UHGV virus genome: UHGV-0155082
From: a virus
Strand: one strand, 5' to 3'
DNA length: 35,424 nt
The notes under the pieces: generated by a model
Told to the model about the DNA's origin: nothing
The model's input: the letters and a program-made list of their open reading frames with translations, nothing else
The model's database searches: none
Shown here: piece by piece, positions 1 through 35,424 of the stretch
Numbering within the stretch: the first letter of the stretch is position 1
How the letters are laid out: every line of letters begins with the position of its first letter
Position numbers and translations under genes: made by a program

Positions 1-49
1 AAGCATTTTTAATGTTATGCCGCCAAAGTGCCGCCACTGCATTTGATTG

Positions 50-1579
50 TTAGTTTTCATTTTGGGAAATTTTTTCCAGAACTGAGTCAACCATTTTTAT
101 TCCCATCTCATTTACTACATCAGAATTAATAACTCTATCAAAATAGCTTTCTATATGTTGGGAAAAAAGGAAGGCTGCACTGGATGGTTCTTTGTTCTTT
201 TCAACTGCGTATTGCAGAACCATATGAGGAGGCACATGTGCATTTTTGCAGGATGCAACAAGGTACTCAAATTCATCAAAAGCTAAGCAAAATATATTTT
301 CTTTAGGTATGTGGTAGTCAGTATTGAATTTATCATATATCTTTAGCATCTCAGTTTCTGCATATGTACTGGCAAGGAATGTACCATTACCTAAAAATAA
401 GTTTTTATATGTAATGCATATCACAAAAGATTCTTTCCTGAATGGGGTTATTGTTGCTTTATCGTCTAAGTAAATTTCTCTGTTAACTTCATGAGCTTGC
501 TCGATAGCTTTTAAAACAGACTTTTTTATTTTTCCTGAAATATCCTCTGGCCGTAAAGTAACCATGCCTTTTTGATGTATTTCAACCCCCTTGGCATCAA
601 TGAATATATTTGCATTCGCGTGTGGAAACAAAAAATCAACTACTTTATTATCTTTGGGTAACTTTTCTTTAAGATGATCCTCTGTGATAACAGGAATATT
701 ACTCTCTTGAATAATTTTTCCTAATGCTCTTTCGAATACAGTTCCAAAACTGTCCATGAATTTTTCAGCGTCAGTTCTTCTTAAAAGGTCATATATAAAT
801 GTTTGTATGCTTCTTGATGTTAGTTGTGCATGTATCTGGAAATAATCAGAACCTTTTTTGATTAAAGGATTTTCTAAGTACGGTGAAGATGAATAGTATT
901 CTAACAAAGGCTTTTCAAATGTCTTGGATTTTGAAAATTTTGATAGCTCACTGTAATTTATTGAGATTGCATCGAGAAAGTTCTCTACGGTATCTTTGGG
1001 TAAAATAGGGAATAACACACTGAAACTATTGACATTTATTTTTCTGACGGGATGTTCCGTTGTTATTAGTGATATTAAAATGTAAGATAGTTTTAAAAAA
1101 TCATCAATTGAAATGTTTGTTAACTTGAAAAACGATGTCTTTATTTTATGAGTGTTTTCGAGTTGTGAGAATAAAAATACCTGTCTGCTAATGGAGTTTA
1201 TTGCGTCAATTTTTTGATAAATACCTTGTTGGTATAAATTATTTCTTAGAAAAAAATGCACTCCGTTTTTCTTTTCAAGACCAATGGGGATGATACTTAA
1301 AGTTTCATAGGCTTTTTGAAATAGCTTGATGGCTTGATTTTTTGTAAGGGTTTTGAACTTTCTATTCTTGCCTATTACAGATGCTGACCATTTTAAACAT
1401 AAGTTTACTATCCACGGCATATGACGCAGCATGTGTAAATTATCATCAAATTTTTGTAGATTATATTGCATGCAGAATTCAATGAATAATTCGGGGTTAT
1501 AACTTTGAATTTCTGAACGAATAGAGTCCATTCTCAGTTTAGCAACAGCATCTGATTGAATGTCTATATTTTTAATCAC
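50..1579 (-). CDS. Hypothetical 509-aa protein, AT-rich accessory gene immediately downstream of int on the same strand; possible PD-(D/E)xK-like nuclease motif in the C-terminal half
   Basis: Long ORF with GTG start at 1579 preceded on the minus strand by GGAG about 8 nt upstream. Only 12 nt separate it from the int stop. Visibly AT-rich codon usage unlike the phage core. Motif VDFLFPHANANIFIDAKGVE resembles a D...(D/E)xK nuclease core. No family recognised by eye. Confidence 0.55.
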   Translation of the reverse strand: MIKNIDIQSDAVAKLRMDSIRSEIQSYNPELFIEFCMQYNLQKFDDNLHMLRHMPWIVNLCLKWSASVIGKNRKFKTLTKNQAIKLFQKAYETLSIIPIGLEKKNGVHFFLRNNLYQQGIYQKIDAINSISRQVFLFSQLENTHKIKTSFFKLTNISIDDFLKLSYILISLITTEHPVRKINVNSFSVLFPILPKDTVENFLDAISINYSELSKFSKSKTFEKPLLEYYSSSPYLENPLIKKGSDYFQIHAQLTSRSIQTFIYDLLRRTDAEKFMDSFGTVFERALGKIIQESNIPVITEDHLKEKLPKDNKVVDFLFPHANANIFIDAKGVEIHQKGMVTLRPEDISGKIKKSVLKAIEQAHEVNREIYLDDKATITPFRKESFVICITYKNLFLGNGTFLASTYAETEMLKIYDKFNTDYHIPKENIFCLAFDEFEYLVASCKNAHVPPHMVLQYAVEKNKEPSSAAFLFSQHIESYFDRVINSDVVNEMGIKMVDSVLEKISQNEN

Positions 1580-1591
1580 GATTATTCTCCA

Positions 1592-2605
1592 TTATAAATT
1601 GTGCAGAGGATTTTTGGTCACAGCATCTTCAAGATGTTCTGGGGCAAAATGAGCGTAAACCATTGTCATTTTAATATCTGAGTGCCCAAGAATATCGCGC
1701 AGAACCAGAATATTCCCGCCATTCATCATAAAATGACTGGCGAATGTATGACGCAGCACGTGGGTGCATTGGCCCTCTGGTAGCTCGATGCCTGCTCGCT
1801 TTACTGCTCGTTCAAAGGCTTTTCTGCACGGGGTGAATAGCTTCCCTCTGTTCTTGGGGAGTTCGTCATACAGATTTTGAGATATCGGCACGGTACGATT
1901 TTTCTTACCTTTTGTCTTGGTATAGGTGATCCGGTATTTTGATAACTGATGGCCCTGCAGGTTTTCTGCTTCACTCCATCGCGCACCAGTAGCCAGGCAT
2001 ATTTTTGCAATCATTAGTAGGCTGGTGTTTTGAGATTCGGCGCAGGCATTAAGCAGGCGTTTGATTTCGTCCGTGGAAAGAAAAGCCAGTTCACCTTCAG
2101 CAATTTTGAAGGTTGGAAGCCCAGCCAGCGGGTTTGGTGCGGACCAGTGTCCTAGTTTTTTCAATGTACCGAACACCGATGACAGGTTACGCTGCTCAAG
2201 ATTAACTGTGCGAGGTTTAACGGGTGACATGAACGAGCCGTCTTCATTTTGGACCTCCCCCTTTAATCTGGCTTCCCGATATTTTGTGAAATCACCTGCT
2301 GTCAGCTCAGAGGCGATGGGATCGCCTAGACCATTACAGATAATTCTAAGTTTCGCCATCAGGCGTTTGGGGTCTGCGAGTGTTTGACCATATAGGGAAT
2401 ACCACTGCTCAATCACTTCTGATAATCGCCGCCGATCTTCCTTCTCACCAAGCCATGGCTTTTTGTTTACTTCGTCCATGGTGAAGTTTTCGAATGCTAT
2501 GGCTTCGCCTTTCGTGGCAAATTGCTTACGCACGCGCTTGCCATTGCGTCCATTGGGATAGCACTCACACAACCATTTTCCGTTCGGCTGTTTTCTGATG
2601 GTCAT
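1592..2605 (-). CDS. int: Phage integrase, tyrosine site-specific recombinase (P2 Int-like)
   Basis: 337 aa, same length as P2 Int. C-terminal catalytic region ...CTHVLRHTFASHF...LGHSDIKMTMVYAHF contains the R/H-x-x-R-H...Y signature of tyrosine recombinases. Sits directly downstream of the repressor gene, as in the P2 C-int operon. Confidence 0.9.
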   Translation of the reverse strand: MTIRKQPNGKWLCECYPNGRNGKRVRKQFATKGEAIAFENFTMDEVNKKPWLGEKEDRRRLSEVIEQWYSLYGQTLADPKRLMAKLRIICNGLGDPIASELTAGDFTKYREARLKGEVQNEDGSFMSPVKPRTVNLEQRNLSSVFGTLKKLGHWSAPNPLAGLPTFKIAEGELAFLSTDEIKRLLNACAESQNTSLLMIAKICLATGARWSEAENLQGHQLSKYRITYTKTKGKKNRTVPISQNLYDELPKNRGKLFTPCRKAFERAVKRAGIELPEGQCTHVLRHTFASHFMMNGGNILVLRDILGHSDIKMTMVYAHFAPEHLEDAVTKNPLHNL

Positions 2606-2606
2606 A

Positions 2607-3239
2607 TCAAAGGCTCTTAATGATTTTCAGTGCACGGCCTACTACCTCAATGTCATCCAGGCCACACTCAAACGATGAATCATCCTGATGCACTACTAAT
2701 CTGTTTCCCGGGAGTCGAGTCAATTTAACAATGCTTTTTATCCCGTCGATATCGACTAACCACATACCATTCACTGGTGGTGTTTGGTTGCGATCTATTA
2801 AATAAGAATCACCGGAAGTAGTCACCAGCAGCAGGTTGCTTGAGTCTGAGGGGAGTATGCTGCTATCAATGATTGCTTTTCCAGCATCGACCAATAAACC
2901 ACCGTTGAGAGTTGCCTTGTCAATTTCAGGAGATACAAGCTCAGAAAGAGGTTTAACTTTGCTTGAGTTCACGAAATTGATATTTTTTTTAGGGTCAATA
3001 TTTGAACCTGGCTCGCCCTGTCCGGTGGTTAGCCACAGTAAAGAAACTCCTGTTTCCAGGGCGCACTGAATCACCCACTCAGCTGGAAAACTATCTCTTA
3101 AATATCTGTTTGCCATGGTACTTTTTGATGCGCCTAAGTGATCGCAAAGTTGCTGTCTGGACTTGAAATCATAGGCTGCCATTAGTCTATGGATAGCCTC
3201 TCTTCCCCCTGTATTCTCACCAGCCTTTACTTGTACCAT
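2607..3239 (-). CDS. Immunity repressor, 186 CI-type (N-terminal HTH, C-terminal S24/oligomerisation-like domain)
   Basis: 210 aa. N-terminal HTH-like segment KSRQQLCDHLGASKSTMANRYL. C-terminal GMWLVDIDGIKSIVKL resembles LexA/CI-type beta domain. Positioned divergently from the cox/apl-like gene and upstream of int. Confidence 0.7.
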   Translation of the reverse strand: MVQVKAGENTGGREAIHRLMAAYDFKSRQQLCDHLGASKSTMANRYLRDSFPAEWVIQCALETGVSLLWLTTGQGEPGSNIDPKKNINFVNSSKVKPLSELVSPEIDKATLNGGLLVDAGKAIIDSSILPSDSSNLLLVTTSGDSYLIDRNQTPPVNGMWLVDIDGIKSIVKLTRLPGNRLVVHQDDSSFECGLDDIEVVGRALKIIKSL

Positions 3240-3358
3240 TTTTTAATCCTGTTGACGTATCAAATATTGGATTGTAGTATCTCGATGTATTAAATATTGA
3301 ATCAAATAAAACAAGATAAAACGACGTAAACCAAACCTTAATCTAGAGATACTGCACT
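3240..3358. promoter_or_regulatory. Lysis-lysogeny switch region with divergent promoters and candidate repressor operators
   Basis: 119-bp AT-rich intergenic region between the divergent CI-like and Apl/Cox-like genes. Contains TTGACG (3251..3256) and two copies of AAATATTG-A-T about 30 bp apart (tcAAATATTGGATT ... tTAAATATTGAATC). Confidence 0.5.
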
Positions 3359-3601
3359 ATGAGCACTGATATTTCAATTCGTGTACCAAAAGAGATGGCT
3401 ACGCCTGCAGAGTTCGCAGAGTGGGAGGGCATTTCCCGTGGCTCTGTTTACCAAAAAATTCACCATGGTCAACTTGCTAAGTACATGGTCAAGAAAGAAA
3501 AAAACAAAGGCCGCGTAAGCCTGCGTTATCTGATGTACAAAACCGATCAGGTCCGTGAATCCCTCGGTCATTCCAACTTCCGCGTCATTGTTGGTAAGTA
3601 A
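3359..3601 (+). CDS. Apl/Cox-like small DNA-binding regulator/excisionase
   Basis: 80-aa ORF, first gene of the early rightward operon, divergent from the repressor. HTH-like PAEFAEWEGISRGSVYQKIHHGQL. Position equals P2 cox / 186 apl. Confidence 0.6.
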   Translation: MSTDISIRVPKEMATPAEFAEWEGISRGSVYQKIHHGQLAKYMVKKEKNKGRVSLRYLMYKTDQVRESLGHSNFRVIVGK

Positions 3602-3633
3602 GTTCAATTATGGGAACTTTCTAAGGGGGCACC

Positions 3634-4143
3634 ATGTTTGATTACAAGATTTCCAAACATCCGCATTTTGATGAAGCCTGTAGGGCTTTTGCACTACGCC
3701 ACAACCTGGTGCAACTGGCAGAACGTGCAGGCATGAATGTGCAGATTCTGCGGAACAAGCTGAACCCAGCTCAACCTCATTTATTAACCGCACCAGAAAT
3801 CTGGCAGCTTACCGATCTGACTGAAGATTCAACGCTGGTAGACGGTTTTCTGGCACAGATTCATTGTCTGCCATGTGTACCGATTAATGAGGTGGCAAAA
3901 GAGAAACTGCCACATTACGTTATGAGTGCAACTGCAGAGATAGGGCGTGTCGCGGCAGGTGCGGTTTCTGGCGATGTAAAAACCAGTGCAGGCCGTCGTG
4001 ATGCGATCAGCAGCATTAACTCTGTTACACGACTGATGGCGCTGGCTGCTGTTTCATTGCAGGCCCGTTTACAGGCTAATCCTGCGATGGCGAGTGCAGT
4101 TGATACCGTGACTGGCCTCGGTGCCTCATTCGGTTTGCTGTGA
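3634..4143 (+). CDS. CII-like lysogeny establishment regulator (186 CII / CP76 family)
   Basis: 169 aa, the length of 186 CII. Second gene of the early operon. RBS GGGGG before the ATG. Alanine-rich C-terminus. Confidence 0.55.
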
Positions 4144-4150
4144 GGTGCTT

Positions 4151-4351
4151 ATGCTGACGAAAGAACCATCATTTGCATCGCTGCTGGTAAAACAAAGCCC
4201 GGCAATGCACTACGGTCACGGCTGGATCATGGGGGAGGATGGTAAACGCTGGCATCCGTGCCGTTCACAAGATGAATTGCTGGCAGAACTATCTACGAAA
4301 AAACGGGGGAACAAATGGCTATTGAAGGCGCTGCGGCGACTGTTCCATTAA
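4151..4351 (+). CDS. Small early protein, hypothetical (position of 186 fil)
   Basis: ATG at 4151 preceded by GAGGTG. About 66 aa. Synteny only. Confidence 0.35.
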   Translation: MLTKEPSFASLLVKQSPAMHYGHGWIMGEDGKRWHPCRSQDELLAELSTKKRGNKWLLKALRRLFH

Positions 4352-4656
4352 GCCCCGGTGAACGCCTGAATGGACTTAACCATATTGCGGAGTTAAGGGC
4401 GAAAGTATTTGGCCTGAATATTGAGTCAGAGCTTGAGCGGTTTATTAAAGATATGCGTGATCCACGGGATATCAATAACGAACAAAATAAACGGGCACTG
4501 GCTGCTATATTCTTTATGGCAAAAATTCCAGCTGAACGTCATAGCATCAGCATTAATGAGCTGACCACTGACGAAAAGCGGGAGTTGATTAAAGCAATGA
4601 ATCATTTTCGTGCAGTGGTGAGCTTATTTCCCAGACGGCTAACCATGCCGAATTAA
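4315..4656 (+). CDS. Hypothetical early protein (113 aa)
   Basis: ORF with ATG at 4315 preceded by GGGGGAA. Overlaps the preceding small ORF by 37 nt. Confidence 0.45.
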   Translation: MAIEGAAATVPLSPGERLNGLNHIAELRAKVFGLNIESELERFIKDMRDPRDINNEQNKRALAAIFFMAKIPAERHSISINELTTDEKRELIKAMNHFRAVVSLFPRRLTMPN

Positions 4657-4723
4657 CCAACTAATGAAATTAATGGCGTAAACCCGCCGGGCATCCCTTT
4701 ATCTAAATTCAGGAGAATTGATT

Positions 4724-4957
4724 ATGCGTAATATTGAAACCCTCTCGACCAAAACCGGACCGGATGACGCAGGGCTTAATATTTTACTGACAGAGGCTCG
4801 TCTGGAAGAACGCCGGGCAAGGGCTGAAGCAATGGCAGCTCGCCTTGATAGCCTGGCGTGTCATATCACATCCCGCCAGCTAACCCACGTCGAAGCGGCA
4901 GAACTGCTTCGTGTGACTGCTGAAGCAATCCAGAACGAAGTGCAGGAGATCCACTAA
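4724..4957 (+). CDS. Hypothetical early protein (77 aa)
   Basis: ATG at 4724 preceded by AGGAG at 8-nt spacing. Stop overlaps the start of the next gene (TAATG). Confidence 0.5.
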   Translation: MRNIETLSTKTGPDDAGLNILLTEARLEERRARAEAMAARLDSLACHITSRQLTHVEAAELLRVTAEAIQNEVQEIH

Positions 4958-5184
4958 TGGCTGATGCAATGGATCTCGTACAGCAGCGCGTTGAAGAAGA
5001 ACGCCAACGCCATATCCGTGCTGCCCGTGCCAAAACGCCGGGCGTGTCCCGCGTGCTTTGCATTGAGTGTGAAGCGCCAATTCCGCCAGCACGCCGCCGT
5101 GCCATTCCGGGTGTGCAGCTTTGCATTACCTGTCAGGAAATCGCAGAGCTGAAAGGCAAACATTACAACGGAGGTGCTGTATGA
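4957..5184 (+). CDS. DksA/TraR-family C4 zinc-finger protein
   Basis: 75 aa with CIECEAPIP...(17 aa)...CITCQE, i.e. C-x2-C ... C-x2-C typical of the TraR/DksA C4 finger. Start overlaps the upstream stop. Confidence 0.65.
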   Translation: MADAMDLVQQRVEEERQRHIRAARAKTPGVSRVLCIECEAPIPPARRRAIPGVQLCITCQEIAELKGKHYNGGAV

Positions 5185-6038
5185 GCACCATCCTGAAATG
5201 GGCGGGAAATAAAACTGCCATAATGTCCGAACTGAAAAAACATCTTCCTGCTGGCCCGCGACTGGTTGAACCTTTCGCGGGTTCCTGTGCTGTGATGATG
5301 GAGACGGATTATCCCAGCTATCTGGTTGCGGATATTAATCCTGATTTAATCAACATCTATAAAAAGGTTGCCGCTGATTGTGAATCGTTTATATCTCGCG
5401 CCAGAGTTTTATTTAAGGAAGCAAACAGGGAGGTGGCTTATTACAACATAAGGCAGGAGTTTAATTACTCAACTGAAATTACTGATTTCATGAAAGCGGT
5501 ATATTTCCTGTATCTCAATCGTCACGGTTACCGTGGTTTATGTCGCTATAACAAGAGCGGGCATTTCAACATTCCCTACGGTAATTATAAAAATCCGTAT
5601 TTCCCTGAAAAAGAAATTCGCGCATTTGCAGAAAAGGCCCAGCGAGCAACGTTTATCTGCGCCAGCTTTGATGAAACGCTGGCGATGTTGAAGGCGGGGG
5701 ATGTGGTGTATTGCGATCCGCCGTATGACGGTACGTTTTCCGGCTATCACACTGACGGCTTCACTGAAGATGACCAGTATCACCTGGCATCTGTTCTTGA
5801 ACATCGGTCATCAGAAGGACATCCGGTCATTGTTTCTAACAGTGACACATCCCTGATCCGTTCGCTGTATCGCAATTTTACTCACCACTACATCAAGGCA
5901 AAACGCAGCATCGGTGTGGCAGCTGGCGAGGGTAAATCAGCAACAGAAATCATTGCTGTTTCCGGGCCGCGCTGCTGGGTGGGATTTGATTATTCGCGTG
6001 GCGTGGATAGTTCTGCCGTGTACGGAGTACGTGCATGA
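5181..6038 (+). CDS. dam: DNA adenine methyltransferase (Dam-like, N6-adenine MTase)
   Basis: ATG at 5181 preceded by GGAGGTG. N-terminal [11 protein letters not shown]...EPFAGSCAV (AdoMet-binding motif I) and catalytic DPPY motif ([10 protein letters not shown]). Confidence 0.85.
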
Positions 6039-8449
6039 GTCATGCCGATATGAACAACTGCTGCGGCTTTAACGAAGCTGCCGCATCGTTCTCATGGAAC
6101 AGCCCGAAAAAGGCCATTAACCCTTATCTGGACCCGGTGGAAGTTGCGCCGGTTTCTACGCTTTCAAACCTGATCACTCTGTACGCTGCCGATAACGAGC
6201 AGGAACAGCTGCGCCGTGAGGCGCTGAGTGATCAGGTCTGGGAGCGTTATTTCTTTAATGAATCCCGTGATCCTGTCCAGCGCGAAATGGAACAGGATAA
6301 GCTCATTAGTCGGGCAAAGCTGGCGCATGAGCAGCAGCGTTTTAATCCGGATATGGTCATTCTGGCGGACGTCAACGCCCAGCCCTCCCATATCAGCAAG
6401 CCGCTGATGCAACGTATTGAATATTTCAGCAGCCTGGGCAGGCCAAAGGCTTATTCCCGCTATTTGCGTGAGACGATTAAGCCATGTCTGGAACGACTGG
6501 AGCATGTCCGCGACTGTCAGCTATCCACTTCTTTTCGCTTTATGGCAAGCCATGAAGGGCTGGATGGCCTGCTTATCCTGCCTGAAATGAGTCAGGATCA
6601 GGTGAAGCGCCTGTCTACCCTTGTCGCTGCGCATATGAGCATGTGCCTTGATGCCGCTTGTGGTGATTTGTATGCCACCGATGACGTTAAGCCAGAAGAA
6701 ATCCGCAAAACATGGGAAAAGGTGGCAGCGGAAACCCTGCGTCTGGATGTTATTCCGCCTGCGTTTGAGCAACTCCGTCGGAAAAGAAACCGCCGTAAAC
6801 CCGTGCCCTATGAACTCATTCCGGGTTCGTTGGCGCGTATGTTGTGTGCCGACTGGTGGTATCGGAAATTATGGAAGATGCGTTGCGAATGGCGGGAAGA
6901 GCAGTTGCGTGCTGTCTGCCTGGTCAGCAAAAAAGCATCCCCCTATGTCAGCTATGAAGCCGTGATGCATAAACGTGAGCAGCGCCGTAAGTCGCTGGAG
7001 TTTTTCCGTTCTCATGAACTGGTGAACGAAGACGGCGACACGCTGGATATGGAAGATGTGGTAAACGCCAGCAGCAGCAACCCGGCGCATCGCCGCAATG
7101 AGATGATGGCCTGTGTTAAAGGTCTGGAGCTTATCGCGGAAATGCGCAGTGACTGCGCCGTTTTCTACACTATCACCTGTCCGTCGCGTTTCCATTCCAC
7201 GCTCAATAACGGCAGACCCAACCCGACCTGGACAAACTCGACGGTAAGACAAAGCAGCGACTATCTGGTCGGCATGTTTGCTGCATTTCGTAAGGCGATG
7301 CACAAAGCCGGATTGCGCTGGTATGGCGTGCGGGTGGCTGAGCCGCATCATGACGGTACAGTTCACTGGCACCTGTTGTGTTTTATGCGCAAAAAAGACC
7401 GCCGCGCCATCACTGCATTACTGCGTAAGTTTGCCATCCGTGAAGACCGCGAGGAGCTGGGCAATAACACTGGGCCGCGCTTTAAGTCTGAGTTGATTAA
7501 CCCGCGCAAAGGAACGCCGACAAGCTACATCGCGAAATATATCAGTAAGAACATTGACGGGCGTGGTCTGGCTGGCGAGATCAGCAAGGAAACGGGTAAA
7601 TCTCTGCGTGATAACGCTGAATACGTTAATGCCTGGGCGTCTCTGCATCGTGTTCAGCAATTCCGCTTCTTTGGCATTCCGGGGCGTCAGGCTTACCGTG
7701 AACTGCGATTGCTGGCTGGTCAGGCGGCAAGGCAACAGGGTGACAAAAAAGCAGGTGCTCCGGTACTGGATAACCCGCGCCTTGATGCCATTCTGGCTGC
7801 TGCTGATGCTGGCTGTTTTGCCACCTACATTATGAAGCAGGGCGGCGTGTTGGTTCCCCGCAAATATCACTTGATCAGAACCGCTTATGAAATCAACGAA
7901 GAGCCGACCGCCTATGGCGATCACGGCATTCGTATTTATGGCATCTGGTCACCCATTGCAGAGGGCAAGATCTGCACTCATGCAGTGAAGTGGAAAATGG
8001 TTCGTAAGGCCGTTGACGTTCAGGAGGCGGCAGCCGACCAGGGCGCTTGCGCCCCTTGGACTCGTGGCAATAACTGTCCCCTTGCTGAAAATTTGTACCA
8101 ACAAGGGAAAGACAAATCAGCTGATGGAGATACCAGAACGGATATCACCCGCATGGATGACAAGGAGTTGCACGATTACCTGCACAGTATGAGCAAAAAA
8201 GAGCGCCGGGAACTGGCTGCAAGGTTACGCCTGGTGAAACCGAAACGGCGTAAAGACTACAAACAGCGAATTACAGACCATCAGCGACAGCAGCTCGTCT
8301 ATGAACTGGAGTCCAGAGGATTTAATGGCAGCGAGAAAGAGGTCGATTTACTCCTTCGCGGCGGCAGTATTCCGTCAGGAGCAGGTCTGCGTATCTTCTA
8401 TCGGAACCAGCGTTTGCAGGAAGATGATAAGTGGCGAAACCTGTATTAA
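6035..8449 (+). CDS. A: Replication initiation endonuclease (P2 gpA-like rolling-circle initiator)
   Basis: 804 aa. HUH-type motif VHWHLLCF and paired active-site tyrosines YIAKYISKN. Start overlaps the dam stop (ATGA). Position after the early genes as in P2. Confidence 0.9.
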
Positions 8450-8541
8450 TTACGAGGGTTAACAATTCGTGCTCTTAATAATACCAGGCATATCAGGCTG
8501 ATGAACGTAAAAAAACGTTTTGCATCAGTAAGATTATTATA

Positions 8542-8561
8542 TACTGTAAATATAAACAGTG
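8542..8561. promoter_or_regulatory. LexA (SOS) box
   Basis: taCTGTaaatataaACAGtg matches the CTGT-N8-ACAG SOS-box consensus. Lies about 40 bp upstream of the RBS and ATG of the 8603 ORF. Confidence 0.65.
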
Positions 8562-8602
8562 GTTATGTATACAGTATTGCTTGTGGTGTCATAGGAGGAA
8601 AG

Positions 8603-8791
8603 ATGCAGGACTATTTTTTGGAGTCTTTGAAGCTCCAGCGCATTGATTTTTTTCTTAAGCTTGTAGCGGCTAGTGAGTGTAGTGATGAAGAGAAGGGGCT
8701 GGCTTTGCAGTGGGTTTCTGAACTGACAGATGAACTCATGGCAAAAATCAGAAGCCACGAATACAACCGCTCAATGGATGTCATCAGCTGA
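8603..8791 (+). CDS. Small SOS-regulated protein (62 aa), possible Tum-like antirepressor
   Basis: ATG at 8603 preceded by AGGAGG. Directly downstream of the LexA box. Followed by a DinI-like ORF, an arrangement reminiscent of 186 tum. Confidence 0.45.
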   Translation: MQDYFLESLKLQRIDFFLKLVAASECSDEEKGLALQWVSELTDELMAKIRSHEYNRSMDVIS

Positions 8792-8801
8792 GGGGACTTT
8801 T

Positions 8802-9035
8802 ATGCGCATTGAAATAATGATCGATAAAGAGCAGAAGATTAGCCAGTCTACCCTGGACGCCCTTGAATCCGAGCTTTACCGCAATCTGCGCCCCCTGTAT
8901 CCCAAAACGGTAATTCGTATCCGTAAAGGTAGCTCTAACGGTGTGGAACTGACCGGACTGCAACTGGACGAAGAAAGGAAGCAAGTGATGAAAATTATGC
9001 AGAAGGTGTGGGAAGACGACAGCTGGCTGCATTAA
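8802..9035 (+). CDS. DinI-family protein
   Basis: 77 aa starting MRIEIMIDK...; the pattern MRIE..I.K......DAL..EL.R.......P....V.....S.......G..........I..I....WE..D.W matches E. coli DinI. RBS GAGGGGA upstream. Confidence 0.75.
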   Translation: MRIEIMIDKEQKISQSTLDALESELYRNLRPLYPKTVIRIRKGSSNGVELTGLQLDEERKQVMKIMQKVWEDDSWLH

Positions 9036-9305
9036 GAAACGTTGCTGGCGTCTGAACTTGCTTCTGGCGTCAGCAAGGTTGAACAACGAGCTGTGCGAGG
9101 CGTTAGTGTCAATTTGTTACCTTAACCACGATATATGCCAGGAAATTAACAGTTCTTAAGAAACCGCTTGCATGATCGAGCGCATTGAACTTAAGTTTAA
9201 GTAACGAAATCAACAGATGATATTGTTGTCTAAATTTTAAAGATAATCTGTTGAGGTTGTAGGCGTCGGAGTGTAGACTTCCGCGCCATGTAAAAAGGGG
9301 GAGTT

Positions 9306-9521
9306 ATGTCAAGCATCGCCGCATTTAGCCTGGGTAACCCAGTTGAACGTCTGGCAAGGGTTCTTAAAGAGAACCAGGACAAACTCAATCTTAGTAAAGA
9401 TGGTTTTGTGTCCGTAGACTTGTCTAACAAAAGAGCAATGGATGCCATCAAGGCACAGATGGATAAGCTTGAAGGCATCAAAACGAGCACTGTAAAAGAG
9501 AAAACTAATAGAACCAGATAA
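9306..9521 (+). CDS. Hypothetical 71-aa soluble protein, first gene of a two-gene accessory operon
   Basis: ATG preceded by AAGGGGGAG. Stop TAA overlaps the ATG of the downstream 280-aa gene (TAATG). No recognisable motif. Confidence 0.5.
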   Translation: MSSIAAFSLGNPVERLARVLKENQDKLNLSKDGFVSVDLSNKRAMDAIKAQMDKLEGIKTSTVKEKTNRTR

Positions 9522-10363
9522 TGGCAACATTACTTTTAGCAGTGATTTTGGTTAGTGGTTTTATTTATGTAAACCTATCACTTTCAACAAGATACCGATA
9601 TAAGCGTTCCAACGGCTGGGACGCTTATTTTTTTGTGGCTGCCTGGGGTATCGTTTTTTTTCTCCTTGGCGGTTTTTTCACCTTTATTTTGAACGTCAGC
9701 GGAGGGTTTCGTTGGCTGGCTAATGCCTTGAATCTAACACCTGACAGTTTTAATGGCATGTTGTCTTCATCGAAAGACAAACTTCAAAGAATAAATGAAA
9801 TCAAACAGATAGCATGGGTTATGATTTCAATTGTCCTCGCTGCGATTTCAGGTTTTGGAAATAAGTTACGCACATCACGTGGAGATCGTCGCTGGGATGC
9901 CTTAGCTAAAGCTGTGGGTAATAACGCTTTCGAATCATTACTCATGGAAGCGTCCGCAAGACAGTTTCCGATCATAGCAACTCTGTCGTCTCGCAAAATC
10001 TATGTTGGTCTTGTTACTTGTCCGGCGTTAGAAAACGGGCTTTCAGAGCACCTTGAACTTCTCCCGATGTTAAGCGGATATCGGGATAAAGATGATCTAA
10101 CGATTAGTATCACGACTAACTATCACCAACATTATCTTGATAGTGGTGTGATAAGTGGAATGTCTCGTCTTAATATCGAAGATTTCCGTGTGCTCATACC
10201 AAAAGATGAGGTTGAAACAATTTCGTTTTTTGATACTGAGACATATAACAAATTTAAAGAAAATGAAGCCAGGGATAGAAAGAGCTGTCGAAAGATTGGT
10301 AGTAAAAGTGCATCTTCGCGCAGCAAGCGTGCAGCAGATGCTGAGTCAAATGATCGTGCATGA
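9521..10363 (+). CDS. Hypothetical 280-aa integral membrane protein (three predicted TM helices plus a charged C-terminal domain)
   Basis: Hydrophobic segments LLLAVILVSGFIYVNLSL, AYFFVAAWGIVFFLLGGFFTFIL and IAWVMISIVLAAISGFG. Lysine/serine/arginine-rich C-terminal tail. Occupies the position of tin/old in P2. Followed by a terminator. Confidence 0.6.
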   Translation: MATLLLAVILVSGFIYVNLSLSTRYRYKRSNGWDAYFFVAAWGIVFFLLGGFFTFILNVSGGFRWLANALNLTPDSFNGMLSSSKDKLQRINEIKQIAWVMISIVLAAISGFGNKLRTSRGDRRWDALAKAVGNNAFESLLMEASARQFPIIATLSSRKIYVGLVTCPALENGLSEHLELLPMLSGYRDKDDLTISITTNYHQHYLDSGVISGMSRLNIEDFRVLIPKDEVETISFFDTETYNKFKENEARDRKSCRKIGSKSASSRSKRAADAESNDRA

Positions 10364-10410
10364 CTATGCTGCATGAGATCGCATGATCGTTTGAGGATCG
10401 TTTTTGCTAA

Positions 10411-10436
10411 GGCCCGCCAGAACTGGCGGGCTTTTG
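10411..10436 (+). terminator. Rho-independent terminator after the 71-aa/280-aa operon
   Basis: GC-rich hairpin gcccgccag / ctggcgggc followed by TTTT. Confidence 0.65.
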
Positions 10437-10480
10437 CGTAGATCATGCACCTGCATGAAAACTACTACATAAAGCGGGCA

Positions 10481-10499
10481 GGCGTGGCGGGGATACGAG
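10481..10499. other. Candidate cos (cohesive-end) region
   Basis: GC-rich ggcgtggcggggatacgag matches about 14 of 19 positions of the P2 cohesive end as I recall it (ggcgaggcggggaaagcac). Lies in non-coding DNA upstream of the portal/terminase cluster. Recalled from memory and not verified. Confidence 0.3.
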
Positions 10500-10588
10500 C
10501 GCGCGCTGATGGGGGACGCAGTGCTTTTGGCATAGTTATGAGGTAGAATTTCAAAATACTTTTTAGCGCTGTTGGAGGTATAGACAAA

Positions 10589-11134
10589 ATGGACGTTATA
10601 ACTGGAGTTGCAGAGTTTTTTCGAAAAGTACCTGCAGCATTTCTTGTGGCTATTACATGTGTTTTAGGTCTTATACTTTTTCTGCCAGACTCTTTGGCAG
10701 TAAAAGTGGCTGTTGATGGCTTTCGTAATGAGTATAGGATTTTTATTGGACCTGCATTTTTACTGTCTGTATCTTATTTAGTTGCAAGAGTCTATCTCTC
10801 TTTCTATGACTTACTTGGTGAAAGGCAGGCTAAGAAGGTACGCACTTCCTACCTTGAGAAGCTAACAGCAGAAGAAAAAGGATATTTAAAGTCTTATATT
10901 ACCGAAGGTGTTAATTCACTTATGTGTGGGCCTGAGGATGGGGTCATGGGGGGACTTGTGGCTAAGGGGATTACTTATAGAGCCACCAGTGTTGGGGATA
11001 TGATCTACGGTTTTGCTTTCAACTTACAGCCATGGGCGCGTGAACATTTAGAGAAAAATAGTCATTTATTAGATGGGGCTATTGGGCGTGCAATGACTCC
11101 AAGAGAAAAATTAAACTTTAGATTGGGACGCTAA
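10589..11134 (+). CDS. Hypothetical 181-aa membrane protein, possibly a superinfection-exclusion (SieB-like) protein
   Basis: ATG preceded by GGAGG. N-terminal TM helix AAFLVAITCVLGLILFLP and a second hydrophobic segment IFIGPAFLLSVSYLVARVYL. Lies between the cos-like element and the portal gene. SieB assignment is from weak recollection only. Confidence 0.45.
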   Translation: MDVITGVAEFFRKVPAAFLVAITCVLGLILFLPDSLAVKVAVDGFRNEYRIFIGPAFLLSVSYLVARVYLSFYDLLGERQAKKVRTSYLEKLTAEEKGYLKSYITEGVNSLMCGPEDGVMGGLVAKGITYRATSVGDMIYGFAFNLQPWAREHLEKNSHLLDGAIGRAMTPREKLNFRLGR

Positions 11135-11180
11135 CCAGTCACACATTACCAATGTGTGACTGGTGGTGGTTATTTCTTTT
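11135..11180. terminator. Perfect 13-bp inverted repeat (hairpin) with T-rich tail, probable terminator between convergent genes
   Basis: ccagtcacacatt-acc-aatgtgtgactgg (11135..11163) followed by tggtggttatttctttt. Sits between the stop of the 181-aa gene and the stop of Q. Confidence 0.55.
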
Positions 11181-12216
11181 ATTCAATGTCAAATTTATAT
11201 GGTTCAAAAGAAATAACCTTTTCCCCCAACCACTCATTTAGTTCTTCGAGTCTTTTTTGTAGCGGTATTAACTCATTACGGACAAAGACGCGGCTGGCTT
11301 TTTCCACATCACCAAAGCCGCCGGTATTGTTGGGAATAATGCCCATCATTTGCGGCGGCACACGATGCGCCGCCATCATGTCATCCCGGCTCACGTTCTT
11401 GATATTCAAAAACTCATCCTTCGCTGCGACCTCTGACAACGGGATAATCTGAAGGCCGTCTTTTTTGCCGTTGGGCGAGTACATAAACAGGTTTCGGAAG
11501 TTACCCGGACCTTTGGCGCTTTTCATTGCGTTGCGGAGGTTGTTCACATCCTCCTGGTTCTGCGCGGCATCGGTCATATACATGATGAAGCCTGCATGAC
11601 TGCCGTTAATGTAATACTTGCGGCGGAACAGCGTGGCGGACTCGTTGAGCAGGGCTGACGGAATGGCAGAAAGATAACCGGGCAGGCCGTAGATCTCCTG
11701 GTTAATGTCCGGTTCCATCAGATGAAAAATGCTGCCTTTCGTGAACTGATACGGCTGGGTTGTCATACCGTATTGCACAAACCAGTAGGTATCCAGGTCT
11801 AATCCGCGTCGGGTGTATTTTGCCAGCGCAGGTTCAAGGGCGATCACTTCACCGAAGCGGTTCGTGCGTTTCTCCAGGTAGGCGTTACCAAATACCAGAT
11901 AGTCCTGCACAAAACGTGAAAAAGCCTGCTGGCTGAGCAGCGGGTGAGGGATATAGGTGCTGGTCAGAATGTTGCACTTTACTGCAATCGGTGAGCTGTG
12001 GTGCACGGCGGCGCGGAATGTTCGCGCCAGTCCGTCAAAGCTGACGGGCGGCTCATACCAGCGGTCCATCTGTACGCATTCCACATAGTCCAGCAGTTCA
12101 CGGCGGTCCAGAACAGGAACGGGATCGCCAAAGCTGAATGCTTCGGCTGTAGTCTGGCTTTTATGCTTGAGCTGATTCGTCGCCGCAGCGCGGTTTTTCT
12201 TACTCTTTCCCATCAA
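11179..12216 (-). CDS. Q: Capsid portal protein (P2 gpQ-like)
   Basis: 345 aa. Adjacent to and co-oriented with the large terminase, divergent from the O-N-M-L operon, as in P2. Translation reads as a typical P2 portal protein. Confidence 0.85.
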   Translation of the reverse strand: MMGKSKKNRAAATNQLKHKSQTTAEAFSFGDPVPVLDRRELLDYVECVQMDRWYEPPVSFDGLARTFRAAVHHSSPIAVKCNILTSTYIPHPLLSQQAFSRFVQDYLVFGNAYLEKRTNRFGEVIALEPALAKYTRRGLDLDTYWFVQYGMTTQPYQFTKGSIFHLMEPDINQEIYGLPGYLSAIPSALLNESATLFRRKYYINGSHAGFIMYMTDAAQNQEDVNNLRNAMKSAKGPGNFRNLFMYSPNGKKDGLQIIPLSEVAAKDEFLNIKNVSRDDMMAAHRVPPQMMGIIPNNTGGFGDVEKASRVFVRNELIPLQKRLEELNEWLGEKVISFEPYKFDIE

Positions 12217-13979
12217 AAAATCTCCACAATATTGCTGGTATTGGCGGACTCGCCCTGCAGCGGTTCGTTAAACAGTGCGTGCATTGTTGCCCAGGCCAGA
12301 TCGGCGTGGCTGGCTTCTTCGCTGCGGCTGGCTTCATAGGTCGGGCGGTTGCCGCTGGCAGTGGTGGCGCGACGGATTGCCATAAAGGACTGCGCTATGT
12401 CGGTGTGCCCGGCGTCAAACTCCAGGCGGCGGTGGCTAATAATGTCGTAGGCCTTGAGTACCAGGGCGTTTTTAACGTTGGGGTTGTAGACAAACTCCCG
12501 GACGGCAGGAAAAAACGCTTTCACGTTCTCGTAAACCCCGTGACCGACGCCGGTTGAGTCGATACCGATGTATGTCACGTTGTACTGTTCGGTCAGTTTT
12601 TTGATGGCGTCAGCCTGGGCGCGGAAGTCCATCCCGCGCCACTGGTGACGCTCAAGAATGCGGAACTTACCGCCCGGCACGGCTGGCGGTGCCACCACCA
12701 CGCACCCGGCGCTGTCGCCGTTTTGCGTACCTTTTGCCGGGTCATAACCGATCCACACTTCGCGCCAGCCAAACGGGCGCAGGGCCAGTGCATGAAAGTC
12801 GGTCCAGACTTCCCAACTGTCCACCATGCACGCCTGCAGCTCGCTGAGCGGGAACACGGACGCGAGATCGTCCACAAACTCGCACATCAGCAGGTTCTGG
12901 TATTCGTCCGGGCTGTACTCCATGCGCAACTGATCGAGGTCGAAAAGGTTACATCCGCCGCGCACTGCATCTTCCACGGTGACTATCTGGCGGTATTGCC
13001 CGTCTGCGCACAGCAGGCCGGGGGCCAGATTGCTGTGGGACAGGTCGATGTCAACCTTATCGGCTTTGTTGCGCCCACGGTTGAACAGCGCACCGGACCA
13101 GAACGGATAAGCACTGTGTGTCAGGCTGGATGGCGTGGAAAAATAGGTTTGTCGCCATTTTTTGTGAATAGCCATACCGGAAGCCACTTTGCGCAGCTCC
13201 TGGAATTTCGGTATCCAGAAATATTCATCCAGATACAGGTTGCCGTGGTAACTCTGGGCCGTACGGGCATTGGTGCCGAGGAAGTAAAGCGTGGCTCCGT
13301 TAGGAAGCACCATCGGATCGCCTTTCAGCTCCACCTCGACTTCTTTGGCGAAGTCGATGATGTACTGCTTAAAGACGTGAGCCTGTGCCTTACTGGCAGA
13401 AAGGAAAATCTGGTTACGTCCGGTAAGCAGGGCGTCAATCAGGGCTTCACGGGCAAAGTAAAAGGTCGCGCCGATCTGGCGTGACTTCAGCAGGTTGCGG
13501 ATGCGGTTGGTTTTTCCGGCTTCCCACCAGTGGCGCTGGTAGTTGAACATGGAGGAATGGAAGATTTCTTCCAGCTTCTCAATCTGTTCATCGGTGAAAA
13601 CATTCTTTTCCGGCTGACGGCGCGGGCCTTTGTTACGGTTGGCGACGTTAGGGTTTAAGTCGGCTTCGTTGCCGCCATTGTTAAACTTGCCGATCCGCGC
13701 ATGGCGCTCCGACTGGCGCGCCAGCAGGTCAATCTCTTTGAAATCTTTCCCTTCTTTGTGCTCCTTCATAATGAGCTGGCAGTAGCGTGCGGCGGTGGTG
13801 AGCTGCATCTGATCCAGCGGCCCATAGTCACCCCACTTGTCGCGTTTTTTCCAGCTGTGAACGGTTGCAACTTTCTCGCCCAGCATTTCAGCAATGCGGG
13901 CTACGCGGTATCCCTGAAAGTACAGCAGCATGGCCTGCCGACGGGGATCGAGATCTGCGGGTGTCAGTGTGGTGTTCAT
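12213..13979 (-). CDS. P: Terminase large (ATPase) subunit (P2 gpP-like)
   Basis: 588 aa (P2 gpP is about 590). Stop overlaps the Q start. P2-type Q-P arrangement. Confidence 0.9.
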   Translation of the reverse strand: MNTTLTPADLDPRRQAMLLYFQGYRVARIAEMLGEKVATVHSWKKRDKWGDYGPLDQMQLTTAARYCQLIMKEHKEGKDFKEIDLLARQSERHARIGKFNNGGNEADLNPNVANRNKGPRRQPEKNVFTDEQIEKLEEIFHSSMFNYQRHWWEAGKTNRIRNLLKSRQIGATFYFAREALIDALLTGRNQIFLSASKAQAHVFKQYIIDFAKEVEVELKGDPMVLPNGATLYFLGTNARTAQSYHGNLYLDEYFWIPKFQELRKVASGMAIHKKWRQTYFSTPSSLTHSAYPFWSGALFNRGRNKADKVDIDLSHSNLAPGLLCADGQYRQIVTVEDAVRGGCNLFDLDQLRMEYSPDEYQNLLMCEFVDDLASVFPLSELQACMVDSWEVWTDFHALALRPFGWREVWIGYDPAKGTQNGDSAGCVVVAPPAVPGGKFRILERHQWRGMDFRAQADAIKKLTEQYNVTYIGIDSTGVGHGVYENVKAFFPAVREFVYNPNVKNALVLKAYDIISHRRLEFDAGHTDIAQSFMAIRRATTASGNRPTYEASRSEEASHADLAWATMHALFNEPLQGESANTSNIVEIF

Positions 13980-14024
13980 GGAACAAACCTACAGCCTTGA
14001 ATGAAGGCTTTCCCCGCCTGCGGT

Positions 14025-14042
14025 TTGTGTGGTTGTCGGTAC
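14025..14042. promoter_or_regulatory. Ogr/Delta-type activator site (TGT-N12-ACA) in the divergent P/O late promoter region
   Basis: TGTgtggttgtcggtACA, about 80-95 bp upstream of the O start. P2 late promoters carry TGT-N12-ACA centred near -55. Confidence 0.55.
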
Positions 14043-14121
14043 AAATACCGCGCATTGTTTCACTGCCCCCATCACCGCAACCATAAGGCTCCAGTAAGTT
14101 TTTTCTAACGGAGCACGGCTC

Positions 14122-14955
14122 ATGACAGTGAAAGCAAAGCGTTTTCGCATCGGGGTGGAAGGTGCCACCACCGACGGACGCGAAATCCAGCGTGAATGGC
14201 TGGAACAGATGGCAGCCAGCTACAACCCGGCGGTGTATACCGCGCTGATTAACCTTGAGCACATCAAGTCTTATCTGCCGGAAAGCACCTTTAACCGCTA
14301 CGGCAAGGTGACGGCGCTGTTTGCTGAAGAAATCACGGAAGGTCCGCTGGCAGGCAAGATGGCGCTGTATGCCGACGTTGAGCCAACGGAGTCCCTGGTG
14401 GAACTGGTGAAAAAAGGCCAGAAATTATTCACCTCTATGGAAGTCAGCCCGAAGTTCGCTGATACGGGCAAAGCCTACCTGGTCGGCCTGGCTGCCACTG
14501 ATGACCCTGCCAGTCTGGGTACGGAAATGCTGACATTCAGCGCCAGTGCAGCCCATAACCCGCTGGCAAACCGCAAGCAGAATCCTGCCAATCTCTTTAC
14601 CGCTGCAGAGGAAACGGTGATCGAACTGGAAGAACTCCAGGATGACAAACCGTCCCTGTTTGCCCGTGTCACGGCGCTGTTTACCAAAAAAGAGCAGTCC
14701 GACGATGCCCGGTTCTCTGATGTGCATAAGGCCGTGGAGCTGGTCGCCACTGAGCAGCAAAACCTGAGCGTGCGCACCGAAAAATCCCTGTCTGAGCAGG
14801 AAGAACGCCTGTCTGAGCTGGAGACTGCTCTGCAGGAGCAGCAAACCGCCTTTAACGAACTGGTGAATAAGCTGAGTCAAGAAGACAGCCGCCAGGACTA
14901 CCGCCAGCGTGCAACAGGCGGTAACGCCCCCGCTGACACTCTGACCAATTGCTGA
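14122..14955 (+). CDS. O: Capsid scaffolding protein (P2 gpO-like)
   Basis: 277 aa (P2 gpO is 284). First gene of the rightward late operon, followed by the major capsid gene. Confidence 0.85.
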   Translation: MTVKAKRFRIGVEGATTDGREIQREWLEQMAASYNPAVYTALINLEHIKSYLPESTFNRYGKVTALFAEEITEGPLAGKMALYADVEPTESLVELVKKGQKLFTSMEVSPKFADTGKAYLVGLAATDDPASLGTEMLTFSASAAHNPLANRKQNPANLFTAAEETVIELEELQDDKPSLFARVTALFTKKEQSDDARFSDVHKAVELVATEQQNLSVRTEKSLSEQEERLSELETALQEQQTAFNELVNKLSQEDSRQDYRQRATGGNAPADTLTNC

Positions 14956-14971
14956 TGGAGCACAAAACCTG

Positions 14972-16030
14972 ATGAAGAAGAATACCCGCTTTGCTTTTAA
15001 CGCTTACCTGCAGCAGCTGGCGCGTCTGAACGGTGTGGCAGTTGAAGAGCTGTCCAGCAAGTTCACCGTGGAGCCGTCCGTGCAGCAGACGCTGGAAGAC
15101 CAGATCCAGCAGTCCGCCGCTTTCCTGACGCTGATTAATGTCACCCCGGTGACTGAACAGTCCGGTCAACTGCTGGGGCTGGGTGTTGGTAGTACCATTG
15201 CCGGAACCACTGATACCACCGCAAAAGAGCGTGAGCCTGTCGATCCGACGCTGATGGTCGATGTGGAATATAAATGCGAGCAGACCAACTTTGACACGGT
15301 GCTGACCTACGCGAAGCTGGACCTGTGGGCGAAATTTCAGGATTTCCAGGTGCGTATCCGTGACGCCATCGTGAAACGTCAGGCACTGGACCGCATCATG
15401 ATCGGCTTTAACGGTGTGAAGCGTGCGAAAACCTCCAACCGTAGTGAAAACCCGCTGCTGCAGGATGTGAACAAAGGCTGGCTGCAGAAAATCCGTGAAG
15501 ATGCACCGGATCACGTCATGGGTAGCACCACCACGGGCGGTGAAACCACACCGGGTGCGGTGAAAGTCGGGAAAGGTGGCGAATATGCCAACCTGGACGC
15601 CGTGGTGATGGATGCCGTCAATGAGCTTATCGACGTGGTCTACCAGGACGATGACGATCTGGTGGTGATTTGCGGTCGTGAACTGCTGTCTGACAAGTAT
15701 TTCCCGCTGGTCAACAAAGAGCAGGAAAACAGTGAAAAACTGGCTGCCGATATGATCATCAGTCAGAAACGCATGGGTGGCCTGCAGGCCGTGCGTGCGC
15801 CGTTCTTCCCGCCGAATGCACTGCTGATCACCCGTCTGGATAACCTGTCCATCTACTGGCAGGAAGACACCCGCCGCCGCTCAGTTATCGACAACCCGAA
15901 ACGTGACCGGATTGAAAACTTTGAATCCGTTAACGAAGCCTATGTGGTTGAGGACTACCGCTGCGCCGCACTGGTGGAAAACATCCAGATTGGCGACTTC
16001 AGCGCCGCAGCAGCAGAAACCGGAGCGTAA
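14972..16030 (+). CDS. N: Major capsid protein (P2 gpN-like)
   Basis: 352 aa (P2 gpN is 357). Position between scaffold and small terminase. Confidence 0.9.
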   Translation: MKKNTRFAFNAYLQQLARLNGVAVEELSSKFTVEPSVQQTLEDQIQQSAAFLTLINVTPVTEQSGQLLGLGVGSTIAGTTDTTAKEREPVDPTLMVDVEYKCEQTNFDTVLTYAKLDLWAKFQDFQVRIRDAIVKRQALDRIMIGFNGVKRAKTSNRSENPLLQDVNKGWLQKIREDAPDHVMGSTTTGGETTPGAVKVGKGGEYANLDAVVMDAVNELIDVVYQDDDDLVVICGRELLSDKYFPLVNKEQENSEKLAADMIISQKRMGGLQAVRAPFFPPNALLITRLDNLSIYWQEDTRRRSVIDNPKRDRIENFESVNEAYVVEDYRCAALVENIQIGDFSAAAAETGA

Positions 16031-16033
16031 TTC

Positions 16034-16684
16034 ATGAGCCTGAGTCCCGCACGGCAGCATCGCCTGCGCGTTCAGGCTGAACAGGCCGCCCGCGAGGGCG
16101 GCAGTGTTCGCCACGCGTCGGGCTATGACCTGATGCTGCTGCAACTGGCGGAAGACCGCCGCCGTCTCAAGGGCGTTCAGTCCACGGTCAAAAAAGCGGA
16201 AATCAAGGTGGAGCTGCTGCCGAAGTACGCCGCCTGGGCAGAGGGTGTCCTGGCTGCCGGAGGCGCTCAACAGGATGACGTGCTGATGTACGTGATGCTG
16301 TGGCGCATTGATGCCGGAGATTATGCCGGGGCGCTGGAGATCGGGCGTCATGCCCTGCGTCATGGCTGGGTGATGCCGCTGGGTAATCGCAATGTGCAGA
16401 CCGTGCTGGCAGAGGAAATGGCAGACGCTGCGCAGAGCGCAATGCTTGCCGCCACCGGCTTTGATGTCGATCTGTTGCTGCAGACGCTGGAGCTGACAGA
16501 CGGTCTGGATATGCCGGACCAGTCACGGGCGCGTCTGCATAAAGCGATTGGCGCTGTCCTGAGTGAAAGCAATCCGGCTTCCGCCCTTAATCATCTCAAC
16601 CATGCGTTACAGCTCGATCCCCGCTGTGGCGTGAAAAAAGACAAACAGCAGCTGGAGCGCAGACTGCGCAATGACAGCCGCTGA
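16034..16684 (+). CDS. M: Terminase small/endonuclease subunit (P2 gpM-like)
   Basis: 216 aa, directly downstream of N. Synteny plus arginine-rich N-terminus. Confidence 0.8.
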   Translation: MSLSPARQHRLRVQAEQAAREGGSVRHASGYDLMLLQLAEDRRRLKGVQSTVKKAEIKVELLPKYAAWAEGVLAAGGAQQDDVLMYVMLWRIDAGDYAGALEIGRHALRHGWVMPLGNRNVQTVLAEEMADAAQSAMLAATGFDVDLLLQTLELTDGLDMPDQSRARLHKAIGAVLSESNPASALNHLNHALQLDPRCGVKKDKQQLERRLRNDSR

Positions 16685-16779
16685 CAGAACGTGCCCCCGC
16701 GCACGGGCGGCACGGGGTGGCGAAAGGCGCTGCCACATCAAAACCCCGTCCACCGCCCTCTATTTCAGGAGAAAGCAGC

Positions 16780-17244
16780 ATGAAGTTTGTTGCGCCAGAA
16801 CAGGCACCGGAACAGGCGGAAATCATCAGAAATACGCCGTTCTGGCCTGATGTGGACCTGTCGGAGTTTCGCAGTGTCATGCGCACTGACGGCACGGTGA
16901 CGCAGCCGCGTTTAAAGCAGGTTGCGCTGTCGGCAATTTCGGAGGTTAACGCAGAGCTGTATGAGTTTCGCAGACGCCAGCAGATGCTGGGATATGCGTC
17001 GCTGGCTGAGGTTCCGGCGGAACAGCTGGATGGGAAAAGTGAGCGCATTCATCACTATTTCAACGCGGTTTACTGCTGGGCACGCGCCATGCTCAACGAA
17101 CGTTACCAGGACTATGACGCCACGGCATCCGGTGCGAAGCGAGGCGAGGAACTGGCGGAAGCCAGCGGTGATTTATGGCGTGACGCCCGCTGGGCCATCA
17201 GCCGGGTACAGGATGCGCCGCACTGCACAGTGGAGCTTATCTGA
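16780..17244 (+). CDS. L: Head completion/stabilisation protein (P2 gpL-like)
   Basis: ATG at 16780 preceded by CAGGAGAAAG; the six-frame ORF begins earlier at 16717. About 154 aa. Position after M. Confidence 0.75.
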   Translation: MKFVAPEQAPEQAEIIRNTPFWPDVDLSEFRSVMRTDGTVTQPRLKQVALSAISEVNAELYEFRRRQQMLGYASLAEVPAEQLDGKSERIHHYFNAVYCWARAMLNERYQDYDATASGAKRGEELAEASGDLWRDARWAISRVQDAPHCTVELI

Positions 17245-17447
17245 TGAAAGTGCGTGCGCATCAGTATGACACGGTGGACGCGCTTTGCTGGCGTCATTAC
17301 GGGCGCACGCAGGGTGTCACGGAGCAGGTACTGAAGGCAAATCCGGGGCTTGCCGAACACGGCCCCTTTTTACCTCACGGGCTGCAGGTGGAGCTGCCGG
17401 ACATTCCGATCACCACCACCGTGCAGACCGTCCAGCTATGGGACTGA
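17244..17447 (+). CDS. X: Tail protein X (P2 gpX-like)
   Basis: 67 aa, the same length as P2 gpX. MKVRAHQYDTVDALCWRHYGRTQGVTEQVLKANPGLA is characteristic of the family. Start overlaps the L stop. Confidence 0.8.
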   Translation: MKVRAHQYDTVDALCWRHYGRTQGVTEQVLKANPGLAEHGPFLPHGLQVELPDIPITTTVQTVQLWD

Positions 17448-17450
17448 ATT

Positions 17451-17666
17451 ATGACGCTTGAGCGAATCAGCGCCTTTATCACGTATTGCATCGCCGTCGT
17501 GCTGGCCTGGCTGGGCGATTTGTCCATCAAGGATGCCTCAACGCTGGGCGGCCTGATGATTGGTGTACTGATGCTGGCTATCAACTGGTACTACAAACAC
17601 AAAGCCTACCAGCTTCTGCGCGACGGGCAGATCTCGCGGGAGGACTATGAATCCATCAATCGTTAA
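17451..17666 (+). CDS. Holin (small membrane protein, first gene of the lysis cassette)
   Basis: 71 aa with two hydrophobic segments (ISAFITYCIAVVLAWLG, LGGLMIGVLMLAINWYY) and a charged C-terminus. Immediately upstream of, and overlapping, the endolysin gene. Confidence 0.6.
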   Translation: MTLERISAFITYCIAVVLAWLGDLSIKDASTLGGLMIGVLMLAINWYYKHKAYQLLRDGQISREDYESINR

Positions 17667-18159
17667 ACGCTGCCTTGTCGGGACCGTGCTGGCTATTGCT
17701 GCCACGCTGCCGGGTTTTCAGCAGCTTCACACCTCCGTGGAGGGGCTGAAACTGATTGCCGATTACGAAGGCTGTCGTCTGCAGCCGTATCAGTGCAGCG
17801 CGGGTGTCTGGACCGACGGCATTGGTAATACATCGGGCGTCATTCCCGGCAAAACAATCACGGAACGACAGGCAGCAGAAGGGCTGATTTCCAACGTGCT
17901 GCGTGTGGAGCGGGCGCTGGAAAGGTGTGTGAAGCAACAGCCGCCGCAGAAGGTATACGACGCTACGGTGTCGTTTGCCTTCAACGTGGGAACGGGCAAT
18001 GCCTGCAGTTCCACACTGGTGAAATTGCTCAATCAGCGGCGCTGGGCGGATGCGTGCCGACAGTTGCCGCGCTGGGTGTATGTAAAAGGTGTGTTTAATC
18101 AGGGGCTGGATACCCGCCGAGCGCGGGAGATGGCCTGGTGCTTACAGGGAGCAAACTGA
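17647..18159 (+). CDS. Endolysin, lysozyme-like (glycoside hydrolase 24 type), possibly with a signal-anchor-release (SAR) N-terminus
   Basis: 170 aa. GLKLIADYEGCRLQPYQCSAGVWTDGIGNT matches the E-x8-D-x5-T catalytic triad of T4/P22-type lysozymes. N-terminal hydrophobic stretch LVGTVLAIAATLPGF. RBS GGGAGGA. Confidence 0.8.
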   Translation: MNPSIVKRCLVGTVLAIAATLPGFQQLHTSVEGLKLIADYEGCRLQPYQCSAGVWTDGIGNTSGVIPGKTITERQAAEGLISNVLRVERALERCVKQQPPQKVYDATVSFAFNVGTGNACSSTLVKLLNQRRWADACRQLPRWVYVKGVFNQGLDTRRAREMAWCLQGAN

Positions 18160-18160
18160 A

Positions 18161-18538
18161 ATGAAAAAGAAATTAATCAGCGGGCTGTTTCTGATGTTAT
18201 GGATGGGGCTGTTGATCGCAACAATGATGTATCCGCAGGGGATTTTTCCGGTACTGGCAGCATCCGGCGTTTGGGTAGCCTGTCTGCTGACATGGGCAGT
18301 AATTCCGGTAGCACTGGCTGCGTTAATTAAGAACGGCCCGCTCTGGCAGGAGTTGAGGGCATCTTTGCTGAAGAGCATTACCCGAAAAGAAAACGTATTT
18401 ATCAGCTGGATGATGCGATTGCTGATTGTCGTCAGTCTCGCCTGGACGGGGTGGGCTATTACCCTGGTCTTTTATCTGCTGACCGTTATTGCCTTCTGGA
18501 TCACTCGTAATCAGATGGCGCAACAGGTAGCAGCATGA
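18161..18538 (+). CDS. LysA-like membrane protein (lysis timing accessory)
   Basis: ATG at 18161 preceded by GGGAG. About 125 aa with four hydrophobic segments. Position as P2 lysA. Confidence 0.45.
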   Translation: MKKKLISGLFLMLWMGLLIATMMYPQGIFPVLAASGVWVACLLTWAVIPVALAALIKNGPLWQELRASLLKSITRKENVFISWMMRLLIVVSLAWTGWAITLVFYLLTVIAFWITRNQMAQQVAA

Positions 18539-18963
18539 ACCGGTTGCTGCTGGTTGTGCTGGCGTTATTACTGGCGGCGCTGGGCTGGCAGACGTGGCGG
18601 CTGGCTGATGCCAGCCAGACCATCAGCACACAGGCAGACGAGCTGCAGAGCAAAAGCCAGGCACTGGCAAAGAGCAACAGCCAGCTTATCAGCCTGTCCA
18701 TTCTGACAGAAACCAACAACCGGGAGCAGGCGCGACTCTATGCCGACGCAGAACAGACCAGCGCACTACTGAGACAACGACAACACCGGATTGAGGAACT
18801 GAAACGTGAGAACGAGGATTTACGCCGCTGGGCTGATACTCCTTTGCCTGCTGACATTATCCGGCTGCGGGAACGCCCGACACTCACCGGAGGTGCAGCT
18901 TACCGTCAGTGGTTGTCCGCGAGTGACGCCGTGTCGGCTGGGGCAGGCAGCGCCGCGCACTAA
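18535..18963 (+). CDS. LysB, Rz-like inner-membrane spanin
   Basis: 142 aa. N-terminal TM LLLVVLALLLAALGW followed by a coiled-coil-like region rich in Q/E/L/R. Contains an embedded +1-frame lipoprotein gene. Confidence 0.6.
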   Translation: MNRLLLVVLALLLAALGWQTWRLADASQTISTQADELQSKSQALAKSNSQLISLSILTETNNREQARLYADAEQTSALLRQRQHRIEELKRENEDLRRWADTPLPADIIRLRERPTLTGGAAYRQWLSASDAVSAGAGSAAH

Positions 18964-19093
18964 CGGTGACCTGAACGCGTTGCTGGATGAAACGGAGGCC
19001 GCCTGGGCGGTCTGTGCAGACAAAGTGGACATGATTATTGCGTGTCAGGAGCGAAACAGTGAACAAACCACAATCCCTGCGCCACGCCCTTAA
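18806..19093 (+). CDS. LysC, Rz1-like outer-membrane lipoprotein spanin, embedded in/overlapping lysB
   Basis: 95 aa. Signal peptide with lipobox LTLSGC (Cys at about residue 20). Starts inside lysB in another frame and extends into the start of R. Confidence 0.6.
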   Translation: MRTRIYAAGLILLCLLTLSGCGNARHSPEVQLTVSGCPRVTPCRLGQAAPRTNGDLNALLDETEAAWAVCADKVDMIIACQERNSEQTTIPAPRP

Positions 19094-19490
19094 TAAAGCA
19101 GTGCCTTATGTCCGTAATAACCCGGACAAACTGCATCTGTTTGTGGATAACGGTTCGCTGGTTGCCACGGGGGCCAGCTCCATGTCATGGGAGTACCGCT
19201 ACACCCTGAACGTGGTGATAGAGGATTTCAGCGGCGACCAGAATCTGCTGATGGCTCCTGTGCTGCTGTGGCTAAGTGACAACCAGCCGGATGCCATCAA
19301 TAACCCGGATCTGCGTGAAAAACTGTTCACCTTTGAAGTGGATATTCTGCGCAACGATATTTGCGATATCAACCTGAACCTGCAACTGACGGAGCGCGTG
19401 CTGGTCAGTACTGACGGCGGTATATCAACGGTCGAGGCAGAGCCGGAACCTGTCGAGCCAGAAGTAATATGGACGGTGAAACGTGGATAA
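19059..19490 (+). CDS. R: Tail completion protein R (P2 gpR-like)
   Basis: GTG at 19059 preceded by AGGAGCGA; the six-frame ORF begins at 19038. Motif LHLFVDNGSL resembles the gpR N-terminal region. Start coordinate uncertain. Confidence 0.65.
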   Translation: MNKPQSLRHALNKAVPYVRNNPDKLHLFVDNGSLVATGASSMSWEYRYTLNVVIEDFSGDQNLLMAPVLLWLSDNQPDAINNPDLREKLFTFEVDILRNDICDINLNLQLTERVLVSTDGGISTVEAEPEPVEPEVIWTVKRG

Positions 19491-19926
19491 TCTGCACAAG
19501 GTGGACGAGTGGCTGGCGGCGTTGCTGGCGAATCTGGAACCTGCAGCACGTCAGCGAATGATGAAGGAGGTGGCGCAGGAATTGCGCCGGAATCAGCAGC
19601 AGAACATCAGGCTGCAGCGTAATCCTGACGGCAGCGGCTATGAGCCGCGCCGGGTGACAGCCCGCAGCAAGAAGGGGCGCATCAAACGCCAGATGTTTGC
19701 AAAGCTTCGCACGGCGAAATACCTGAAAACATCAGCTAGCGCGGACTCTGCCAGCGTGGAGTTTGCCGGGCAGGTGCAGCGTATTGCTCGCGTTCACCAT
19801 TACGGCTTACGTGAAAAAGTTAATAATTCAAGGAGGAGTATTAAGTACCCTAAGCGAAATTTACTCGGATTCAATTCTAAGTTTGAGGTAGAAGCGGTTT
19901 TATTGAATTTTTTATTGAAACAATGA
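19483..19926 (+). CDS. S: Tail completion/virion morphogenesis protein S (P2 gpS-like), with an AT-rich, apparently replaced 3' end
   Basis: 147 aa, GTG start overlapping the R stop. The last roughly 40 codons (…REKVNNSRRSIKYPKRNLLGFNSKFEVEAVLLNFLLKQ) switch abruptly to AT-rich codons. Confidence 0.65.
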   Translation: MDNLHKVDEWLAALLANLEPAARQRMMKEVAQELRRNQQQNIRLQRNPDGSGYEPRRVTARSKKGRIKRQMFAKLRTAKYLKTSASADSASVEFAGQVQRIARVHHYGLREKVNNSRRSIKYPKRNLLGFNSKFEVEAVLLNFLLKQ

Positions 19927-19973
19927 GTGCTGAAAGTTATATTGTTGCTTTTATTTGACTGCTTAGGTGTCAA

Positions 19974-21089
19974 GTGTTAGCAAATAATCAAATAATTGAT
20001 GTGCCCGCAGCTGGAAGCTTTAATTTTATTACCGGAGATAATGGGACCGGTAAAACAAGGTTTTTGACAATTCTGGCCAATTCGGTTTTAAATGATTTGA
20101 TTTCGAGTAGTAGTGAATATGATAAATTAATTTGCCTGACTGGTACTGTTTATGAGAAATTCCCTAGGCCATTAAAAAAGAAAGATTATAAAAGTGAGAA
20201 ATACGATAGAGTATATTCTTATTTTGGCGGCAGGGTGAACAATAACGTTTTCTCAGGTCTCTCGCCTTTTAGAGTTATAATGAAATGCTATTGTGGGTTT
20301 GAAATAAATCCTGGTTCTTTTGAGTTGGCAGATAAATTATTAAATGATCTTGGATTTAGTTCTACGGTGGAATGTAAGTTTAGAAATGAAAAGTCTAAGT
20401 TGGAGAATAGACGCTCTATAATCAACAATGAGGATGTAACTGTAGATTTATCTAAGTCTCCGTCACAACTGACTAACATGAAAAGGCAAAGCATTGCTAA
20501 TGATGATTTGTTCTTATTAAATATAAATTTTGTTAAGCTTTCTGATAAAAAATCATATGGCATACGAGATCTGAGTTCTGGTGAACGAAGTTTTATAATA
20601 ACAATATTGTCACTTGTGTTTAGTTTGAGAGAGCGAACCCTCATTTTATTTGATGAGCCAGAGAACTCAATGCACCCTAAATGGCAGGAGAAAATAATAT
20701 CAACAATTAAGTATATTGTTGATATGCTATCACCTGAATCAACTGTAATAATTGCAACTCATTCCCCATTGGTTGTTTCATGTGTGACAAATAATAATAC
20801 ATTTACATTGAATTTGCCTGGTGAGCACATATGGAAAGCTTCATATTATGCTGGTAATAACGCTGATTCAGTGTTAAAGGAACAGTTTGGGGTGATCTCG
20901 CCAAGATCTGAAGAATTTCAGATTGCTATGCAAAAATGTTTGACTTCATTTAGTTTGAATGAAGAAGGTGGTTCTTTCTTGCAGGATATGGAGCGATTGT
21001 TTGGGATGAAAATATCCTTAAATAAGGATGACCCACTTTATGATGCTTATGAGACACTTACGGATTTTTATCTGGAGAGGAAACTATGA
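19974..21089 (+). CDS. ABC-type/AAA_21-like ATPase, Septu PtuA-like candidate defence ATPase
   Basis: 371 aa, AT-rich. Walker A GDNGTGKTR (residues about 21-29), signature-like LSSGERS, Walker B LILFDEPE, H-loop-like ATHSPLV. GTG start with AGGTG upstream. Stop overlaps the start of the HNH gene (ATGA). Confidence 0.75.
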   Translation: MLANNQIIDVPAAGSFNFITGDNGTGKTRFLTILANSVLNDLISSSSEYDKLICLTGTVYEKFPRPLKKKDYKSEKYDRVYSYFGGRVNNNVFSGLSPFRVIMKCYCGFEINPGSFELADKLLNDLGFSSTVECKFRNEKSKLENRRSIINNEDVTVDLSKSPSQLTNMKRQSIANDDLFLLNINFVKLSDKKSYGIRDLSSGERSFIITILSLVFSLRERTLILFDEPENSMHPKWQEKIISTIKYIVDMLSPESTVIIATHSPLVVSCVTNNNTFTLNLPGEHIWKASYYAGNNADSVLKEQFGVISPRSEEFQIAMQKCLTSFSLNEEGGSFLQDMERLFGMKISLNKDDPLYDAYETLTDFYLERKL

Positions 21090-21775
21090 GCTTGGGTCCG
21101 GGGAAGCTAAGTCCGGTGCATAGGGTTTTTATAAACAGAAGGGAAGCTAGACTGTTGATAGCTGAATTTCTTTCTGGAACAATTCTTTGGTCTGATCCAA
21201 AGTTATCTGCGCTAAAGAATAATATAAGGCTCTCTTTACGAGAGCAGCAATGTGGGCGTTGTGTTTTTTGTCGGAGAATAATAAAAGAGGAGCGCAGAAA
21301 CACTACTGAAGATATTGAGCACTTTCTGGATAAATCCAAAGGGTACTATAAGAAATGGGCCTTTCATCCTATGAATTTATCTATAGCATGTCACTCATGC
21401 AACTTTGTTAAAAGTACGAAGCAAATGGGAGATGTTAATATTCAGCGCGCGCAGTATCTAGTGCCTGGTATTGGTGTGTTTAGGTGGTTGCATCCATATT
21501 TTGACGACTATCATGAAAATATCTCAATAGAGAAGGGTTGGGTATATCGTATTGTTGATGGAGCGCCAAATCATAATGGAGCAGAAAATTTAATTAGAGA
21601 ATGTGAGTTGTCGGGAATAGCTAATATAGAACGCAATGCTGAGAATTATAAATTGACCTGTCAAAGGCTATTAAAGTTAGCAATTGCTTGTGCCGAAAAA
21701 GGTCGAATTACACGAATGAAAAAATTGCAGTTGTCTTTGCAGAAATTAATGGAATCGAAACAATTTGACTTTTAG
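21086..21775 (+). CDS. HNH endonuclease, Septu PtuB-like candidate defence nuclease
   Basis: 229 aa. CGRCVFC ... EDIEHFLDKSKGYYKKWAFHPMNLSIACHSCN gives an H...N...H core flanked by C-x2-C pairs (zinc-finger HNH). Translationally coupled to the upstream ATPase. Confidence 0.8.
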   Translation: MSLGPGKLSPVHRVFINRREARLLIAEFLSGTILWSDPKLSALKNNIRLSLREQQCGRCVFCRRIIKEERRNTTEDIEHFLDKSKGYYKKWAFHPMNLSIACHSCNFVKSTKQMGDVNIQRAQYLVPGIGVFRWLHPYFDDYHENISIEKGWVYRIVDGAPNHNGAENLIRECELSGIANIERNAENYKLTCQRLLKLAIACAEKGRITRMKKLQLSLQKLMESKQFDF

Positions 21776-21785
21776 TAGGATTTAA

Positions 21786-21828
21786 AGGAGCAAGATCGAA
21801 TTGCTACTTTGCTCCTCTTGCCCTTTTT
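21786..21828 (+). terminator. Probable terminator after the ATPase-HNH cassette
   Basis: Stem aggagcaa / ttgctcct (21786..21816) followed by cccTTTTT. Confidence 0.45.
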
Positions 21829-21861
21829 AAGTATCAAAATGACTGCTGCTTGAAATCAAAT

Positions 21862-21879
21862 TGTATTGTGAATGATACA
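21862..21879. promoter_or_regulatory. Ogr/Delta-type activator site (TGT-N12-ACA) of the V late promoter
   Basis: TGTattgtgaatgatACA, immediately upstream of the V gene start region and downstream of the inserted cassette. Confidence 0.55.
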
Positions 21880-21926
21880 ATTTGGTACTCATGCAAATTC
21901 CATCTAGTGCATGTAATCATAACCTG

Positions 21927-22505
21927 ATGAATGCACAACTTACAGAAATCATGCGTCTTATCACCAACCTGATCCGCACCGGCACCGTGACCGAAGTGGA
22001 CCGGGAAAACTGGCTTTGCCGGGTGAAAACAGGCGACCTCGAAACCAACTGGATTAACTGGCTGACGCTGCGCGCGGGCAAATCGCGCACCTGGTGGAAA
22101 CCGTCTGTGGGCGAGCAGGTTGTGCTATTCAGCCTGGGCGGCAATCTGGAAACCGCGTTTGCCCTGCCTGCTGTCTACTCAAATCAGTTTCCGCCACCTT
22201 CAGACTCTGAGGACGGCAACGTGGTTGAGTACCCGGACGGCGGCAGGTTTGAGTACGAACCCGCCACCGGGCGATGGTACGTCCGGGGTATCAAGTCCAT
22301 GGTGATCGAGGCGGCAGACAATATCACCCTCAAAACAGGTCAGTTTGTGGTGGAGGCTGACACCACACGCATTAACAGCGAGGTGGTGATCAACGGCGGC
22401 GTCACCCAGGGCGGAGGCGCGATGAGTTCCAACGGAGTCGTGGTTGACGACCATGAGCATACTGGCGTTCTGAAAGGCGGTGATAACACAGGAGGCCCGG
22501 TATGA
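21927..22505 (+). CDS. V: Baseplate spike/assembly protein V (P2 gpV-like)
   Basis: IMRLITNLIRTGTVTEVD...WINWLTLRAGKSRTWWKPSVGEQVVLF is characteristic of gpV. Start uncertain: the six-frame ORF begins at 21882, with in-frame ATGs at 21891, 21927 and 21951. Confidence 0.8.
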   Translation: MNAQLTEIMRLITNLIRTGTVTEVDRENWLCRVKTGDLETNWINWLTLRAGKSRTWWKPSVGEQVVLFSLGGNLETAFALPAVYSNQFPPPSDSEDGNVVEYPDGGRFEYEPATGRWYVRGIKSMVIEAADNITLKTGQFVVEADTTRINSEVVINGGVTQGGGAMSSNGVVVDDHEHTGVLKGGDNTGGPV

Positions 22506-22861
22506 CGCTGTATATCGGTATGAGTCAGAGCAACGGTAAAGCCATCACGGATACCGACCATCTGCGCCAGTCGGTGCGTGACATTCTGCTGACCCCGCAG
22601 GGTAGCCGCGTTGCCCGGCGGGAATACGGTTCGCTGTTATCCGTCCTGATTGACCAGCCGCAGAACCCGGCGCTGCGCCTGCAGGTAATGTCTGCAGTCT
22701 ACGTGGCGCTGAGCCGCTGGGAGCCACGGCTGACGCTGGATTCCATCACCATCAACAGCAATTTTGACGGTTCTATGGTGGTGGAGCTGGCCGGGAGGCG
22801 GAATAACGGTGTGCCTGTTTCCCTTTCCGTATCAACAGGAGCAGAGAATGGCAGTGATTGA
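22502..22861 (+). CDS. W: Baseplate wedge protein W (gp25/GPW-like)
   Basis: 119 aa. Start overlaps the V stop. LRQSVRDILLTPQGSRVARREYGS is typical of the GPW/gp25 family. Confidence 0.8.
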   Translation: MTLYIGMSQSNGKAITDTDHLRQSVRDILLTPQGSRVARREYGSLLSVLIDQPQNPALRLQVMSAVYVALSRWEPRLTLDSITINSNFDGSMVVELAGRRNNGVPVSLSVSTGAENGSD

Positions 22862-23756
22862 CCTTTCGCAGTTGCCTGCGCCGCAGATTGTGGATGTGCC
22901 GGACTTTGAGACGCTGCTTGCCGAACGCAAGGCAGAATTTGTGGCGCTTCATTCGAAAGATGAGCAGGAAGCAGTAATGCGTACGCTGGAGCTTGAATCT
23001 GAACCCGTCACTAAATTGTTGCAGGAGAACGCTTACCGTGAATTGCTTCTGCGTCAGCGCATTAACGAAGCCGCGCAGGCGGTGATGGTGGCTTACGCGA
23101 TGGGCGGAGACCTTGACCAAATTGCTGCCAACTACAACGTGAAACGCCTGACGGTGACACCTGCTGATGATGACGCTGTACCGCCTGTTGCGGCTGTGAT
23201 GGAAAGTGATGAAGCGTTACGCCTGCGTGTGCCTGCAGCCTTTGAAGGACTTTCAGTTGCGGGGCCAACTGCAGCTTATGAATTTCATGCCCGAAGCGCC
23301 GACGGTCGGGTGGCGGATGCCAGTGCAACCAGCCCGGCACCTGCAGAGGTGGTGCTGACTGTCCTGAGTCGCGAAGGCGACGGAACTGCAGAAAAAGACT
23401 TACTGGACGTGGTGGAGAAAGCCCTGAACAGTGAGAACGTCCGCCCGGTGGCTGACCGTCTGACGGTTCGCAGCGCAGAAATCATCCCGTACCGGGTGGA
23501 TGCCACCATTTTTCTCTATCCGGGACCGGAAGCAGAGCCGGTAATGGCAGCGGCAAAAGCCAGCCTGCAGAAGTACATCGCCAGTCAGACGAGGCTTGGT
23601 CGGGATATTCGCCGTAGTGCCATCTTTGCCGCCCTGCATGTTGAGGGAGTGCAGCGTGTGGAACTGGCTTCGCCGCTGGCGGATGTGGTCCTGAACAAAA
23701 CACAGGCGGCATCATGTACGCAGTGGAGCGTAACCAACGGAGGAACGGATGAATAG
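22848..23756 (+). CDS. J: Baseplate protein J (P2 gpJ-like)
   Basis: ATG at 22848 preceded by AGGAGCAGAGA; the six-frame ORF begins at 22764. 302 aa, the length of P2 gpJ. Synteny W-J-I. Confidence 0.85.
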   Translation: MAVIDLSQLPAPQIVDVPDFETLLAERKAEFVALHSKDEQEAVMRTLELESEPVTKLLQENAYRELLLRQRINEAAQAVMVAYAMGGDLDQIAANYNVKRLTVTPADDDAVPPVAAVMESDEALRLRVPAAFEGLSVAGPTAAYEFHARSADGRVADASATSPAPAEVVLTVLSREGDGTAEKDLLDVVEKALNSENVRPVADRLTVRSAEIIPYRVDATIFLYPGPEAEPVMAAAKASLQKYIASQTRLGRDIRRSAIFAALHVEGVQRVELASPLADVVLNKTQAASCTQWSVTNGGTDE

Positions 23757-24354
23757 TCTGCTGCCACCGGGTTCAACTTCACTGGAGCGACGACTGGCGC
23801 AAACCTGCAGCGGGATTTCTGATCTGCAGGTGCCGCTGCGTGACTTGTGGAATCCGGCAACCTGTCCGGTCAGTTTCCTGCCTTATCTCGCCTGGGCGTT
23901 CTCTGTGGATCGCTGGGATGAGGGCTGGACAGAAAGCGTTAAGCGCCAGGTGGTGAAGGATGCTTTTTATATTCATCAGCATAAAGGGACCACCAGTGCC
24001 GTGCGGCGGGTGGTGGAGCCGTTCGGCTTTCTGATCCGCATTATTGAGTGGTGGCAGACCGGAGAGGCACCGGGCACGTTTCGTCTGGATATCGGCGTGC
24101 AGGACCAGGGCATCACTGAAGATACCTATCTGGAACTTGAGCGACTGATAAGCGATGCCAAACCATGTAGCCGTCACATGATCGGCATGTCCATCAACCT
24201 GCAGACCAGCGGCCAGCATTGGGTGGGAGCCGCCAGCTATCTTGGCGAAGAAATCACGATCTATCCGTATATCAACGAAACAATTATTTCCGGCGGCACC
24301 GCGCATGAAGGCGGGGCGGTCCATGTTATTGACACAATGAGAGTGAATCCATGA
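23749..24354 (+). CDS. I: Baseplate/tail protein I (P2 gpI-like)
   Basis: 201 aa. Start overlaps the J stop. Directly upstream of the tail fibre gene. Confidence 0.75.
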   Translation: MNSLLPPGSTSLERRLAQTCSGISDLQVPLRDLWNPATCPVSFLPYLAWAFSVDRWDEGWTESVKRQVVKDAFYIHQHKGTTSAVRRVVEPFGFLIRIIEWWQTGEAPGTFRLDIGVQDQGITEDTYLELERLISDAKPCSRHMIGMSINLQTSGQHWVGAASYLGEEITIYPYINETIISGGTAHEGGAVHVIDTMRVNP

Positions 24355-25778
24355 GCACAAAATTTTATACCCTGCTGACGGATATTGGCGCGGCGAAACT
24401 TGCCAGCGCCGCCGCGCTCGGTGTGCCGCTAAAAATTACCCATATGGCGGTGGGCGATGGCGGCGGAGCATTGCCGACGCCGGACGCAAAGCAGACTGCA
24501 CTGGTAAATGAGAAACGCCGGGCTGCGCTGAATATGCTCTATATCGACCCGCAGAACAGCAGCCAGATTATTGCTGAACAGGTGATCCCTGAAAACGAGG
24601 GCGGTTGGTGGATACGTGAAGTGGGCCTGTTTGATGAGTCAGGGGCATTGATTGCCGTGGGCAACTGCCCGGAAAGCTATAAACCGCAACTGGCTGAAGG
24701 CAGCGGGCGTACCCAGACCGTACGGATGGTGCTGATTACCAGCAGTACCGATAATATCACACTGAAAATTGACCCTTCAGTGGTGCTGGCAACCCGCAAG
24801 TATGTGGATGACAAGGTGCTTGAGCTTAAGGTGTATGTGGATGACCTGATGGCAAAGCATCTTGCTGCTGCAGATCCTCATACGCAGTATGCGCCCAAAG
24901 ACAGCCCAACATTGACTGGCACGCCGAAAACGCCAACAGCACCGGCGGGAACTAACACGACTCAGATTGCTAGCACGGCATTTGTGCAGGCGGTGGTCAC
25001 TGCGCTAAATAACGCACTGGCGTTGAAAGCTCCACTGGCAAGTCCGGCCTTGACCGGAACGCCGACGGCTCCGACTGCAGCGCAGACGGCGAACAATACG
25101 CAGATTGCCACCACGGCATTTGTGAAAGCGGCAGTTGCCGAGATGGTCGGTTCATCGCCGGAGGCGCTGGATACGTTAAATGAATTGGCTGCTGCGCTGG
25201 GGAATGATCCTAACTTTGCGACAACAGTAATGAGTGCGCTGGCGGGAAAAATGAACAAAGCAGCTAATGGCGCTGATATTGCCGATGTTTCTGCTTTTCT
25301 AAAAAACCTTCATCTTGGGGAGGGCAGTGCGTTGCCAGTCGGTGTTCCTGTTCCGTGGCCTACTGCAATACCGCCGGAAGGTTGGTTGAAGTGTAATGGA
25401 GCATCATTCAGTTCCTCGCAATATCCGAAACTGGCGCAGGTTTATCCGTCATTAAAATTACCAGATCTACGCAGTGAGTTTATTCGCGGCTGGGACGATG
25501 GGCGTGGCGTAGACGCTGGACGTCAGGTTCTAACGTCTCAGACTGATGCTATGCAGCCGATTATCGGCTCCATTGGCTATGGTACAAACGGTATGTTTAC
25601 TTATGCTGATGGAGCTTTTACGGGTATAGATCGTGAAAGCGGAGACGGTATTGTTACACAGGCAACAAGCATCTCACAATATAAACAGGCTCACTTAGAT
25701 TCAAGTACGATAACACGAACAGCGGCAGAAACACGTCCACGGAATATTTCATTTAATTACATTGTGAGAGCAGCATAA
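24351..25778 (+). CDS. H: Tail fibre protein H
   Basis: 475 aa. Conserved N-terminus MSTKFYTLLTDIGAAKLASAAALGVPLKITHMAVGDGGG. Thr/Ala/Pro-rich repeats in the shaft. C-terminal motif PWP...GWLKCNG...YPKLA...LPDLRSEFIRGWDDGRGVD typical of fibre receptor-binding regions. Confidence 0.85.
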   Translation: MSTKFYTLLTDIGAAKLASAAALGVPLKITHMAVGDGGGALPTPDAKQTALVNEKRRAALNMLYIDPQNSSQIIAEQVIPENEGGWWIREVGLFDESGALIAVGNCPESYKPQLAEGSGRTQTVRMVLITSSTDNITLKIDPSVVLATRKYVDDKVLELKVYVDDLMAKHLAAADPHTQYAPKDSPTLTGTPKTPTAPAGTNTTQIASTAFVQAVVTALNNALALKAPLASPALTGTPTAPTAAQTANNTQIATTAFVKAAVAEMVGSSPEALDTLNELAAALGNDPNFATTVMSALAGKMNKAANGADIADVSAFLKNLHLGEGSALPVGVPVPWPTAIPPEGWLKCNGASFSSSQYPKLAQVYPSLKLPDLRSEFIRGWDDGRGVDAGRQVLTSQTDAMQPIIGSIGYGTNGMFTYADGAFTGIDRESGDGIVTQATSISQYKQAHLDSSTITRTAAETRPRNISFNYIVRAA

Positions 25779-26374
25779 TGACAGAAGCGAAACTAAATAA
25801 TGAGTTTATAGCTGTGGAATCTGGCAATATAACGGTGTTTAACTTTGATATTGAAACTCGTGAATATCTTTCTTCTAGTGTTGAATTTCTTGCTGTAGGG
25901 GTTGGGATTCCTGCTAATTCATGCATTGATATGCCGGGTAAAAGTAAAAAAGGGTTAACCATTTGCCGGACTAAGGATCTTACCGCGTGGGAATATATTG
26001 CTGATCATCGAGGTGAGACTGTTTACAGCACCGAAACTGGCAAAAAAATAGCTGTAACAGTGCTCGGCGATTACCCAGAAAAAACTACGAAACTACCTCC
26101 TGCTACACCATACGATAAGTGGAACGGTAGTGCATGGGTGACAGATACCGAGATGCAGCACGAGGTTGACGTGGAAACTGCTGATCAGAAGAAAGCGGAG
26201 CTTCTGGCAAAGGCTCAGCTAACAATCAATCTATGGCAGACAGAACTACAATTAGGAATTATCAGTGATGAAGATAAAGTCAGACTAATCACCTGGATGA
26301 ATTACATCAAAGCGGTGCAGTTGGTAGACACGTCAACTGCGCCAGATATAACGTGGCCGAGGAAGCCCGAGTGA
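25778..26374 (+). CDS. G: Tail fibre assembly chaperone (P2 gpG/Tfa-like)
   Basis: 198 aa. Start overlaps the H stop (TAATG). Position and size as P2 gpG. Confidence 0.7.
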   Translation: MTEAKLNNEFIAVESGNITVFNFDIETREYLSSSVEFLAVGVGIPANSCIDMPGKSKKGLTICRTKDLTAWEYIADHRGETVYSTETGKKIAVTVLGDYPEKTTKLPPATPYDKWNGSAWVTDTEMQHEVDVETADQKKAELLAKAQLTINLWQTELQLGIISDEDKVRLITWMNYIKAVQLVDTSTAPDITWPRKPE

Positions 26375-26501
26375 CTGAGAATTAAATGGTTAGTATCATC
26401 CTCCCCCACACTGCCTATATGGTATGAATACGAGGGGGAGGCTGTTTGTTGTCTGTTTCTGTGATAATATTAGATTCTCGTTTTTTAATAAAAAAATCAA
26501 T

Positions 26502-27512
26502 ATGAAAGAGAATAAAATACGTTCTGCCGATGGCGTGAGAGGTTTCGCTTTGATGATTGTTGTGGTGATGCATGCTACGGGACTATTCTTTCCCTCACTT
26601 CATGATCATCTCGGAGGTACGGGGCAGCCCGGTGTTTGGTTGTTTTTTGTTCTTAGCGCCTTTTTGTTGACACATAAATTTATTAATTCTGGTTTTTCGT
26701 TTTTGAATGTGTTGAGTTATCTTTTAGGGCGAACAATAAGGATATTACCGATTTTTTATATTGCAGTATTAATTTATTACCTTATGGGATTTTATGATTT
26801 AGAGAAAATGAAATCGATAATTTCATTTGATAGTACTTACATCCATCTCTGGACTATTCCGATAGAATTCAAGTTTTACTTTTTGTTGCCGATTGTGGTT
26901 TATCTCGCATCTAGTATCCAGAAAGTTGCAGGTAGAAAATATTCTTTGTTGTTTTTGATATTGTTAACCTTAGCGTTCGCTTTTATATACCCTTATACGG
27001 ATGACGAAATCAACGGTAGGCTACCGTATTACATTCCTGTTTTTATGTATGGAATTATAATTGCGTTTATGTATAACTATTTTCAAATTAAAATATCATC
27101 TCTCGTTAGTGATGGGGTGTCAATTGCGATTATATTAATATTTATAATGTTGACCCCTCCTTTTCAGGGGGCTAATGGTTGGCTGGGTAATAAATTTGTG
27201 GTATTAGGGCCATTTATTGCTCTCTTTGTATATCTGCAAGTAAATTCCAGTGGGTATGTAAGCGCGGTTTTATCTTCAAAAATCATGGCGGATTTGGGGA
27301 AATATAGTTTTTCAATTTATTTGTTTCATATAATGATAATTTTTATTGTTTATCCTAAATTTTTGGATAATGTTACTGCATACTTAGTTACTATAGCTTT
27401 ATGTATTGGCGGTGGGGCTATTGCCTATCATTGCATTGAATCTCCCTTGGAATCGTTCAGACATAAGCTTATGAAAAGAATAACGCAGGCTTATCAGAAT
27501 CAAAATATTTAA
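26502..27512 (+). CDS. Acyltransferase family 3 integral membrane protein (OafA/Oac-like, probable O-antigen/LPS acyltransferase)
   Basis: AT-rich ORF; the six-frame ORF begins at 26424 and the likely ATG is at 26502. N-terminal R-x-x-D-G-V-R-G-x-A...H motif (IRSADGVRGFALMIVVVMHATG) of the acyltransferase_3 family. About 10 hydrophobic segments. Located between G and FI. Confidence 0.75.
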   Translation: MKENKIRSADGVRGFALMIVVVMHATGLFFPSLHDHLGGTGQPGVWLFFVLSAFLLTHKFINSGFSFLNVLSYLLGRTIRILPIFYIAVLIYYLMGFYDLEKMKSIISFDSTYIHLWTIPIEFKFYFLLPIVVYLASSIQKVAGRKYSLLFLILLTLAFAFIYPYTDDEINGRLPYYIPVFMYGIIIAFMYNYFQIKISSLVSDGVSIAIILIFIMLTPPFQGANGWLGNKFVVLGPFIALFVYLQVNSSGYVSAVLSSKIMADLGKYSFSIYLFHIMIIFIVYPKFLDNVTAYLVTIALCIGGGAIAYHCIESPLESFRHKLMKRITQAYQNQNI

Positions 27513-27526
27513 GTAAAAGCAAAAAA

Positions 27527-27553
27527 GGCTCTCGTCAACCGACGAAGCCTTTT
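27527..27553 (+). terminator. Rho-independent terminator after the acyltransferase gene
   Basis: Hairpin ggctctcgtc-aacc-gacgaagcc followed by TTTT. Confidence 0.6.
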
Positions 27554-27646
27554 AAAACGAGTATTAATTCCCGTCCTGTAAAGTGCCCCCTATCCCAGAA
27601 CAACGTTTTTAGTTATCAACGCCGTTCCGAAAATTTCCTGCGACGT

Positions 27647-27664
27647 TGTGTGATTAACCGTACA
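27647..27664. promoter_or_regulatory. Ogr/Delta-type activator site (TGT-N12-ACA) of the FI late promoter
   Basis: TGTgtgattaaccgtACA, centred about 85 bp upstream of the FI start. Confidence 0.55.
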
Positions 27665-27740
27665 ACGCACATCAGCTGTCTGCATGGCGTAATCAATACA
27701 ACATAGGGCGAAGCCTAAACCAATCAGGAGGTTCGCCACT

Positions 27741-28913
27741 ATGGCTCAGGATTACCACCACGGGGTGCGCGTTGTTGAAGTCAACGAAGGCACCCGATCC
27801 ATTACCACGGTGAGCACCGCTATCGTGGGTATGGTCTGCACGGGCGATGATGCCGATGCAAAAATGTTTCCTCTTAATAAACCCGTGCTGATCACTGATG
27901 TGCTGACTGCCAGCGGTAAAGCGGGTGAGTCCGGTACTCTGGCCCGTTCGCTGGATGCCATCGCTGACCAGGCAAAACCCGTGACCGTTGTTGTGCGTGT
28001 GCCGCAGGGTGAAACGGAAGAAGAAACCACAACCAATATCATCGGTGCAGTGACCGCTGAAGGTAAAAAAACAGGCATGAAAGCCCTGTTATCTGCCCAG
28101 TCACAGCTCGGCGTTAAACCGCGCATTCTCGGCGTGCCGGGTCACGATAACAAAGCCGTAGCGACTGAGCTGCTGAGTGTGGCGCAAAGCCTGCGCGGGT
28201 TTGCTTACCTGTCGGCGTATGGCTGCAAAACAGTGGAAGAAGTGCTTACCTACCGCGAAAACTTCAGCCAGCGTGAAGGGATGCTGATCTGGCCGGATTT
28301 TATCAGCTGGGACACGGTGCTGAATGCCGAAGCAACGGCTTATGCCACCGCGCGTGCGCTTGGTCTGCGCGCCAAAATTGACGAGCAGACCGGATGGCAC
28401 AAAAGCCTGTCCAACGTGGGCGTGAACGGTGTCACCGGAATTTCTGCTGATGTGTTCTGGGATCTGCAGGACCCGGCAACAGATGCAGGTCTGCTGAACC
28501 AGAACGACGTCACCACGCTTGTGCGCAAAGACGGTTTCCGCTTCTGGGGGTCCCGCTGCTTGAGTGATGACCCACTCTTTGCCTTCGAAAACTACACCCG
28601 CACGGCGCAGGTGCTGATGGACACGATGGCAGAAGCGCATATGTGGGCGGTGGACAAACCGCTGAACTCGTCGCTGGCCCGCGACATTATCGAAGGTATC
28701 CGCGCCAAAATGCGCAGCCTGGTCAGTCAGGGCTATCTCATTGGTGGTGATTGCTGGCTGGACGAGTCGGTGAATGACAAAGACACTCTGAAAGCCGGAA
28801 AACTCACCATCGATTACGACTACACGCCAGTACCGCCACTTGAAAACCTGATGCTGCGCCAGCGCATCACCGATCAGTACCTGGTGAATTTCTCCAGCCA
28901 GGTCAGCGCGTAA
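27741..28913 (+). CDS. FI: Tail sheath protein (P2 gpFI-like)
   Basis: 390 aa (P2 FI is 396). Strong RBS AGGAGG. Followed by the tube gene. Confidence 0.9.
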
Positions 28914-28922
28914 GGGGACAAC

Positions 28923-29438
28923 ATGGCTTTACCACGCAAATTAAAACACCTGAACCTGTTTAACGACGGGAACAATTGGCAGGGGATCGTTGAGTCGCTG
29001 ACGCTGCCGAAATTTACCCGCAAATATGAGAAGTATCGCGGCGGCGGAATGCCGGGTGCGGTGGATGTGGATCTGGGGCTGGATGACGGCGCACTGGATA
29101 CTGAATTTTCCATTGGCGGTACTGAGCTGCTGCTGTTTAAGCAGATGGGCAAAGCTACGGTGGATGGCATCCAGCTGCGCTTTACCGGCTCTATCCAGCG
29201 TGACGATACCGGGGAAGTGCAGGCCGTGGAGCTTGTGGTGCGTGGACGTCACAAAGAAGTGGATTCCGGCGAGTGGAAGACGGGCGAAAGCAACACCACC
29301 AAAGTGACCAGTACCAACAGCTACGCGAAGCTGACCATCAATGGTGAGGTGCTTTATGAAGTGGACCTTATCAACATGGTGGAAATTGTGAACGGTGTGG
29401 ACCTGATGGAAGCGCACCGCAACGCCCTCGGCCTCTGA
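28923..29438 (+). CDS. FII: Tail tube protein (P2 gpFII-like)
   Basis: 171 aa (P2 FII is 172). Position after the sheath gene. Confidence 0.85.
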   Translation: MALPRKLKHLNLFNDGNNWQGIVESLTLPKFTRKYEKYRGGGMPGAVDVDLGLDDGALDTEFSIGGTELLLFKQMGKATVDGIQLRFTGSIQRDDTGEVQAVELVVRGRHKEVDSGEWKTGESNTTKVTSTNSYAKLTINGEVLYEVDLINMVEIVNGVDLMEAHRNALGL

Positions 29439-29492
29439 TGTATCTGAACGGCGCGGGATTCCGCGCCAGAACCCAATTTACAGGACAACAAA

Positions 29493-29795
29493 ATGAGCGA
29501 TAAGCAGACTGAAAAGACCATTCAACTGGATACCCCCATCATGCGCGGTAAAACAGAAGTCACCGAAATTGTGCTGCGTAAACCGCAGTCTGGTGCGCTG
29601 CGCGGCACACGCCTGCAGGCCATTATGGATATGGATGTGAACGCGATGATGACCGTGATCCCCCGCATCTCCAGTCCGGCACTGACTGCACAGGAAATTG
29701 CAGAGATGGACCCGGCAGATCTCACTGCCATGTCGGTTGAGGTTGTCACTTTTTTGTTGAAGAAGTCGGTGCTTGCCGGTTTACCGACAGCCTGA
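29493..29795 (+). CDS. E: Tail assembly chaperone E (P2 gpE-like)
   Basis: 100 aa, upstream of the tape-measure gene. Contains the slippery heptamer T-TTT-TTG at 29750..29756 near its 3' end. Confidence 0.7.
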   Translation: MSDKQTEKTIQLDTPIMRGKTEVTEIVLRKPQSGALRGTRLQAIMDMDVNAMMTVIPRISSPALTAQEIAEMDPADLTAMSVEVVTFLLKKSVLAGLPTA

Positions 29796-29929
29796 CGGTT
29801 GACGATCTGGTGGCAGATATCGCCACCATCTTTCACTGGCCGCCATCCGTTACTGACGTTATGCCGCTGACCGAAGTGCTGGAATGGCGGTATAAAGCGA
29901 TTCAGAGAAGCGGGGCCAACGATGAGTGA
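29493..29929 (+). CDS. E+E' fusion produced by a programmed -1 ribosomal frameshift at TTTTTTG
   Basis: After a -1 slip at 29750..29756 the reading frame stays open to TGA at 29927..29929, adding about 57 residues (VEEVGACRFTDSLTVDDLVADIATIFHWPP...) and ending inside the T start region, as for P2 E/E'. Confidence 0.6.
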
Positions 29930-32900
29930 TAATAACCTGCGCCTGCAGGTCATTCTTAATGCGGTTGACAAACTCACCCGCCCATTCCGTGCTGCACAGG
30001 CCAGTTCGAAAGAGCTGGCTGGCGCAATTCAGAATACCCGAAACAGCCTCAAAGAACTGAATAAGCAGGCTGGCAGAATTGATGAATTTCGCAAGACGCG
30101 CTCGCAACTAGCCATAACAGCCAACAACCTGAACGCAGCCCGCGAAGAGGCGGCAAAACTCGCCACACAATTTGCTGCCACTAACAGGCCAACCGCCGCG
30201 CAGGCAAAGTTATTCAGTCAGGCCAAAACACGAGTACAGGAACTTCAGCAGACTTATAACGGCTTGTTGGGGGCGGTCCAGAGACAACGTCAGGCACTTA
30301 AAGAATCAGGGATTGATACCAGACAACTCAGTAGTGCCCAGCGAGAACTTAAAAAAAATGCTGAAGAAACAAGGCAGGCACTGGAGGGCCAGCAAAAAGC
30401 ACTTAAACGTCTGGGTGAACAACAGGCACGGATGAACGCTGCCAGAGAACAATACTCAAGACGGCTTGAAGTGCGCGATCGCATCGCAGGAGCCGGAGCC
30501 ACCACCACGGCTGCAGGGCTGGCAATGGGTGCACCAGTGATGGCGGCAGTAAAAAGCTATACCAGCATGGAAGATGCCATGAAAGGTGTGGCAAAGCAGG
30601 TCAATGGTCTGCGTGACGATAATGGCAACCGCACTGCGCGTTTTTACGAAATGCAGGATGCCATCAAGGCTGCCAGCGAACAGTTGCCGATGGAAAACGG
30701 TGCTGTGGACTTCGCTGCACTGGTTGAAGGTGGTGCGCGCATGAACGTCGCAAACCCTGACGACAGTTGGGAAGACCAGAAACGTGACCTGCTGGCCTTC
30801 GCCAGCACGGCAGCAAAGGCGGCAACAGCCTTTGAGCTACCAGCGGATGAACTGTCAGAAAGTCTGGGGAAAATCGCCCAGCTCTACAAAATCCCTACCC
30901 GCAATATTGAACAGCTCGGTGATGCGCTGAACTATCTGGATGATAACGCCATGTCGAAAGGGGCAGACATCATTGATGTCATGCAACGCCTGGGCGGTGT
31001 GGCTGATCGTCTGGATTATCGTAAAGCGGCGGCACTGGGTTCCACATTTCTGACACTGGGCGCTGCGCCGGAGGTTGCAGCCAGTGCAGCAAACGCGATG
31101 GTGCGTGAATTGTCCATTGCCACCATGCAAAGCAAGAGTTTCTTTGAAGGGATGAATCTGCTGAAACTCAATCCTGAAGTGATTGAAAAGCAGATGACGA
31201 AGGATGCGATGGGAACTATCCAGCGTGTGCTGGAGAAGGTGAACGCACTGCCGCAGGATAAGCGTCTGTCTGCCATGACCATGTTGTTTGGTAAAGAGTT
31301 TGGCGATGACGCGGCGAAACTGGCAAACAACCTGCCGGAACTACAGCGCCAGCTAAAACTGACTGCGGGCAATGATGCGCTCGGCTCCATGCAGAAAGAA
31401 TCCGACATCAACAAAGACTCACTTTCTGCTCAGTGGTTGCTGGTCAAAACCGGAGCACAGAACACCTTCAGCAGCCTGGGCGAAACGCTGCGCCAGCCGC
31501 TGATGGATATTCTGTACACGGTGAAAAGCGTCACGGGGGCGTTGCGTCGCTGGGTGGAAGCTAACCCGGAACTGACGGGCACTCTGATGAAAGTAGCCGC
31601 AGTGGTGGCTGCCGTTACCGTGGGCCTCGGCACCTTAGCGGTGGCGCTGGCTGCAGTGCTGGGGCCGCTGGCAGTCATCCGTCTGGGACTCTCTGTGCTG
31701 GGTATCAAAACGTTACCTTCCGTTACGGCAGCAGTAACCCGAACCAGCAACGCTTTGTCCTGGCTGGCAGGCGCACCACTGGCAGTGCTGCGACGCGGGC
31801 TTGCTTCAACGGGTAACGCAGCGGGTTTACTTACTGCGCCGTTATCGTCTTTGCGCCGTACGGCATCACTGACGGGAAATGTCCTGAAAACTGTAGCAGG
31901 TGCACCGGTTGCACTTTTGCGGTCTGGATTATCCGGTTTACGTGCGGTTGCTGTGATGTTTATGAATCCTCTGGCGGTACTGCGCGGTGGACTGACCGCC
32001 GCAGGTACGGTGCTGCGAGTACTGGCATCTGGTCCGCTGGCGATGCTGCGCGTTGCCCTGTATGCCATATCTGGTCTGTTAGGTGCTCTGCTCAGTCCGA
32101 TAGGTCTTGTGGTTACTGCACTGGCAGGCGTGGCGCTGGTTGTCTGGAAATACTGGCAACCCATCATCGCATTTCTCGGTGGCGTGGTGGAAGGATTCAA
32201 AGCGGCGGCAGGTCCCGTCAGTGCAGCATTCGAACCACTTAAGCCTGTGTTTCAGTGGATTGGCGACAAAGTGCAGGCGCTGTGGGGCTGGTTTACTGAT
32301 CTGCTGACACCCGTTAAGTCGACCTCTGCCGAACTGCAGAGCGCAGCGGCAATGGGGCGGAGATTCGGGGAGGCACTGGCGGAAGGACTGAATATGGTCA
32401 TGCATCCGCTGGACTCCCTGAAATCCGGCGTATCCTGGTTGCTGGAAAAACTCGGCATTGTCAGTAAAGAGGCCGCAAAGGCAAAACTGCCGGAACGCGT
32501 GACGCGTCAGCAACCTGCGACGGTGAATGCAGACGGCAAAGTGATGATGCCATCGGGTGGTTTTCCGTCATGGGGATATGGCTTTGCGGGGATGTATGAC
32601 AGCGGCGGCTATATCCCGCGCGGGCAGTTTGGCATCGTCGGTGAAAACGGGCCGGAAATTGTTAACGGCCCGGCAAATGTGACCAGCCGGAAAAATACCG
32701 CTGCACTGGCTGCCGTTGTTGCCGGAATGATGGGCGTTGCTGCCGCGCCTGCAGAGCTTCCACCGTTACATCCTTTGGCACTTCCCGCGAAAGGCGGCGA
32801 AGCGATGGTGAGTCGTGCAGCCACTGTGCCGCCCGTTCAACGGATTGAGGCACCGACGCAGATCATAATTCAGACGCAGCCAGGACAAAGTGCGCAGGAT

Positions 32901-32999
32901 ATTGCGCGGGAGGTGGCCCGCCAGCTTGATGAACGTGAACGCAGGCTGAAGGCAAAAGCCAGGAGTAACTACAGCGATCAGGGGGGATACGACGCATGA
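29922..32999 (+). CDS. T: Tail tape measure protein (P2 gpT-like)
   Basis: 1025 aa. Alpha-helical, Ala/Gln/Leu-rich N-terminal half. Internal degenerate repeats (PLAVLRRGL..., PVALLRSGL..., PLAVLRGGL..., PLAMLRVAL...). Position between E/E' and U. Confidence 0.85.
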   Translation: MSDNNLRLQVILNAVDKLTRPFRAAQASSKELAGAIQNTRNSLKELNKQAGRIDEFRKTRSQLAITANNLNAAREEAAKLATQFAATNRPTAAQAKLFSQAKTRVQELQQTYNGLLGAVQRQRQALKESGIDTRQLSSAQRELKKNAEETRQALEGQQKALKRLGEQQARMNAAREQYSRRLEVRDRIAGAGATTTAAGLAMGAPVMAAVKSYTSMEDAMKGVAKQVNGLRDDNGNRTARFYEMQDAIKAASEQLPMENGAVDFAALVEGGARMNVANPDDSWEDQKRDLLAFASTAAKAATAFELPADELSESLGKIAQLYKIPTRNIEQLGDALNYLDDNAMSKGADIIDVMQRLGGVADRLDYRKAAALGSTFLTLGAAPEVAASAANAMVRELSIATMQSKSFFEGMNLLKLNPEVIEKQMTKDAMGTIQRVLEKVNALPQDKRLSAMTMLFGKEFGDDAAKLANNLPELQRQLKLTAGNDALGSMQKESDINKDSLSAQWLLVKTGAQNTFSSLGETLRQPLMDILYTVKSVTGALRRWVEANPELTGTLMKVAAVVAAVTVGLGTLAVALAAVLGPLAVIRLGLSVLGIKTLPSVTAAVTRTSNALSWLAGAPLAVLRRGLASTGNAAGLLTAPLSSLRRTASLTGNVLKTVAGAPVALLRSGLSGLRAVAVMFMNPLAVLRGGLTAAGTVLRVLASGPLAMLRVALYAISGLLGALLSPIGLVVTALAGVALVVWKYWQPIIAFLGGVVEGFKAAAGPVSAAFEPLKPVFQWIGDKVQALWGWFTDLLTPVKSTSAELQSAAAMGRRFGEALAEGLNMVMHPLDSLKSGVSWLLEKLGIVSKEAAKAKLPERVTRQQPATVNADGKVMMPSGGFPSWGYGFAGMYDSGGYIPRGQFGIVGENGPEIVNGPANVTSRKNTAALAAVVAGMMGVAAAPAELPPLHPLALPAKGGEAMVSRAATVPPVQRIEAPTQIIIQTQPGQSAQDIAREVARQLDERERRLKAKARSNYSDQGGYDA

Positions 33000-33481
33000 T
33001 GATGGTGCTGGGATTGTACGTGTTTATGCTGCGCACCGTGCCGTATCAGGAACTGCAGTATCAACGCAGCTGGCGACATGCGGCAAACAGCAGGGTAAAC
33101 CGTCGTCCGTCCACGCAGTTTCTGGGACCGGAAAACGACATGCTGACGCTTTCCGGTGTTCTTATGCCGGAGATAACAGGCGGCAGGCTGTCGTTGCTGG
33201 CACTGGAGCAGATGGCAGAACAGGGGAAAGCATGGCCCCTGATTGAAGGAAGCGGCACGATTTACGGCATGTATGTGATTGAGGGACTGAATCAGACTAA
33301 AACGGAGTTTTTCCGCGACGGTATGCCGCGCCGGATTGAGTTCACCCTGTCGCTAAAACGGGTGGATGAATCCCTGTCCGATATGTTCGGTGATCTCAGT
33401 GCGCAACTGAATAATCTGCAGGAAACGGCAACATCTGCTTTAAGCGATATCAGTAAAACGGTGGGAGGGCTGCTGTCGTGA
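32996..33481 (+). CDS. U: Tail protein U (P2 gpU-like)
   Basis: 161 aa (P2 U is 159). Start overlaps the T stop. Confidence 0.8.
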   Translation: MMMVLGLYVFMLRTVPYQELQYQRSWRHAANSRVNRRPSTQFLGPENDMLTLSGVLMPEITGGRLSLLALEQMAEQGKAWPLIEGSGTIYGMYVIEGLNQTKTEFFRDGMPRRIEFTLSLKRVDESLSDMFGDLSAQLNNLQETATSALSDISKTVGGLLS

Positions 33482-34578
33482 ATTTCAGCTCTGAGCTGCT
33501 TAACAAAGGCAACAAAACTCCGGCATTCAGCATCAGTATTGAAGGCAGGGATATCACCACTGGGCTGGATAACCGCCTGATGAGTCTGACGCTGACGGAC
33601 AATCGGGGCTTTGAAGCGGACCAGCTTGATCTGGAGCTGGACGACGCTGACGGAAAAATCGTGCTGCCGCGCCGTGGTGCGGTCATTACGCTGGCGCTGG
33701 GCTGGAAGGGGCAGCCGCTTTTCCCGAAAGGGGCATTCACGGTGGACGAGATTGAACACACTGGCGCACCGGATCGCCTGACTATCCGGGCGCGAAGTGC
33801 TGATTTTAGGGAAACGCTGAATACCCGCCGTGAAAAATCGTGGCACAAGACCACCGTCGGGGAAGTGGTGAAGGAAATAGCCGCACGGCACAAGCTGAAG
33901 ATGGCACTGGGTGAAGACCTGTCGGATAAGCCAGTGGATCATATAGACCAGACCAATGAGAGTGACGGCAGTTTTCTGATGCGGCTGGCGCGCCAGTACG
34001 GTGCTATTGCGTCGGTGAAAAATGGCAATCTGTTATTCATCCGGCAGGGACAGGGCAAAAGCGCCAGCGGTAAACCTCTGTCGGTGATCACTATCACACG
34101 TAAGGACGGCGACAGTCACCGCTTTACCCTTGCAGATCGCGGAGCCTATACGGGCGTAATTGCCAGCTGGTTGCATACCCGCGAACCCGCGAAGAAAGAA
34201 AGCACCACGGTGAAGCGTAAGCGCAGGACTAAGAAGCAGAAGAAAGAGCCGGAAGCGAAGCAGGGCGATTACCTGGTAGGTACGGATGAAAACGTGCTGG
34301 TACTTAATCGCACTTATGCCAACCGGAGCAACGCTGAACGGGCAGCGAAAATGCAGTGGGAACGCCTGCAACGCGGCGTTGCGTCATTCTCGCTACAACT
34401 GGCGGAAGGGCGGGCAGATCTCTACACGGAAATGCCAGTGAAAGTCAGTGGCTTTAAACAGCCGATAGATGATGCGGAATGGACTATTACAACTCTGACA
34501 CATACCGTCAGCCCGGATAACGGTTTTACGACCAGTCTGGAGCTTGAAGTGAAGATTAATGATCTTGAAATGGAATAA
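33478..34578 (+). CDS. D: Tail protein D (P2 gpD-like)
   Basis: 366 aa. Start overlaps the U stop. Last gene of the tail operon before ogr. Confidence 0.8.
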   Translation: MNFSSELLNKGNKTPAFSISIEGRDITTGLDNRLMSLTLTDNRGFEADQLDLELDDADGKIVLPRRGAVITLALGWKGQPLFPKGAFTVDEIEHTGAPDRLTIRARSADFRETLNTRREKSWHKTTVGEVVKEIAARHKLKMALGEDLSDKPVDHIDQTNESDGSFLMRLARQYGAIASVKNGNLLFIRQGQGKSASGKPLSVITITRKDGDSHRFTLADRGAYTGVIASWLHTREPAKKESTTVKRKRRTKKQKKEPEAKQGDYLVGTDENVLVLNRTYANRSNAERAAKMQWERLQRGVASFSLQLAEGRADLYTEMPVKVSGFKQPIDDAEWTITTLTHTVSPDNGFTTSLELEVKINDLEME

Positions 34579-34649
34579 ATGGTTCTCAATATTGATATTT
34601 TGTGTATCATTGCAATGATTCTGATAGCAAAGGTAGGGGTCTGGATATG

Positions 34650-34865
34650 ATGAATTGTCCAAAGTGTGGTCATGCGGCGCACACAAGGAGCAGTTTTCAA
34701 GTAACAGAAAGCACCAAAGAGCGTTACTGCCAGTGCCAAAATATTAACTGCGGGAGCACTTTTGTTACCCATGAAACAGTGGTCCGGTTTATTGTGACAC
34801 CTGCATTGATTGCTACAGCCCCTCCACATCCATTGCCAGGTGGTCAGGGGCATATGAATTTTTAA
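34650..34865 (+). CDS. ogr: Late gene transcriptional activator, Ogr/Delta zinc-finger family
   Basis: MNCPKCGHAAHTRSS...ERYCQCQNINCGSTF gives the C-x2-C-x22-C-x4-C zinc finger and ...HPLPGGQ tail characteristic of P2 Ogr. The six-frame ORF begins at 34602; ATGs at 34647 and 34650. Confidence 0.85.
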   Translation: MNCPKCGHAAHTRSSFQVTESTKERYCQCQNINCGSTFVTHETVVRFIVTPALIATAPPHPLPGGQGHMNF

Positions 34866-34872
34866 GAAAGAG

Positions 34873-34894
34873 AACCTGCTACGGCAGGTTTTTA
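34873..34894. terminator. Bidirectional rho-independent terminator between ogr and the convergent BRCT-domain gene
   Basis: Hairpin aacctgc-tacg-gcaggtt followed by TTTTTATT on the plus strand; T-rich on the other strand as well. Confidence 0.65.
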
Positions 34895-35374
34895 TTCATC
34901 TGGGATCTCACCCGTTTCAAGAAAATGTATAAAGCCAGGCTCATCTATGATGATTGTGCCTTTCATCCTGGCTGCCGATACTTTTGATGGGCCTGCATTG
35001 TAACCGCAACAGAGCATCTGAAGGCTTTGGGTTACAGAGGTTCTTACCGTTAATCCTTGGTCATTCGCCTTATCAACCAATCTTTCTTTATCTGCTTTCT
35101 TAAATCCGGTGAAACACACATCGAATGTATTTTTTTTCGGACCTGACTGCTTAGTGAGATGTGAGTAGTTTTCGGGGAGGAATGACGCGCATTCCTGAAT
35201 GGCTTGTTCTGGTGAATCGTACTGTTTAAGAATGCGGTCTTTTCGGAAGGTTTTTATTCGATCGGTGTTTTTACAAATGCCCTGTATATGATTTTCGCTA
35301 TAACTGATGCTCTGTATAGAGTGAACACCGATACGACCATTTGCATTGATGTAAACAAAGTGAAGTTCTTCCAT
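34892..35374 (-). CDS. Small BRCT-domain protein (160 aa), function unknown
   Basis: The C-terminal 80 aa (FDVCFTGFKKADKERLVDKANDQGLTVRTSVTQSLQMLCCGYNAGPSKVSAARMKGTIIIDEPGFIHFL) align by eye to the NAD-ligase BRCT domain pattern (TG...R..a......G..v..SV...t..lv.G..aGsK..kA...G..iI.E..f). N-terminal 70 aa unassigned. Confidence 0.5.
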   Translation of the reverse strand: MEELHFVYINANGRIGVHSIQSISYSENHIQGICKNTDRIKTFRKDRILKQYDSPEQAIQECASFLPENYSHLTKQSGPKKNTFDVCFTGFKKADKERLVDKANDQGLTVRTSVTQSLQMLCCGYNAGPSKVSAARMKGTIIIDEPGFIHFLETGEIPDE

Positions 35375-35424
35375 GTGAAACCTCTTTGCATGATTTCAAG
35401 ATGGCGACAGGCAAGATGGACGCA

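Follow-up and report, generated by a model that had tools for sequence, protein, structure and literature searches.

GAPS1 was described as cargo of a Vibrio GMT island and consists of one protein whose C-terminal domain is of the PD-(D/E)xK type (Mahata et al., bioRxiv 10.1101/2023.03.28.534373). In that study, the D313A and K328A substitutions each abolished defence of Vibrio GAPS1 against T7, T7 escapers of GAPS1 mapped to the capsid protein gp10, and co-expression of gp10 with GAPS1 led to dormancy, not death. Three E. coli homologues of GAPS1, EJP5250929.1 among them, were protective against diverse coliphages, an endogenous homologue was found to protect E. coli ZH142-A, and ∼78% of the GAPS1 homologues found in RefSeq genomes were from K. 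pneumoniae (bioRxiv 10.1101/2023.03.28.534373). The interval between int and att has itself been listed as a minor defence hotspot of P2, with 3% of P2 defence systems (preprint 10.64898/2026.02.27.708500).

Here, we describe a gene in the corresponding interval of the viral genome UHGV-0155082, whose whole 35,424-nt stretch was analysed and is referred to as the window. We consider it very probable that this gene, gapS1, encodes a single-protein anti-phage nuclease, that it is int-att cargo of an ssrA-integrating 186/P2-like prophage and that it works in the manner proposed below. Coordinates of the features are collected in Table 1.

Table 1. Features of the window and of the elements lying in tandem with related prophages
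Feature	Position	Strand	Description	Basis
Inner end of conserved attP/attL arm	1..49	.	direct repeat GCCGCCA-N4-GCCGCCA at 19-36; att core ∼78 bp outside the window	
gapS1 CDS	50..1579	minus	509 aa, GTG start, TAA stop at 50-52	ORF list
PD-(D/E)xK nuclease core	380..769	minus	∼residues 271-400; helix E283, strands D315 and D328-A-K330, helix Q361	
Catalytic motif D315-x12-D328-A-K330	590..637	minus		136-sequence conservation, Vibrio GAPS1 spacing
N-terminal all-helical domain	800..1579	minus	∼residues 1-260; putative sensor or substrate-binding part	
int-gapS1 junction	1580..1591	minus	12 nt, Shine-Dalgarno GGAG at 1587-1590	sequence
Tyrosine integrase int	1592..2605	minus	337 aa	ORF; site-specific integrase in orthologous loci; Pfam Int_N + Phage_integrase on identical-context contigs
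186-type CI repressor	2607..3239	minus	210 aa	ORF; Phage_CI_repr + Phage_CI_C; annotation 'phage repressor protein CI'
Dam-type DNA adenine methylase	5121-6038	+	early operon; not adjacent to gapS1	annotated in relatives
gpA-to-portal (tin/old) hotspot	8500-11134	+	three genes	
DinI-like protein	8730-9035	+		Pfam 1e-22
280-aa ORF	9521-10363	+	no match in any library	
SieB-family superinfection-exclusion protein	10589-11134	+	181 aa	Pfam 4.5e-25
PtuA-like AAA ATPase + PtuB-like HNH nuclease	19974-21775	+	overlapping, 35.6% GC, between S (tail completion) and V (baseplate)	
Acyl_transf_3 protein	26424-27512	+	362 aa, 33.8% GC; Z/fun slot, tail-fibre assembly / tail-sheath genes	1e-26
BRCT-like ORF	34892-35374	minus	160 aa, between ogr and ssrA-side att	weak BRCT (Pfam 1.7e-3; PADLOC PDC-S48 3e-7)
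Tandem second element (related loci)	L001 2496-3692; L002 16-3975; L003 538-3606; L006 6868-10822; L010 5885-9530			

The gapS1 gene and its predicted nuclease centre

Judged from its sequence, the product of the window gene is a member of the GapS1 (GAPS1) family. It scored 447.3 bits against the NCBIfam model NF047931 (antiphage_GapS1; curated cut-off 320), with residues 20-475 aligned to positions 1-455 of the 455-position model. The identical 509-aa protein (P0001) is present in NCBI and UniRef under the name 'GapS1 family protein [Escherichia coli]' and occurs on 82 contigs, near-identical copies are found in Salmonella and Citrobacter, and RefSeq labels an orthologue of 83% nucleotide identity, located directly after int and CI, as gapS1. 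The protein shares 57% identity and 76% similarity over 506 residues with the E. coli protein EJP5250929.1, which falls in the 90%-identity cluster of P0014. Look-up of the other tested accessions, EGQ2075554.1, WP_152927281.1 and WP_194242909.1, in the clusters found none of them. A first-pass annotation, made from the letters of the window alone, had considered a single-gene defence nuclease, a suggestion that is upheld by the NF047931 match and by the protective activity of the 57%-identical E. coli homologue. As an allele of a family that has been named and validated by experiment, located in a prophage slot that has been described before, gapS1 is already known.

An exhaustive HMMER search returned 1684 clusters (50% identity) at E<=1e-3, nearly all of ∼500 aa and matched end to end, and the family representatives are nearly all 490-525 aa in length. 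A second, word-indexed homologue search, run with the alignment, contributed a single further fragment, and the Vibrio founder protein was not among its matches. Strong matches in PHROGs were to phrog_14259 and phrog_34771, both of unknown function, and a Pfam scan of the protein yielded nothing significant. Searching the PDB with a family sequence profile gave chance-level matches only, indicating that no GapS1 structure has been solved. In keeping with a single-protein system, the gene is flanked on one side by int at a distance of 12 nt and on the other by the 49 nt of the att arm, and the neighbouring genes differ among distant GapS1 homologues.

A 509-codon ORF in DNA of 32% GC with more than 1600 homologous clusters is real and far beyond chance, while the ORFs opposite gapS1, all <=49 aa, look like chance occurrences. 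The GTG start is supported by homologues whose N-termini (MIKNL.., MKRL..) coincide with it. On the minus strand the junction with int reads TAA-T-GGAG-AATAATC-GTG, in agreement with the first-pass placement of the start 12 nt past the int stop on the same strand; the GGAG noted there was also recovered, its spacing to the start codon being 7 nt and not the 8 nt given, a trivial difference. The gene was likewise said to be far more AT-rich than the phage core, and its GC content is indeed 31.6% (GC3 27.6%), compared with 47.2% for int, 43.9% for CI, 49.8% for the whole window and ∼53% for the phage core. An Rfam scan of the whole window gave no match, and a repeat search of window positions 1-1700 found none.

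Conservation was scored over the query and 135 homologues (136 sequences; median identity to the query 25%). Aspartate 315, lysine 330 and glutamine 361 are conserved in 100% of these sequences and position 328 is acidic in 100% (D in 100, E in 36), followed by E300 (96%) and E283 (93%). Residues 314-331, VDFLFPHANANIFIDAKG, contain D315, D328 and K330, and this stretch is the predicted catalytic core of a PD-(D/E)xK-type nuclease. Its likeness to a D...(D/E)xK core had been pointed out in the first-pass annotation, and the finding that the three positions are invariant in the 136-sequence set, with D315 and K330 at 100%, speaks for that assignment, which loss of these residues among homologues was to overturn. 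D315 and K330 are spaced by 15 residues, as are D313 and K328 of Vibrio GAPS1, and considering this equal spacing, and that they are the only invariant D and K, they presumably correspond to the Vibrio pair.

A predicted structure, which the same annotation had called for, gave a concordant picture. The AlphaFold2 model of GapS1 (19-sequence alignment as input; mean pLDDT 87, pTM 0.87) contains, in its C-terminal half, a restriction-endonuclease-like fold with the topology helix (E283)-strand (D315)-strand (D328, K330)-helix (Q361)-strand, and its structural matches are PD-(D/E)xK nucleases only, for example Upx, BspD6I, FokI and Can2. The helical N-terminal half of the model had no structural match. 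This half contains some of the best-conserved residues of the family, namely W56, K63, W64, Q117, Q118 (99%), Q122, R132 (96%) and F137 (98%), whereas the most divergent segments of GapS1 are residues 161-235 and the C-terminal tail. Conserved Q117, Q118, Q122 and R132 look more like a binding site than like a fast-evolving sensor, and the pattern of conservation, as read from the alignment, is unlike the simple prediction of a variable N-terminal sensor joined to a conserved C-terminal effector.

Expression and proposed mode of action

gapS1 is the third gene of a minus-strand string in which 1 nt separates CI from int and 12 nt separate int from gapS1. In relatives, the int-gapS1 junction measures 12 nt in E. 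coli TOK-001 and 8 nt in L006, and it is a 4-nt overlap in the Klebsiella phage ST437-OXA245phi4.1. A scan of the minus strand for consensus terminators from CI to the end of gapS1 found none, and a consensus promoter scan gave fewer promoter-like matches than were obtained with shuffled sequences. Since the gaps are of 1 and 12 nt and are free of terminator-like sites, co-transcription of gapS1 with CI and int in the lysogen is plausible; the coupling to int and CI on the same strand that had been proposed at first sight is thus in line with the arrangement of the genes.

Starting from the family membership, catalytic motif, predicted fold and cargo position of gapS1 established in this analysis, we propose a mode of action in three steps. 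The gene would be transcribed and translated in the lysogen as part of CI-int-gapS1, as suggested by the short gaps, its own Shine-Dalgarno sequence and the terminator scan. GapS1 would remain inactive until a superinfecting phage makes its major capsid protein, which the non-nuclease part would sense, as extrapolated from Vibrio GAPS1 and T7 gp10. The C-terminal PD-(D/E)xK centre (E283, D315, D328, K330, Q361) would then cleave a nucleic-acid substrate, whereupon the infected cell would stop growing or become dormant, so that the infection fails and the lysogen population and its prophage are protected. Protection has been demonstrated in the literature for Vibrio GAPS1 and for E. coli homologues, including the 57%-identical allele that occupies the same prophage slot, and the need for the catalytic residues, triggering by capsid protein and dormancy for Vibrio GAPS1. 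These properties would apply to the window GapS1 by analogy, and the trigger, substrate and expression of this particular allele are inferred.

The main mechanistic rival concerns the trigger and the mode of attack. Since the window GapS1 is far from Vibrio GAPS1 (in the ∼24-29% range of the E. coli homologues), capsid sensing may not transfer, and the protein could be a GapS1-family nuclease that responds to something other than capsid or that directly degrades incoming phage DNA instead of inducing dormancy. Mapping of the capsid trigger was limited to Vibrio GAPS1 and T7, Mahata et al. consider active phage elimination by GAPS1 possible, and the E. coli homologues protect against differing sets of phages; in addition, Upx, the nearest solved fold and a PD-(D/E)xK defence nuclease, reportedly attacks intermediates of phage replication and is reported to respond to a different phage protein as its activator. 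On the other hand, the endogenous E. coli homologue in ZH142-A brings about growth arrest at high MOI, which fits dormancy, and we regard a different trigger or direct degradation as rather unlikely.

Alternatively, gapS1 might serve the life cycle of the phage, either as an addiction toxin nuclease or as a nuclease of excision or replication, considering that it lies in the int operon beside attP and that nuclease activity coupled to growth arrest resembles a toxin. The gene is dispensable, however, as close prophages with ∼90%-identical int and CI lack it, and the 12-nt and 49-nt flanks are too short for an antitoxin-like partner gene. Moreover, family members cloned alone protect against unrelated phages and are non-toxic without the trigger, and distant GapS1 homologues occur in non-phage islands. 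A role in the phage life cycle is, in our estimate, improbable.

The first-pass annotation, although correct in suggesting a single-gene PD-(D/E)xK nuclease and in noting an AT-rich composition, had also named Shedu-like nucleases and a new family as candidates. The protein had no Pfam match, DUF4263 included, and zero matches to PADLOC models, Shedu among them, even at E<=10. PADLOC-DB 2.0.0 (2023) may predate GAPS1, so that its silence does not argue against defence, but it does exclude Shedu and the other families modelled by then. SduA came only 20th among the structural matches to the GapS1 model, at superfamily level only. As the curated GapS1 model is passed and the identical protein already bears the GapS1 name in NCBI and UniRef, the Shedu-like identity and a new defence family founded by gapS1 were both rejected as very improbable.

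The exchangeable int-att slot and the prophage that carries it

Both ends of the window stop short of the att cores, and direct att repeats were not found inside it; the att site was for this reason mapped in relatives of the window prophage. E. coli TOK-001 has the orthologous prophage at the 3′ end of ssrA, with a 45-bp copy of the ssrA end 132 bp past the gapS1 stop and intact ssrA at the opposite prophage end. On the contigs with identical gapS1, the 45-bp ssrA core lies 127 bp past the stop, and the genes beyond the core vary between genomes. The locus with the 57% allele (L006) has the same order of int, gapS1, an arm of ∼115-130 bp and the ssrA core, and in Klebsiella phage ST437-OXA245phi4.1 (49% allele) gapS1 directly follows int and is 114 bp from the same core. 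Comparison of related genomes placed the junction at a 45-bp ssrA core 127-132 bp past the stop.

The arm and the 45-bp core from the ssrA 3′ end are present in L001, L002, L003, L006 and L010, whichever gene occupies the slot. Related prophages that share the att arm, and whose int and CI are ∼90% identical, hold a 197-aa hypothetical protein or a 331-aa HNH-motif protein in place of GapS1. The interval is accordingly bounded by att, lies between conserved anchors, holds varying genes and, in the window, has a deviant GC content. Because gapS1 is inside the int-att interval in relatives and other genes occupy the slot, we identify it from these comparisons as exchangeable prophage cargo and not a host gene. 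That it is a chromosomal gene of the host merely abutting the prophage can be dismissed, for although the window lacks the att cores and its ends alone cannot settle the question, every relative that was inspected had the gene between int and the att core, contrary to the occurrence at this locus without a prophage that the first-pass annotation named as decisive, and Klebsiella phage records contain it. The family is not confined to phages, since a distant homologue (∼30% identity) lies alongside resolvase, patatin and NERD genes in an island that is not of phage origin.

The direct repeat sits at the inner end of the conserved att arm of ∼95 bp, which is kept regardless of the cargo gene. 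In L001 it is found at 4017-4034, with equivalents in L002 and L003 and the form GTCGCCA in some relatives, and it marks the left border of the slot. These repeats may be arm-type binding sites of Int. Beyond the att core, the ssrA site holds a second, integrase-bearing element in tandem, the cargo of which varies between genomes, examples being a P4-like element that has Psu and a NACHT protein, a resolvase/ParB element and an nSTAND/Mrr_cat Avs-like protein.

Tentatively, and with considerable doubt on our part, the int-attP slot of ssrA-integrating 186-like prophages may be a precisely bordered exchange cassette, running from the int stop codon to the ∼95-bp arm that ends in GYCGCCA-N4-GYCGCCA, with expression hard-wired to the lysogenic CI-int transcript. 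The gapS1 alleles, 49-100% identical, would circulate through it among Escherichia, Salmonella, Klebsiella, Enterobacter and Citrobacter, and their variable segments, residues 161-235 plus the C-terminal tail, would shape the recognition of foreign capsids while sparing the phage's own capsid on induction. If so, the locus would be a natural system for the study of self/non-self discrimination in prophage capsid sensing.

In its gene content the window matches a P2/186-like (Peduoviridae) prophage, with the order CI, int, an 80-aa Apl/Cox-like ORF, CII, Fil, Dam methylase, a gpA-type replication endonuclease, portal, terminase, capsid, tail genes, D and Ogr. Whole-length relatives of 83% nucleotide identity were found by megablast in twelve Klebsiella phage records and fifteen complete E. 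coli chromosomes. The prophage's own capsid protein, gpN, is encoded at window positions 14972-16030. Further accessory genes are present. The 371-aa PtuA-like protein matched PADLOC PDLC00266 (4e-41) and the 229-aa PtuB-like protein PDLC00313 (1e-27), and together they are a predicted Septu-type defence pair in the 'orf30' slot of P2. The Acyl_transf_3 protein is probably an O-antigen acyltransferase, with a putative role in lysogenic conversion or receptor masking. The 160-aa ORF is annotated as a 'BRCT domain-containing protein' in some RefSeq genomes and is conserved (97% identity) across many prophages of E. coli.

As a discovery the identification of gapS1 is small, the family having been described and validated in 2023-24 and the identical protein being already named in public databases; there are also published reports of GAPS1-like proteins in Klebsiella prophages of the P2 type and of the int-att interval as a defence slot of P2. 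It is useful as annotation, in that the prophage appears as a multi-layer defence carrier (GapS1, the Septu pair, a SieB-like protein and an O-antigen-type acyltransferase), and the sharply bordered, cassette-like nature of the int-att slot is of modest interest. With a putative capsid-sensing nuclease in the lysogenic operon of the phage itself, it can also be asked, as a tractable question, how the carrier avoids triggering its own defence on induction.

GapS1 of the window compared with described systems

GAPS1 of Vibrio parahaemolyticus VPaI-6 (WP_005477165.1) resembles the window protein in its length of ∼500 aa, its C-terminal PD-(D/E)xK domain, the D-x14-K spacing and its carriage as cargo of a mobile element. 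It differs in that this element is a GMT island and not a P2/186-like prophage, and identity is low, the E. coli homologues being 24-29% identical to it. A second system, with demonstrated activity, is EJP5250929.1; the representative of its 90%-identity cluster, P0014, occupies the equivalent CI-int-gapS1-arm-ssrA-core slot in a 186-like prophage. EJP5250929.1 is another allele, most divergent at residues 161-235 and in the C-terminal tail, and owing to this divergence the range of phages may differ. A third relative is encoded by the Klebsiella phage ST437-OXA245phi4.1 (NC_049448), also of the Peduoviridae, in which a 49%-identical protein is encoded with the 4-nt overlap with int mentioned above; it was flagged as GAPS1-like in the Phold paper from structural similarity only (PMC12774648).

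Two other single-protein systems are more remote. Upx (PDB 9wuf) is a defence nuclease of 1212 aa with two PD-(D/E)xK nuclease domains, and its 10-12% identity to GapS1 amounts to no sequence-level relationship, the two being similar in the nuclease core only. Shedu (SduA, DUF4263) is unlike GapS1 in sequence models, with a different N-terminal domain and family. With respect to genomic position, gapS1 conforms to the defence hotspots of P2-like phages (Rousset et al. 2022, PMC9122126; 10.64898/2026.02.27.708500), in which an AT-rich accessory gene fills a slot that is short, variable and flanked by conserved anchors. The classic, well-populated hotspot of P2 lies between gpA and the portal gene, beside cos, whereas gapS1 of the window occupies the minor slot between int and att.

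Follow-up and report, generated by a model that had tools for sequence, protein, structure and literature searches.

Proposed SOS operon of a Fels-2-like prophage, with a LexA-controlled TumA as candidate CI antirepressor and a separate DinI-like gene

Our analysis indicates that the Fels-2-like prophage studied here carries an SOS operon in which a LexA-controlled TumA protein would sequester the CI repressor and so bring about induction, a reading to which we assign a probability of roughly 0.85. The operon is located in a stretch of 35,424 nucleotides that was analyzed as a whole and is referred to here as the window. It is made up of a LexA box, a small tumA-like gene (ORF-A) and a DinI-like gene (ORF-B, or tumB). 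The anatomy of the module, the homology of its products, the conservation of its box and the type of its CI were established in this work, and LexA control and antirepression are carried over from 186, PSP3 and Fels-2. The SOS module of this prophage is already known, the split of tum having been described for Fels-2 and PSP3.

The window represents a Fels-2-type prophage of the P2/186 family, and its relevant features are collected in Table 1. The SOS module sits directly downstream of the gpA-like replicase gene, and the same order is found in 186, Fels-2 and PSP3.

Table 1. Positions of the SOS module, the repressor gene and neighboring prophage features in the window
Feature	Position	Strand	Basis
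509-aa ORF beside int at the prophage end	50-1579	-	phrog_14259 (unknown function), E 2e-165; no PADLOC match
int	1592-2605	-	gene of the prophage
cI repressor, 186-type, 210 aa, presumed TumA target	2607..3239	-	PF07022 and PF16452; alignments to 186 and Fels-2 CI
apl-like gene	3359-3601		
cII	3634-4143		PF06892
dam-like methylase	5121-6038		
gpA-like replicase	6035-8449		
Putative -35 hexamer TTTGCA of a p95-like SOS promoter	8519..8524	+	analogy with the annotated 186 p95
Putative -10 hexamer TACTGT, left arm of the LexA box	8542..8547	+	same hexamer and overlap annotated for 186 p95
LexA (SOS) box TACTGTAAATATAAACAGTG	8542..8561	.	single such site in the window; shuffle test; conserved in relatives
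RBS AGGAGG of ORF-A	8593..8598	+	sequence; invariant in relatives
tumA-like gene (ORF-A), 62 aa, predicted CI antirepressor	8603..8791	+	phrog_698, Fels-2 identity, hhalign to Tum, AF2
RBS GAGGGG of ORF-B, overlapping the ORF-A stop codon	8790..8795	+	sequence
tumB / DinI-like gene (ORF-B), 77 aa	8802..9035	+	PF06183, Fels-2 identity, Tum C-half, 1GHH alignment
71-aa ORF, cargo block	9306-9521	+	phrog_9843
280-aa ORF, cargo block	9521-10363	+	phrog_3630
SieB-like superinfection-exclusion protein, cargo block	10589-11134	+	PF14163, E 4.5e-25

A preliminary description of this DNA had pointed to a near-consensus LexA box with a 62-aa ORF just downstream of it, followed by a DinI-family ORF, and all three elements are borne out by the data presented below. 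A sequence scan of the window finds a perfect CTGT-N8-ACAG match at 8544-8559, and the 20-mer that contains it, TACTGTAAATATAAACAGTG, matches the E. coli LexA consensus TACTGTATATATATACAGTA at all but 3 positions. This is the sole site of its kind in the 35.4-kb window, and none of 100 dinucleotide-preserving shuffles yielded one. The site is also maintained among relatives. In 80 IMG/VR relatives the CTGT and ACAG arms are essentially fixed and the spacer and downstream bases vary. The distance from the box to the start of ORF-A is 41 nt, which places CTGT 59 nt before the ATG, and the box stands at this identical distance in 76 of the 80. In more distant relatives a box of the form TACTGT-N8-ACAGT precedes the tumA start by 22-77 nt (11 of 11), and a LexA box occupies the equivalent position in both 186 and PSP3, that of PSP3 being TACTGTATAAATATACAGTA, upstream of tumA. 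Such conservation supports function, and the box is more than a chance match.

The position of the box relative to the likely promoter is also shared with 186. The p95 promoter of 186 is annotated with a -35 hexamer TTCACA and a -10 hexamer TACTGT, the latter being the left arm of the LexA site. From this analogy we infer a p95-like promoter in the window, in which the putative hexamers are separated by a spacer of 17 nt. A generic promoter/terminator scan returned 0 sites and is blind to this promoter because both hexamers are too weak for its thresholds; no clear intrinsic terminator was seen after ORF-B. The -35 hexamer of the window, TTTGCA, differs from the TTTACA present in Fels-2, in 79 of the 80 close relatives, in Escherichia phage Cartapus and in the Klebsiella phages discussed below. 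With this A-to-G change the hexamer resembles TTGACA less, and SOS induction might be weaker as a result. For Gifsy-1 in ST313, silencing by a promoter SNP has been reported (PMC5322425).

Two other sites resemble the LexA box to some degree. A partial second LexA-like site, CAGTGGTTATGTATACAGTA at 8557-8576, overlaps the first box by 5 bp and has a good right arm (ATACAGTA) and a poor left arm. Its TACAG core is invariant in relatives and the flanking bases vary; a weak second operator and the transcription-start region are both possible readings of the site. Apart from the box itself, CTGT-N8-ACAG occurs in the window only as CTGTCCATTCTGACAG at 18694-18709, which has a GC-rich spacer, unlike a LexA box, exceeds 3 mismatches to the 20-mer consensus and is most likely a chance match.

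ORF-A begins with the ATG at 8603, ends with the TGA at 8789-8791 and is preceded by an AGGAGG RBS (Table 1). The mechanical ORF list gives a 96-aa version starting at 8501, which is not credible because that start precedes both the promoter and the box. ORF-A is 97% identical to STM2728 of Fels-2 and matches phrog_698, a family annotated as of unknown function, at E 6e-38; it has no family in the Pfam scan and none in NCBIfam.

The link between ORF-A and the antirepressor half of 186 Tum is visible by profile methods and not by pairwise BLASTP, which gave no match of ORF-A to either 186 Tum or PSP3 TumA. The N-terminal 70 residues of Tum match phrog_698, the family of ORF-A, at E 6e-6, and phrog_8554 is matched by both Tum (3e-12) and ORF-A (1e-8). 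When a family alignment of 32 diverse ORF-A relatives (A2) was set against 186 Tum, hhalign returned a probability of 95.7% and an E value of 9e-9, with residues 4-45 on residues 4-45. Sequence identity between ORF-A and the Tum N-half is ~20%, and the two share the core [LIV]-[QE]-R-[IV]-[DE]-x-[IVF]-x-[RK]-L ... C ... [DE]-[KR]-x-[LI]-A-[LIV]-x-[WL]-[IV]-[AS]-E-[LIM]. Taken at the level of sequence, these matches support the assignment of ORF-A as a homologue of the N-terminal, non-DinI half of Tum.

The AF2 model of ORF-A is a two-helix hairpin (helices 2-23 and 28-61, pLDDT 88.5) with a conserved Cys at the turn, and the protein is acidic, with a pI of 4.6 and a net charge of about -5. The TumA profile had 0 matches among PDB sequences, and Foldseek of the model against the PDB returned only generic and uninformative helical hairpins, none at E <= 0.001.

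The second gene is clearly of the DinI family. ORF-B matches Pfam PF06183 with E 6.6e-23 and 81.3 bits (cut-off 24.2) over profile positions 1-63 of 63, and aligns along its full length to E. coli DinI (1GHH, residues 1-77) at E 3e-6. It is 41% identical to residues 71-145 of 186 Tum, the DinI-like C-terminal half, and 100% identical to STM2726.1 of Fels-2. The score of ORF-B against the NCBIfam equivalog PRK10597, which represents the chromosomal E. coli DinI, is 42.7 bits and falls below the cut-off of 111, and ORF-B is therefore a prophage paralogue and not the chromosomal DinI. Judged from family membership only, ORF-B would bind RecA filaments and modulate their co-protease activity. With ORF-A corresponding to the N-half of Tum and ORF-B to its C-half, the earlier proposal that the tum equivalent is present here as two reading frames, with the DinI-like part separate, holds.

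Given that both halves form one reading frame in 186, ORF-A and ORF-B might be the wreck of a once-fused tum that was split by a nonsense mutation and whose upstream piece is now decaying. We regard this as very improbable in view of how the stand-alone form is distributed and maintained. An exhaustive HMMER search recovered ORF-A relatives in 85 clusters at 50% identity, nearly all of them stand-alone proteins of 50-100 aa and none fused to DinI, and there are four separate PHROG families of ~60 aa; the stand-alone form is thus the norm. ORF-B has its own conserved RBS and ATG, and the gap of 10 nt between the ORF-A stop and the ORF-B ATG is kept, in 77 of 80 loci. Polymorphism in ORF-A amounts to 17 synonymous changes against 1 non-synonymous change, a ratio that is biased by the selection of the set on protein identity. 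In 186, too, the DinI-like part is provided with an internal RBS and a GTG start of its own, and the annotation treats it as a separate modulatory product.

The 3' half of ORF-B (8900-9000) is a mosaic patch within the DinI gene. Compared with the window from 8100 on, Klebsiella phages ST15-OXA48phi14.1 and Kp4845-2 and Escherichia phage Cartapus show 92-100% identity up to ~8850-8900 and ~70% at 8900-9000, where they have a PSP3-TumB-like allele. A single block of 92-100% identity extends from the gpA 3' end over the promoter and ORF-A through the first 100 nt of ORF-B. The values of dS are 0.03-0.09 in ORF-A and 0.6-1.0 in ORF-B. Overlapping constraint on the synonymous sites of ORF-A was considered as a cause and ruled out by a sliding comparison, because the divergence is that of a recombinant patch in the ORF-B 3' half.

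The presumed target of TumA is the CI repressor. In the Pfam scan the window CI matches PF07022 (the 186-type HTH) and PF16452 (the 186-type C-terminal domain) only, and no S24/LexA-like peptidase domain was found in it. It aligns with 186 CI along 92% of its length, at 32% identity, and shows 58% identity to the CI of Fels-2. The repressor is thus of the 186 type, as had been put forward in the preliminary description. With 186-type domains and no S24 match, autocleavage is unexpected. Autocleavage of CI stimulated by RecA, as in lambda, with the SOS module irrelevant to the switch, is the default paradigm for SOS-inducible prophages, and we found no support for it in the window. The domain content of the repressor stands against it, as does the alignment of the window CI end to end with 186 CI, which is inactivated by Tum sequestration, and we consider this mode of induction extremely improbable. 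The antirepressor route that had been favored over repressor autocleavage is, as an interpretation, supported by the Tum N-half homology, the non-S24 CI and the precedent of PSP3 and Fels-2.

Phage 186 provides the reference for antirepression by Tum. Its record annotates tum with the description 'expression repressed by LexA; inhibits CI DNA binding', and induction by LexA-derepressed Tum that sequesters CI is the standard account (PMC7708051), both in agreement with the earlier description of the LexA-controlled 186 tum as the antirepressor gene that triggers induction. The window resembles 186 in having a LexA box that overlaps the -10 TACTGT, a module just after the replicase gene, a CI target of the same family, and products homologous to the N-half (ORF-A) and C-half (ORF-B) of Tum. 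It differs in that both halves are fused in a single 146-aa Tum in 186 but encoded by two cistrons in the window, and sequence identity is low in both halves (values above). The SOS operon of 186 extends, according to its record, into orf97, which blocks infection.

PSP3 shares the split tum with the window, having a LexA box, a small ORF and then a separate DinI-like ORF. Its RefSeq record gives tumA the description 'similar to 5' end 186 tum; UV induction of prophage' and likens tumB to dinI and to the 3' end of 186 tum. PSP3 TumB is close in sequence to ORF-B, whereas PSP3 TumA (60 aa) is remote from ORF-A, with nothing found by BLASTP and an E value of 0.003 from hhalign. The intergenic gap in PSP3 is 3 nt as against 10 nt in the window, and the PSP3 CI is longer (286 aa). 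In Lemire et al. 2011 the tum of both Fels-2 and PSP3 is given as split in two, and Tum is likened to an antirepressor-DinI fusion (PMC3121763). The same paper attributes antirepressor activity to the upstream PSP3 gene, as a personal communication from G. Christie cited together with Bunny et al. 2002.

The closest known relative is Fels-2 itself, in which gpA, a LexA box, a 62-aa ORF and, 10 nt on, a 77-aa DinI ORF follow one another in the same order. In Salmonella Typhimurium LT2 the two genes are STM2728 and STM2726.1 (STM2727 in LT2 numbering), with the identities given above (97% and 100%), the promoter/box region is nearly identical, and the dam, gpA, cII and apl backbone is the same. 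Besides the -35 hexamer, Fels-2 differs from the window in its CI immunity type and in the unrelated cargo downstream of DinI. In the Fels-2-positive Salmonella strain TA100, increasing doses of the mutagen MX gave 5.5-, 11.1- and 14.8-fold induction of STM2727 (PMC2225428); this study tabulates STM2727 with the LexA regulon and gives STM2726-STM2727-STM2728 as one operon.

A comparable arrangement is described in PMC3121763 for the lambdoid prophages Gifsy-1, -2 and -3, in which a LexA-repressed operon (dinI-gfoA/gftA) encodes a DinI homologue and a small antirepressor acting by sequestration of a non-cleavable repressor. The paper also documents cross-talk among prophages. The gene order there is reversed, with dinI first, and the repressors GfoR and GtgR belong, by the description in that paper, to a group with DicA and RacR.

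The relative importance of the two genes can be judged from distant relatives. A contig profile search with a narrower ORF-A alignment (A3) found 11 distant loci (L164-L174), from Brenneria, Ewingella, Serratia, Mixta and Pantoea and from two MAGs. Their TumA-like ORFs, near position 9001, are only 31-49% identical to ORF-A. All 11 have a 186-type CI on the same contig as TumA and the box, and a DinI ORF is present in 2 of them and absent after TumA in the other 9. Since the box, TumA and the 186-type CI persist and DinI accompanies them in only 2 of 11 loci, TumA is the conserved partner of CI. From these comparisons DinI looks like an optional, dispensable add-on to the module.

These loci bear on the possibility that the LexA-controlled unit is a host-modulating DinI 'moron', in which ORF-A contributes nothing to induction and the prophage either cannot be induced, like P2, or is induced in some other way. 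Such a reading draws on the fact that DinI is the only part of the module with a curated family assignment and that ORF-A is annotated as 'hypothetical protein' almost everywhere; moreover, non-polar dinI deletions were without effect on Gifsy induction (PMC3121763), so a prophage DinI can be accessory. However, the loss of DinI with retention of TumA in 9 of the 11 distant loci is contrary to what a DinI-centered unit predicts, and the homology of ORF-A is to the antirepressor half of Tum. In addition, the lethal lexA-null phenotype is attributed to the Fels-2 prophage in the title of Bunny et al. 2002, as it appears in Lemire et al. 2011 (PMC3121763). We therefore judge a unit built around DinI to be unlikely.

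The TumA proteins of the distant loci have a further common feature at their C-terminus. In 7 of the 9 loci that lack DinI, TumA ends in a conserved Gly-rich tail, with K-x-P-Q-x-G-G...G-G-x-L-Q at the very end. The same tail occurs in many of the representative-library matches, for example P0146, P0174, P0182 and P0192.

In the mechanism that we propose, host LexA in the lysogen would be bound to the box at 8542-8561 and would block the weak sigma-70 promoter, a block attributable to the overlap of the box with the -10 hexamer. DNA damage would activate RecA and lead to LexA self-cleavage, allowing a bicistronic tumA-dinI transcript to be made. TumA, as a 62-aa acidic helical hairpin, would then bind the non-cleavable 186-type CI and prevent it from binding its operators. 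With CI off the operators the early lytic promoter would be derepressed and the prophage induced. Because CI would be sequestered and not destroyed, this induction should be reversible. The DinI paralogue probably modulates the activity of the RecA filament, and hence the amplitude or duration of the SOS signal, and would be an accessory part and not the inducer. That the TumA of the window inactivates the CI of the window is inferred; as this CI is only 58% identical to that of Fels-2, its compatibility with the window TumA is assumed.

The relationship between TumA and CI was explored further in a close set of 80 IMG/VR contigs (L084-L163) with TumA at least 98% identical, from 56 of which CI could be extracted. 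Clustering of the 56 CI proteins at 80% identity gives 14 clusters, 13 intact and 1 truncated, with pairwise identities of 35-74% and lengths of 187-258 aa. Relative to the window CI, the N-terminal HTH domain is 59-81% identical and the C-terminal oligomerization domain 26-55%. Across these phages identity is 92-100% over the region that extends from the gpA 3' end (compared from 8100) through tumA, and the immunity regions are swapped. By sequence comparison, the combination of a near-invariant TumA with swapped immunity regions is ordinary mosaicism.

In a switch that depends on an antirepressor, a constant TumA facing varied CI proteins means either that TumA sees a conserved CI surface, most obviously on the N-terminal domain, or that many of these prophages have lost SOS inducibility. 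TumA identity correlates with the identity of the CI N-terminal domain (Spearman 0.71) and not comparably with that of the C-terminal domain (0.17), though shared ancestry and 13 identical TumA rows confound this correlation, which is a hint only. It is possible, with a chance that we place somewhat below even, that TumA is a generic antirepressor whose docking site is the N-terminal domain conserved among 186-type CI proteins. If so, heteroimmune Fels-2-like prophages could swap immunity regions freely and keep their SOS inducibility. The uncoupling of TumA from CI type would then predict cross-induction among heteroimmune Fels-2-like prophages in polylysogens.

The module is widespread. Its 561 bp are present in 1125 of 5426 complete E. 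coli genomes (~21%), where they are annotated 'hypothetical protein | DinI-like family protein', in 56 phage records, mostly of Klebsiella, Escherichia and Salmonella Peduoviridae, and in more than 500 IMG/VR contigs. On the reading preferred here, the module would indicate the route of induction both in this prophage and in the prophages of these ~21% of complete E. coli genomes, namely LexA-controlled sequestration of CI and not its cleavage. It would also improve annotation, since the 62-aa gene, a 'hypothetical protein' in PGAP and most phage records, becomes a candidate TumA-type antirepressor.

Downstream of the module, between DinI and the portal-side genes, lies a block of AT-rich cargo (9100-11170) with a GC content of ~40%, as against ~54% in the flanking phage genes. 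All of its genes are on the strand of the SOS module (Table 1), and a PADLOC scan of this neighboring cargo gave no matches. The block may in part be SOS-induced, because no terminator was found after ORF-B, the 186 SOS operon runs on into orf97 and STM2726 of Fels-2 is listed as belonging to the operon of the tum halves. At the other side of the prophage, the 509-aa ORF beside int is probably accessory cargo.

Follow-up and report, generated by a model that had tools for sequence, protein, structure and literature searches.

The locus lies in a P2-like prophage, in the interval between gpA/DinI and cos; the window, i.e. the whole stretch of DNA that was analysed, is 35,424 nucleotides long. 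The following features were located on it.

9189..9202, no strand assigned: palindrome ACTTAA-GT-TTAAGT, candidate binding site of a regulator, some 50 nt 5' of the -35 hexamer
9251..9279, + strand: putative sigma-70-type promoter, -35 TTGAGG (9251-9256), 17-nt spacer, -10 TAGACT (9274-9279)
9295..9303, + strand: ribosome binding site (RBS) AAGGGGGAG, 2 nt 5' of the first ATG
9306..9521, + strand: small partner gene (ORF), encoding a soluble and basic protein of 71 aa
9521..10363, + strand: large gene, encoding a protein of 280 aa with three TM helices, a predicted cytoplasmic Sm-like barrel and a variable charged tail
9521-9589, 9620-9709 and 9800-9856, + strand: TM helices of the large gene
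9600..9635, + strand: intragenic terminator-like element, codons 27-39 of the large gene, 12-bp stem ATAAGCGTTCCA/TGGGACGCTTAT, loop ACGGC, followed by T7
about 9926-10228, + strand: predicted cytoplasmic Sm-like barrel of the large gene
10256-10360, + strand: variable charged tail of the large gene
10409..10436, + strand: operon terminator, GC-rich 11-bp stem followed by UUUU; -23.4 kcal/mol, z -4.2

The two genes overlap, the ATG of the second sharing bases with the TAA of the first (TAATG, read from the sequence), which agrees with the translational coupling announced by the original prediction. The RBS and the terminator that it attributed to the pair are both found, the former read at 9295-9303 and the latter computed as a hairpin and UUUU at 10409-10436. 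None of 200 shuffled sequences was as stable as this hairpin, which lies inside a block of about 150 bp (10356-10507) common to many P2-like prophages. The GC content of the pair is 41%, versus 53% for gpA. RefSeq labels both products as hypothetical (WP_000094764 and WP_024220380). That the pair is conserved across 88 loci shows both genes to be real rather than chance ORFs. Adjacent, co-directional, tightly spaced or overlapping, and inherited together, the two genes have the layout of a type II toxin-antitoxin (TA) operon. With their autonomous promoter and terminator, their atypical composition and their variable presence and position, they also have the attributes of a phage moron. The operon is a mobile and uncharacterised two-gene module of temperate phages and plasmids.

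The putative promoter scores only 8/12, which is why a consensus scan overlooked it. Both hexamers are nevertheless found in register in diverged homologues, where the -10 reads TATAAT (L055), TATGAT (L066) or TATACT (L069), and an AGGAGG-type RBS is also kept in the aligned upstream regions. The same alignment shows that the palindrome, in the form ACTTAA-N1-2-TTAAGT, is maintained in the window and in L002, L033, L046, L048, L050 and L055; L055 has it as a perfect 7-1-7 repeat, and the Pectobacterium locus L013 in a degenerate form. A direct control by LexA was considered and rejected, the only perfect LexA box (8544-8559) being that of the upstream operon formed by an orf and DinI. We found no canonical terminator between this LexA-controlled operon and the pair, and transcriptional read-through from one into the other is possible.

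The small protein contains no hydrophobic segment according to hydropathy. Its AF2 model, of low confidence (pLDDT 66), predicts a helix at residues 12-22, a beta-hairpin at about 28-34 and a long helix at 42-69. It matches phrog_9843 (E 1.4e-36), whose function is given by PHROGs as “unknown”, and its core motif ERL..LK.N...(D/N)G.h.h(D/N) is encoded 5' of every homologue of the large gene. A match to TrmBL2, found in a profile search of PDB sequences, covers 34 residues only (E = 0.008) and was treated as noise; no DNA-binding fold is recognisable from Pfam, NCBIfam, PDB or the pLDDT 66 model.

For the large protein, hydropathy places hydrophobic segments at residues 1-23, 34-63 and 94-112, in keeping with the three N-terminal TM helices first proposed, and the AF2 model has helices at 2-19, 33-60 and 87-119. 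Hydropathy, the positive-inside rule and the AF2 helices together predict an N-out/C-in topology. The charged tail rich in Lys, Ser and Arg is indeed present here (residues 246-280, with 11 K/R and 6 D/E) but it is not a conserved trait, being variable or absent in the homologues. The periplasmic loop is the least conserved part of the protein. What is conserved on the cytoplasmic side is, as judged from the model, an Sm-like barrel: as in Sm folds, a helix at the N terminus leads into an antiparallel barrel of five strands with a strong bend. Beyond the barrel there is just a single helix (239-260), then a tail that is disordered and not conserved. The most conserved motif, SGYRDKD, is located in the beta3-beta4 turn of the model, whereas the loops of the canonical Sm nucleotide pocket sit elsewhere. 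The large protein further differs from Sm, LSm and Hfq proteins by its membrane anchor and by an insertion of about 25 residues between strands 4 and 5. A fold search of BFVD with the model matched only unannotated small phage Sm-like proteins.

One feature overlooked by the original prediction points more strongly than any other to a need to keep the membrane protein scarce: a hairpin followed by a U-run, flagged by a terminator scan, extends from 80 to 115 nt into the large gene. Its GC-rich stem-loop with an immediate U-tract is that of an intrinsic terminator (-16.4 kcal/mol, z -3.9), and the structure is kept beyond the coding constraint. None of 1000 codon-usage-matched recodings was as stable as the native sequence; the identity of synonymous codons reaches 0.70-0.74 at the hairpin, versus 0.40 gene-wide, while the Gly codon of the loop varies freely. 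In the alignment of homologues 92.6% of the stem cells are paired, versus 28-45% when the partner is slid. Two independent compensatory changes convert a U-A pair into C-G, in L070 and in L090, where Asp34 is replaced by Ser or Gly, and a T-run of at least 5 follows the hairpin in 62 of the 67 distinct homologous sequences. Unlike a leader attenuator, the terminator of the pair is placed inside the downstream coding sequence, where it constrains codons and even residue 34.

The small partner accompanies all 60 distinct homologues of the large gene across the 88 loci, so that the pairing is obligate (88/88); most loci have the two genes spaced by -4 to +16 nt. Both proteins co-diverge (r = 0.84; Mantel 0/2000). 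An exhaustive search yields a family of 2,900 clusters at 50% identity; word-indexed homology searches, which gave 57 and 81 clusters, were badly low in comparison. In phages the pair occupies the lambdoid nin region, the tail K-I interval, the interval between the major tail gene and the TMP gene, the site after J, that after gpD/gpS, and the int-attP interval. Other members reside on plasmids or have ordinary chromosomal surroundings: IncC plasmids carry the pair beside a RecD-like, defence-type ATPase, and Pectobacterium retains a prophage remnant made of DinI and the pair. Among 5,426 complete E. coli genomes the pair is present in 52, versus 1,274 matches for the neighbouring cos block. 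Across 63 species none of the nearest neighbours carried a classical defence domain, these being phage or housekeeping genes, and no association with defence islands was seen outside the P2 hotspots.

No recognisable family had been assigned to either protein, and our searches bear this out: neither has a match in Pfam, NCBIfam, PADLOC or the PDB sequences, and PHROGs lists both as unknown. In PADLOC-DB v2.0.0, candidate PDC families included, nothing was found at E < 0.1 for the two proteins or their IncC homologues; Pfam, NCBIfam and PDB gave no known toxin or antitoxin family for either, and the profile search of PDB sequences returned nothing for the large one. The names “multidrug ABC transporter ATPase”, “HrcA” and “YobD” borne by the family in databases are propagated errors. 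No LSM/Hfq Pfam signal appeared in 23 members at E <= 5, and hhalign against Hfq gave a probability of 0.25%, a negative result of little weight. The MS_channel_1st, 2nd and 3rd models of Pfam did not match, and hhalign against the MscK core gave 0.08%. Rfam has no family within 8900-11300. In the literature, the accessions, PHROG ids and motif strings of the pair occur in no paper that we found, nor did we find a published phage-challenge test. The pair appears to be undescribed, as was claimed: Rousset 2022 catalogued it (Table S5, “hypothetical + hypothetical” only) but did not clone it, and it is not among the tested systems, whose sequences lack its motif strings. The “hp+hp+hp” (3HP), Hydrolase+3TM and 2TM+1TM+TIR systems of that study differ in sequence and were discarded as possible identities.

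The slot is indeed the gpA-gpQ hotspot, occupied in P2 by old and tin and, elsewhere, by validated defence systems, although such hotspots also hold non-defence cargo like partition systems and toxins. By contrast, the idea that the pair is hypervariable cargo of this slot does not stand. In P2-like phages the pair is always directly 3' of gpA/DinI, in a stable manner, whereas the known defence systems—bSEFIR, retron II-A, Septu, HEPN/PD-Lambda-3-like and SieB—swap at the cos-proximal position. This two-slot organisation, with a stable pair at gpA and swapping defence at cos, is relevant to the analysis of hotspots. In the window, the ORF 10589-11134, located 226 bp downstream of the pair, matches the SieB family PF14163 (E 4.5e-25). 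A kinship of the pair with this neighbour was rejected: PF14163 does not match the pair and hhalign against the SieB ORF gave nothing. Both also occur independently, 7 of the 52 genomes with the pair also having SieB.

Several named systems invite comparison. MscS, with 286 aa, is close in size to the large protein; both have three TM helices and an N-out/C-in topology (predicted for the large protein), the third helix leading into a cytoplasmic, Sm-like small beta-barrel. Such a barrel forms a heptameric ring in MscS (bioRxiv 10.1101/140376). However, the best structural matches of the large protein include no MscS chain, and the protein lacks the C-terminal alpha-beta domain closing the cytoplasmic cage of MscS; and the pair family is set apart by its obligate small partner gene and embedded attenuator. 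The WYL sensor domains of the defence regulators BrxR, CapW and DriD match the large protein structurally less well than Sm proteins do; the large protein has no HTH and no WYL Pfam match, and is not a transcription factor. To our knowledge, neither the Sm-like domain nor the intragenic terminator has a counterpart in SieB, RexAB, 2TM+1TM+TIR or Tin/Old. The pair resembles these prophage exclusion and Abi proteins (SieB, RexAB, the 2TM+1TM+TIR of Rousset, P2 Tin/Old) in being prophage-encoded at a hotspot or moron position and in combining an inner-membrane component with a soluble partner. As in type II TA operons, a small gene comes first and overlaps the larger one after it, and as with attenuators a terminator structure would favour the upstream product; a known toxin or antitoxin fold is absent.

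What could the pair be for? The best reading of these data is a tightly throttled membrane effector and its small regulator, active in phage exclusion. We tentatively favour, at somewhat less than even chances, a self-contained accessory module or moron that would exclude competing phages through the membrane effector. An abortive-infection role, as first suggested, is plausible from the context and the architecture, and the pair is a good, albeit unproven, candidate for a new phage-exclusion system. By analogy with Sm/Hfq and with the beta-domain of MscS, six or seven Sm-like domains may close into a ring beneath the membrane; the 18-21 TM helices thereby bundled would make up an assembly that resembles a pore or perturbs the membrane. 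Most transcripts would end at the embedded terminator, past the small gene, so that the small protein would be produced in excess of the potentially toxic membrane protein, which would stay scarce. The small protein might bind and restrain the ring, or sense for it. Upon infection, a loss of restraint or an increased read-through of the terminator would let the assembly depolarise the membrane (abortive infection) or block genome entry.

Several observations count for exclusion: the position in the P2 hotspot and the co-residence with bSEFIR, type II-A retron, Septu, HEPN/PD-Lambda-3-like and SieB; the low GC, own promoter and terminator, many accessory sites and obligate pairing; the three TM helices joined to an Sm-like fold, and the heptameric ring that such a barrel forms in MscS; and the conserved intragenic terminator with its covariation, along with the different 5'-proximal hairpins of distant members (phiES15, Shewanella and phage U5). 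Others count against it: there is no PADLOC match, and a family of 2,900 clusters was missed by all defence-island screens; the neighbours across 63 species are phage or housekeeping genes and P2 hotspots house non-defence cargo; the pair is a stable and not a rapidly swapped member of its slot; and the model of the small protein has a pLDDT of 66.

The large protein could also exclude superinfecting phages without cell death, blocking incoming DNA at the inner membrane as HK97 gp15, T4 Imm and P22 SieA do, with the small protein as assembly or regulatory partner. The pair often lies within tail-gene clusters and beside tape-measure genes, which are typical sites of exclusion morons, and a predicted inner-membrane protein found in many temperate phages, with a SieB-family neighbour in the window, accords with this role. 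Nevertheless such proteins are usually small, constitutive and in no need of a cytoplasmic partner; the large conserved Sm-like domain and the embedded attenuator suggest instead a dangerous, regulated effector, and the periplasmic loop, where contact with the phage is expected, is the least conserved part. We hold simple exclusion to be unlikely. An addiction module stabilising the prophage or plasmid, with a membrane toxin, a small upstream antitoxin and no dedicated anti-phage role, appears distinctly unlikely. The small gene does overlap from upstream and the attenuator would raise its product; the pair is carried by conjugative IncC plasmids and by the retained prophage remnant, two large genes among the 88 loci are frameshifted, and a palindrome lies 5' of the promoter. 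However, this palindrome is clear of the promoter, unlike usual TA operators, no toxin or antitoxin family is matched and the small protein shows no recognisable DNA-binding fold; besides, many TA modules are defence systems, so that this explanation overlaps with the favoured one.

A lysogenic conversion unrelated to phages, through an MscS-like solute valve or a membrane-tethered, Hfq-like RNA-binding ring altering host physiology, is improbable in our view. It would suit the MscS core layout (three TM helices, then an Sm-like barrel), the RNA binding of Sm/Hfq proteins, the very large size of the family and the many members residing in ordinary chromosomal neighbourhoods. A function in the life cycle of the carrier (lysis timing, membrane docking of replication or packaging, control of induction) seems very doubtful. 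The constant position directly after gpA/DinI in P2-like phages, and the possible SOS co-induction of the pair left by the missing canonical terminator, would fit with it; on the other hand the figures in E. coli (52 of 5,426 genomes, versus 1,274 for the cos block) indicate that the pair is dispensable. It turns up on plasmids and, in phages of unrelated types, at sites that have nothing in common; its promoter and terminator are its own and its GC content is foreign.

Returning to the throttled effector, a bolder form of it, which we regard as a long shot, would make the pair the founding member of a widespread but unrecognised class of defence effectors. The membrane Sm ring would be an MscS-like pore, gated from the cytoplasmic side when its Sm-like domain binds a nucleic acid or nucleotide or when the small partner is released; the translation-coupled intragenic terminator would license synthesis of the effector and so be the infection sensor, its read-through increasing when a phage perturbs transcription-translation coupling or nucleotide pools. 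Should the pair prove to act in defence or exclusion, a membrane-tethered Sm ring would be a new effector architecture for bacterial immunity. Such a role would at the same time account for the family of about 2,900 clusters, for which Pfam has no model and databases have only wrong names. Whatever the function of the pair, a terminator embedded in a coding sequence deserves attention: synonymous sites are fixed, and compensations override a conserved aspartate. It offers a clean natural case in which an RNA structure constrains the evolution of a protein, and makes the throttling of toxic accessory genes readily accessible to study.

Between the DinI-like and portal genes of a P2-like prophage (gpA at 6035-8449, DinI-like protein, portal, terminase and capsid genes), the window carries a two-gene operon, both genes being labelled hypothetical protein in RefSeq. 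The operon and its surroundings hold the following features:

8520-9035, + strand: upstream SOS-type operon, a 62-aa ORF (phrog_698) then the DinI-like gene at 8802-9035
8542-8561, TACTGTAAATATAAACAGTG: contains a perfect LexA box, overlapping a TTGCAT...TATACT promoter
9189-9202: palindrome ACTTAA-GT-TTAAGT, upstream of the pair promoter
5' of the small gene, + strand: ribosome-binding site AAGGGGGAG, read from the sequence
9306-9521, + strand: small gene, ORF of 71 aa
9521-10363, + strand: large gene, ORF of 280 aa
9600-9635, codons 27-39 of the large gene: terminator-like element from a terminator scan (12-bp stem, 5-nt loop, T7)
10409-10436, 3' of the large gene: operon terminator, GC-rich hairpin and UUUU (-23.4 kcal/mol, z = -4.2)
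10356-10507: conserved block of ~150 bp, holding the operon terminator and GGCGTGGCGGGGATACGAG
10589-11134, + strand: SieB-family gene (PF14163, E 4.5e-25), with two N-terminal TM segments

The ATG of the large gene overlaps the TAA of the small one and, both ORFs, AAGGGGGAG and the 10409-10436 hairpin being present, the coupled operon with its own ribosome-binding site and terminator announced by the original prediction is confirmed. Its placement in the tin/old hotspot also holds: the gpA-gpQ interval is a hotspot, which in P2 houses old and tin (Rousset et al. 2022, PMC9122126). Hydropathy likewise agrees with a soluble small protein, which has no hydrophobic segment, and a large protein with three N-terminal TM segments (residues 1-23, 34-63 and 94-112). 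The cassette has a GC content of 41% vs 53% for gpA.

The pair has a conserved candidate promoter (TTGAGG, 17-nt spacer, TAGACT), whose -10 reads TATAAT in the homologous locus L055. The palindrome upstream, conserved in diverged homologues and perfect (7-1-7) in L055, is probably the binding site of a regulator. The LexA box in TACTGTAAATATAAACAGTG looks to control the orf and DinI operon, which would be SOS-inducible and presumably resembles the tum region of phage 186. No canonical terminator was found between this operon and the pair; the hairpin following DinI lacks a U-tract, so that SOS read-through into the pair may be possible.

A further element is embedded in the large gene. The 9600-9635 hairpin exceeds shuffled sequence in stability (z = -3.9), and none of 1000 codon-usage-matched synonymous recodings was as stable. 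Its nucleotides are retained in homologues whose proteins are only ~45-60% identical. Over 22 lineages with less than 80% identity, the synonymous-codon identity reaches the gene maximum at codons 27-38 (0.70-0.74 vs 0.40 gene-wide). The stem codons are nearly fixed—K28 AAG 18/18, R29 CGT 17/21, D34 GAC 16/16, A35 GCT 18/18, F37 TTT 19/19—whereas free variation is seen at the loop codon G32 (GGC 8, GGA 4, GGT 10) and at V39 and A40 in the flank. In two unrelated lineages (loci L070 and L090) CGT became CGC while the partner GAC became AGC or GGC, replacing a U-A pair by C-G and Asp34 by Ser or Gly; by formal counting 92.6% of stem cells are paired, vs 28-45% with a slid partner. The distant member phiES15 has another hairpin near the same site (-21.5 kcal/mol, 0/1000 recodings as stable), and phage U5 a stem followed by T6 at codons 7-15; for a Shewanella member a hairpin near the same site gave p ~0.008, which is only suggestive since the best window was chosen. 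We infer from the sequence that this element is an intrinsic terminator truncating most transcripts after the small gene. The membrane protein would then be scarce and the small protein, which might restrain it, in excess. A second, weaker rise of synonymous identity (0.50-0.56 vs 0.40) lies at 10226-10282, codons 236-254 of the large gene; it may reflect biased codon usage, the stretch being rich in Lys/Glu/Phe/Asp, or some other constraint at the nucleic-acid level.

The AlphaFold2 model of the large protein, built from a 32-sequence alignment (pLDDT 76.5 overall, 70-89 over the C-terminal domain), displays three TM helices (residues 2-19, 33-60 and 87-119), two short helices, then a five-stranded Sm-like barrel (150-155, 159-165, 177-189, 194-200, 224-236) whose strands 4 and 5 flank an insertion; a helix at 239-260 follows, and the tail is disordered. 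By the positive-inside rule, the RYRYKR loop and the predicted Sm-like domain lie on the cytoplasmic side. MscS has the same core of three TM helices leading into an Sm-like barrel, and there the barrels assemble into a heptameric ring, as in archaeal Sm proteins (bioRxiv 10.1101/140376). However, the large protein does not belong to the MscS family: the model lacks the C-terminal alpha-beta domain, profile comparison with MscS revealed no similarity, and no MscS chain is among the best structural matches. We further infer that the large protein may assemble into a ring and have a pore or membrane activity. The charged C-terminal tail, emphasised in the original prediction, turned out to be variable or missing in homologues; conservation lies instead in a (K/R)xSxGW..Y(F/H) loop and in RK.YVG, SGYRDKD.L, TTNY..HY and SFFD..TY. 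The small-protein model (helix, beta-hairpin, long helix) has a pLDDT of only 66, and the protein is probably not an autonomous fold.

The pairing is obligate, and the module is mobile and widespread. In 88 loci, which comprise 60 distinct large proteins, the large gene directly follows a small ORF bearing the signature ERL..LK.N...(D/N)G.h.h(D/N), the gap being mostly -4 to +16 nt, and both proteins co-diverge (r = 0.84, Mantel 0/2000). In two of these loci, the viral contigs L049 and L059, the large gene is frameshifted (67 and 57 aa) and the small one intact, which may be due to a sequencing error or to the membrane protein being inactivated on occasion.

The P2-type gpA-cos slot accounts for about half of the distinct contexts. 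The others include the lambdoid nin region and the K-I tail gene interval, sites after J, after gpD/gpS and between integrase and attP, the gap between major tail protein and tape measure protein, a tail cluster on a Pantoea megaplasmid and an ordinary chromosomal neighbourhood. In an Aeromonas prophage (L010, 5785-6771) and in L090-L100 the pair fills the major tail-tape measure interval, where tail-assembly chaperone genes are expected; no further ORF of at least 70 aa separates it from the tape measure gene in L010, while L090-L100 have a ~110-aa ORF there. In several Pectobacterium species (L013, 5372-6819), DinI and the intact pair, hairpin included, are flanked by an MscK-type channel gene on one side and an MFS transporter on the other, without further phage genes in the vicinity; the arrangement resembles a domesticated prophage remnant and suggests a benefit of the pair to the host. 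A distant pair (68 and 262 aa, 23% identical; locus L101, 3872-6789, from plasmid NZ_CP016864.1) adjoins a 547-aa RecD-like ATPase matching PADLOC typeIV_RecD, PDC-S68 and PDC-M16A, and AbiO/Nhi weakly, near mer genes and a DNA methyltransferase. Such a pair is present in 25 plasmids of Salmonella, of which NZ_CP016864.1, a conjugative IncC plasmid, was examined.

Among 5,426 complete E. coli genomes, 52 have the exact cassette; contigs with the exact proteins number 582 and at least 1,000. Word-indexed homology searches gave 57 and 81 clusters, an exhaustive profile search 2,900 (50% identity) at E <= 1e-3 and 2,031 at E <= 1e-10, full length in nearly all. When one genome per species was scanned with a single pattern, 63 species were positive (Enterobacterales, Pasteurellaceae, Vibrionaceae, Alteromonadales, Neisseria, Snodgrassella, Advenella, MAGs of several other phyla), the small partner being detected in at least 54 of 62 of these loci.

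This family of ~2,900 clusters has no Pfam or NCBIfam model. Pfam, NCBIfam and PADLOC gave no match for either protein, in line with the absence of a recognisable family noted at the outset; profile searches of PDB sequences with the large protein were empty, and the PHROGs (phrog_9843, phrog_3630, and phrog_23864 for the C-terminal domain) are all of unknown function. The database names "multidrug ABC transporter ATPase" and "YobD", widespread for the small protein, and "HrcA" for a Photorhabdus large homologue are clearly propagated errors. A literature search for the accessions, PHROG ids and signature motifs found no paper mentioning any. Table S5 of Rousset et al. enters the pair repeatedly as "hypothetical + hypothetical", at times with SieB (PMC9122126); it is absent from the systems they cloned, and their 3HP proteins are unrelated. 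The module is undescribed, its combination of 3-TM anchor, Sm-like barrel, obligate small partner and coding-embedded terminator having no characterised counterpart. Its likely functional class, prophage-borne two-gene membrane exclusion modules, is already known.

That the pair is a throttled membrane effector acting against phages, in abortive or exclusion defence, is a tentative reading, which we hold possible and somewhat short of probable. The hotspot location, the defence systems nearby, the moron behaviour and the throttling of the membrane protein support it. On the other hand, PADLOC is silent, the family is missing from defence-island screens despite its size, across species the nearest neighbours belong to phages or to housekeeping functions and are not defence domains, and P2 hotspots also hold non-defence cargo (PMC9122126). 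Among the other readings, superinfection exclusion of a non-abortive kind seems unlikely; a system serving addiction or toxin-antitoxin functions only is less likely still, conversion of the host physiology is improbable, and a function in the life cycle of the carrier itself is the most doubtful.

In P2-like loci the pair always adjoins gpA/DinI, and between it and the portal there is either nothing or a second cassette that varies greatly. The 10356-10507 block, common to 1,274 of 5,426 E. coli genomes and to many Klebsiella and Salmonella P2-like phages, marks the boundary between these two cargo slots. Within it GGCGTGGCGGGGATACGAG (10481-10499, a cos-like core) aligns with P2 GGCGAGGCGGGGAAAGCAC, which we take to be P2 cos, and would place cos between the pair and sieB. 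The aligned P2 sequence lies in the cohesive-end region of the fragments cloned by Rousset et al. As sieB is flanked by the cos-like site on one side and the portal gene on the other, virion DNA would carry it at the end opposite to the pair. The SieB-family gene, without PADLOC or PHROG match, is found together with the pair in no more than 7 complete E. coli genomes; other P2-like loci have it without the pair. A terminator-like hairpin with a perfect stem of 14 bp (ACCAGTCACACATT ACC AATGTGTGACTGGT, 11134-11164) and no strong T-run lies in the gap between sieB and the portal gene, which are convergent. Elsewhere the cos-proximal cargo is bSEFIR, a type II-A retron (NDT and RT), Septu PtuA/PtuB or a Hypoth_Ymh/HEPN protein (HEPN/PD-Lambda-3-like), in the homologous loci L002 (4195-5834), L022 (5062-7042), L054/L046 and L036. 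Several unannotated two-gene cassettes beside the pair, among them one of 154 and 257 aa without PADLOC match (L030) and one of 557 and 370 aa (L024) whose 557-aa protein is a weak DitB-like PADLOC match, are further candidates.

Follow-up and report, generated by a model that had tools for sequence, protein, structure and literature searches.

The window analysed here is the whole 35,424-nucleotide stretch of UHGV virus genome UHGV-0155082 and represents a P2-like E. coli prophage, whose left end carries an integrase and a CI repressor of the 186 type. Replication gene A occupies positions 6035-8449, the portal and terminase genes Q and P are located on the minus strand from position 11179, and the late genes follow. 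Between the cos site and Q lies an ORF on the plus strand (10589..11134), which begins with ATG and encodes a protein of 181 aa that is identical to WP_021548667; it belongs to the SieB family (see below) and is referred to here as sieB. The gene is found 90 nt to the right of the P2-type cos 19-mer and 44 nt from the stop codon of the portal gene Q (11179-12216, minus strand), an ORF whose product is named "phage portal protein" in an identical record and which forms the right edge of the cargo slot. On reading the sequence, a GGAGG Shine-Dalgarno sequence (10574-10578, plus strand) was recognised 10 nt upstream of the start codon; the GAGGT of this ribosome-binding site is kept in relatives of the sieB locus. 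Both the 181-aa ORF and its GGAGG are present as described in an earlier note on this DNA.

The cohesive-end 19-mer of the window, GGCGTGGCGGGGATACGAG, is located at 10481-10499 on the plus strand. When compared by reading, it aligns with the P2 cohesive ends (cosL, GGCGAGGCGGGGAAAGCAC, and cosR) together with the flanks on either side, so that the element which the earlier note had called cos-like is real. It is part of the conserved cos region of P2-like phages (10356..10507, plus strand), which includes a terminator-like hairpin upstream of the 19-mer at about 10410-10435, and the motif occupies an equal relative position in all P2-like loci fetched. Positions 10356-10507 are the sole part of the interval 10300-11250 that is common to approximately 1,270 E. 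coli genomes and 60 deposited P2-like phages (90-98% identity). From position 10508 to the Q stop codon the DNA is specific to the prophages that carry sieB. In P2 itself, cosL (1-19) and Q (187-1221) are separated by the terminator tQ alone. The same note had stated that P2 has no gene between cos and Q and that the window gene is extra cargo; both statements agree with the comparison, the gene being absent in P2 and the slot of related prophages being empty or filled by other genes.

A -10-like hexamer, TAGAAT, is located upstream of the gene at 10544-10549 (plus strand). The sequence GGTAGAATTT, which contains this hexamer, is invariant in three sieB-bearing P2-like prophages, namely those of the window, E. 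coli EH09-18-41 and Scandinavium, in which the adjoining 5'-UTR has diverged; the Citrobacter allele of sieB has TACACT at the place of TAGAAT. No acceptable -35 element was found in the region upstream of sieB, and a sigma-70 consensus scan of that region calls no promoter. Of the separate promoter previously claimed for this gene, the TAGAAT hexamer is thus confirmed, whereas the -35 element and the promoter call are missing. A weak constitutive sieB promoter at TAGAAT is a plausible candidate.

The 44-nt gap between the convergent stop codons of sieB and Q is largely taken up by a perfect hairpin of 13-14 bp (11134-11164). Its arms (11135-11147 on the 5' side and 11151-11163 on the 3' side, with the loop ACC) follow directly after the sieB stop codon; the stem comprises 13 bp, or 14 bp if the pair A11134-T11164 is counted. 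The folding energy is -25.9 kcal/mol (z = -5.7), which was equalled by none of 200 shuffled sequences, and the perfect 13-bp inverted repeat reported earlier at the 3' end of the gene is borne out by both its arms and its energy. The T-tract on the 3' side of the hairpin, GGTGGTTATTTCTTTTATTC, is imperfect, and the hairpins of relatives are weaker or absent; P2 has its canonical tQ at the corresponding place. The hairpin may plausibly serve as the sieB terminator. As there is no T-run on the Q (minus) strand of the hairpin, late transcripts of the P-Q operon could run into sieB in antisense orientation, and such read-through (11134-11181) is regarded as a possibility.

The 181-aa protein was compared with Pfam, where it matched PF14163 (SieB) with E = 4.5e-25 and 88.4 bits over profile positions 2-146 of 147, the gathering score of this family being 26 bits. 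The earlier note had guessed at a SieB-type protein and proposed an HMM search against Pfam SieB; that search is positive, and the guess is further supported by the PGAP name of the identical protein WP_021548667.1 ("superinfection exclusion B family protein") and by the label given to it in a table of Rousset et al. 2022. Scans of the 181-aa protein against PADLOC, PHROGs and NCBIfam yielded no matching model, and a profile search of PDB sequences gave nothing meaningful (best E = 0.096).

A structure was predicted with AlphaFold. When 40 close homologues were supplied, only the membrane hairpin was resolved, and the C-domain had pLDDT values of 40-55; with 140 sequences from three clades (the YopH-type and lambda-type clades being added), the C-domain was resolved as well, and the model reached a pLDDT of 92.4 and a pTM of 0.71. 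In this model a short amphipathic helix (aa 2-13) precedes transmembrane helix 1, which spans aa 16-32 (10634-10684, plus strand) by hydropathy, with a Kyte-Doolittle peak of 2.7, and aa 16-31 in the model, with pLDDT >90. A short helix in the loop comes next, and then a single long helix (aa 43-90) that comprises both the second transmembrane helix (aa 51-73; 10739-10807, plus strand; Kyte-Doolittle value of 1.66, marginal) and a cytoplasmic stalk. The description of the product as a two-TM protein in the earlier note accords with these two N-terminal hydrophobic segments, both of which are AlphaFold helices with pLDDT >90. Basic residues flank the hydrophobic segments at the cytoplasmic ends (R12/K13 and R79/K82/K83/R85), and the loop of 18 residues between the helices has no net charge, which points to an N-in/C-in topology; the model and these flanks indicate a membrane helical hairpin with both ends in the cytoplasm.

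The stalk leads in the model to a winged-helix-like cytoplasmic alpha/beta domain (aa 92-161; 10862-11071, plus strand), which consists of a helix (94-105), a strand (111-113), a second helix (118-125), a hairpin (129-131/141-146) and further helices (148-161). Most of the invariant residues of the protein are found in this C-domain (T93, E95-G98, D117, G118, M120, F142, N145 and W149-R151); 28 columns are invariant across 40 sequences that range from Enterobacteria to Desulfobacteria. Helix 118-125 (GVMGGLVA) contains no basic residue, and the region from aa 96 to aa 181 contains 11 K/R versus 9 D/E.

Rousset et al. 2022 (PMC9122126) described the gpA-gpQ locus beside cos as a defence hotspot of P2-like phages. 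The cos site lies within this hotspot and splits it in two; the interval between cos and Q is its Q-proximal half and not a new site. The supplementary table of the same study (PMC9122126) labels WP_021548667 as SieB in the gpA-gpQ hotspot and includes the gene order of the window, "hypothetical + DinI + hypothetical + hypothetical + SieB"; the same SieB accession is also listed there as "hypothetical + SieB + DinI". Neither that study nor a follow-up preprint of 2026 names SieB in its main text, and a literature search on SieB found only work on P22 and lambda. The identification of the 181-aa gene as coding for a SieB-family membrane protein, carried as P2-like prophage cargo at a known defence hotspot, is confirmed at the level of sequence. 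Gene, family and location were already on record through the PGAP annotation and the Rousset table. The finding therefore holds but is unremarkable, in that a known family at a known hotspot had already been annotated and catalogued.

The occupants of the slot between cos and Q vary, and besides sieB they include defence genes, to which the retron, the TIR protein, DUF4145 and the P-loop NTPases belong. The slot is empty (approximately 175 bp) in P2 and in the E. coli hits H56-59, contains a DUF4145 protein in strain JSMCR1, and is occupied in other E. coli prophages by a TIR-domain protein, a 223-aa hypothetical protein or a P-loop NTPase. In BL21(DE3) (NC_012892.2) it holds the effector and the reverse transcriptase of retron St85 (3804-5945, with cos at 3804); as the whole retron fits between cos and the portal gene, multi-gene systems can be housed on the Q-proximal side. 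JSMCR1 keeps the left-of-cos genes of the window together with DUF4145 on the right of cos, and the cargo to the left of cos differs among the sieB alleles (DUF4145 in EH09-18-41, AIPR in Scandinavium and a 288-aa protein in Citrobacter). The two halves of the hotspot assort independently. Three diverged sieB alleles were all found in the order cos-sieB-Q of P2-like prophages. The sieB DNA of the window is present in 21 complete E. coli genomes (98.7-100% identity), and three further E. coli genomes contain an allele with 78% nucleotide identity; in total, of the approximately 1,290 E. coli genomes in which a matching P2-like element occurs, about 24 have sieB in the slot. Regarding the three alleles found in the P2 slot, dN/dS values of 0.04-0.07 were obtained (Nei-Gojobori), synonymous sites are saturated between the alleles of the window and EH09, and every copy seen has an intact reading frame. 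The low dN/dS values and the saturated synonymous sites point to a long-standing, strong constraint on the gene within this slot.

Several other genes of the prophage were also noted. To the left of cos, a 71-aa ORF (phrog_9843) whose stop codon overlaps the start of a gene for a 280-aa multi-pass membrane protein (phrog_3630) occupies 9306-10363 (plus strand); this pair, which is the cargo on that side of cos, yielded no Pfam or PADLOC match. In most of the examined P2-like prophages a DinI-like gene (8730-9035 in the window, plus strand; PF06183, E = 1e-22) is conserved at the left end of the hotspot. Two overlapping genes of 371 aa and 229 aa between the late genes S and V (19974-21775, plus strand) match PtuA (PADLOC E = 4e-41; Pfam AAA_21/AAA_15) and PtuB (E = 1e-27) of Septu. 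This predicted Septu pair is a second defence locus, placed among the late genes; it is missing in the prophage of strain I3, which is identical to the window around sieB. An acyltransferase of 362 aa (Acyl_transf_3, PF01757, E = 1e-26; 26424-27512, plus strand) is encoded after the tail-fibre genes at the position of P2 Z/fun and may be a surface-modifying lysogenic-conversion gene. At the edge of the prophage, a 508-aa ORF (50-1579, minus strand) beside the integrase has no Pfam or PADLOC match; the preprint of 2026 describes, for P2-like elements, a minor hotspot of defence genes located between integrase and att.

The close clade of the window protein comprises 195 clusters, with 50-60% identity across Vibrio, Pseudomonas, Halomonas, Aeromonas, Methylophaga and a Desulfobacterium, and a profile of the window clade retrieved 2,132 representative clusters at E <= 1e-3. 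Nearly all of the best 150 relatives have a length of 160-190 aa. The relatives in Vibrio vulnificus, Pseudomonas and Halomonas are located in small variable islands in the company of integrase fragments, HipA and CcdAB toxin modules, a Schlafen-type helicase and an SMC-like ATPase, and no neighbour is common to these islands; such a distribution is typical of a mobile defence gene that stands alone. In each of three Vibrio vulnificus loci the SieB homologue was found approximately 300 bp after a 254-aa protein without a Pfam match, and in two of them an integrase fragment and a 936-aa SMC/AAA_21-like protein are encoded downstream of it. The Vibrio vulnificus island adjoins a truncated Mg-chelatase (comM-like) gene.

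The similarity to the SieB proteins that have been studied genetically is remote. The window protein shows 17% identity to P22 SieB and 16-22% to lambda SieB (15-17% to the two in a multiple alignment), and BLASTP returned E = 0.006 for lambda SieB and a non-significant E = 2.6 for P22 SieB. Comparison of the window clade with the lambda/P22 clade by hhalign gave a probability of 82.5% and E = 9.8e-6 over the N-terminal 104 columns only, which take in the membrane hairpin and extend to the first C-domain helix. Lambda SieB itself matches PF14163 with 103.5 bits. The best viral structural match (Foldseek against BFVD; probability 1.00, E = 0.0097) was a 195-aa protein from the N-operon region of P22, which by its size and position is probably SieB. 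With 15-17% identity, a BLASTP score for P22 that is not significant and an hhalign match restricted to the N-terminal part, transferring the phenotype to the window protein is a long extrapolation. P22 SieB halts macromolecular synthesis midway in the lytic cycle of the superinfecting phage (PMC10461980), and P22 is shielded against its own SieB by Esc and the antisense sas RNA (PMC12197685). According to the P22 record, esc is read in the same frame as sieB and starts at Met25, 72 nt inside sieB. No Esc-like internal start was found in the window gene, in which no in-frame ATG occurs before codon 112 and the only alternative start nearby is a GTG at codon 20 that lacks a Shine-Dalgarno sequence. 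Nor does the window gene have the early-operon setting, since it lies between cos and Q and is convergent with the late P-Q operon.

By homology with P22 and lambda SieB, it is fairly probable that the window gene codes for a prophage-expressed inner-membrane cargo protein which excludes other phages by abortive infection. As deduced from P22 and lambda, the SieB-family protein would be made in the lysogen, here from its own weak promoter; after infection by a heterologous phage, macromolecular synthesis would stop part-way through the lytic cycle, and the infected cell would give no progeny, so that the exclusion would amount to abortive infection and not to a block of DNA entry. The cytoplasmic domain might recognise a product of the infecting phage, which is a conjecture and the weakest step of the scheme; as helix 118-125 contains no basic residue, this product would more likely be a protein than DNA. 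Recognition might then switch the membrane hairpin to a form that collapses membrane energisation, again by conjecture, and the anatomy of the model suggests that the rigid stalk could couple the cytoplasmic domain as sensor to the membrane hairpin as effector. Because Esc and sas are absent, the trigger is presumably something that P2-like phages do not make.

Four other readings were weighed against abortive infection. The predicted inner-membrane location, the place of the gene in prophage cargo near other exclusion genes and the very name "superinfection exclusion" would suit a membrane protein that stops DNA injection, as P22 SieA does. Such an entry blocker is unlikely, however: the P22 homologue SieB takes effect once the DNA has been injected, midway in the lytic cycle (PMC10461980), most of the conserved residues belong to the cytoplasmic domain rather than to the periplasmic loop of 18 residues, and the Pfam search revealed no similarity to SieA or other injection-blocker families. 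Quite improbable is a role in the physiology of the prophage itself or of the host, whether in lysis timing as a holin-like or antiholin protein or as a membrane stress protein, with no anti-phage role: the gene is found outside the lysis cassette, with holin, lysozyme and LysB/C annotated elsewhere in the prophage, it occurs in just the 24 or so E. coli genomes out of approximately 1,290 with P2-like prophages, it has relatives in non-phage islands, and a Pfam search extended to E = 1 gave no holin family. The two-helix N-in/C-in hairpin does resemble class II holins, and the gene is convergent with the late P-Q operon, on whose Q strand there is no T-run terminator.

The gene could also be one part of a joint system of several genes that is split by cos and includes those of the 71-aa protein (9306-9521) and the 280-aa membrane protein (9521-10363), all of them adjacent, on the same strand and listed in this order in the Rousset table. 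The company kept by sieB makes this very improbable. In JSMCR1 it is DUF4145 and not SieB that accompanies the 71/280-aa pair, the same SieB accession is listed without the pair in the order "hypothetical + SieB + DinI", other sieB alleles have AIPR, DUF4145 or the 288-aa protein to the left of cos, and the upstream neighbour in Vibrio is unrelated to the 280-aa protein; moreover, a terminator-like hairpin and cos stand between the genes. A two-gene system of sieB with the upstream 280-aa membrane protein was likewise considered and rejected, since the partners vary and the Vibrio neighbour is unrelated. Finally, the consensus scan that calls no promoter would fit a silent or functionless hitchhiker retained through its linkage to cos. 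We give this reading very little credence in view of the dN/dS values of 0.04-0.07 with synonymous sites saturated between alleles, the 28 invariant columns in 40 sequences and the reading frame that is intact in the copies seen.

Abortive infection thus being the reading that we favour, a further and more tentative one concerns the whole YopH/P2-type clade of PF14163, which may constitute a self-contained single-gene abortive-infection system, in which a membrane-anchored winged-helix-like domain in the cytoplasm would sense a phage protein and the two-helix hairpin would then collapse membrane energisation. The clade is large (approximately 2,100 representative clusters in Proteobacteria, Firmicutes and beyond) and absent from PADLOC; if this reading were true, the system would be widespread, would have been overlooked in defence catalogues and would differ mechanistically from the SieB proteins of P22 and lambda in needing no Esc/sas self-immunity.

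The SieB-family proteins that are common in bacteria appear as remote kin of the two that have been studied genetically, without the Esc device, and the structural model, with its hairpin, stalk and winged-helix-like domain, suggests how one small protein might sense infection and kill the cell. The compact stand-alone clade would be a convenient system for working out the mechanism of SieB. With respect to the locus, the defence hotspot of P2-like phages is documented on both sides of cos.

The known systems with which the window gene can be compared differ in what they share with it. P2 Old and Tin are encoded at the same cos-adjacent variable locus and are likewise non-essential and serve to exclude phages, but the proteins are unrelated to the window protein, and their genes are located to the left of cos whereas the window sieB is located to the right. 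In contrast to the winged-helix DNA-binding regulators of the MarR/ArsR type, the window protein has no basic recognition helix. In lambda, the prophage-expressed RexA/RexB pair brings about abortive infection through a cytoplasmic sensor coupled to a membrane effector that halts macromolecular synthesis. The mode of action proposed here would resemble that of Rex in the coupling of a sensor to a membrane effector, although Rex consists of two proteins and the window system of one chain, and there is no kinship in sequence or fold between Rex and SieB.

P22 SieB shares with the window protein membership in PF14163, a length of approximately 180-190 aa, two N-terminal hydrophobic helices and an "LTxxE" helix that opens the C-domain, and both prophage genes are oriented against the neighbouring lytic operon. 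The P22 gene, however, is part of the P_L operon of a lambdoid phage, whereas the window gene is found between cos and Q of a P2-like one, and Esc is made from Met25 in P22, whereas the window gene has no Esc/sas features. Lambda SieB, also a member of PF14163, is of comparable size and has a similar topology; the alignment with it extends over the hairpin and the opening helix of the C-domain. The C-terminal motif of the window protein, FAFNLQPWAREYL, is not kept in lambda SieB. The lambda-type clade consists of 18 clusters from Enterobacteria only and the YopH-type clade of 15 clusters; the clade of the window is far larger than the lambda-type clade. When 50,697 deposited phage genomes were searched by tblastn, the hits were confined to SPbeta YopH and an Akkermansia phage, and the gene was not found in any P2-like phage. 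YopH of the Bacillus phage SPbeta, although it comes from a phage of a Gram-positive host and has another genomic neighbourhood, is the closest relative among deposited phage genomes (28% identity, E = 4e-14, 92% coverage), shares the motif FAxNxQPWARxYL with the window protein and is also annotated as a member of the SieB family.

Follow-up and report, generated by a model that had tools for sequence, protein, structure and literature searches.

The late-gene region of the P2-like, 186-type prophage analyzed here (UHGV-0155082; "the window" denotes the whole stretch of 35,424 nucleotides) carries two AT-rich open reading frames between genes S and V, which raises the question of what this pair encodes and how it came to reside among conserved phage genes. 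We consider it highly probable that the two genes constitute a stand-alone (type I) Septu system, carried as cargo in the S/V (orf30) slot of the prophage, for which protective activity is predicted.

The two genes are adjacent and co-oriented and overlap by 4 nt (ATGA, 21086-21089), as described in the first-pass annotation, whose 2 ORFs were recovered at the coordinates given in Table 1. Likewise, the description of the insert as strikingly AT-rich was confirmed, with a GC content of 0.31-0.40 over approximately 19815-21926 compared to 0.55-0.60 in the flanking P2-like late region; the two ORFs themselves are situated in an island of 33-39% GC. BLAST of the window against three relatives (L001, L002, and L003) placed the homology breakpoints at 19814 and 21927. 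While the ORFs do lie between the end of S and the TGT-N12-ACA site of the V promoter, as had been proposed, the foreign stretch is not limited to them but begins 112 nt inside S. The dN/dS values determined against the copy from K. aerogenes amount to 0.095 for ptuA and 0.078 for ptuB, and both ORFs are therefore regarded as real genes. Purifying selection on both of them is strong.

Table 1. Features of the ptuAB cassette and its surroundings. Positions refer to nucleotides of the window or, for protein elements, to residues.
Feature	Position	Strand	Details
Gene S	19483..19926	+	Tail completion protein, 147 aa; PHROG phrog_26, E=3.9e-46
Exchanged low-GC segment	19815..21926	+	S tail, ptuAB, and spacer 5' of V; BLAST breakpoints
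Sigma-70-like promoter candidate	19915..19943	+	TTGAAA-17-TATATT; overlaps S stop, 30 nt 5' of ptuA start
ptuA	19974..21089	+	GTG start, 371 aa
ptuB	21086..21775	+	ATG start, 229 aa
Hairpin, possible weak terminator	21784..21826	+	3' of ptuB stop
Ogr-type late-activator site (predicted)	21862..21879	+	TGT-N12-ACA, dyad TTGTAT...ATACAA; V late promoter
Gene V	21927..22505	+	Baseplate spike, 192 aa; ATG start
PtuA elements	Walker A G21-T28; signature L200-E204; Walker B L223-E228; H-loop H263		
PtuA helical C-terminal extension	residues ~297 to 370		AlphaFold monomer model
PtuB features	zinc ligands C59/C62/C102/C105; catalytic H79; N97/N106		Predicted zinc-binding and nuclease residues
PtuB helical C-terminal domain	residues ~163-224		AlphaFold monomer model

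The first protein, PtuA, contains the full set of ABC/AAA_21-type motifs that had been read from its sequence, with GDNGTGKTR at residues 21-29, LSSGERS at 200-206, LILFDEPE at 223-230, and ATHSP at 261-265, and its Walker A, signature, Walker B, and H-loop motifs are invariant across 64 homologues. In Pfam, AAA_21 (E=1.7e-19) and AAA_15 both passed their cut-offs. Within the PADLOC profiles, PtuA matched with E=4.4e-41 and 8 PtuA models scored below 1e-26, with the competing profiles AriA (1.8e-21), PDC-M01, and Nsn being far weaker. The AlphaFold model (mean pLDDT 85.9) had PtuA chains as its top Foldseek matches (9vhe_D, 3.6e-8; E. coli Septu 8eea_C, 6.5e-7; also 8ee4). By sequence, the best match in the PDB was AriA (8v45, 5.6e-10; 8.5e-16 with a profile), slightly ahead of the solved PtuAs.

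The latter match, the AriA score in PADLOC, and the presence of PARIS in the S/V slot of relatives are in line with a PARIS-like system, or another abortive-infection pair of an ABC-ATPase and a nuclease in which an AriA-type sensor releases a toxin, rather than Septu proper. However, the PADLOC models of PtuA are 20 orders of magnitude ahead of AriA for the ATPase, Foldseek puts PtuA chains first, and the partner is an HNH protein matching PtuB instead of a DUF4435/Toprim AriB; no AriB match was obtained for it, although AriB was recognized in L001 by the same search. PARIS membership was rejected with PtuB/HNH in the place of AriB, and we regard this reading as quite improbable.

It had also been remarked that the ATPase is short and might be a compact or divergent variant. 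It is indeed compact, but this is no oddity: dozens of homologues measure 355-375 aa, PADLOC PtuA models of 375-386 positions align collinearly with the 371-aa protein, and in the 505-aa forms an extra N-terminal domain is the sole addition. The short length is a family trait and not the result of a truncation.

The second protein, PtuB, had been annotated as an HNH nuclease with zinc-type Cys pairs. With Pfam reporting no HNH domain in it, but only a sub-threshold zf-CXXC, the assignment is upheld on the basis of PADLOC, invariant residues, and structure. The PtuB profile matched with E=1.3e-27, and the protein contains C59xxC62, E78-H79, N97, and C102xxC105-N106, of which both CxxC pairs, the EH, N97, and N106 are invariant in 63 PtuB homologues. 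Its AlphaFold model (mean pLDDT 95.4) adopts a beta-beta-alpha-Me fold, for which Foldseek listed the PtuB of a type I-A retron first (9n69_F, 2.1e-5), followed by the HNH domains of Cas9 and Cap5, with further matches to the solved PtuB chains 9u9y_H and 9vhl_F. The single sequence gave no match against the PDB, and the family profile retrieved 9n69_F at 1.8e-7 with the CxxC and EHF aligned. H79 and N97 match, in motif position rather than in a direct alignment, H75 and N91 of Septu EcB88, the mutation of which abolishes defence (PMC13096335).

The pairing of an ATPase with an HNH nuclease had been recognized as the Septu architecture, and this was corroborated by the PADLOC assignments to PtuA and PtuB as well as by the closest solved structures, which are those of PtuA and PtuB. 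Profile searches could have placed the pair in a non-defence family, but had the opposite outcome, as PADLOC assigned both proteins to Septu. The solved PtuA and PtuB chains share only ~12-20% of residues with the two proteins, and Foldseek gave TM-scores of 0.3-0.55. With regard to the type of Septu, the nearest NCBIfam names are the retron Ec78 PtuA and PtuB together with TIGR02646 ("retron system putative HNH endonuclease"), and the best structural matches are retron-associated PtuAB chains, which would suit a type I-A retron (Septu type II) effector module orphaned by loss of its reverse transcriptase (RT) and ncRNA and hence unregulated or non-functional. However, the NCBIfam equivalogs of the retron Ec78 PtuA and PtuB scored far below cut-off (37 vs 500 and 32 vs 150 bits, respectively), because of which membership was rejected. 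Furthermore, the RT gene and msr-msd required of a type I-A retron were not found: no RT ORF was seen beside the cassette, whose immediate neighbours are S and V, Rfam detected no family, including retron RNA, in the window, and no RT Pfam domain is present in the called genes of 11 loci across five ptuAB contexts. In addition, retron-type PtuAs measure ~550 aa and contain extra msDNA-binding elements (bioRxiv 10.1101/2025.05.10.653283), and the strong purifying selection argues against decay, rendering an orphan retron module very unlikely. Since neither an RT ORF nor a retron RNA was found, the pair is assigned to stand-alone (type I) Septu.

The ptuAB pair with its 4-nt overlap was identified in five contexts (E. 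coli, K. aerogenes, K. pneumoniae, S. fonticola, and V. fluvialis), two of which are non-phage chromosomal sites and one a defence island. Furthermore, at least 35 PtuB clusters match a PtuA cluster in the size of the longest contig, and the ptuA-ptuB pairing is shown to be obligate. In a K. pneumoniae prophage, ptuAB occupies the Z/fun-equivalent site, while the Serratia pair adjoins a restriction-modification system (DNA_methylase and NgoMIV_restric) and putAbiC (AbiC). The chromosomal copy of K. aerogenes is located behind an S pseudogene with the same S tail and the same intergenic sequence, and this relic represents a clean case of a prophage defence cassette retained by the host beyond the decay of the phage. 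Sequence comparison shows that the cassette has moved horizontally between prophage slots and chromosomal islands. Megablast of the cassette DNA yielded no match in 50,697 phage records or 5,426 complete E. coli genomes; it is rare in those collections, and relatives were located via protein look-up only.

HNH homing endonucleases are common between conserved genes in phage genomes, and this habit, as well as the 229-aa protein having received no Pfam domain call, would fit a selfish homing endonuclease that was inserted between conserved phage genes along with an unrelated ATPase and has no role in defence. However, the nuclease is always accompanied by the ATPase and the 4-nt overlap across all five contexts, the two chromosomal sites and the defence island included, and it possesses a PtuB-type helical C-terminal domain. 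Moreover, empty sites show replacement of the flanks by recombination and not a precise homing insertion. We therefore consider a homing element extremely improbable.

For the Septu cassette, these flanks are informative about its arrival. From 19815 onward, the 3' part of S has been replaced by a divergent and AT-rich tail, with homology to empty-site relatives ending at 19814, and the C-terminal ~37 aa of S differ among the window, the empty-site L002, and the PARIS-bearing L001; the divergent S tail travels with the cargo. Recombination inside the S 3' end and 5' of V would have brought the cassette in, with another P2-like phage that already had ptuAB at S/V as the putative donor. A V start at TTG 21882 was rejected, since homology resumes exactly at the ATG at 21927, which is the annotated V start in L001-L003. 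The V gene of L004, as called, encodes 192 aa with Phage_base_V.

The promoter candidate at the end of S matches the consensus in 10 of 12 positions, and the K. aerogenes copy has kept both hexamers; this sigma-70-type promoter would probably give the pair transcription of its own in the lysogen. We do not claim an intrinsic terminator 3' of ptuB, as the hairpin found there (MFE -17.4 kcal/mol, z = -1.0 vs shuffles) is no better than shuffled sequences and was missed by the terminator scan. The TGT-N12-ACA motif shows no enrichment across the window (8 occurrences vs 8.5 expected), and the site at 21862-21879 was accepted because of its positional conservation instead: it occupies the same position 5' of V in all relatives, regardless of whether the slot is empty, PARIS-filled, or Septu-filled. 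From established P2 late-promoter biology, we infer that it would serve the late activator. With the cassette being co-oriented with the late operon, read-through is possible in the lytic cycle of the prophage, a point against the Septu reading in that the phage would then have to avoid harming itself.

S/V had been suggested as an additional cargo slot beside the two classical ones of P2. It does take up cargo, with about half of the relatives occupied there, but the slot is not new, as it corresponds to the known orf30 locus, which together with the TO region (tin/old) and the Z region (Z/fun) makes up the three foreign-gene loci of P2-like phages (PMC3091744, PMC2771037, PMC6823313). Cargo was present in 37 of 79 IMG/VR relatives (42 empty) and in 28 of 55 members of an E. 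coli sample (27 empty), with an S-V spacer of 68 bp in the empty alleles. At least 20 cargo classes were found at S/V in the sampled relatives, several of them without a known defence annotation; the unannotated cargo includes 304-aa, 271-aa, and 481-aa families in L016, L037, and L083. In close relatives, the cargo comprises PARIS (in ON470620, L011, and H85), SIR2-like, GmrSD-like, NucC-like, PDC-S15/S31, TIR, and AIPR, and these surveys strongly confirm that S/V holds defence cargo. Published surveys of defence hotspots in P2-like phages focus on gpA-gpQ and Z/fun and name late-gene hotspots in general terms only. [quoted passage not shown]

By analogy with Septu/PtuAB systems whose mechanism has been described, PtuA dimers would hold PtuB via a helical bundle of the PtuA C-terminal extension (CTE) and the PtuB C-terminal domain (CTD), and the monomer models, with helical C-termini in both proteins, are consistent with a CTE/CTD bundle, which in PtuAB typically has nine helices. 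The ATP-bound state would keep the HNH nuclease inactive until a cue from the phage, falling ATP, or both release or activate PtuB for the cleavage of a nucleic acid, so that phage replication would be stopped in an abortive-infection-like manner. The substrates reported in the same literature are tRNA-Tyr in two characterized systems and DNA in others (PMC13096335, PMC12640716, bioRxiv 10.1101/2025.05.10.653283). Trigger and substrate vary among Septu homologues.

The Septu locus itself is ordinary, in that ptuAB would be picked up by such existing tools as PADLOC and, in all probability, DefenseFinder, and the finding is correct but unexceptional because S/V is a known variable site filled with many defence genes in relatives. 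Its wider value lies in the S/V slot, with ~50% occupancy by PARIS, Septu, other defence systems, PADLOC candidate families, and several unannotated proteins. We tentatively propose, at somewhat less than even confidence, that the compact (~360-375 aa) PtuA clade may be a functionally distinct Septu subtype, with another oligomer, trigger, or nucleic-acid target, and that S/V may constitute, as yet without explicit description, a major hotspot for defence genes in this P2-like lineage. If true, S/V could be mined for new systems as the gpA-gpQ hotspot was. The compact clade offers a small and tractable form of Septu with which structures and mechanisms can be compared.

Compared to known systems, the pair shares its two-gene operon, in which the gene for an ABC-type ATPase precedes that for an HNH nuclease, with EcSeptu (8ee4/8ee7/8eea) and Septu EcB88 (PMC13096335), as well as all ATPase motifs, the catalytic H/N, the four zinc cysteines, helical C-termini fitting a PtuA-CTE/PtuB-CTD bundle, the lack of an RT, and the location on mobile elements. 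However, PtuA measures 371 aa compared to 465 aa in EcSeptu, and the Walker A Lys and Walker B Asp are 200 residues apart compared to 273 in EcB88 (K43 to D316); a compact PtuA is absent among the characterized Septu systems. EcSeptu is a 6:2 oligomer, stoichiometries of 6:2 or 4:2 being characteristic of PtuA-PtuB complexes. Protection dependent on ATPase and HNH residues is known from distant homologues only (PMC13096335). The effectors of type I-A retrons (PtuAB of Retron-Eco7/Ec78 and Eco4/Ec83; 9n69, 9kjx, 9nnb, 9e8z) are the closest structures and have the same HNH active-site layout, but their PtuAs measure ~540-550 aa, in that of Ec78 an N-terminal extension is present together with a helical flap for msDNA binding, and the pair described here comes without RT or msDNA. 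PARIS (AriA/AriB) is alike in its related ABC-ATPase sensor, its two-gene abortive-infection organization, and its use of the S/V slot in sister prophages, and differs in its effector, a DUF4435/Toprim nuclease instead of an HNH nuclease, and in lying on the opposite strand at S/V. Finally, orf30 of P2 is found in the same place between S and the V late promoter and likewise consists of AT-rich foreign DNA; while the locus in P2 consists of just one ORF, whose function is unknown, the window and its relatives carry recognizable defence systems.

The gene pair in the S/V slot is a further Septu system, carried at a known variable locus of a P2-like prophage. The first-pass annotation had read it as Septu-like (PtuA/PtuB), and PADLOC placed it in the Septu defense family. 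The top match was PtuA for ORF1 (E = 4.4e-41, with eight PtuA models under 1e-26) and PtuB for ORF2 (E = 1.3e-27), while runner-up families were much weaker (AriA, 1.8e-21; PDC-M01A, 2.8e-19; HNH_I-A, 2.1e-10; NsnC, 4.1e-8). In Pfam, ORF1 matched AAA_21 (1.7e-19) and AAA_15, and no significant match was found for ORF2. AlphaFold models were confident (mean pLDDT 95.4 for PtuB and 85.9 for PtuA), and in Foldseek searches against the PDB the top hits were solved chains of the same families, PtuA for ORF1 (9vhe_D, 3.6e-8; E. coli Septu 8eea_C, 6.5e-7; 8ee4) and PtuB for ORF2 (9n69_F, 2.1e-5; then 9n6b_F, 9u9y_H, and 9vhl_F), the latter followed by Cas9 and Cap5 HNH domains. Furthermore, the PtuB family profile matched 9n69_F at 1.8e-7, with the CxxC, the EHF, and the second Cys/Asn block aligned. 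A retron I-A module, which would also contain PtuA and PtuB, was considered: the NCBIfam retron Ec78 PtuA/PtuB equivalogs gave matches far under their cut-offs, the window gave no Rfam match, and no ORF for a reverse transcriptase was found next to the cassette. Thus, this module was ruled out, and by its sequence the pair is classified as a stand-alone (type I) Septu.

Both ORFs were confirmed where they had been annotated, overlapping by 4 nt (ATGA, 21086-21089), as was their AT-rich composition, with a GC content of 0.31-0.40 in the cassette region compared to 0.55-0.60 in the flanks. All ATPase motifs quoted in that annotation were found in PtuA, namely Walker A (GDNGTGKT, residues 21-28), the signature LSSGE (200-204), Walker B (LILFDE, 223-228), and the ATHS H-loop (261-264). 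In alignments of 64 PtuA and 63 PtuB homologues, invariant residues comprised Walker A, S201-S202-G203-E204, D227-E228, and H263 of PtuA, as well as C59, C62, E78, H79, N97, C102, C105, and N106 of PtuB. Relative to a copy in Klebsiella aerogenes, omega is 0.095 for ptuA and 0.078 for ptuB; purifying selection on the two is strong, and they are real genes. In the same comparison (window 19974-21775 against 6001-7802 of the K. aerogenes chromosomal locus L005), dS was 0.51 for ptuA and 1.77 for ptuB, a more than three-fold gap. The cassette is thus itself a mosaic, which suggests that recombination took place near the ptuA/ptuB junction.

Features of the S/V cassette and of the gpA-gpQ hotspot in the window
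Feature	Position	Strand	Remarks
ptuA (ORF1)	19974..21089	+	GTG start, 371 aa
ptuB (ORF2)	21086..21775	+	ATG start, 229 aa
Promoter-like TTGAAA-17-TATATT	19915-19943		consensus match only; conserved in K. aerogenes copy
Exchanged segment	19815-21926		homology breakpoints versus relatives
Ogr-type dyad TGT-N12-ACA	21862-21879		position conserved in empty, PARIS-filled, and Septu-filled slots
DinI-like protein	8730-9035		gpA-gpQ hotspot
Unknown 280-aa protein	9521-10363		phrog_3630; gpA-gpQ hotspot
SieB superinfection-exclusion family protein	10589-11134		gpA-gpQ hotspot

On either side of the cassette, the sequence shares 89-91% identity with Peduoviridae, among them Escherichia phage 500465-1 (Wadgaonvirus) and Klebsiella phage 4LV2017 (Elveevirus), both of which have a spacer of just 68 bp between S and V. 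Homology to these empty-slot relatives ends at 19814, 112 nt inside S, and restarts exactly at 21927, which delimits the exchanged segment. Since V is annotated to start at the position corresponding to 21927 in the relatives (MNAQLTEIMRL...), we place the true V start there and not at the mechanically listed TTG at 21882. The exchanged segment carries its own S C-terminus, which is AT-rich yet alignable (KVNNSRRSIKYPKRNLLGFNSKFEVEAVLLNFLLKQ). The TGT-N12-ACA site that the first-pass annotation had noted downstream of the pair was recovered, and its positional conservation argues that the V late promoter is intact behind the cargo.

The same annotation had proposed S/V as an additional cargo slot. 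It is indeed a cargo slot, albeit not an additional one, as the S/V region (orf30 in P2) is already named, together with the TO and Z regions, among three P2-like loci with horizontally acquired genes (PMC3091744; PMC2771037, PMC6823313). Studies of defense hotspots have focused on gpA-gpQ (PMC9122126) and Z/fun (PMC9519451; bioRxiv 10.1101/2024.10.15.618418), and a 2026 preprint describes further, less populated hotspots "within the late genes" and "downstream of GpL", with S/V unnamed (bioRxiv 10.64898/2026.02.27.708500). Of 5,426 complete E. coli genomes, 1,065 contained related prophages. Slots were counted by hand from record spans in a spread sample of loci that had both flanks: 27 of 55 were empty and 28 filled, the annotated cargo including TIR, GmrSD/DUF262, AIPR, AAA+DUF4435, a Sll1717-type P-loop ATPase, DUF6216, hypotheticals, and IS elements. 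DUF6216 was among the commonest annotations, occurring in 9 of the 28 occupied slots, with two E. coli B-derived strains among the carriers. Among IMG/VR slots, 42 of 79 were empty and 37 filled, with approximately 23 insert sizes. Seven of 10 representative cargo proteins matched PADLOC families (SIR2/ThsA-like of two kinds, NsnA/PD-T4-2_A, PDC-S31, a NucC-like PD-DExK nuclease, PDC-S15, and fused AriAB), and no PADLOC match was obtained for the families of 304, 271, and 481 aa (IMG/VR loci L016, L037, and L083). In phage vB_EcoM-813R9, moreover, this slot contains PARIS, encoded on the opposite strand (AriA, 5.7e-40; AriB, 2.3e-24). S/V is therefore a busy defense slot in this P2-like lineage, which is of modest interest beyond routine annotation. 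Septu was seen in none of the sampled E. coli or IMG/VR slots and is thus a rare S/V allele. Its orientation is also uncommon: a gene was called in 29 of the 37 occupied IMG/VR slots, and in 27 of these it lies on the minus strand and so runs antisense to the late operon, as does the 962-bp insert class (8 loci; checked in L055). The window pair is co-oriented with the late genes, and the only other plus-strand cargo was the SIR2-like protein of L013/L014.

An identical PtuA is encoded in E. coli GCA_017016875.1, also in S/V context (97.3% identity to the window over 11 kb). The K. aerogenes copy (91%-identical PtuA with a 229-aa partner) lies in a non-prophage chromosomal region near ybjM/grxA/rimK. 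Its homology to the window extends from 19653, inside S, to the ptuB stop, with a remnant of the 3' half of S, which is frameshifted and contains stops, followed by the AT-rich S tail and intergenic sequence also present in the window. The copy represents a relic of an S/V-slot cassette from a decayed P2-like prophage. In the region L005 3699-5953, a DUF6216 gene adjoins the S pseudogene and ptuAB, and the island looks like accumulated former S/V-slot cargo. More distant pairs were found after the tail-fiber genes of a K. pneumoniae P2-like prophage, a Z/fun-equivalent position (57% identity), next to a type II R-M system (DNA_methylase and NgoMIV_restric) and a putative AbiC in Serratia fonticola (56%), and on the chromosome of Vibrio fluvialis (41%). 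The 4-nt overlap is kept in all 5 contexts, and at least 35 PtuB clusters match a PtuA cluster in the size of their longest contig. The pair is mobile among defense contexts.

Other variable loci of the window are occupied as well. The gpA-gpQ hotspot (TO, tin/old-equivalent; 8400-11400, GC approximately 0.42) holds the genes tabulated above, and between G and FI the Z/fun-equivalent slot (26424-27512, GC 0.35) carries an Acyl_transf_3 acyltransferase, probably a surface-polysaccharide-modifying lysogenic-conversion gene. Together with S/V, all three classical variable loci are thus occupied. An island at 1-1800 (GC 0.30-0.36), on the far side of the integrase gene (1592-2605, minus strand), contains a minus-strand ORF (50-1579) for a 508-aa protein that matched only phrog_14259 (unknown function) and neither Pfam nor PADLOC. 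This candidate cargo occupies the integrase-att position, a minor P2 defense hotspot according to the 2026 preprint. Furthermore, an orphan Dam-type N6-adenine methyltransferase is encoded in the early region directly upstream of gpA (5121-6038; Pfam MethyltransfD12, 5e-77; PADLOC oMTase, 2.6e-111), and a minus-strand 159-aa ORF at the right end, outside the late region (34892-35374), matched phrog_2561 ("DNA ligase", 1.2e-76) and, weakly, PADLOC PDC-S48.

The cassette is an intact, translationally coupled ATPase and HNH pair under selection. In the lysogen it is plausibly expressed from the promoter-like element, and read-through from the late O operon on induction is possible. [quoted passage not shown] ATP binding would restrain the nuclease until infection releases or activates PtuB, as PMC12640716 relates, citing Li et al. 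2024. PtuB would then cut tRNA-Tyr in the variable loop, as in Septu EcB88 (PMC13096335) and Retron-Eco7, or DNA, as in EcSeptu and Retron-Eco4, and phage growth would be blocked in an abortive-infection-like manner.

While the ATPase is short, as had been remarked, its length is no oddity: most homologues among the 120 matches listed span 353-396 aa, PADLOC includes PtuA models 375 and 386 positions long that align nearly collinearly, and 505-aa relatives differ solely by an N-terminal extension of approximately 140 aa. Compactness is thus a family trait. No member of the compact clade was found among the characterized systems in the literature surveyed, and the clade is of modest interest beyond routine annotation. 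In comparison with Septu EcB88, in which Walker A and Walker B are 273 residues apart (K43 to D316; PMC13096335), the spacing in the window PtuA is 200 residues (K27 to D227).

Follow-up and report, generated by a model that had tools for sequence, protein, structure and literature searches.

Results

The window, a stretch of 35,424 nucleotides of the virus genome UHGV-0155082, is a P2-like (Peduoviridae) prophage with the integrase and the CI repressor at the left end, followed by the capsid genes, the tail genes V-W-J-I-H-G and then FI-FII-E-T-U-D-ogr. Its tail region shows about 94% nucleotide identity to the Escherichia phages Cartapus and 500465-1 as well as to many Klebsiella prophages. 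Other cargo was observed in the same prophage: a gene for a GapS1-family anti-phage protein adjoins int, SieB lies in the region beside the portal gene, and a Septu system (PtuA/PtuB) is found just upstream of the V promoter. The slot between G and FI is occupied by a gene of the acyltransferase-3 (AT3) family. The features of this region are as follows:

24351..25778, + strand: tail fibre gene H, 475 aa (PHROG 327 at 4e-199)
25778..26374, + strand: tail fibre assembly chaperone gene G, 198 aa (PHROG 105 at 5.6e-81)
26400..26441, + strand: G+C-rich hairpin, CCTCCCCC...GGGGGAGG, found by folding of the region, with a U-rich tract at 26442-26460 after it
26462..26470, + strand: extended -10 promoter-like element TGATAATAT (TGnTAATAT), found by pattern search
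26502..27512, + strand: gene for an AT3-only membrane O-acyltransferase, 336 aa plus stop from the favoured start (Pfam PF01757, PHROG 3333)
27523..27553, + strand: terminator-like hairpin after the stop codon (dG -16.5 kcal/mol, z -4.64)
27647..27664, + strand: TGT-N12-ACA element, Ogr-type activator site of the pF late promoter, found by pattern search
27741..28913, + strand: tail sheath gene FI, with a 390-aa orthologue carrying Phage_sheath_1 domains

An orthologue of H with identical length carries the Pfam domains Phage_tail_fib and Collar, orthologues of G carry Caudo_TAP_N and Caudo_TAP, and the counterpart of FI is annotated as sheath in Cartapus and 500465-1. FI opens the F late operon and forms the right border of the slot. 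With G ending at 26374 and FI starting at 27741, the AT3 gene is cargo between G and the pF promoter/FI, which is the position of the P2 Z/fun locus to which the sequence-only reading had assigned it. In Cartapus and 500465-1, the nearest sequenced relatives, the same slot contains an inverted alternative fibre cassette and a Gin-type DNA invertase. A remnant of the invertase gene was considered in the window (the E. coli matches are annotated 'recombinase') and rejected, since the alignment with Cartapus picks up homology again only from about 27645, within the pF promoter, and the E. coli matches start at about 27627, leaving at most about 20 nt. No nucleotide match to the AT3 gene was obtained in 50,697 phage records, and a nucleotide search of 5,426 complete E. 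coli genomes returned the pF promoter stretch only. The H tip and G gave no nucleotide match in the same phage collection or the same E. coli genomes either. Judged by these searches, the module of fibre tip, G and AT3 gene is rare.

The longest frame in the slot is an uninterrupted ORF at 26424-27512 on the + strand with 362 codons, and these coordinates had initially been taken for the gene. The ORF is indeed intact, whereas the start at 26424 could not be upheld in favour of the ATG at 26502. Most close homologues (P0002, P0003, P0004, P0005, P0007 and P0008) begin with MKENK or a near variant, with the exception of P0001, which is called 20 residues longer. In the long ORF the Pfam match begins only with residue 34, and the conserved promoter-like element sits within the 5' extension. 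From these three observations the true start is most likely the ATG at 26502, which would give a protein of 336 aa; the close homologues as retrieved have 333-344 aa. Neither a Shine-Dalgarno sequence before this ATG nor, on reading the region, GATC sites upstream of it were seen. The G+C content of the gene is 0.34 in comparison to 0.52-0.56 for H and FI, in accordance with its earlier description as AT-rich (34% versus about 55% in the flanks).

The hairpin at 26400-26441 keeps all eight pairs in four alleles, including one compensatory change from C-G to U-A; its energy compared to shuffles, calculated over the whole 95-nt stretch, was not significant (z -1.07). It is a putative terminator that would close the H-G late transcript and insulate the cargo gene. 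The element TGATAATAT downstream of it is conserved in four phage-borne alleles, in which only the 'n' base varies, and it is without a good -35, as expected of extended -10 promoters. This pattern match makes it the putative promoter of the AT3 gene itself. The hairpin at 27523-27553 was not equalled in stability by any of 200 shuffles and is kept in three other alleles with both arms changed, the sequences differing in L009 and L007. The proposal that the gene has its own terminator is borne out. The stem takes in the A-run and the U-run, with only four U's on the + strand, so that the hairpin looks bidirectional; a simple terminator scan flagged it on the minus strand only and not on the + strand. 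The TGT-N12-ACA element is located 77-94 nt upstream of the FI ATG, comparable to the pF activator site in the P2 record at 69-97 nt upstream of FI, and near-identity with phage Cartapus, which is without the AT3 gene, resumes at this element. The AT3 gene is found just upstream of the FI late promoter, as the sequence-only reading had stated, and its layout of promoter, gene and terminator between two late operons is that of a moron.

Membership in the AT3 family, which had been recognized from the N-terminal motif, was confirmed by a match to Pfam Acyl_transf_3 (PF01757) with 94.1 bits (E 1.1e-26, cut-off 31) and by a match to PHROG 3333 'O-acetyltransferase' at 8e-42. The Pfam alignment places residues 34-334 of the long ORF on positions 3-324 of the 326 of the profile and is near full-length. 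In NCBIfam only a sub-threshold match to SucT was obtained, and the PADLOC defence-system models gave no match for the AT3 protein. With AT3-only architecture, 336 aa (about 330-345 for the type) and no fused SGNH domain, the protein corresponds to the Oac type in size and architecture.

Residues known to be required for activity were examined across 40 aligned homologues with identities as low as 32%. Numbered from the M at 26502, the predicted N-terminal motif is present as R7-S-A-D10-G-V-R13-G...H24. The segment R13-GFALMIVVVM-H24 represents the R-X10-H of helix 1, with H24 invariant and R13 found in at least 90% of the 40 homologues, and the RXXR motif is R77-T-I-R80, in which both arginines are invariant. 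W117, E122, E313 and R320 are likewise invariant. A missing catalytic His/Arg motif had been named as an observation that would speak against the assignment; in the alignment R13, H24, R77 and R80 are all kept. According to mutagenesis in OafB, OafA and Oac, the R-X10-H in TMH1 (Arg14/His25 of OafB), the RXXR in TMH3, W138/E143, E334 and R338 are essential (PMC9833829). Their counterparts in the window protein are R13/H24, R77/R80, W117/E122, E313 and R320.

The hydropathy profile revealed nine clear hydrophobic segments and one weaker segment at residues 175-193, in agreement with the ten or so expected. An AlphaFold2 model built from the 40 homologues is all-helical (pLDDT 91.2, pTM 0.90) and ends with the last helix, H291-335, the protein consisting of a single Pfam domain. 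The model matches the predicted ten-helix membrane fold of AT3 proteins. The sole meaningful match among solved structures is CoA-bound human HGSNAT (8vli, probability 1.00, TMq 0.49), which fits the common TmAT fold reported for AT3 proteins and HGSNAT (PMC12423673). Neither by sequence search nor by fold search was a bacterial AT3 structure found in the PDB copy searched.

Pairwise dN/dS between alleles amounts to 0.09-0.11 over a dS of 0.12-1.4, in a set that includes the allele of a decayed prophage remnant in Enterobacter asburiae (P0004). At a ratio of about 0.1, the AT3 gene is therefore under purifying selection.

The relatives of the window protein and their genomic surroundings are listed below, with amino acid identities:

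P0001, 97%: same slot, in P2-like prophages that share H and G with the window
P0002 (Silvania), 91%: same slot, following another fibre
P0004 (Enterobacter asburiae), 79%: remnant of a decayed P2-like prophage with int, cI, truncated H, G, AT3, D and ogr
P0006, 70%: after fibre and chaperone, in a different myovirus-type prophage
P0007, 61%: after fibre and chaperone, in a rearranged P2-like element
P0008 (Ewingella), 60%: not in a phage
P0012, P0010, 611R6 and P0013, 40-45%: directly after a tailspike, in P22-like, epsilon15-like and another prophage type
P0045 (Pantoea), 38%: beside gtrA, gtrB and a glycosyltransferase of the GT_STM0557 type
P0069 (Yersinia), 38%: not in a phage

The ybjL gene of the P0001 host is only 81% identical to the E. 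coli gene, which points to an enterobacterial genus other than Escherichia. Genomic context was examined for 13 clade members, and ten of these follow immediately 3' of a gene for a tail fibre or tailspike, or of the chaperone where present. The P2-like, P22-like and epsilon15-like types are represented among these ten, along with a second type of myovirus and one more prophage type. The tailspike-adjacent slots are the same as those of the characterised oac genes in Sf6 and phiV10. A capsule, ECA or OPG locus was not the location of any clade member examined. Profile searches of genome contigs with the 40-sequence alignment returned only relatives with at most 38% identity, from Pseudomonas, Legionella, Pantoea and others, and yielded no O-antigen-cluster copy for closer examination.

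Comparison of the window with L003 revealed a backbone of 67-85% identity and a block of H tip, G, AT3 gene and terminator (about 24900-27650) of 90-98%. Within H the step from 72-84% to 89-96% identity falls at about 24600 to 24900. Since the block is more conserved than the backbone, it seems to have moved as one piece, an apparent co-transfer of the AT3 gene with the fibre tip. In E. coli P22-like and epsilon15-like prophages the tailspike receptor-binding domains beside related AT3 genes are homologous, and the AT3 proteins are 66% identical to each other. The 91%-identical allele behind a different fibre indicates that coupling to one receptor-binding domain is not strict, and a permissive insertion site could account for part of the adjacency to fibre genes.

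Discussion

We regard it as probable, with some reservation, that the gene encodes a functional AT3-only inner-membrane O-acyltransferase, an autonomous moron in the G-FI slot, which modifies the O-antigen in the lysogen and thereby changes the serotype and hinders adsorption. The O-antigen would be the likeliest acceptor, given that the protein shares the AT3-only architecture of Oac, that the gene neighbours receptor-binding genes and that one relative has a gtr link; for the same three reasons an altered serotype with reduced adsorption would be the likeliest outcome. An Oac/OafA-type reading gains strength from the repeated placement of clade members immediately 3' of receptor-binding genes, seen in temperate phages of several unrelated types, and from the relative beside gtrA/gtrB.

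The following course can be proposed. In the lysogen, transcription of the gene would start at an extended -10 promoter of its own; the hairpin after G would shield the gene from the late operon upstream, and the terminator behind it would separate it from the F operon. In analogy to OafB, OafA and Oac, the ten-helix protein may form a pore that admits cytoplasmic acetyl-CoA, the presumed donor, with the CoA phosphates held by R13, R77, R80 and R320. The acetyl transfer to a sugar hydroxyl at the periplasmic face would then be catalysed by H24, which lies where helix 1 ends on the periplasmic side. The acceptor is expected to be a surface polysaccharide, most probably the undecaprenyl-linked O-antigen repeat. 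An acetylated glycan would alter the serotype and reduce the adsorption of phages using it as receptor, and these excluded phages probably include the carrier itself, via its own fibre.

The acceptor cannot be predicted from an AT3 sequence, as the family also acylates capsule, ECA, peptidoglycan, OPGs, Nod factors and antibiotics (PMC9558356). This diversity of acceptors leaves room for the same chemistry on another envelope component, i.e. capsule/K-antigen, ECA (WecH-like), colanic acid, LPS core or periplasmic glucans (OpgC-like), in which case the gain could lie in excluding phages at the capsule level or in evading immunity. Many Klebsiella prophages are among the closest backbone relatives, close alleles occur in Enterobacter and Silvania, and in these genera the capsule often dominates phage adsorption; the Ewingella and Yersinia relatives outside phages point in the same direction. 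Against it, the tailspike-adjacent AT3-only enzymes of Sf6 and phiV10 act on O-antigen, one clade member is linked to an O-antigen-specific gtrA/gtrB glucosylation cassette, and capsule, ECA and OPG loci were without any examined member of the clade. Capsule or another glycan as acceptor is a serious alternative, if on balance a rather improbable one. It may also be asked whether the phage is a mere vehicle and the main benefit lies in serotype change with immune evasion or in environmental fitness of the host, and not in phage exclusion. In Salmonella and Shigella, O-acetylation is an immunodominant trait that modifies recognition by antibodies (PMC9558356), and one allele has been kept (dN/dS about 0.09) in a prophage remnant that is no longer able to make particles. 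A placement after receptor-binding genes in five phage architectures is, however, hard to explain without a link to adsorption, and the three other cargos of the same prophage (GapS1, SieB and Septu) are anti-phage; we thus consider this explanation unlikely as the main one, although both kinds of benefit are not mutually exclusive.

The missing Shine-Dalgarno sequence at the ATG and the 34% GC, which marks recently acquired DNA, could be taken as hints on an inert passenger, silent in the lysogen, decaying, or a chance ORF in AT-rich DNA. This is very improbable, since an ORF of 336 codons in such DNA matches the Pfam profile end to end, all essential residues are intact, dN/dS stays near 0.1 across alleles diverged up to a dS of 1.4, and the flanking regulatory elements are conserved.

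Beyond the preferred O-antigen reading, we tentatively suggest that fibre tip, chaperone and acetyltransferase might form an exchangeable 'adsorb-and-mask' cassette across unrelated temperate backbones, in which the enzyme acetylates the very glycan of the co-inherited fibre or tailspike, and which in this P2-like lineage displaced the invertase fibre switch that close relatives have in the slot. Although this idea is rather doubtful, it would mean that each acquisition gives a new host range and immediate self-exclusion on that host. The repeated pairing of this AT3 clade with receptor-binding genes offers a testable rule that predicts the glycan targeted by a prophage fibre or tailspike.

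If the O-antigen is acetylated, lysogeny would change the serotype and the phage susceptibility of the enterobacterial host, which is of relevance to serotyping, glycoconjugate vaccines and the choice of therapy phages. The G-FI slot would be able to hold protection at the receptor level, and the AT3 enzyme would add a surface-level layer to GapS1, SieB and Septu, resulting in four stacked layers of cargo. Phage-borne AT3 O-acetyltransferases are textbook lysogenic-conversion factors (PMC9558356). The published surveys examined describe the cargo of P2 and P4 hotspots as defence systems, and according to one P2 hotspot survey no accessory genes of another type are known from P2-like phages. 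Acyltransferases are not mentioned in the main text of the papers on P2 diversity and hotspots that were examined, an absence that is no proof of novelty. The novelty is modest and lies in the uncharacterised AT3 clade, its occupation of the G-FI slot in P2-like phages and the apparent co-transfer with the fibre tip.

Comparison with known systems

The relationship of the window protein to characterised Oac, OafB and phiV10 Oac is at the family level and not one of orthology. Similar to the window protein, Oac of Sf6 (OacA; paralogues OacB, OacC and OacD) is an AT3-only protein of about 335 aa without an SGNH domain, and its gene is likewise a separate transcription unit of a temperate phage after the receptor-binding gene (tailspike, oac, int). 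A full-length profile alignment of both proteins was obtained with 91% probability, and the R...H of helix 1 and the RxxR align (RARRIFP versus GRTIRILP; R73-A-R-R76 versus R77-T-I-R80). With only 20-23% identity Sf6 Oac is a member of the same family and not an orthologue, and Sf6 is a P22-like podovirus in contrast to the P2-like myovirus of the window. Sf6 Oac acetylates the O-antigen rhamnose and blocks Sf6 itself (PMC9558356).

The best characterised match in the phage collection is the AT3 domain of OafB (family II GtrC) from the Salmonella prophage BTP1, with 27% identity over residues 10-329. The essential residues of OafB/OafA map one to one on the window protein. In OafB and OafA the final transfer is the task of a fused SGNH domain in the periplasm, whereas the window protein stops after helix 10, and no SGNH/SASA partner gene was found near the AT3 gene. 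OafB is prophage-borne and protects against the carrying phage, and its expression is phase-variable (PMC9558356).

Oac of the epsilon15-like phage phiV10 (E. coli O157:H7) is another phage AT3-only acetyltransferase, encoded between the tailspike and lysis genes and annotated in superinfection immunity. Its similarity to the window protein is marginal (21% identity within the N-terminal 140 residues, BLASTP E 0.87, not significant). Its slot in epsilon15-like E. coli prophages holds a relative with 44% identity to the window protein.

For P2 Fun(Z), homology to the window protein was rejected (BLASTP E 2.5). The fun(Z) gene is in the opposite orientation to the AT3 gene and encodes a large protein without membrane-protein annotation in the P2 record, in contrast to the predicted 10-TM enzyme. 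It occupies the same slot between G and the pF activator site/FI and is non-essential cargo for lysogenic conversion, as the AT3 gene would be; the Fun(Z) product blocks T5.

Replacement of the invertase system in the G-FI slot

In the phages Cartapus (L001 4661-6066) and 500465-1 (L002 4934-6366), the closest sequenced relatives, the slot between the tail-fibre chaperone gene G and the sheath gene FI is filled by a host-range switch, which consists of a Gin-type DNA invertase together with an inverted alternative fibre tip and chaperone. In the window, the acyltransferase-3 (AT3) gene takes the place of this whole invertase/alternative-fibre system, and whatever may be left of the invertase gene in the slot does not exceed about 20 nt.

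Other features of the window

Features located outside the G-FI slot are as follows.

50-1579, minus strand: GapS1-family ORF, 509 aa (NCBIfam 'antiphage_GapS1', PHROG 14259)
8730-9035, plus strand: DinI-like protein, gene after the replication gene (Pfam 1.3e-22)
9521-11134, plus strand: SieB and 280-aa protein pair (Pfam for SieB, PHROG 3630 for the 280-aa protein)
19974-21775, plus strand: Septu defence system of two genes, PtuA and PtuB (PADLOC, Pfam)
34892-35374, minus strand: ORF of 160 aa lying downstream of ogr, with similarity of the BRCT or ligase-C-terminal kind (PHROG 2561)

The 509-aa ORF, situated downstream of the integrase with a GC content of 0.30-0.34, matches 'antiphage_GapS1' with 6e-134 (447 bits, cut-off 320) as well as its PHROG, with no match in Pfam or PADLOC. 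Since an E. coli relative integrated at ssrA carries an anti-phage dCTP deaminase in the equivalent position, we conclude that the integrase-proximal end is a further defence slot.

The Septu pair (GC 0.34-0.40) consists of a 371-aa PtuA (PADLOC 4e-41; Pfam AAA_21) and a 229-aa PtuB (1e-27). Its insertion site is bordered by the tail completion gene S on one side and on the other by a TGT-N12-ACA element at 21862, upstream of the baseplate gene V. Different cargo is found at the S/V junction of relatives, namely a 564-aa gene (L003) and a 165-aa gene (L009).

The superinfection-exclusion protein SieB (10589-11134, Pfam 4.5e-25) is preceded by the 280-aa protein, for which Pfam, NCBIfam and PADLOC gave no match. 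With a GC content of 0.41-0.44, the pair adjoins the portal gene, in the part of the genome that corresponds to tin/old.

At the right end, the 160-aa ORF matches the PHROG 'DNA ligase' family with 3.5e-77. Together with ogr it shows 98.6% identity to sequences present in E. coli (182 of 5,426 genomes); one of these genomes has the matching sequence beside ssrA (tmRNA), within a decayed P2-like remnant.

AT3 relatives in other settings

A DinI gene also occurs in a Pantoea island with an AT3 relative (L101). A right-end module of AT3, a 128-aa Peptidase_S24 protein and an integrase is common to L105 (7001-9702) and L011-L014 (9001-11836), as equated by Pfam content and gene order, and appears to occupy the same chromosomal site, beside mlaA and a Form_Nir_trans gene. 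In one assembly this module is joined to a tail module of myovirus type; in E. coli its partners are P22-like podovirus modules.

In Yersinia enterocolitica, the gene of an AT3 relative (38%) near smpB (L099 8001-9436) overlaps by 4 nt with the next gene, which encodes a SASA-domain protein (sialate O-acetylesterase-like). This protein has at least 133 aa, a lower bound because its gene stops about 50 nt short of the boundary of the retrieved stretch. This pair may represent a split form of the AT3 plus periplasmic transferase/esterase arrangement, which is fused in OafA and OafB.

Follow-up and report, generated by a model that had tools for sequence, protein, structure and literature searches.

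What does the small gene near the right end of a P2-like prophage encode, and what might it do for the phage that carries it? The window analyzed here, the whole 35,424-nucleotide stretch of UHGV virus genome UHGV-0155082, is a complete P2-like prophage of the Elveevirus lineage. The gene in question is a 160-amino-acid open reading frame on the minus strand (34892..35374), with an ATG start, a stop codon at 34892-34894 and, read from the sequence, a strong Shine-Dalgarno motif, AGAGG, 6 nt 5' of the ATG (35381..35385, minus strand). It converges on ogr (34647..34865, plus strand), the late transcription activator, which was recognized by Pfam Ogr_Delta (1.3e-20) and by the RefSeq annotation of a 98.9%-identical locus. 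The convergent arrangement, with stop codons 26 bp apart, had been claimed in an earlier note on this DNA and agrees exactly with the list of open reading frames. The same note proposed that the two genes share a bidirectional terminator, and the intergenic sequence is indeed terminator-like: a hairpin common to both genes (34873..34890, both strands; AACCTGC-TACG-GCAGGTT) has a 7-bp GC-rich stem with T-rich tails on both strands and a ΔG of -17.3 kcal/mol (z = -6.3), and none of 200 shuffled sequences folded equally well.

The C-terminal half of the protein, residues 83 to 160 (34895..35128, minus strand), is a BRCT domain. The earlier note had read it as a BRCT of the type found in NAD-dependent ligases, and both the fold and the profile matches bear this out. 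The AF2 model shows the β1-α1-β2-β3-α2-β4-α3 order of the BRCT fold. With the Pfam BRCT model (PF00533) the window protein scores 19.0 bits (E 0.0017) against a gathering threshold of 21.3 bits; the model matches 31 of 44 homologues at an E value of 0.01 or below, and several relatives score above the threshold (P0131, 54.3 bits; P0128, 46.3 bits). The best sequence matches of the family profile are the BRCT domains of LigA and RFC1 (3.9e-5 and 4.7e-5). The stretch F88-T89-G90-F91 is invariant, as is K131 of the motif A127-G-P-x-K131; residues T89, G90 and K131, the same in all 44 sequences, lie directly after the strand at 85-89 and at the start of the helix at 129-137. The phosphate pocket of BRCT domains is made of a Ser/Thr-Gly pair in the β1-α1 loop and a Lys at the N terminus of α2 (PMC10386641), and RFC1 uses the same pocket for DNA-end binding (PMC6334254). 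The invariant T89-G90 and K131 occupy the phosphate-pocket positions of the phosphate-binding BRCT subclass, with ligand binding being putative. The AGPxK motif aligns with AGPKK of yeast Rfc1, in which K208 lines the cavity that receives the 5' end; on its own, the RFC1 BRCT domain binds recessed 5'-phosphate DNA with a Kd of about 10 nM (PMC9293004). The likeness to LigA and RFC1 thus covers the fold, the T-G motif after β1 and the AGPxK motif at α2, and the LigA/RFC1 class binds nicked or 5'-phosphate DNA. The likeness ends at this domain, however: the adenylation, OB, Zn, HhH and AAA+ modules are absent from the window protein, and its BRCT half is acidic (pI 5.3), whereas that of RFC1 is basic; DNA binding by this half is putative.

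The N-terminal domain, which had been left unassigned, is a WYL domain. Residues 1 to 54 (35213..35374, minus strand) are predicted to form a five-stranded, Sm-like barrel, for which WYL domains give the best superposition; its Y8 and T42 are invariant. Pfam WYL (PF13280; threshold 21.8 bits) gave no match to the window protein at an E value of 1 or below; it matched 4 of the 44 homologues (best 1.5e-5), and the fusion relatives P0140, P0246, P0195 and P0204 score 22.8 to 28.5 bits. When an N-terminal profile was compared with solved WYL proteins, the similarity was not significant at the sequence level (PafBC, E 0.78), and the assignment therefore rests on the fold and on the Pfam and PADLOC matches of relatives. 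The near-invariant K41-T-F-R-K-D-R-I48 is the counterpart of the RxFRxDRI signature and aligns to 'VRNFRLDRV' of PafBC. This half of the signature is kept; the W-Y-L triad is degenerate and reads N-H-I. Characterized WYL domains bind single-stranded DNA (ssDNA), and in CapW the contact is made by two arginines that flank the triad (PMC11662680); these correspond to E27 and Q31 in the window protein. On the predicted structure we consider the WYL fold firmly assigned, and from its relatives we infer that the ligand may be a nucleic acid.

The two domains are joined by residues 55 to 82 (35129..35212, minus strand), which the AF2 model renders as two short helices followed by a lower-confidence loop. 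The pLDDT dips to 68 at residues 71 to 80 and the pTM of the full chain is 0.51, so the relative orientation of WYL and BRCT is not fixed by the model. The protein is thus a WYL domain and a LigA/RFC1-type BRCT domain joined by a flexible linker, with no catalytic, helix-turn-helix (HTH) or WCX domain. No HTH family was matched in the window protein by Pfam, the barrel begins at residue 3, and the WCX dimerization domain is absent, the C-terminal half being BRCT instead. The regulators CapW, BrxR, DriD and PafBC are built as wHTH-WYL-WCX, and the window protein, which has neither wHTH nor WCX and carries a BRCT domain after its WYL domain, is for this reason not a member of their family. It also departs from CapW in the residues already described, E27 and Q31 in place of the arginines and N-H-I in place of the triad. 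[quoted passage not shown] Nor is it the stand-alone BRCT protein of the earlier note, which had also stressed the rarity of such proteins in bacteria: the WYL-BRCT module has hundreds of sequence clusters, and Makarova et al. had already included the fusion in a list in 2014, with no remark on it (PMC4012209). Both domains, their fusion and the family are already catalogued (in PHROG, as a RefSeq 'BRCT domain-containing protein', and in Makarova 2014), and a functional characterization was not found; literature searches on WYL/BRCT, phage, prophage and superinfection exclusion returned no functional study of the family.

Database labels would make this open reading frame something else, a fragment of a ligase or exonuclease or a host gene, since PHROG and GenBank records name its relatives 'DNA ligase' or 'putative exonuclease protein'. 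LigA models match only in their last ~100 positions, the BRCT tail, at 10.7 to 19 bits against cutoffs of 369 to 1051, and the LigA adenylation, OB, Zn-finger and HhH domains are absent from a protein of only 160 residues. A DEDDh exonuclease model matches only at profile positions 229 to 307 of 331, again the BRCT tail, with 25.3 bits against a cutoff of 389. The PADLOC model PDC-S48 likewise matches only at positions 335 to 406 of 411 (3.2e-7), and the same holds for longer relatives; what is in common is the C-terminal BRCT region, and the remaining ~330 profile positions are unmatched in the window protein and in the longer fusion relatives. The labels attached to the family in NC_049342.1, NC_008201.1 and NC_070909.1 are misleading, an over-annotation from the BRCT tail.

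The gene, moreover, behaves as an intact unit. It matches phrog_2561 over its full length (3.5e-77), its homologues in a large protein collection form 122 clusters at 90% identity, nearly all of 155 to 175 amino acids, and the 44-member family profile recovers 211 representatives of 50%-identity clusters at an E value of 1e-30 or below and 898 at 1e-10 or below. The dN/dS ratio is 0.108 between the window and Cartapus copies, 0.056 between a Yersinia phage copy and a Citrobacter copy, and 0.090 between a Xenorhabdus copy and a metagenomic one; between the window and Yersinia copies synonymous sites are saturated (pS ~0.9) at a pN of 0.19. The open reading frame is therefore a real gene under purifying selection, far from a chance open reading frame. 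Its conserved 160-residue length, its own start, Shine-Dalgarno sequence and terminator, the purifying selection, the confinement of the LigA and DEDDh matches to BRCT tails and the carriage of the gene in phage genomes all speak against a fragment or host gene, and that reading is already refuted by domain content and context. The earlier note had kept in view the possibility of a conserved host gene whose function is known; this one is a phage gene instead. In the identity of the protein and its genomic context, taken jointly, we have high confidence.

The family is widespread and at the same time patchy. At 95% DNA identity or higher the gene occurs in 179 of 5426 complete Escherichia coli genomes (~3%), and the last 845 bp of the window are 98 to 99% identical to loci in those 179 genomes and in phages Cartapus and 500465-1. 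Within E. coli the gene tracks one lineage (170 full-length copies versus 201 genomes with the window's gpD-ogr variant). Among phage records, 28 carry the gene versus 478 with a gpD homologue. It is accessory yet strongly conserved in the lysogeny module of P2-like phages. Like the morons of P2-like phages, it is carried by phages, dispensable in related phages and placed outside the structural and replication modules, in the repressor-int-attP region.

The earlier note had left two origins open, cargo at the prophage end or a gene beside which the phage had integrated. The first stands, as the gene is carried in free phage genomes; the second does not, because the integration target is ssrA, and a host gene beside the integration site was accordingly rejected. 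In E. coli MARGA_3 the WYL-BRCT gene lies between ogr and the tmRNA gene ssrA, which is followed by smpB, and the order smpB-ssrA-gene-ogr recurs in Citrobacter and Enterobacter. In phage records one strand carries CI, int, an optional cargo gene, a gap of ~288 bp and the WYL-BRCT gene, which is convergent with ogr. The mapping of the att core, suggested in the earlier note, was achieved by aligning attR with the gap upstream of the gene in Cartapus and in Yersinia phage MLG42 (loci compared: L002 6840-6870, L001 6795-7083 and L020 3714-4000). The attP so defined carries, in this order, the final ~45 nt of ssrA (ATGTAGGAATTTCGG...CCACCA), a terminator hairpin that is supplied by the phage and has a 12-bp stem, and tandem TGGCGRCA repeats. 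On the P-arm side, two tandem TGGCGGCA repeats with an 11-bp period lie at 18..36 (minus strand) of the window, as aligned with the attP of Cartapus and MLG42. On the other side, comparison with attR and attP places one arm-type-like copy, TGGCGACAG, in the 5' region of the gene (35402..35410, plus strand), in inverted orientation to the tandem pair on the P' arm of attP, a pair that lies just past the window's right end. This inverted copy sits ~30 nt 5' of the start codon in the E. coli phages and is absent from the Yersinia phage. The tandem repeats on both attP arms are probably Int arm-type sites.

The phage is thus integrated into ssrA, the WYL-BRCT gene is prophage-end cargo adjoining attP, and the P' arm is the gene's own 5' region. 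Given the circular order CI, int, optional cargo, attP, gene in the Elveevirus lineage, integration into ssrA separates the gene from the repressor operon. The integrated gene lies ~125 bp downstream of the tmRNA gene, behind the phage-supplied terminator. At the attR of the window lineage, a promoter search of the interval from the ssrA terminator to the ATG of the gene gave no match to the sigma-70 consensus, and read-through from ssrA is a possible source of its transcription in the prophage. Two neighboring islands were seen in passing. In E. coli MARGA_3 (L016, 1177500-1185500) a second integrase lies by the attL side of the prophage, followed by an ATP-dependent nuclease and helicase pair that is Gabija-like by annotation only, which points to tandem islands at ssrA. 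In Citrobacter (L021) a second integrase element abuts the WYL-BRCT gene.

The remainder of the window is organized as a P2-like phage. Gene order in circular and linear records shows that, in the circular phage, the lysogenic-strand genes at 50..3239 precede the WYL-BRCT gene. They comprise, all on the minus strand, a 186-type CI repressor (2607-3239) and an integrase (1592-2605), both identified with Pfam, and a 509-amino-acid cargo gene between int and attP (50-1579), which belongs to no matched family and gave no match in Pfam, PADLOC or PDB sequences. In Cartapus the slot between int and attP is filled by a 401-amino-acid protein with the annotation 'RES protein, NAD+ binding domain'; E. 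coli MARGA_3 has an HNH endonuclease there, and Yersinia phage MLG42 has no gene. This looks like a variable cargo slot, possibly for defense, with an orphan occupant in the window. Onward from CI, the order is CII, Dam, gpA, a DinI/Tum-like protein, an unmatched 280-amino-acid open reading frame, SieB, the structural genes, gpD and ogr. The 101-amino-acid DinI-like-domain protein (8730-9035, plus strand; 1.3e-22) is probably an SOS-controlled antirepressor of the 186 Tum type. Between the replication/Tum region and the portal gene are the 280-amino-acid open reading frame, for which Pfam gave no match (9521-10363, plus strand), and a homologue of the superinfection-exclusion protein SieB (10589-11134, plus strand; 4.5e-25), in a position that we take to be the old/tin accessory hotspot of P2. 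Among the tail genes is an Acyl_transf_3 acyltransferase (26424-27512, plus strand; 1.1e-26), probably a lysogenic-conversion gene that modifies O-antigen.

Outside this lineage the gene keeps closer company with the repressor. In every other lineage examined the homologue shares its strand with the immunity repressor and lies downstream of it, directly so in most; int usually comes straight after, and the reading frames nearly abut. In one example CI ends at 7998 and the gene starts at 8001, and the gene ends at 7486 and int starts at 7489. The order CI, gene, int is found in two metagenomic P2-like phages, with gaps of 2 to 15 nt, and in Xenorhabdus. In Yersinia ruckeri the gene follows CI, and in Mannheimia phage PHL101 it follows a CI-like repressor, with its annotated ribosome-binding site overlapping the CI end. 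In Serratia a 212-amino-acid gene stands between the repressor and the WYL-BRCT gene, which is followed by int; in Burkholderia phages a 249-amino-acid gene stands between an XRE repressor and the WYL-BRCT gene; and in Vibrio phage PV94 the order is repressor, gene, a 123-amino-acid gene and int. The post-repressor position was seen in eight or more independent contexts, and it suggests that in those lineages the protein is made in lysogens. The accompanying repressors are of three unrelated types: 186-type CI, self-cleaving HTH-S24 and short XRE. This membership of the family in the repressor-int lysogeny module of P2-like phages had no place in the earlier note.

Several relatives depart from the 160-residue form. 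Extended forms are P0123, P0157, P0188 (L017 6001-7218), P0140 and P0183 (L018 545-2182); some relatives have the WYL-BRCT unit fused, on its N- or C-terminal side, to a ~200-amino-acid domain with a 'WTQG' motif, and others have N-terminal transmembrane helices and a second WYL-BRCT unit. Pfam gave no match to the extensions of the fusion relatives. A 405-amino-acid fusion relative with an extra C-terminal domain lies between a repressor-linked gene and int, and in one P2-like phage a cluster that converges on gpD contains a 545-amino-acid membrane-anchored relative with tandem units. One marine homologue is found in an integrase-bearing island and adjoins an Mrr-type nuclease. Phages with short XRE/HTH_3 repressors have an unannotated gene of 212 to 268 amino acids between the repressor and the WYL-BRCT gene (L013 2715-3464, L017 5169-5975 and L008 6317-6955). 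When these intervening genes were compared, similarity was marginal (24% over 92 amino acids), and a conserved partner is not established.

What, then, would such a protein do? Made in lysogens, it would bind single-stranded nucleic acid through the WYL barrel and, through the BRCT pocket (T89, G90 and K131), DNA with a 5'-phosphate end or nick or some other phosphorylated ligand, and the two domains together could recognize a DNA structure such as a gap, nick or junction. As the protein has no effector domain, it would act by occupying or capping this structure or by recruiting something there. We tentatively favor, as the most likely role and at somewhat less than even probability, a lysogenic-conversion factor that serves exclusion or immunity and is directed at DNA that comes in or competes. 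The interval between cI and int is a defense hotspot in P2-related phages of the K139-like group (PMC9122126), and relative to the repressor and int the WYL-BRCT gene shares slot and strand with that hotspot and with the accessory or exclusion genes that lysogens express beside the repressor. A slot known for defense and exclusion, the patchy distribution (28 records versus 478 with gpD) and the membrane-anchored tandem relatives at this phage position, an arrangement that would fit activity against DNA as it enters, are consistent with an exclusion role, and so is the redundancy, taken up below, of a damage sensor for the switch. Against it, the protein shows no significant full-length match to any PADLOC defense model, PDC-S48 being matched only by the BRCT part; E27 and Q31 replace the ssDNA-contacting arginines of CapW, so that something other than ssDNA may be the ligand; the BRCT half, unlike that of RFC1, is acidic; and the search between the ssrA terminator and the ATG found no sigma-70 promoter. 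The gene also differs from the K139-like hotspot genes in having no sequence relation to the tested systems and in an occupancy that is conserved across genera, not rapidly exchanged. Hotspot cargo usually turns over fast, and a slot kept across distant genera could indicate a core lysogeny function.

That last point bears on the main competing explanation, which we consider rather unlikely but more serious than the others: a DNA-damage or ssDNA sensor that feeds the lysis-lysogeny decision. Co-expressed with the repressor, the protein would detect ssDNA through its WYL domain, in the manner of CapW, DriD and PafBC, and relay the signal through its BRCT domain to the repressor, its operators or a further component of the switch, giving a RecA-independent route to induction or to the stabilization of lysogeny. 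A regulatory role would agree with the conservation of the slot across genera, most lineages have the gene next after the immunity repressor within one operon, and characterized WYL regulators respond to ssDNA or DNA damage. A BRCT gene is also paired with cI in the lysis-lysogeny modules of Roseobacter prophages, where cI and BRCT genes have been proposed, as a suggestion only, to be damage responsive (preprint 10.64898/2026.07.02.736140); these are other phages and hosts, however, and the likeness is one of gene pairing. With three unrelated repressor types, including a self-cleaving S24 protein, and a Tum-type antirepressor, a dedicated damage sensor for the switch looks redundant, since S24 repressors and DinI/Tum-type antirepressors already provide damage sensing. 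The protein has no domain that reads DNA sequence, the invariance of the BRCT pocket favors a universal ligand over a repressor partner that varies, and only ~6% of P2-like phage records carry the gene. In most contexts the gene is the neighbor of int, either immediately upstream or immediately across attP, and this position would also suit an accessory factor for recombination at attP and attR, an architectural or directionality cofactor of Int; in the window lineage the 5' region is the P' arm with putative Int arm-type repeats, and both domains plausibly bind DNA. This we regard as improbable, because most P2-like phages integrate without the gene (28 of 478 records carry it), these phages already have a Cox/Apl-type excisionase, and the Burkholderia phages and Mannheimia phage PHL101 have no adjacent annotated int.

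By analogy, the protein might act in trans as a BRCT module, in concert with or in opposition to the NAD-dependent ligase or repair of the host, for example a mimic of the LigA BRCT at nicks, modeled on the separate BRCT-bearing subunit B of the heterodimeric NAD-ligases of T5-like phages (PDB 9hu3_B; phage Eps7 LigB). The odds of this are about as poor as those of an Int cofactor: no ligase catalytic subunit was identified among the scanned open reading frames of the window, the partner domain is WYL and not HhH as in ligases, and encoding in a lysogeny operon, here a lysogeny-module gene, does not fit a replication or early function. Least probable among these functional readings, with only a slim chance of being right, is a role as WYL-type sensor for, or regulator of, the variable cargo gene on the far side of attP, in the way that CapW and BrxR act on adjoining defense operons. 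WYL proteins do often adjoin defense systems under their control, and the int-attP slot is variable and defense-like. The protein has no HTH, however; one and the same protein, at 98% identity or more, occurs with three different cargo genes, the 73%-identical Yersinia copy occurs with none, and in other lineages int lies between the gene and the cargo slot. Returning to exclusion of incoming or competing DNA, a bolder version can be drawn, which we offer as speculation and think less probable than a damage sensor and somewhat more so than an Int cofactor. HTH-less WYL-BRCT proteins would be an unrecognized class of phage lysogeny-module effectors that couple the sensing of single-stranded nucleic acid to the capture of 5'-phosphate nicks or ends, for instance as a LigA-BRCT mimic that blocks the sealing or replication of incoming cos-ended DNA, and integration in the Elveevirus lineage could rewire the expression of the gene, parting it from the repressor-int operon and setting it behind the highly transcribed tmRNA gene.

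WYL domains are known mainly as the ssDNA-sensing part of transcription factors for immune and DNA-damage operons. In the WYL-BRCT family the sensor fold is joined to a BRCT domain and not to a DNA-reading HTH, and the protein is encoded by temperate phages, beside the repressor and integrase, and conserved from Burkholderia to E. coli. The significance is not on the scale of a new system, as neither the domains nor the accessory slot are new and the fusion has been on record since 2014. In practical terms, the gain is the correction of widespread 'DNA ligase' and 'exonuclease' labels. The ligand and role of the protein would show how a WYL signal is used without transcription, and would give a function to a gene that ~3% of complete E. 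coli genomes, and many prophages of Enterobacterales, carry.
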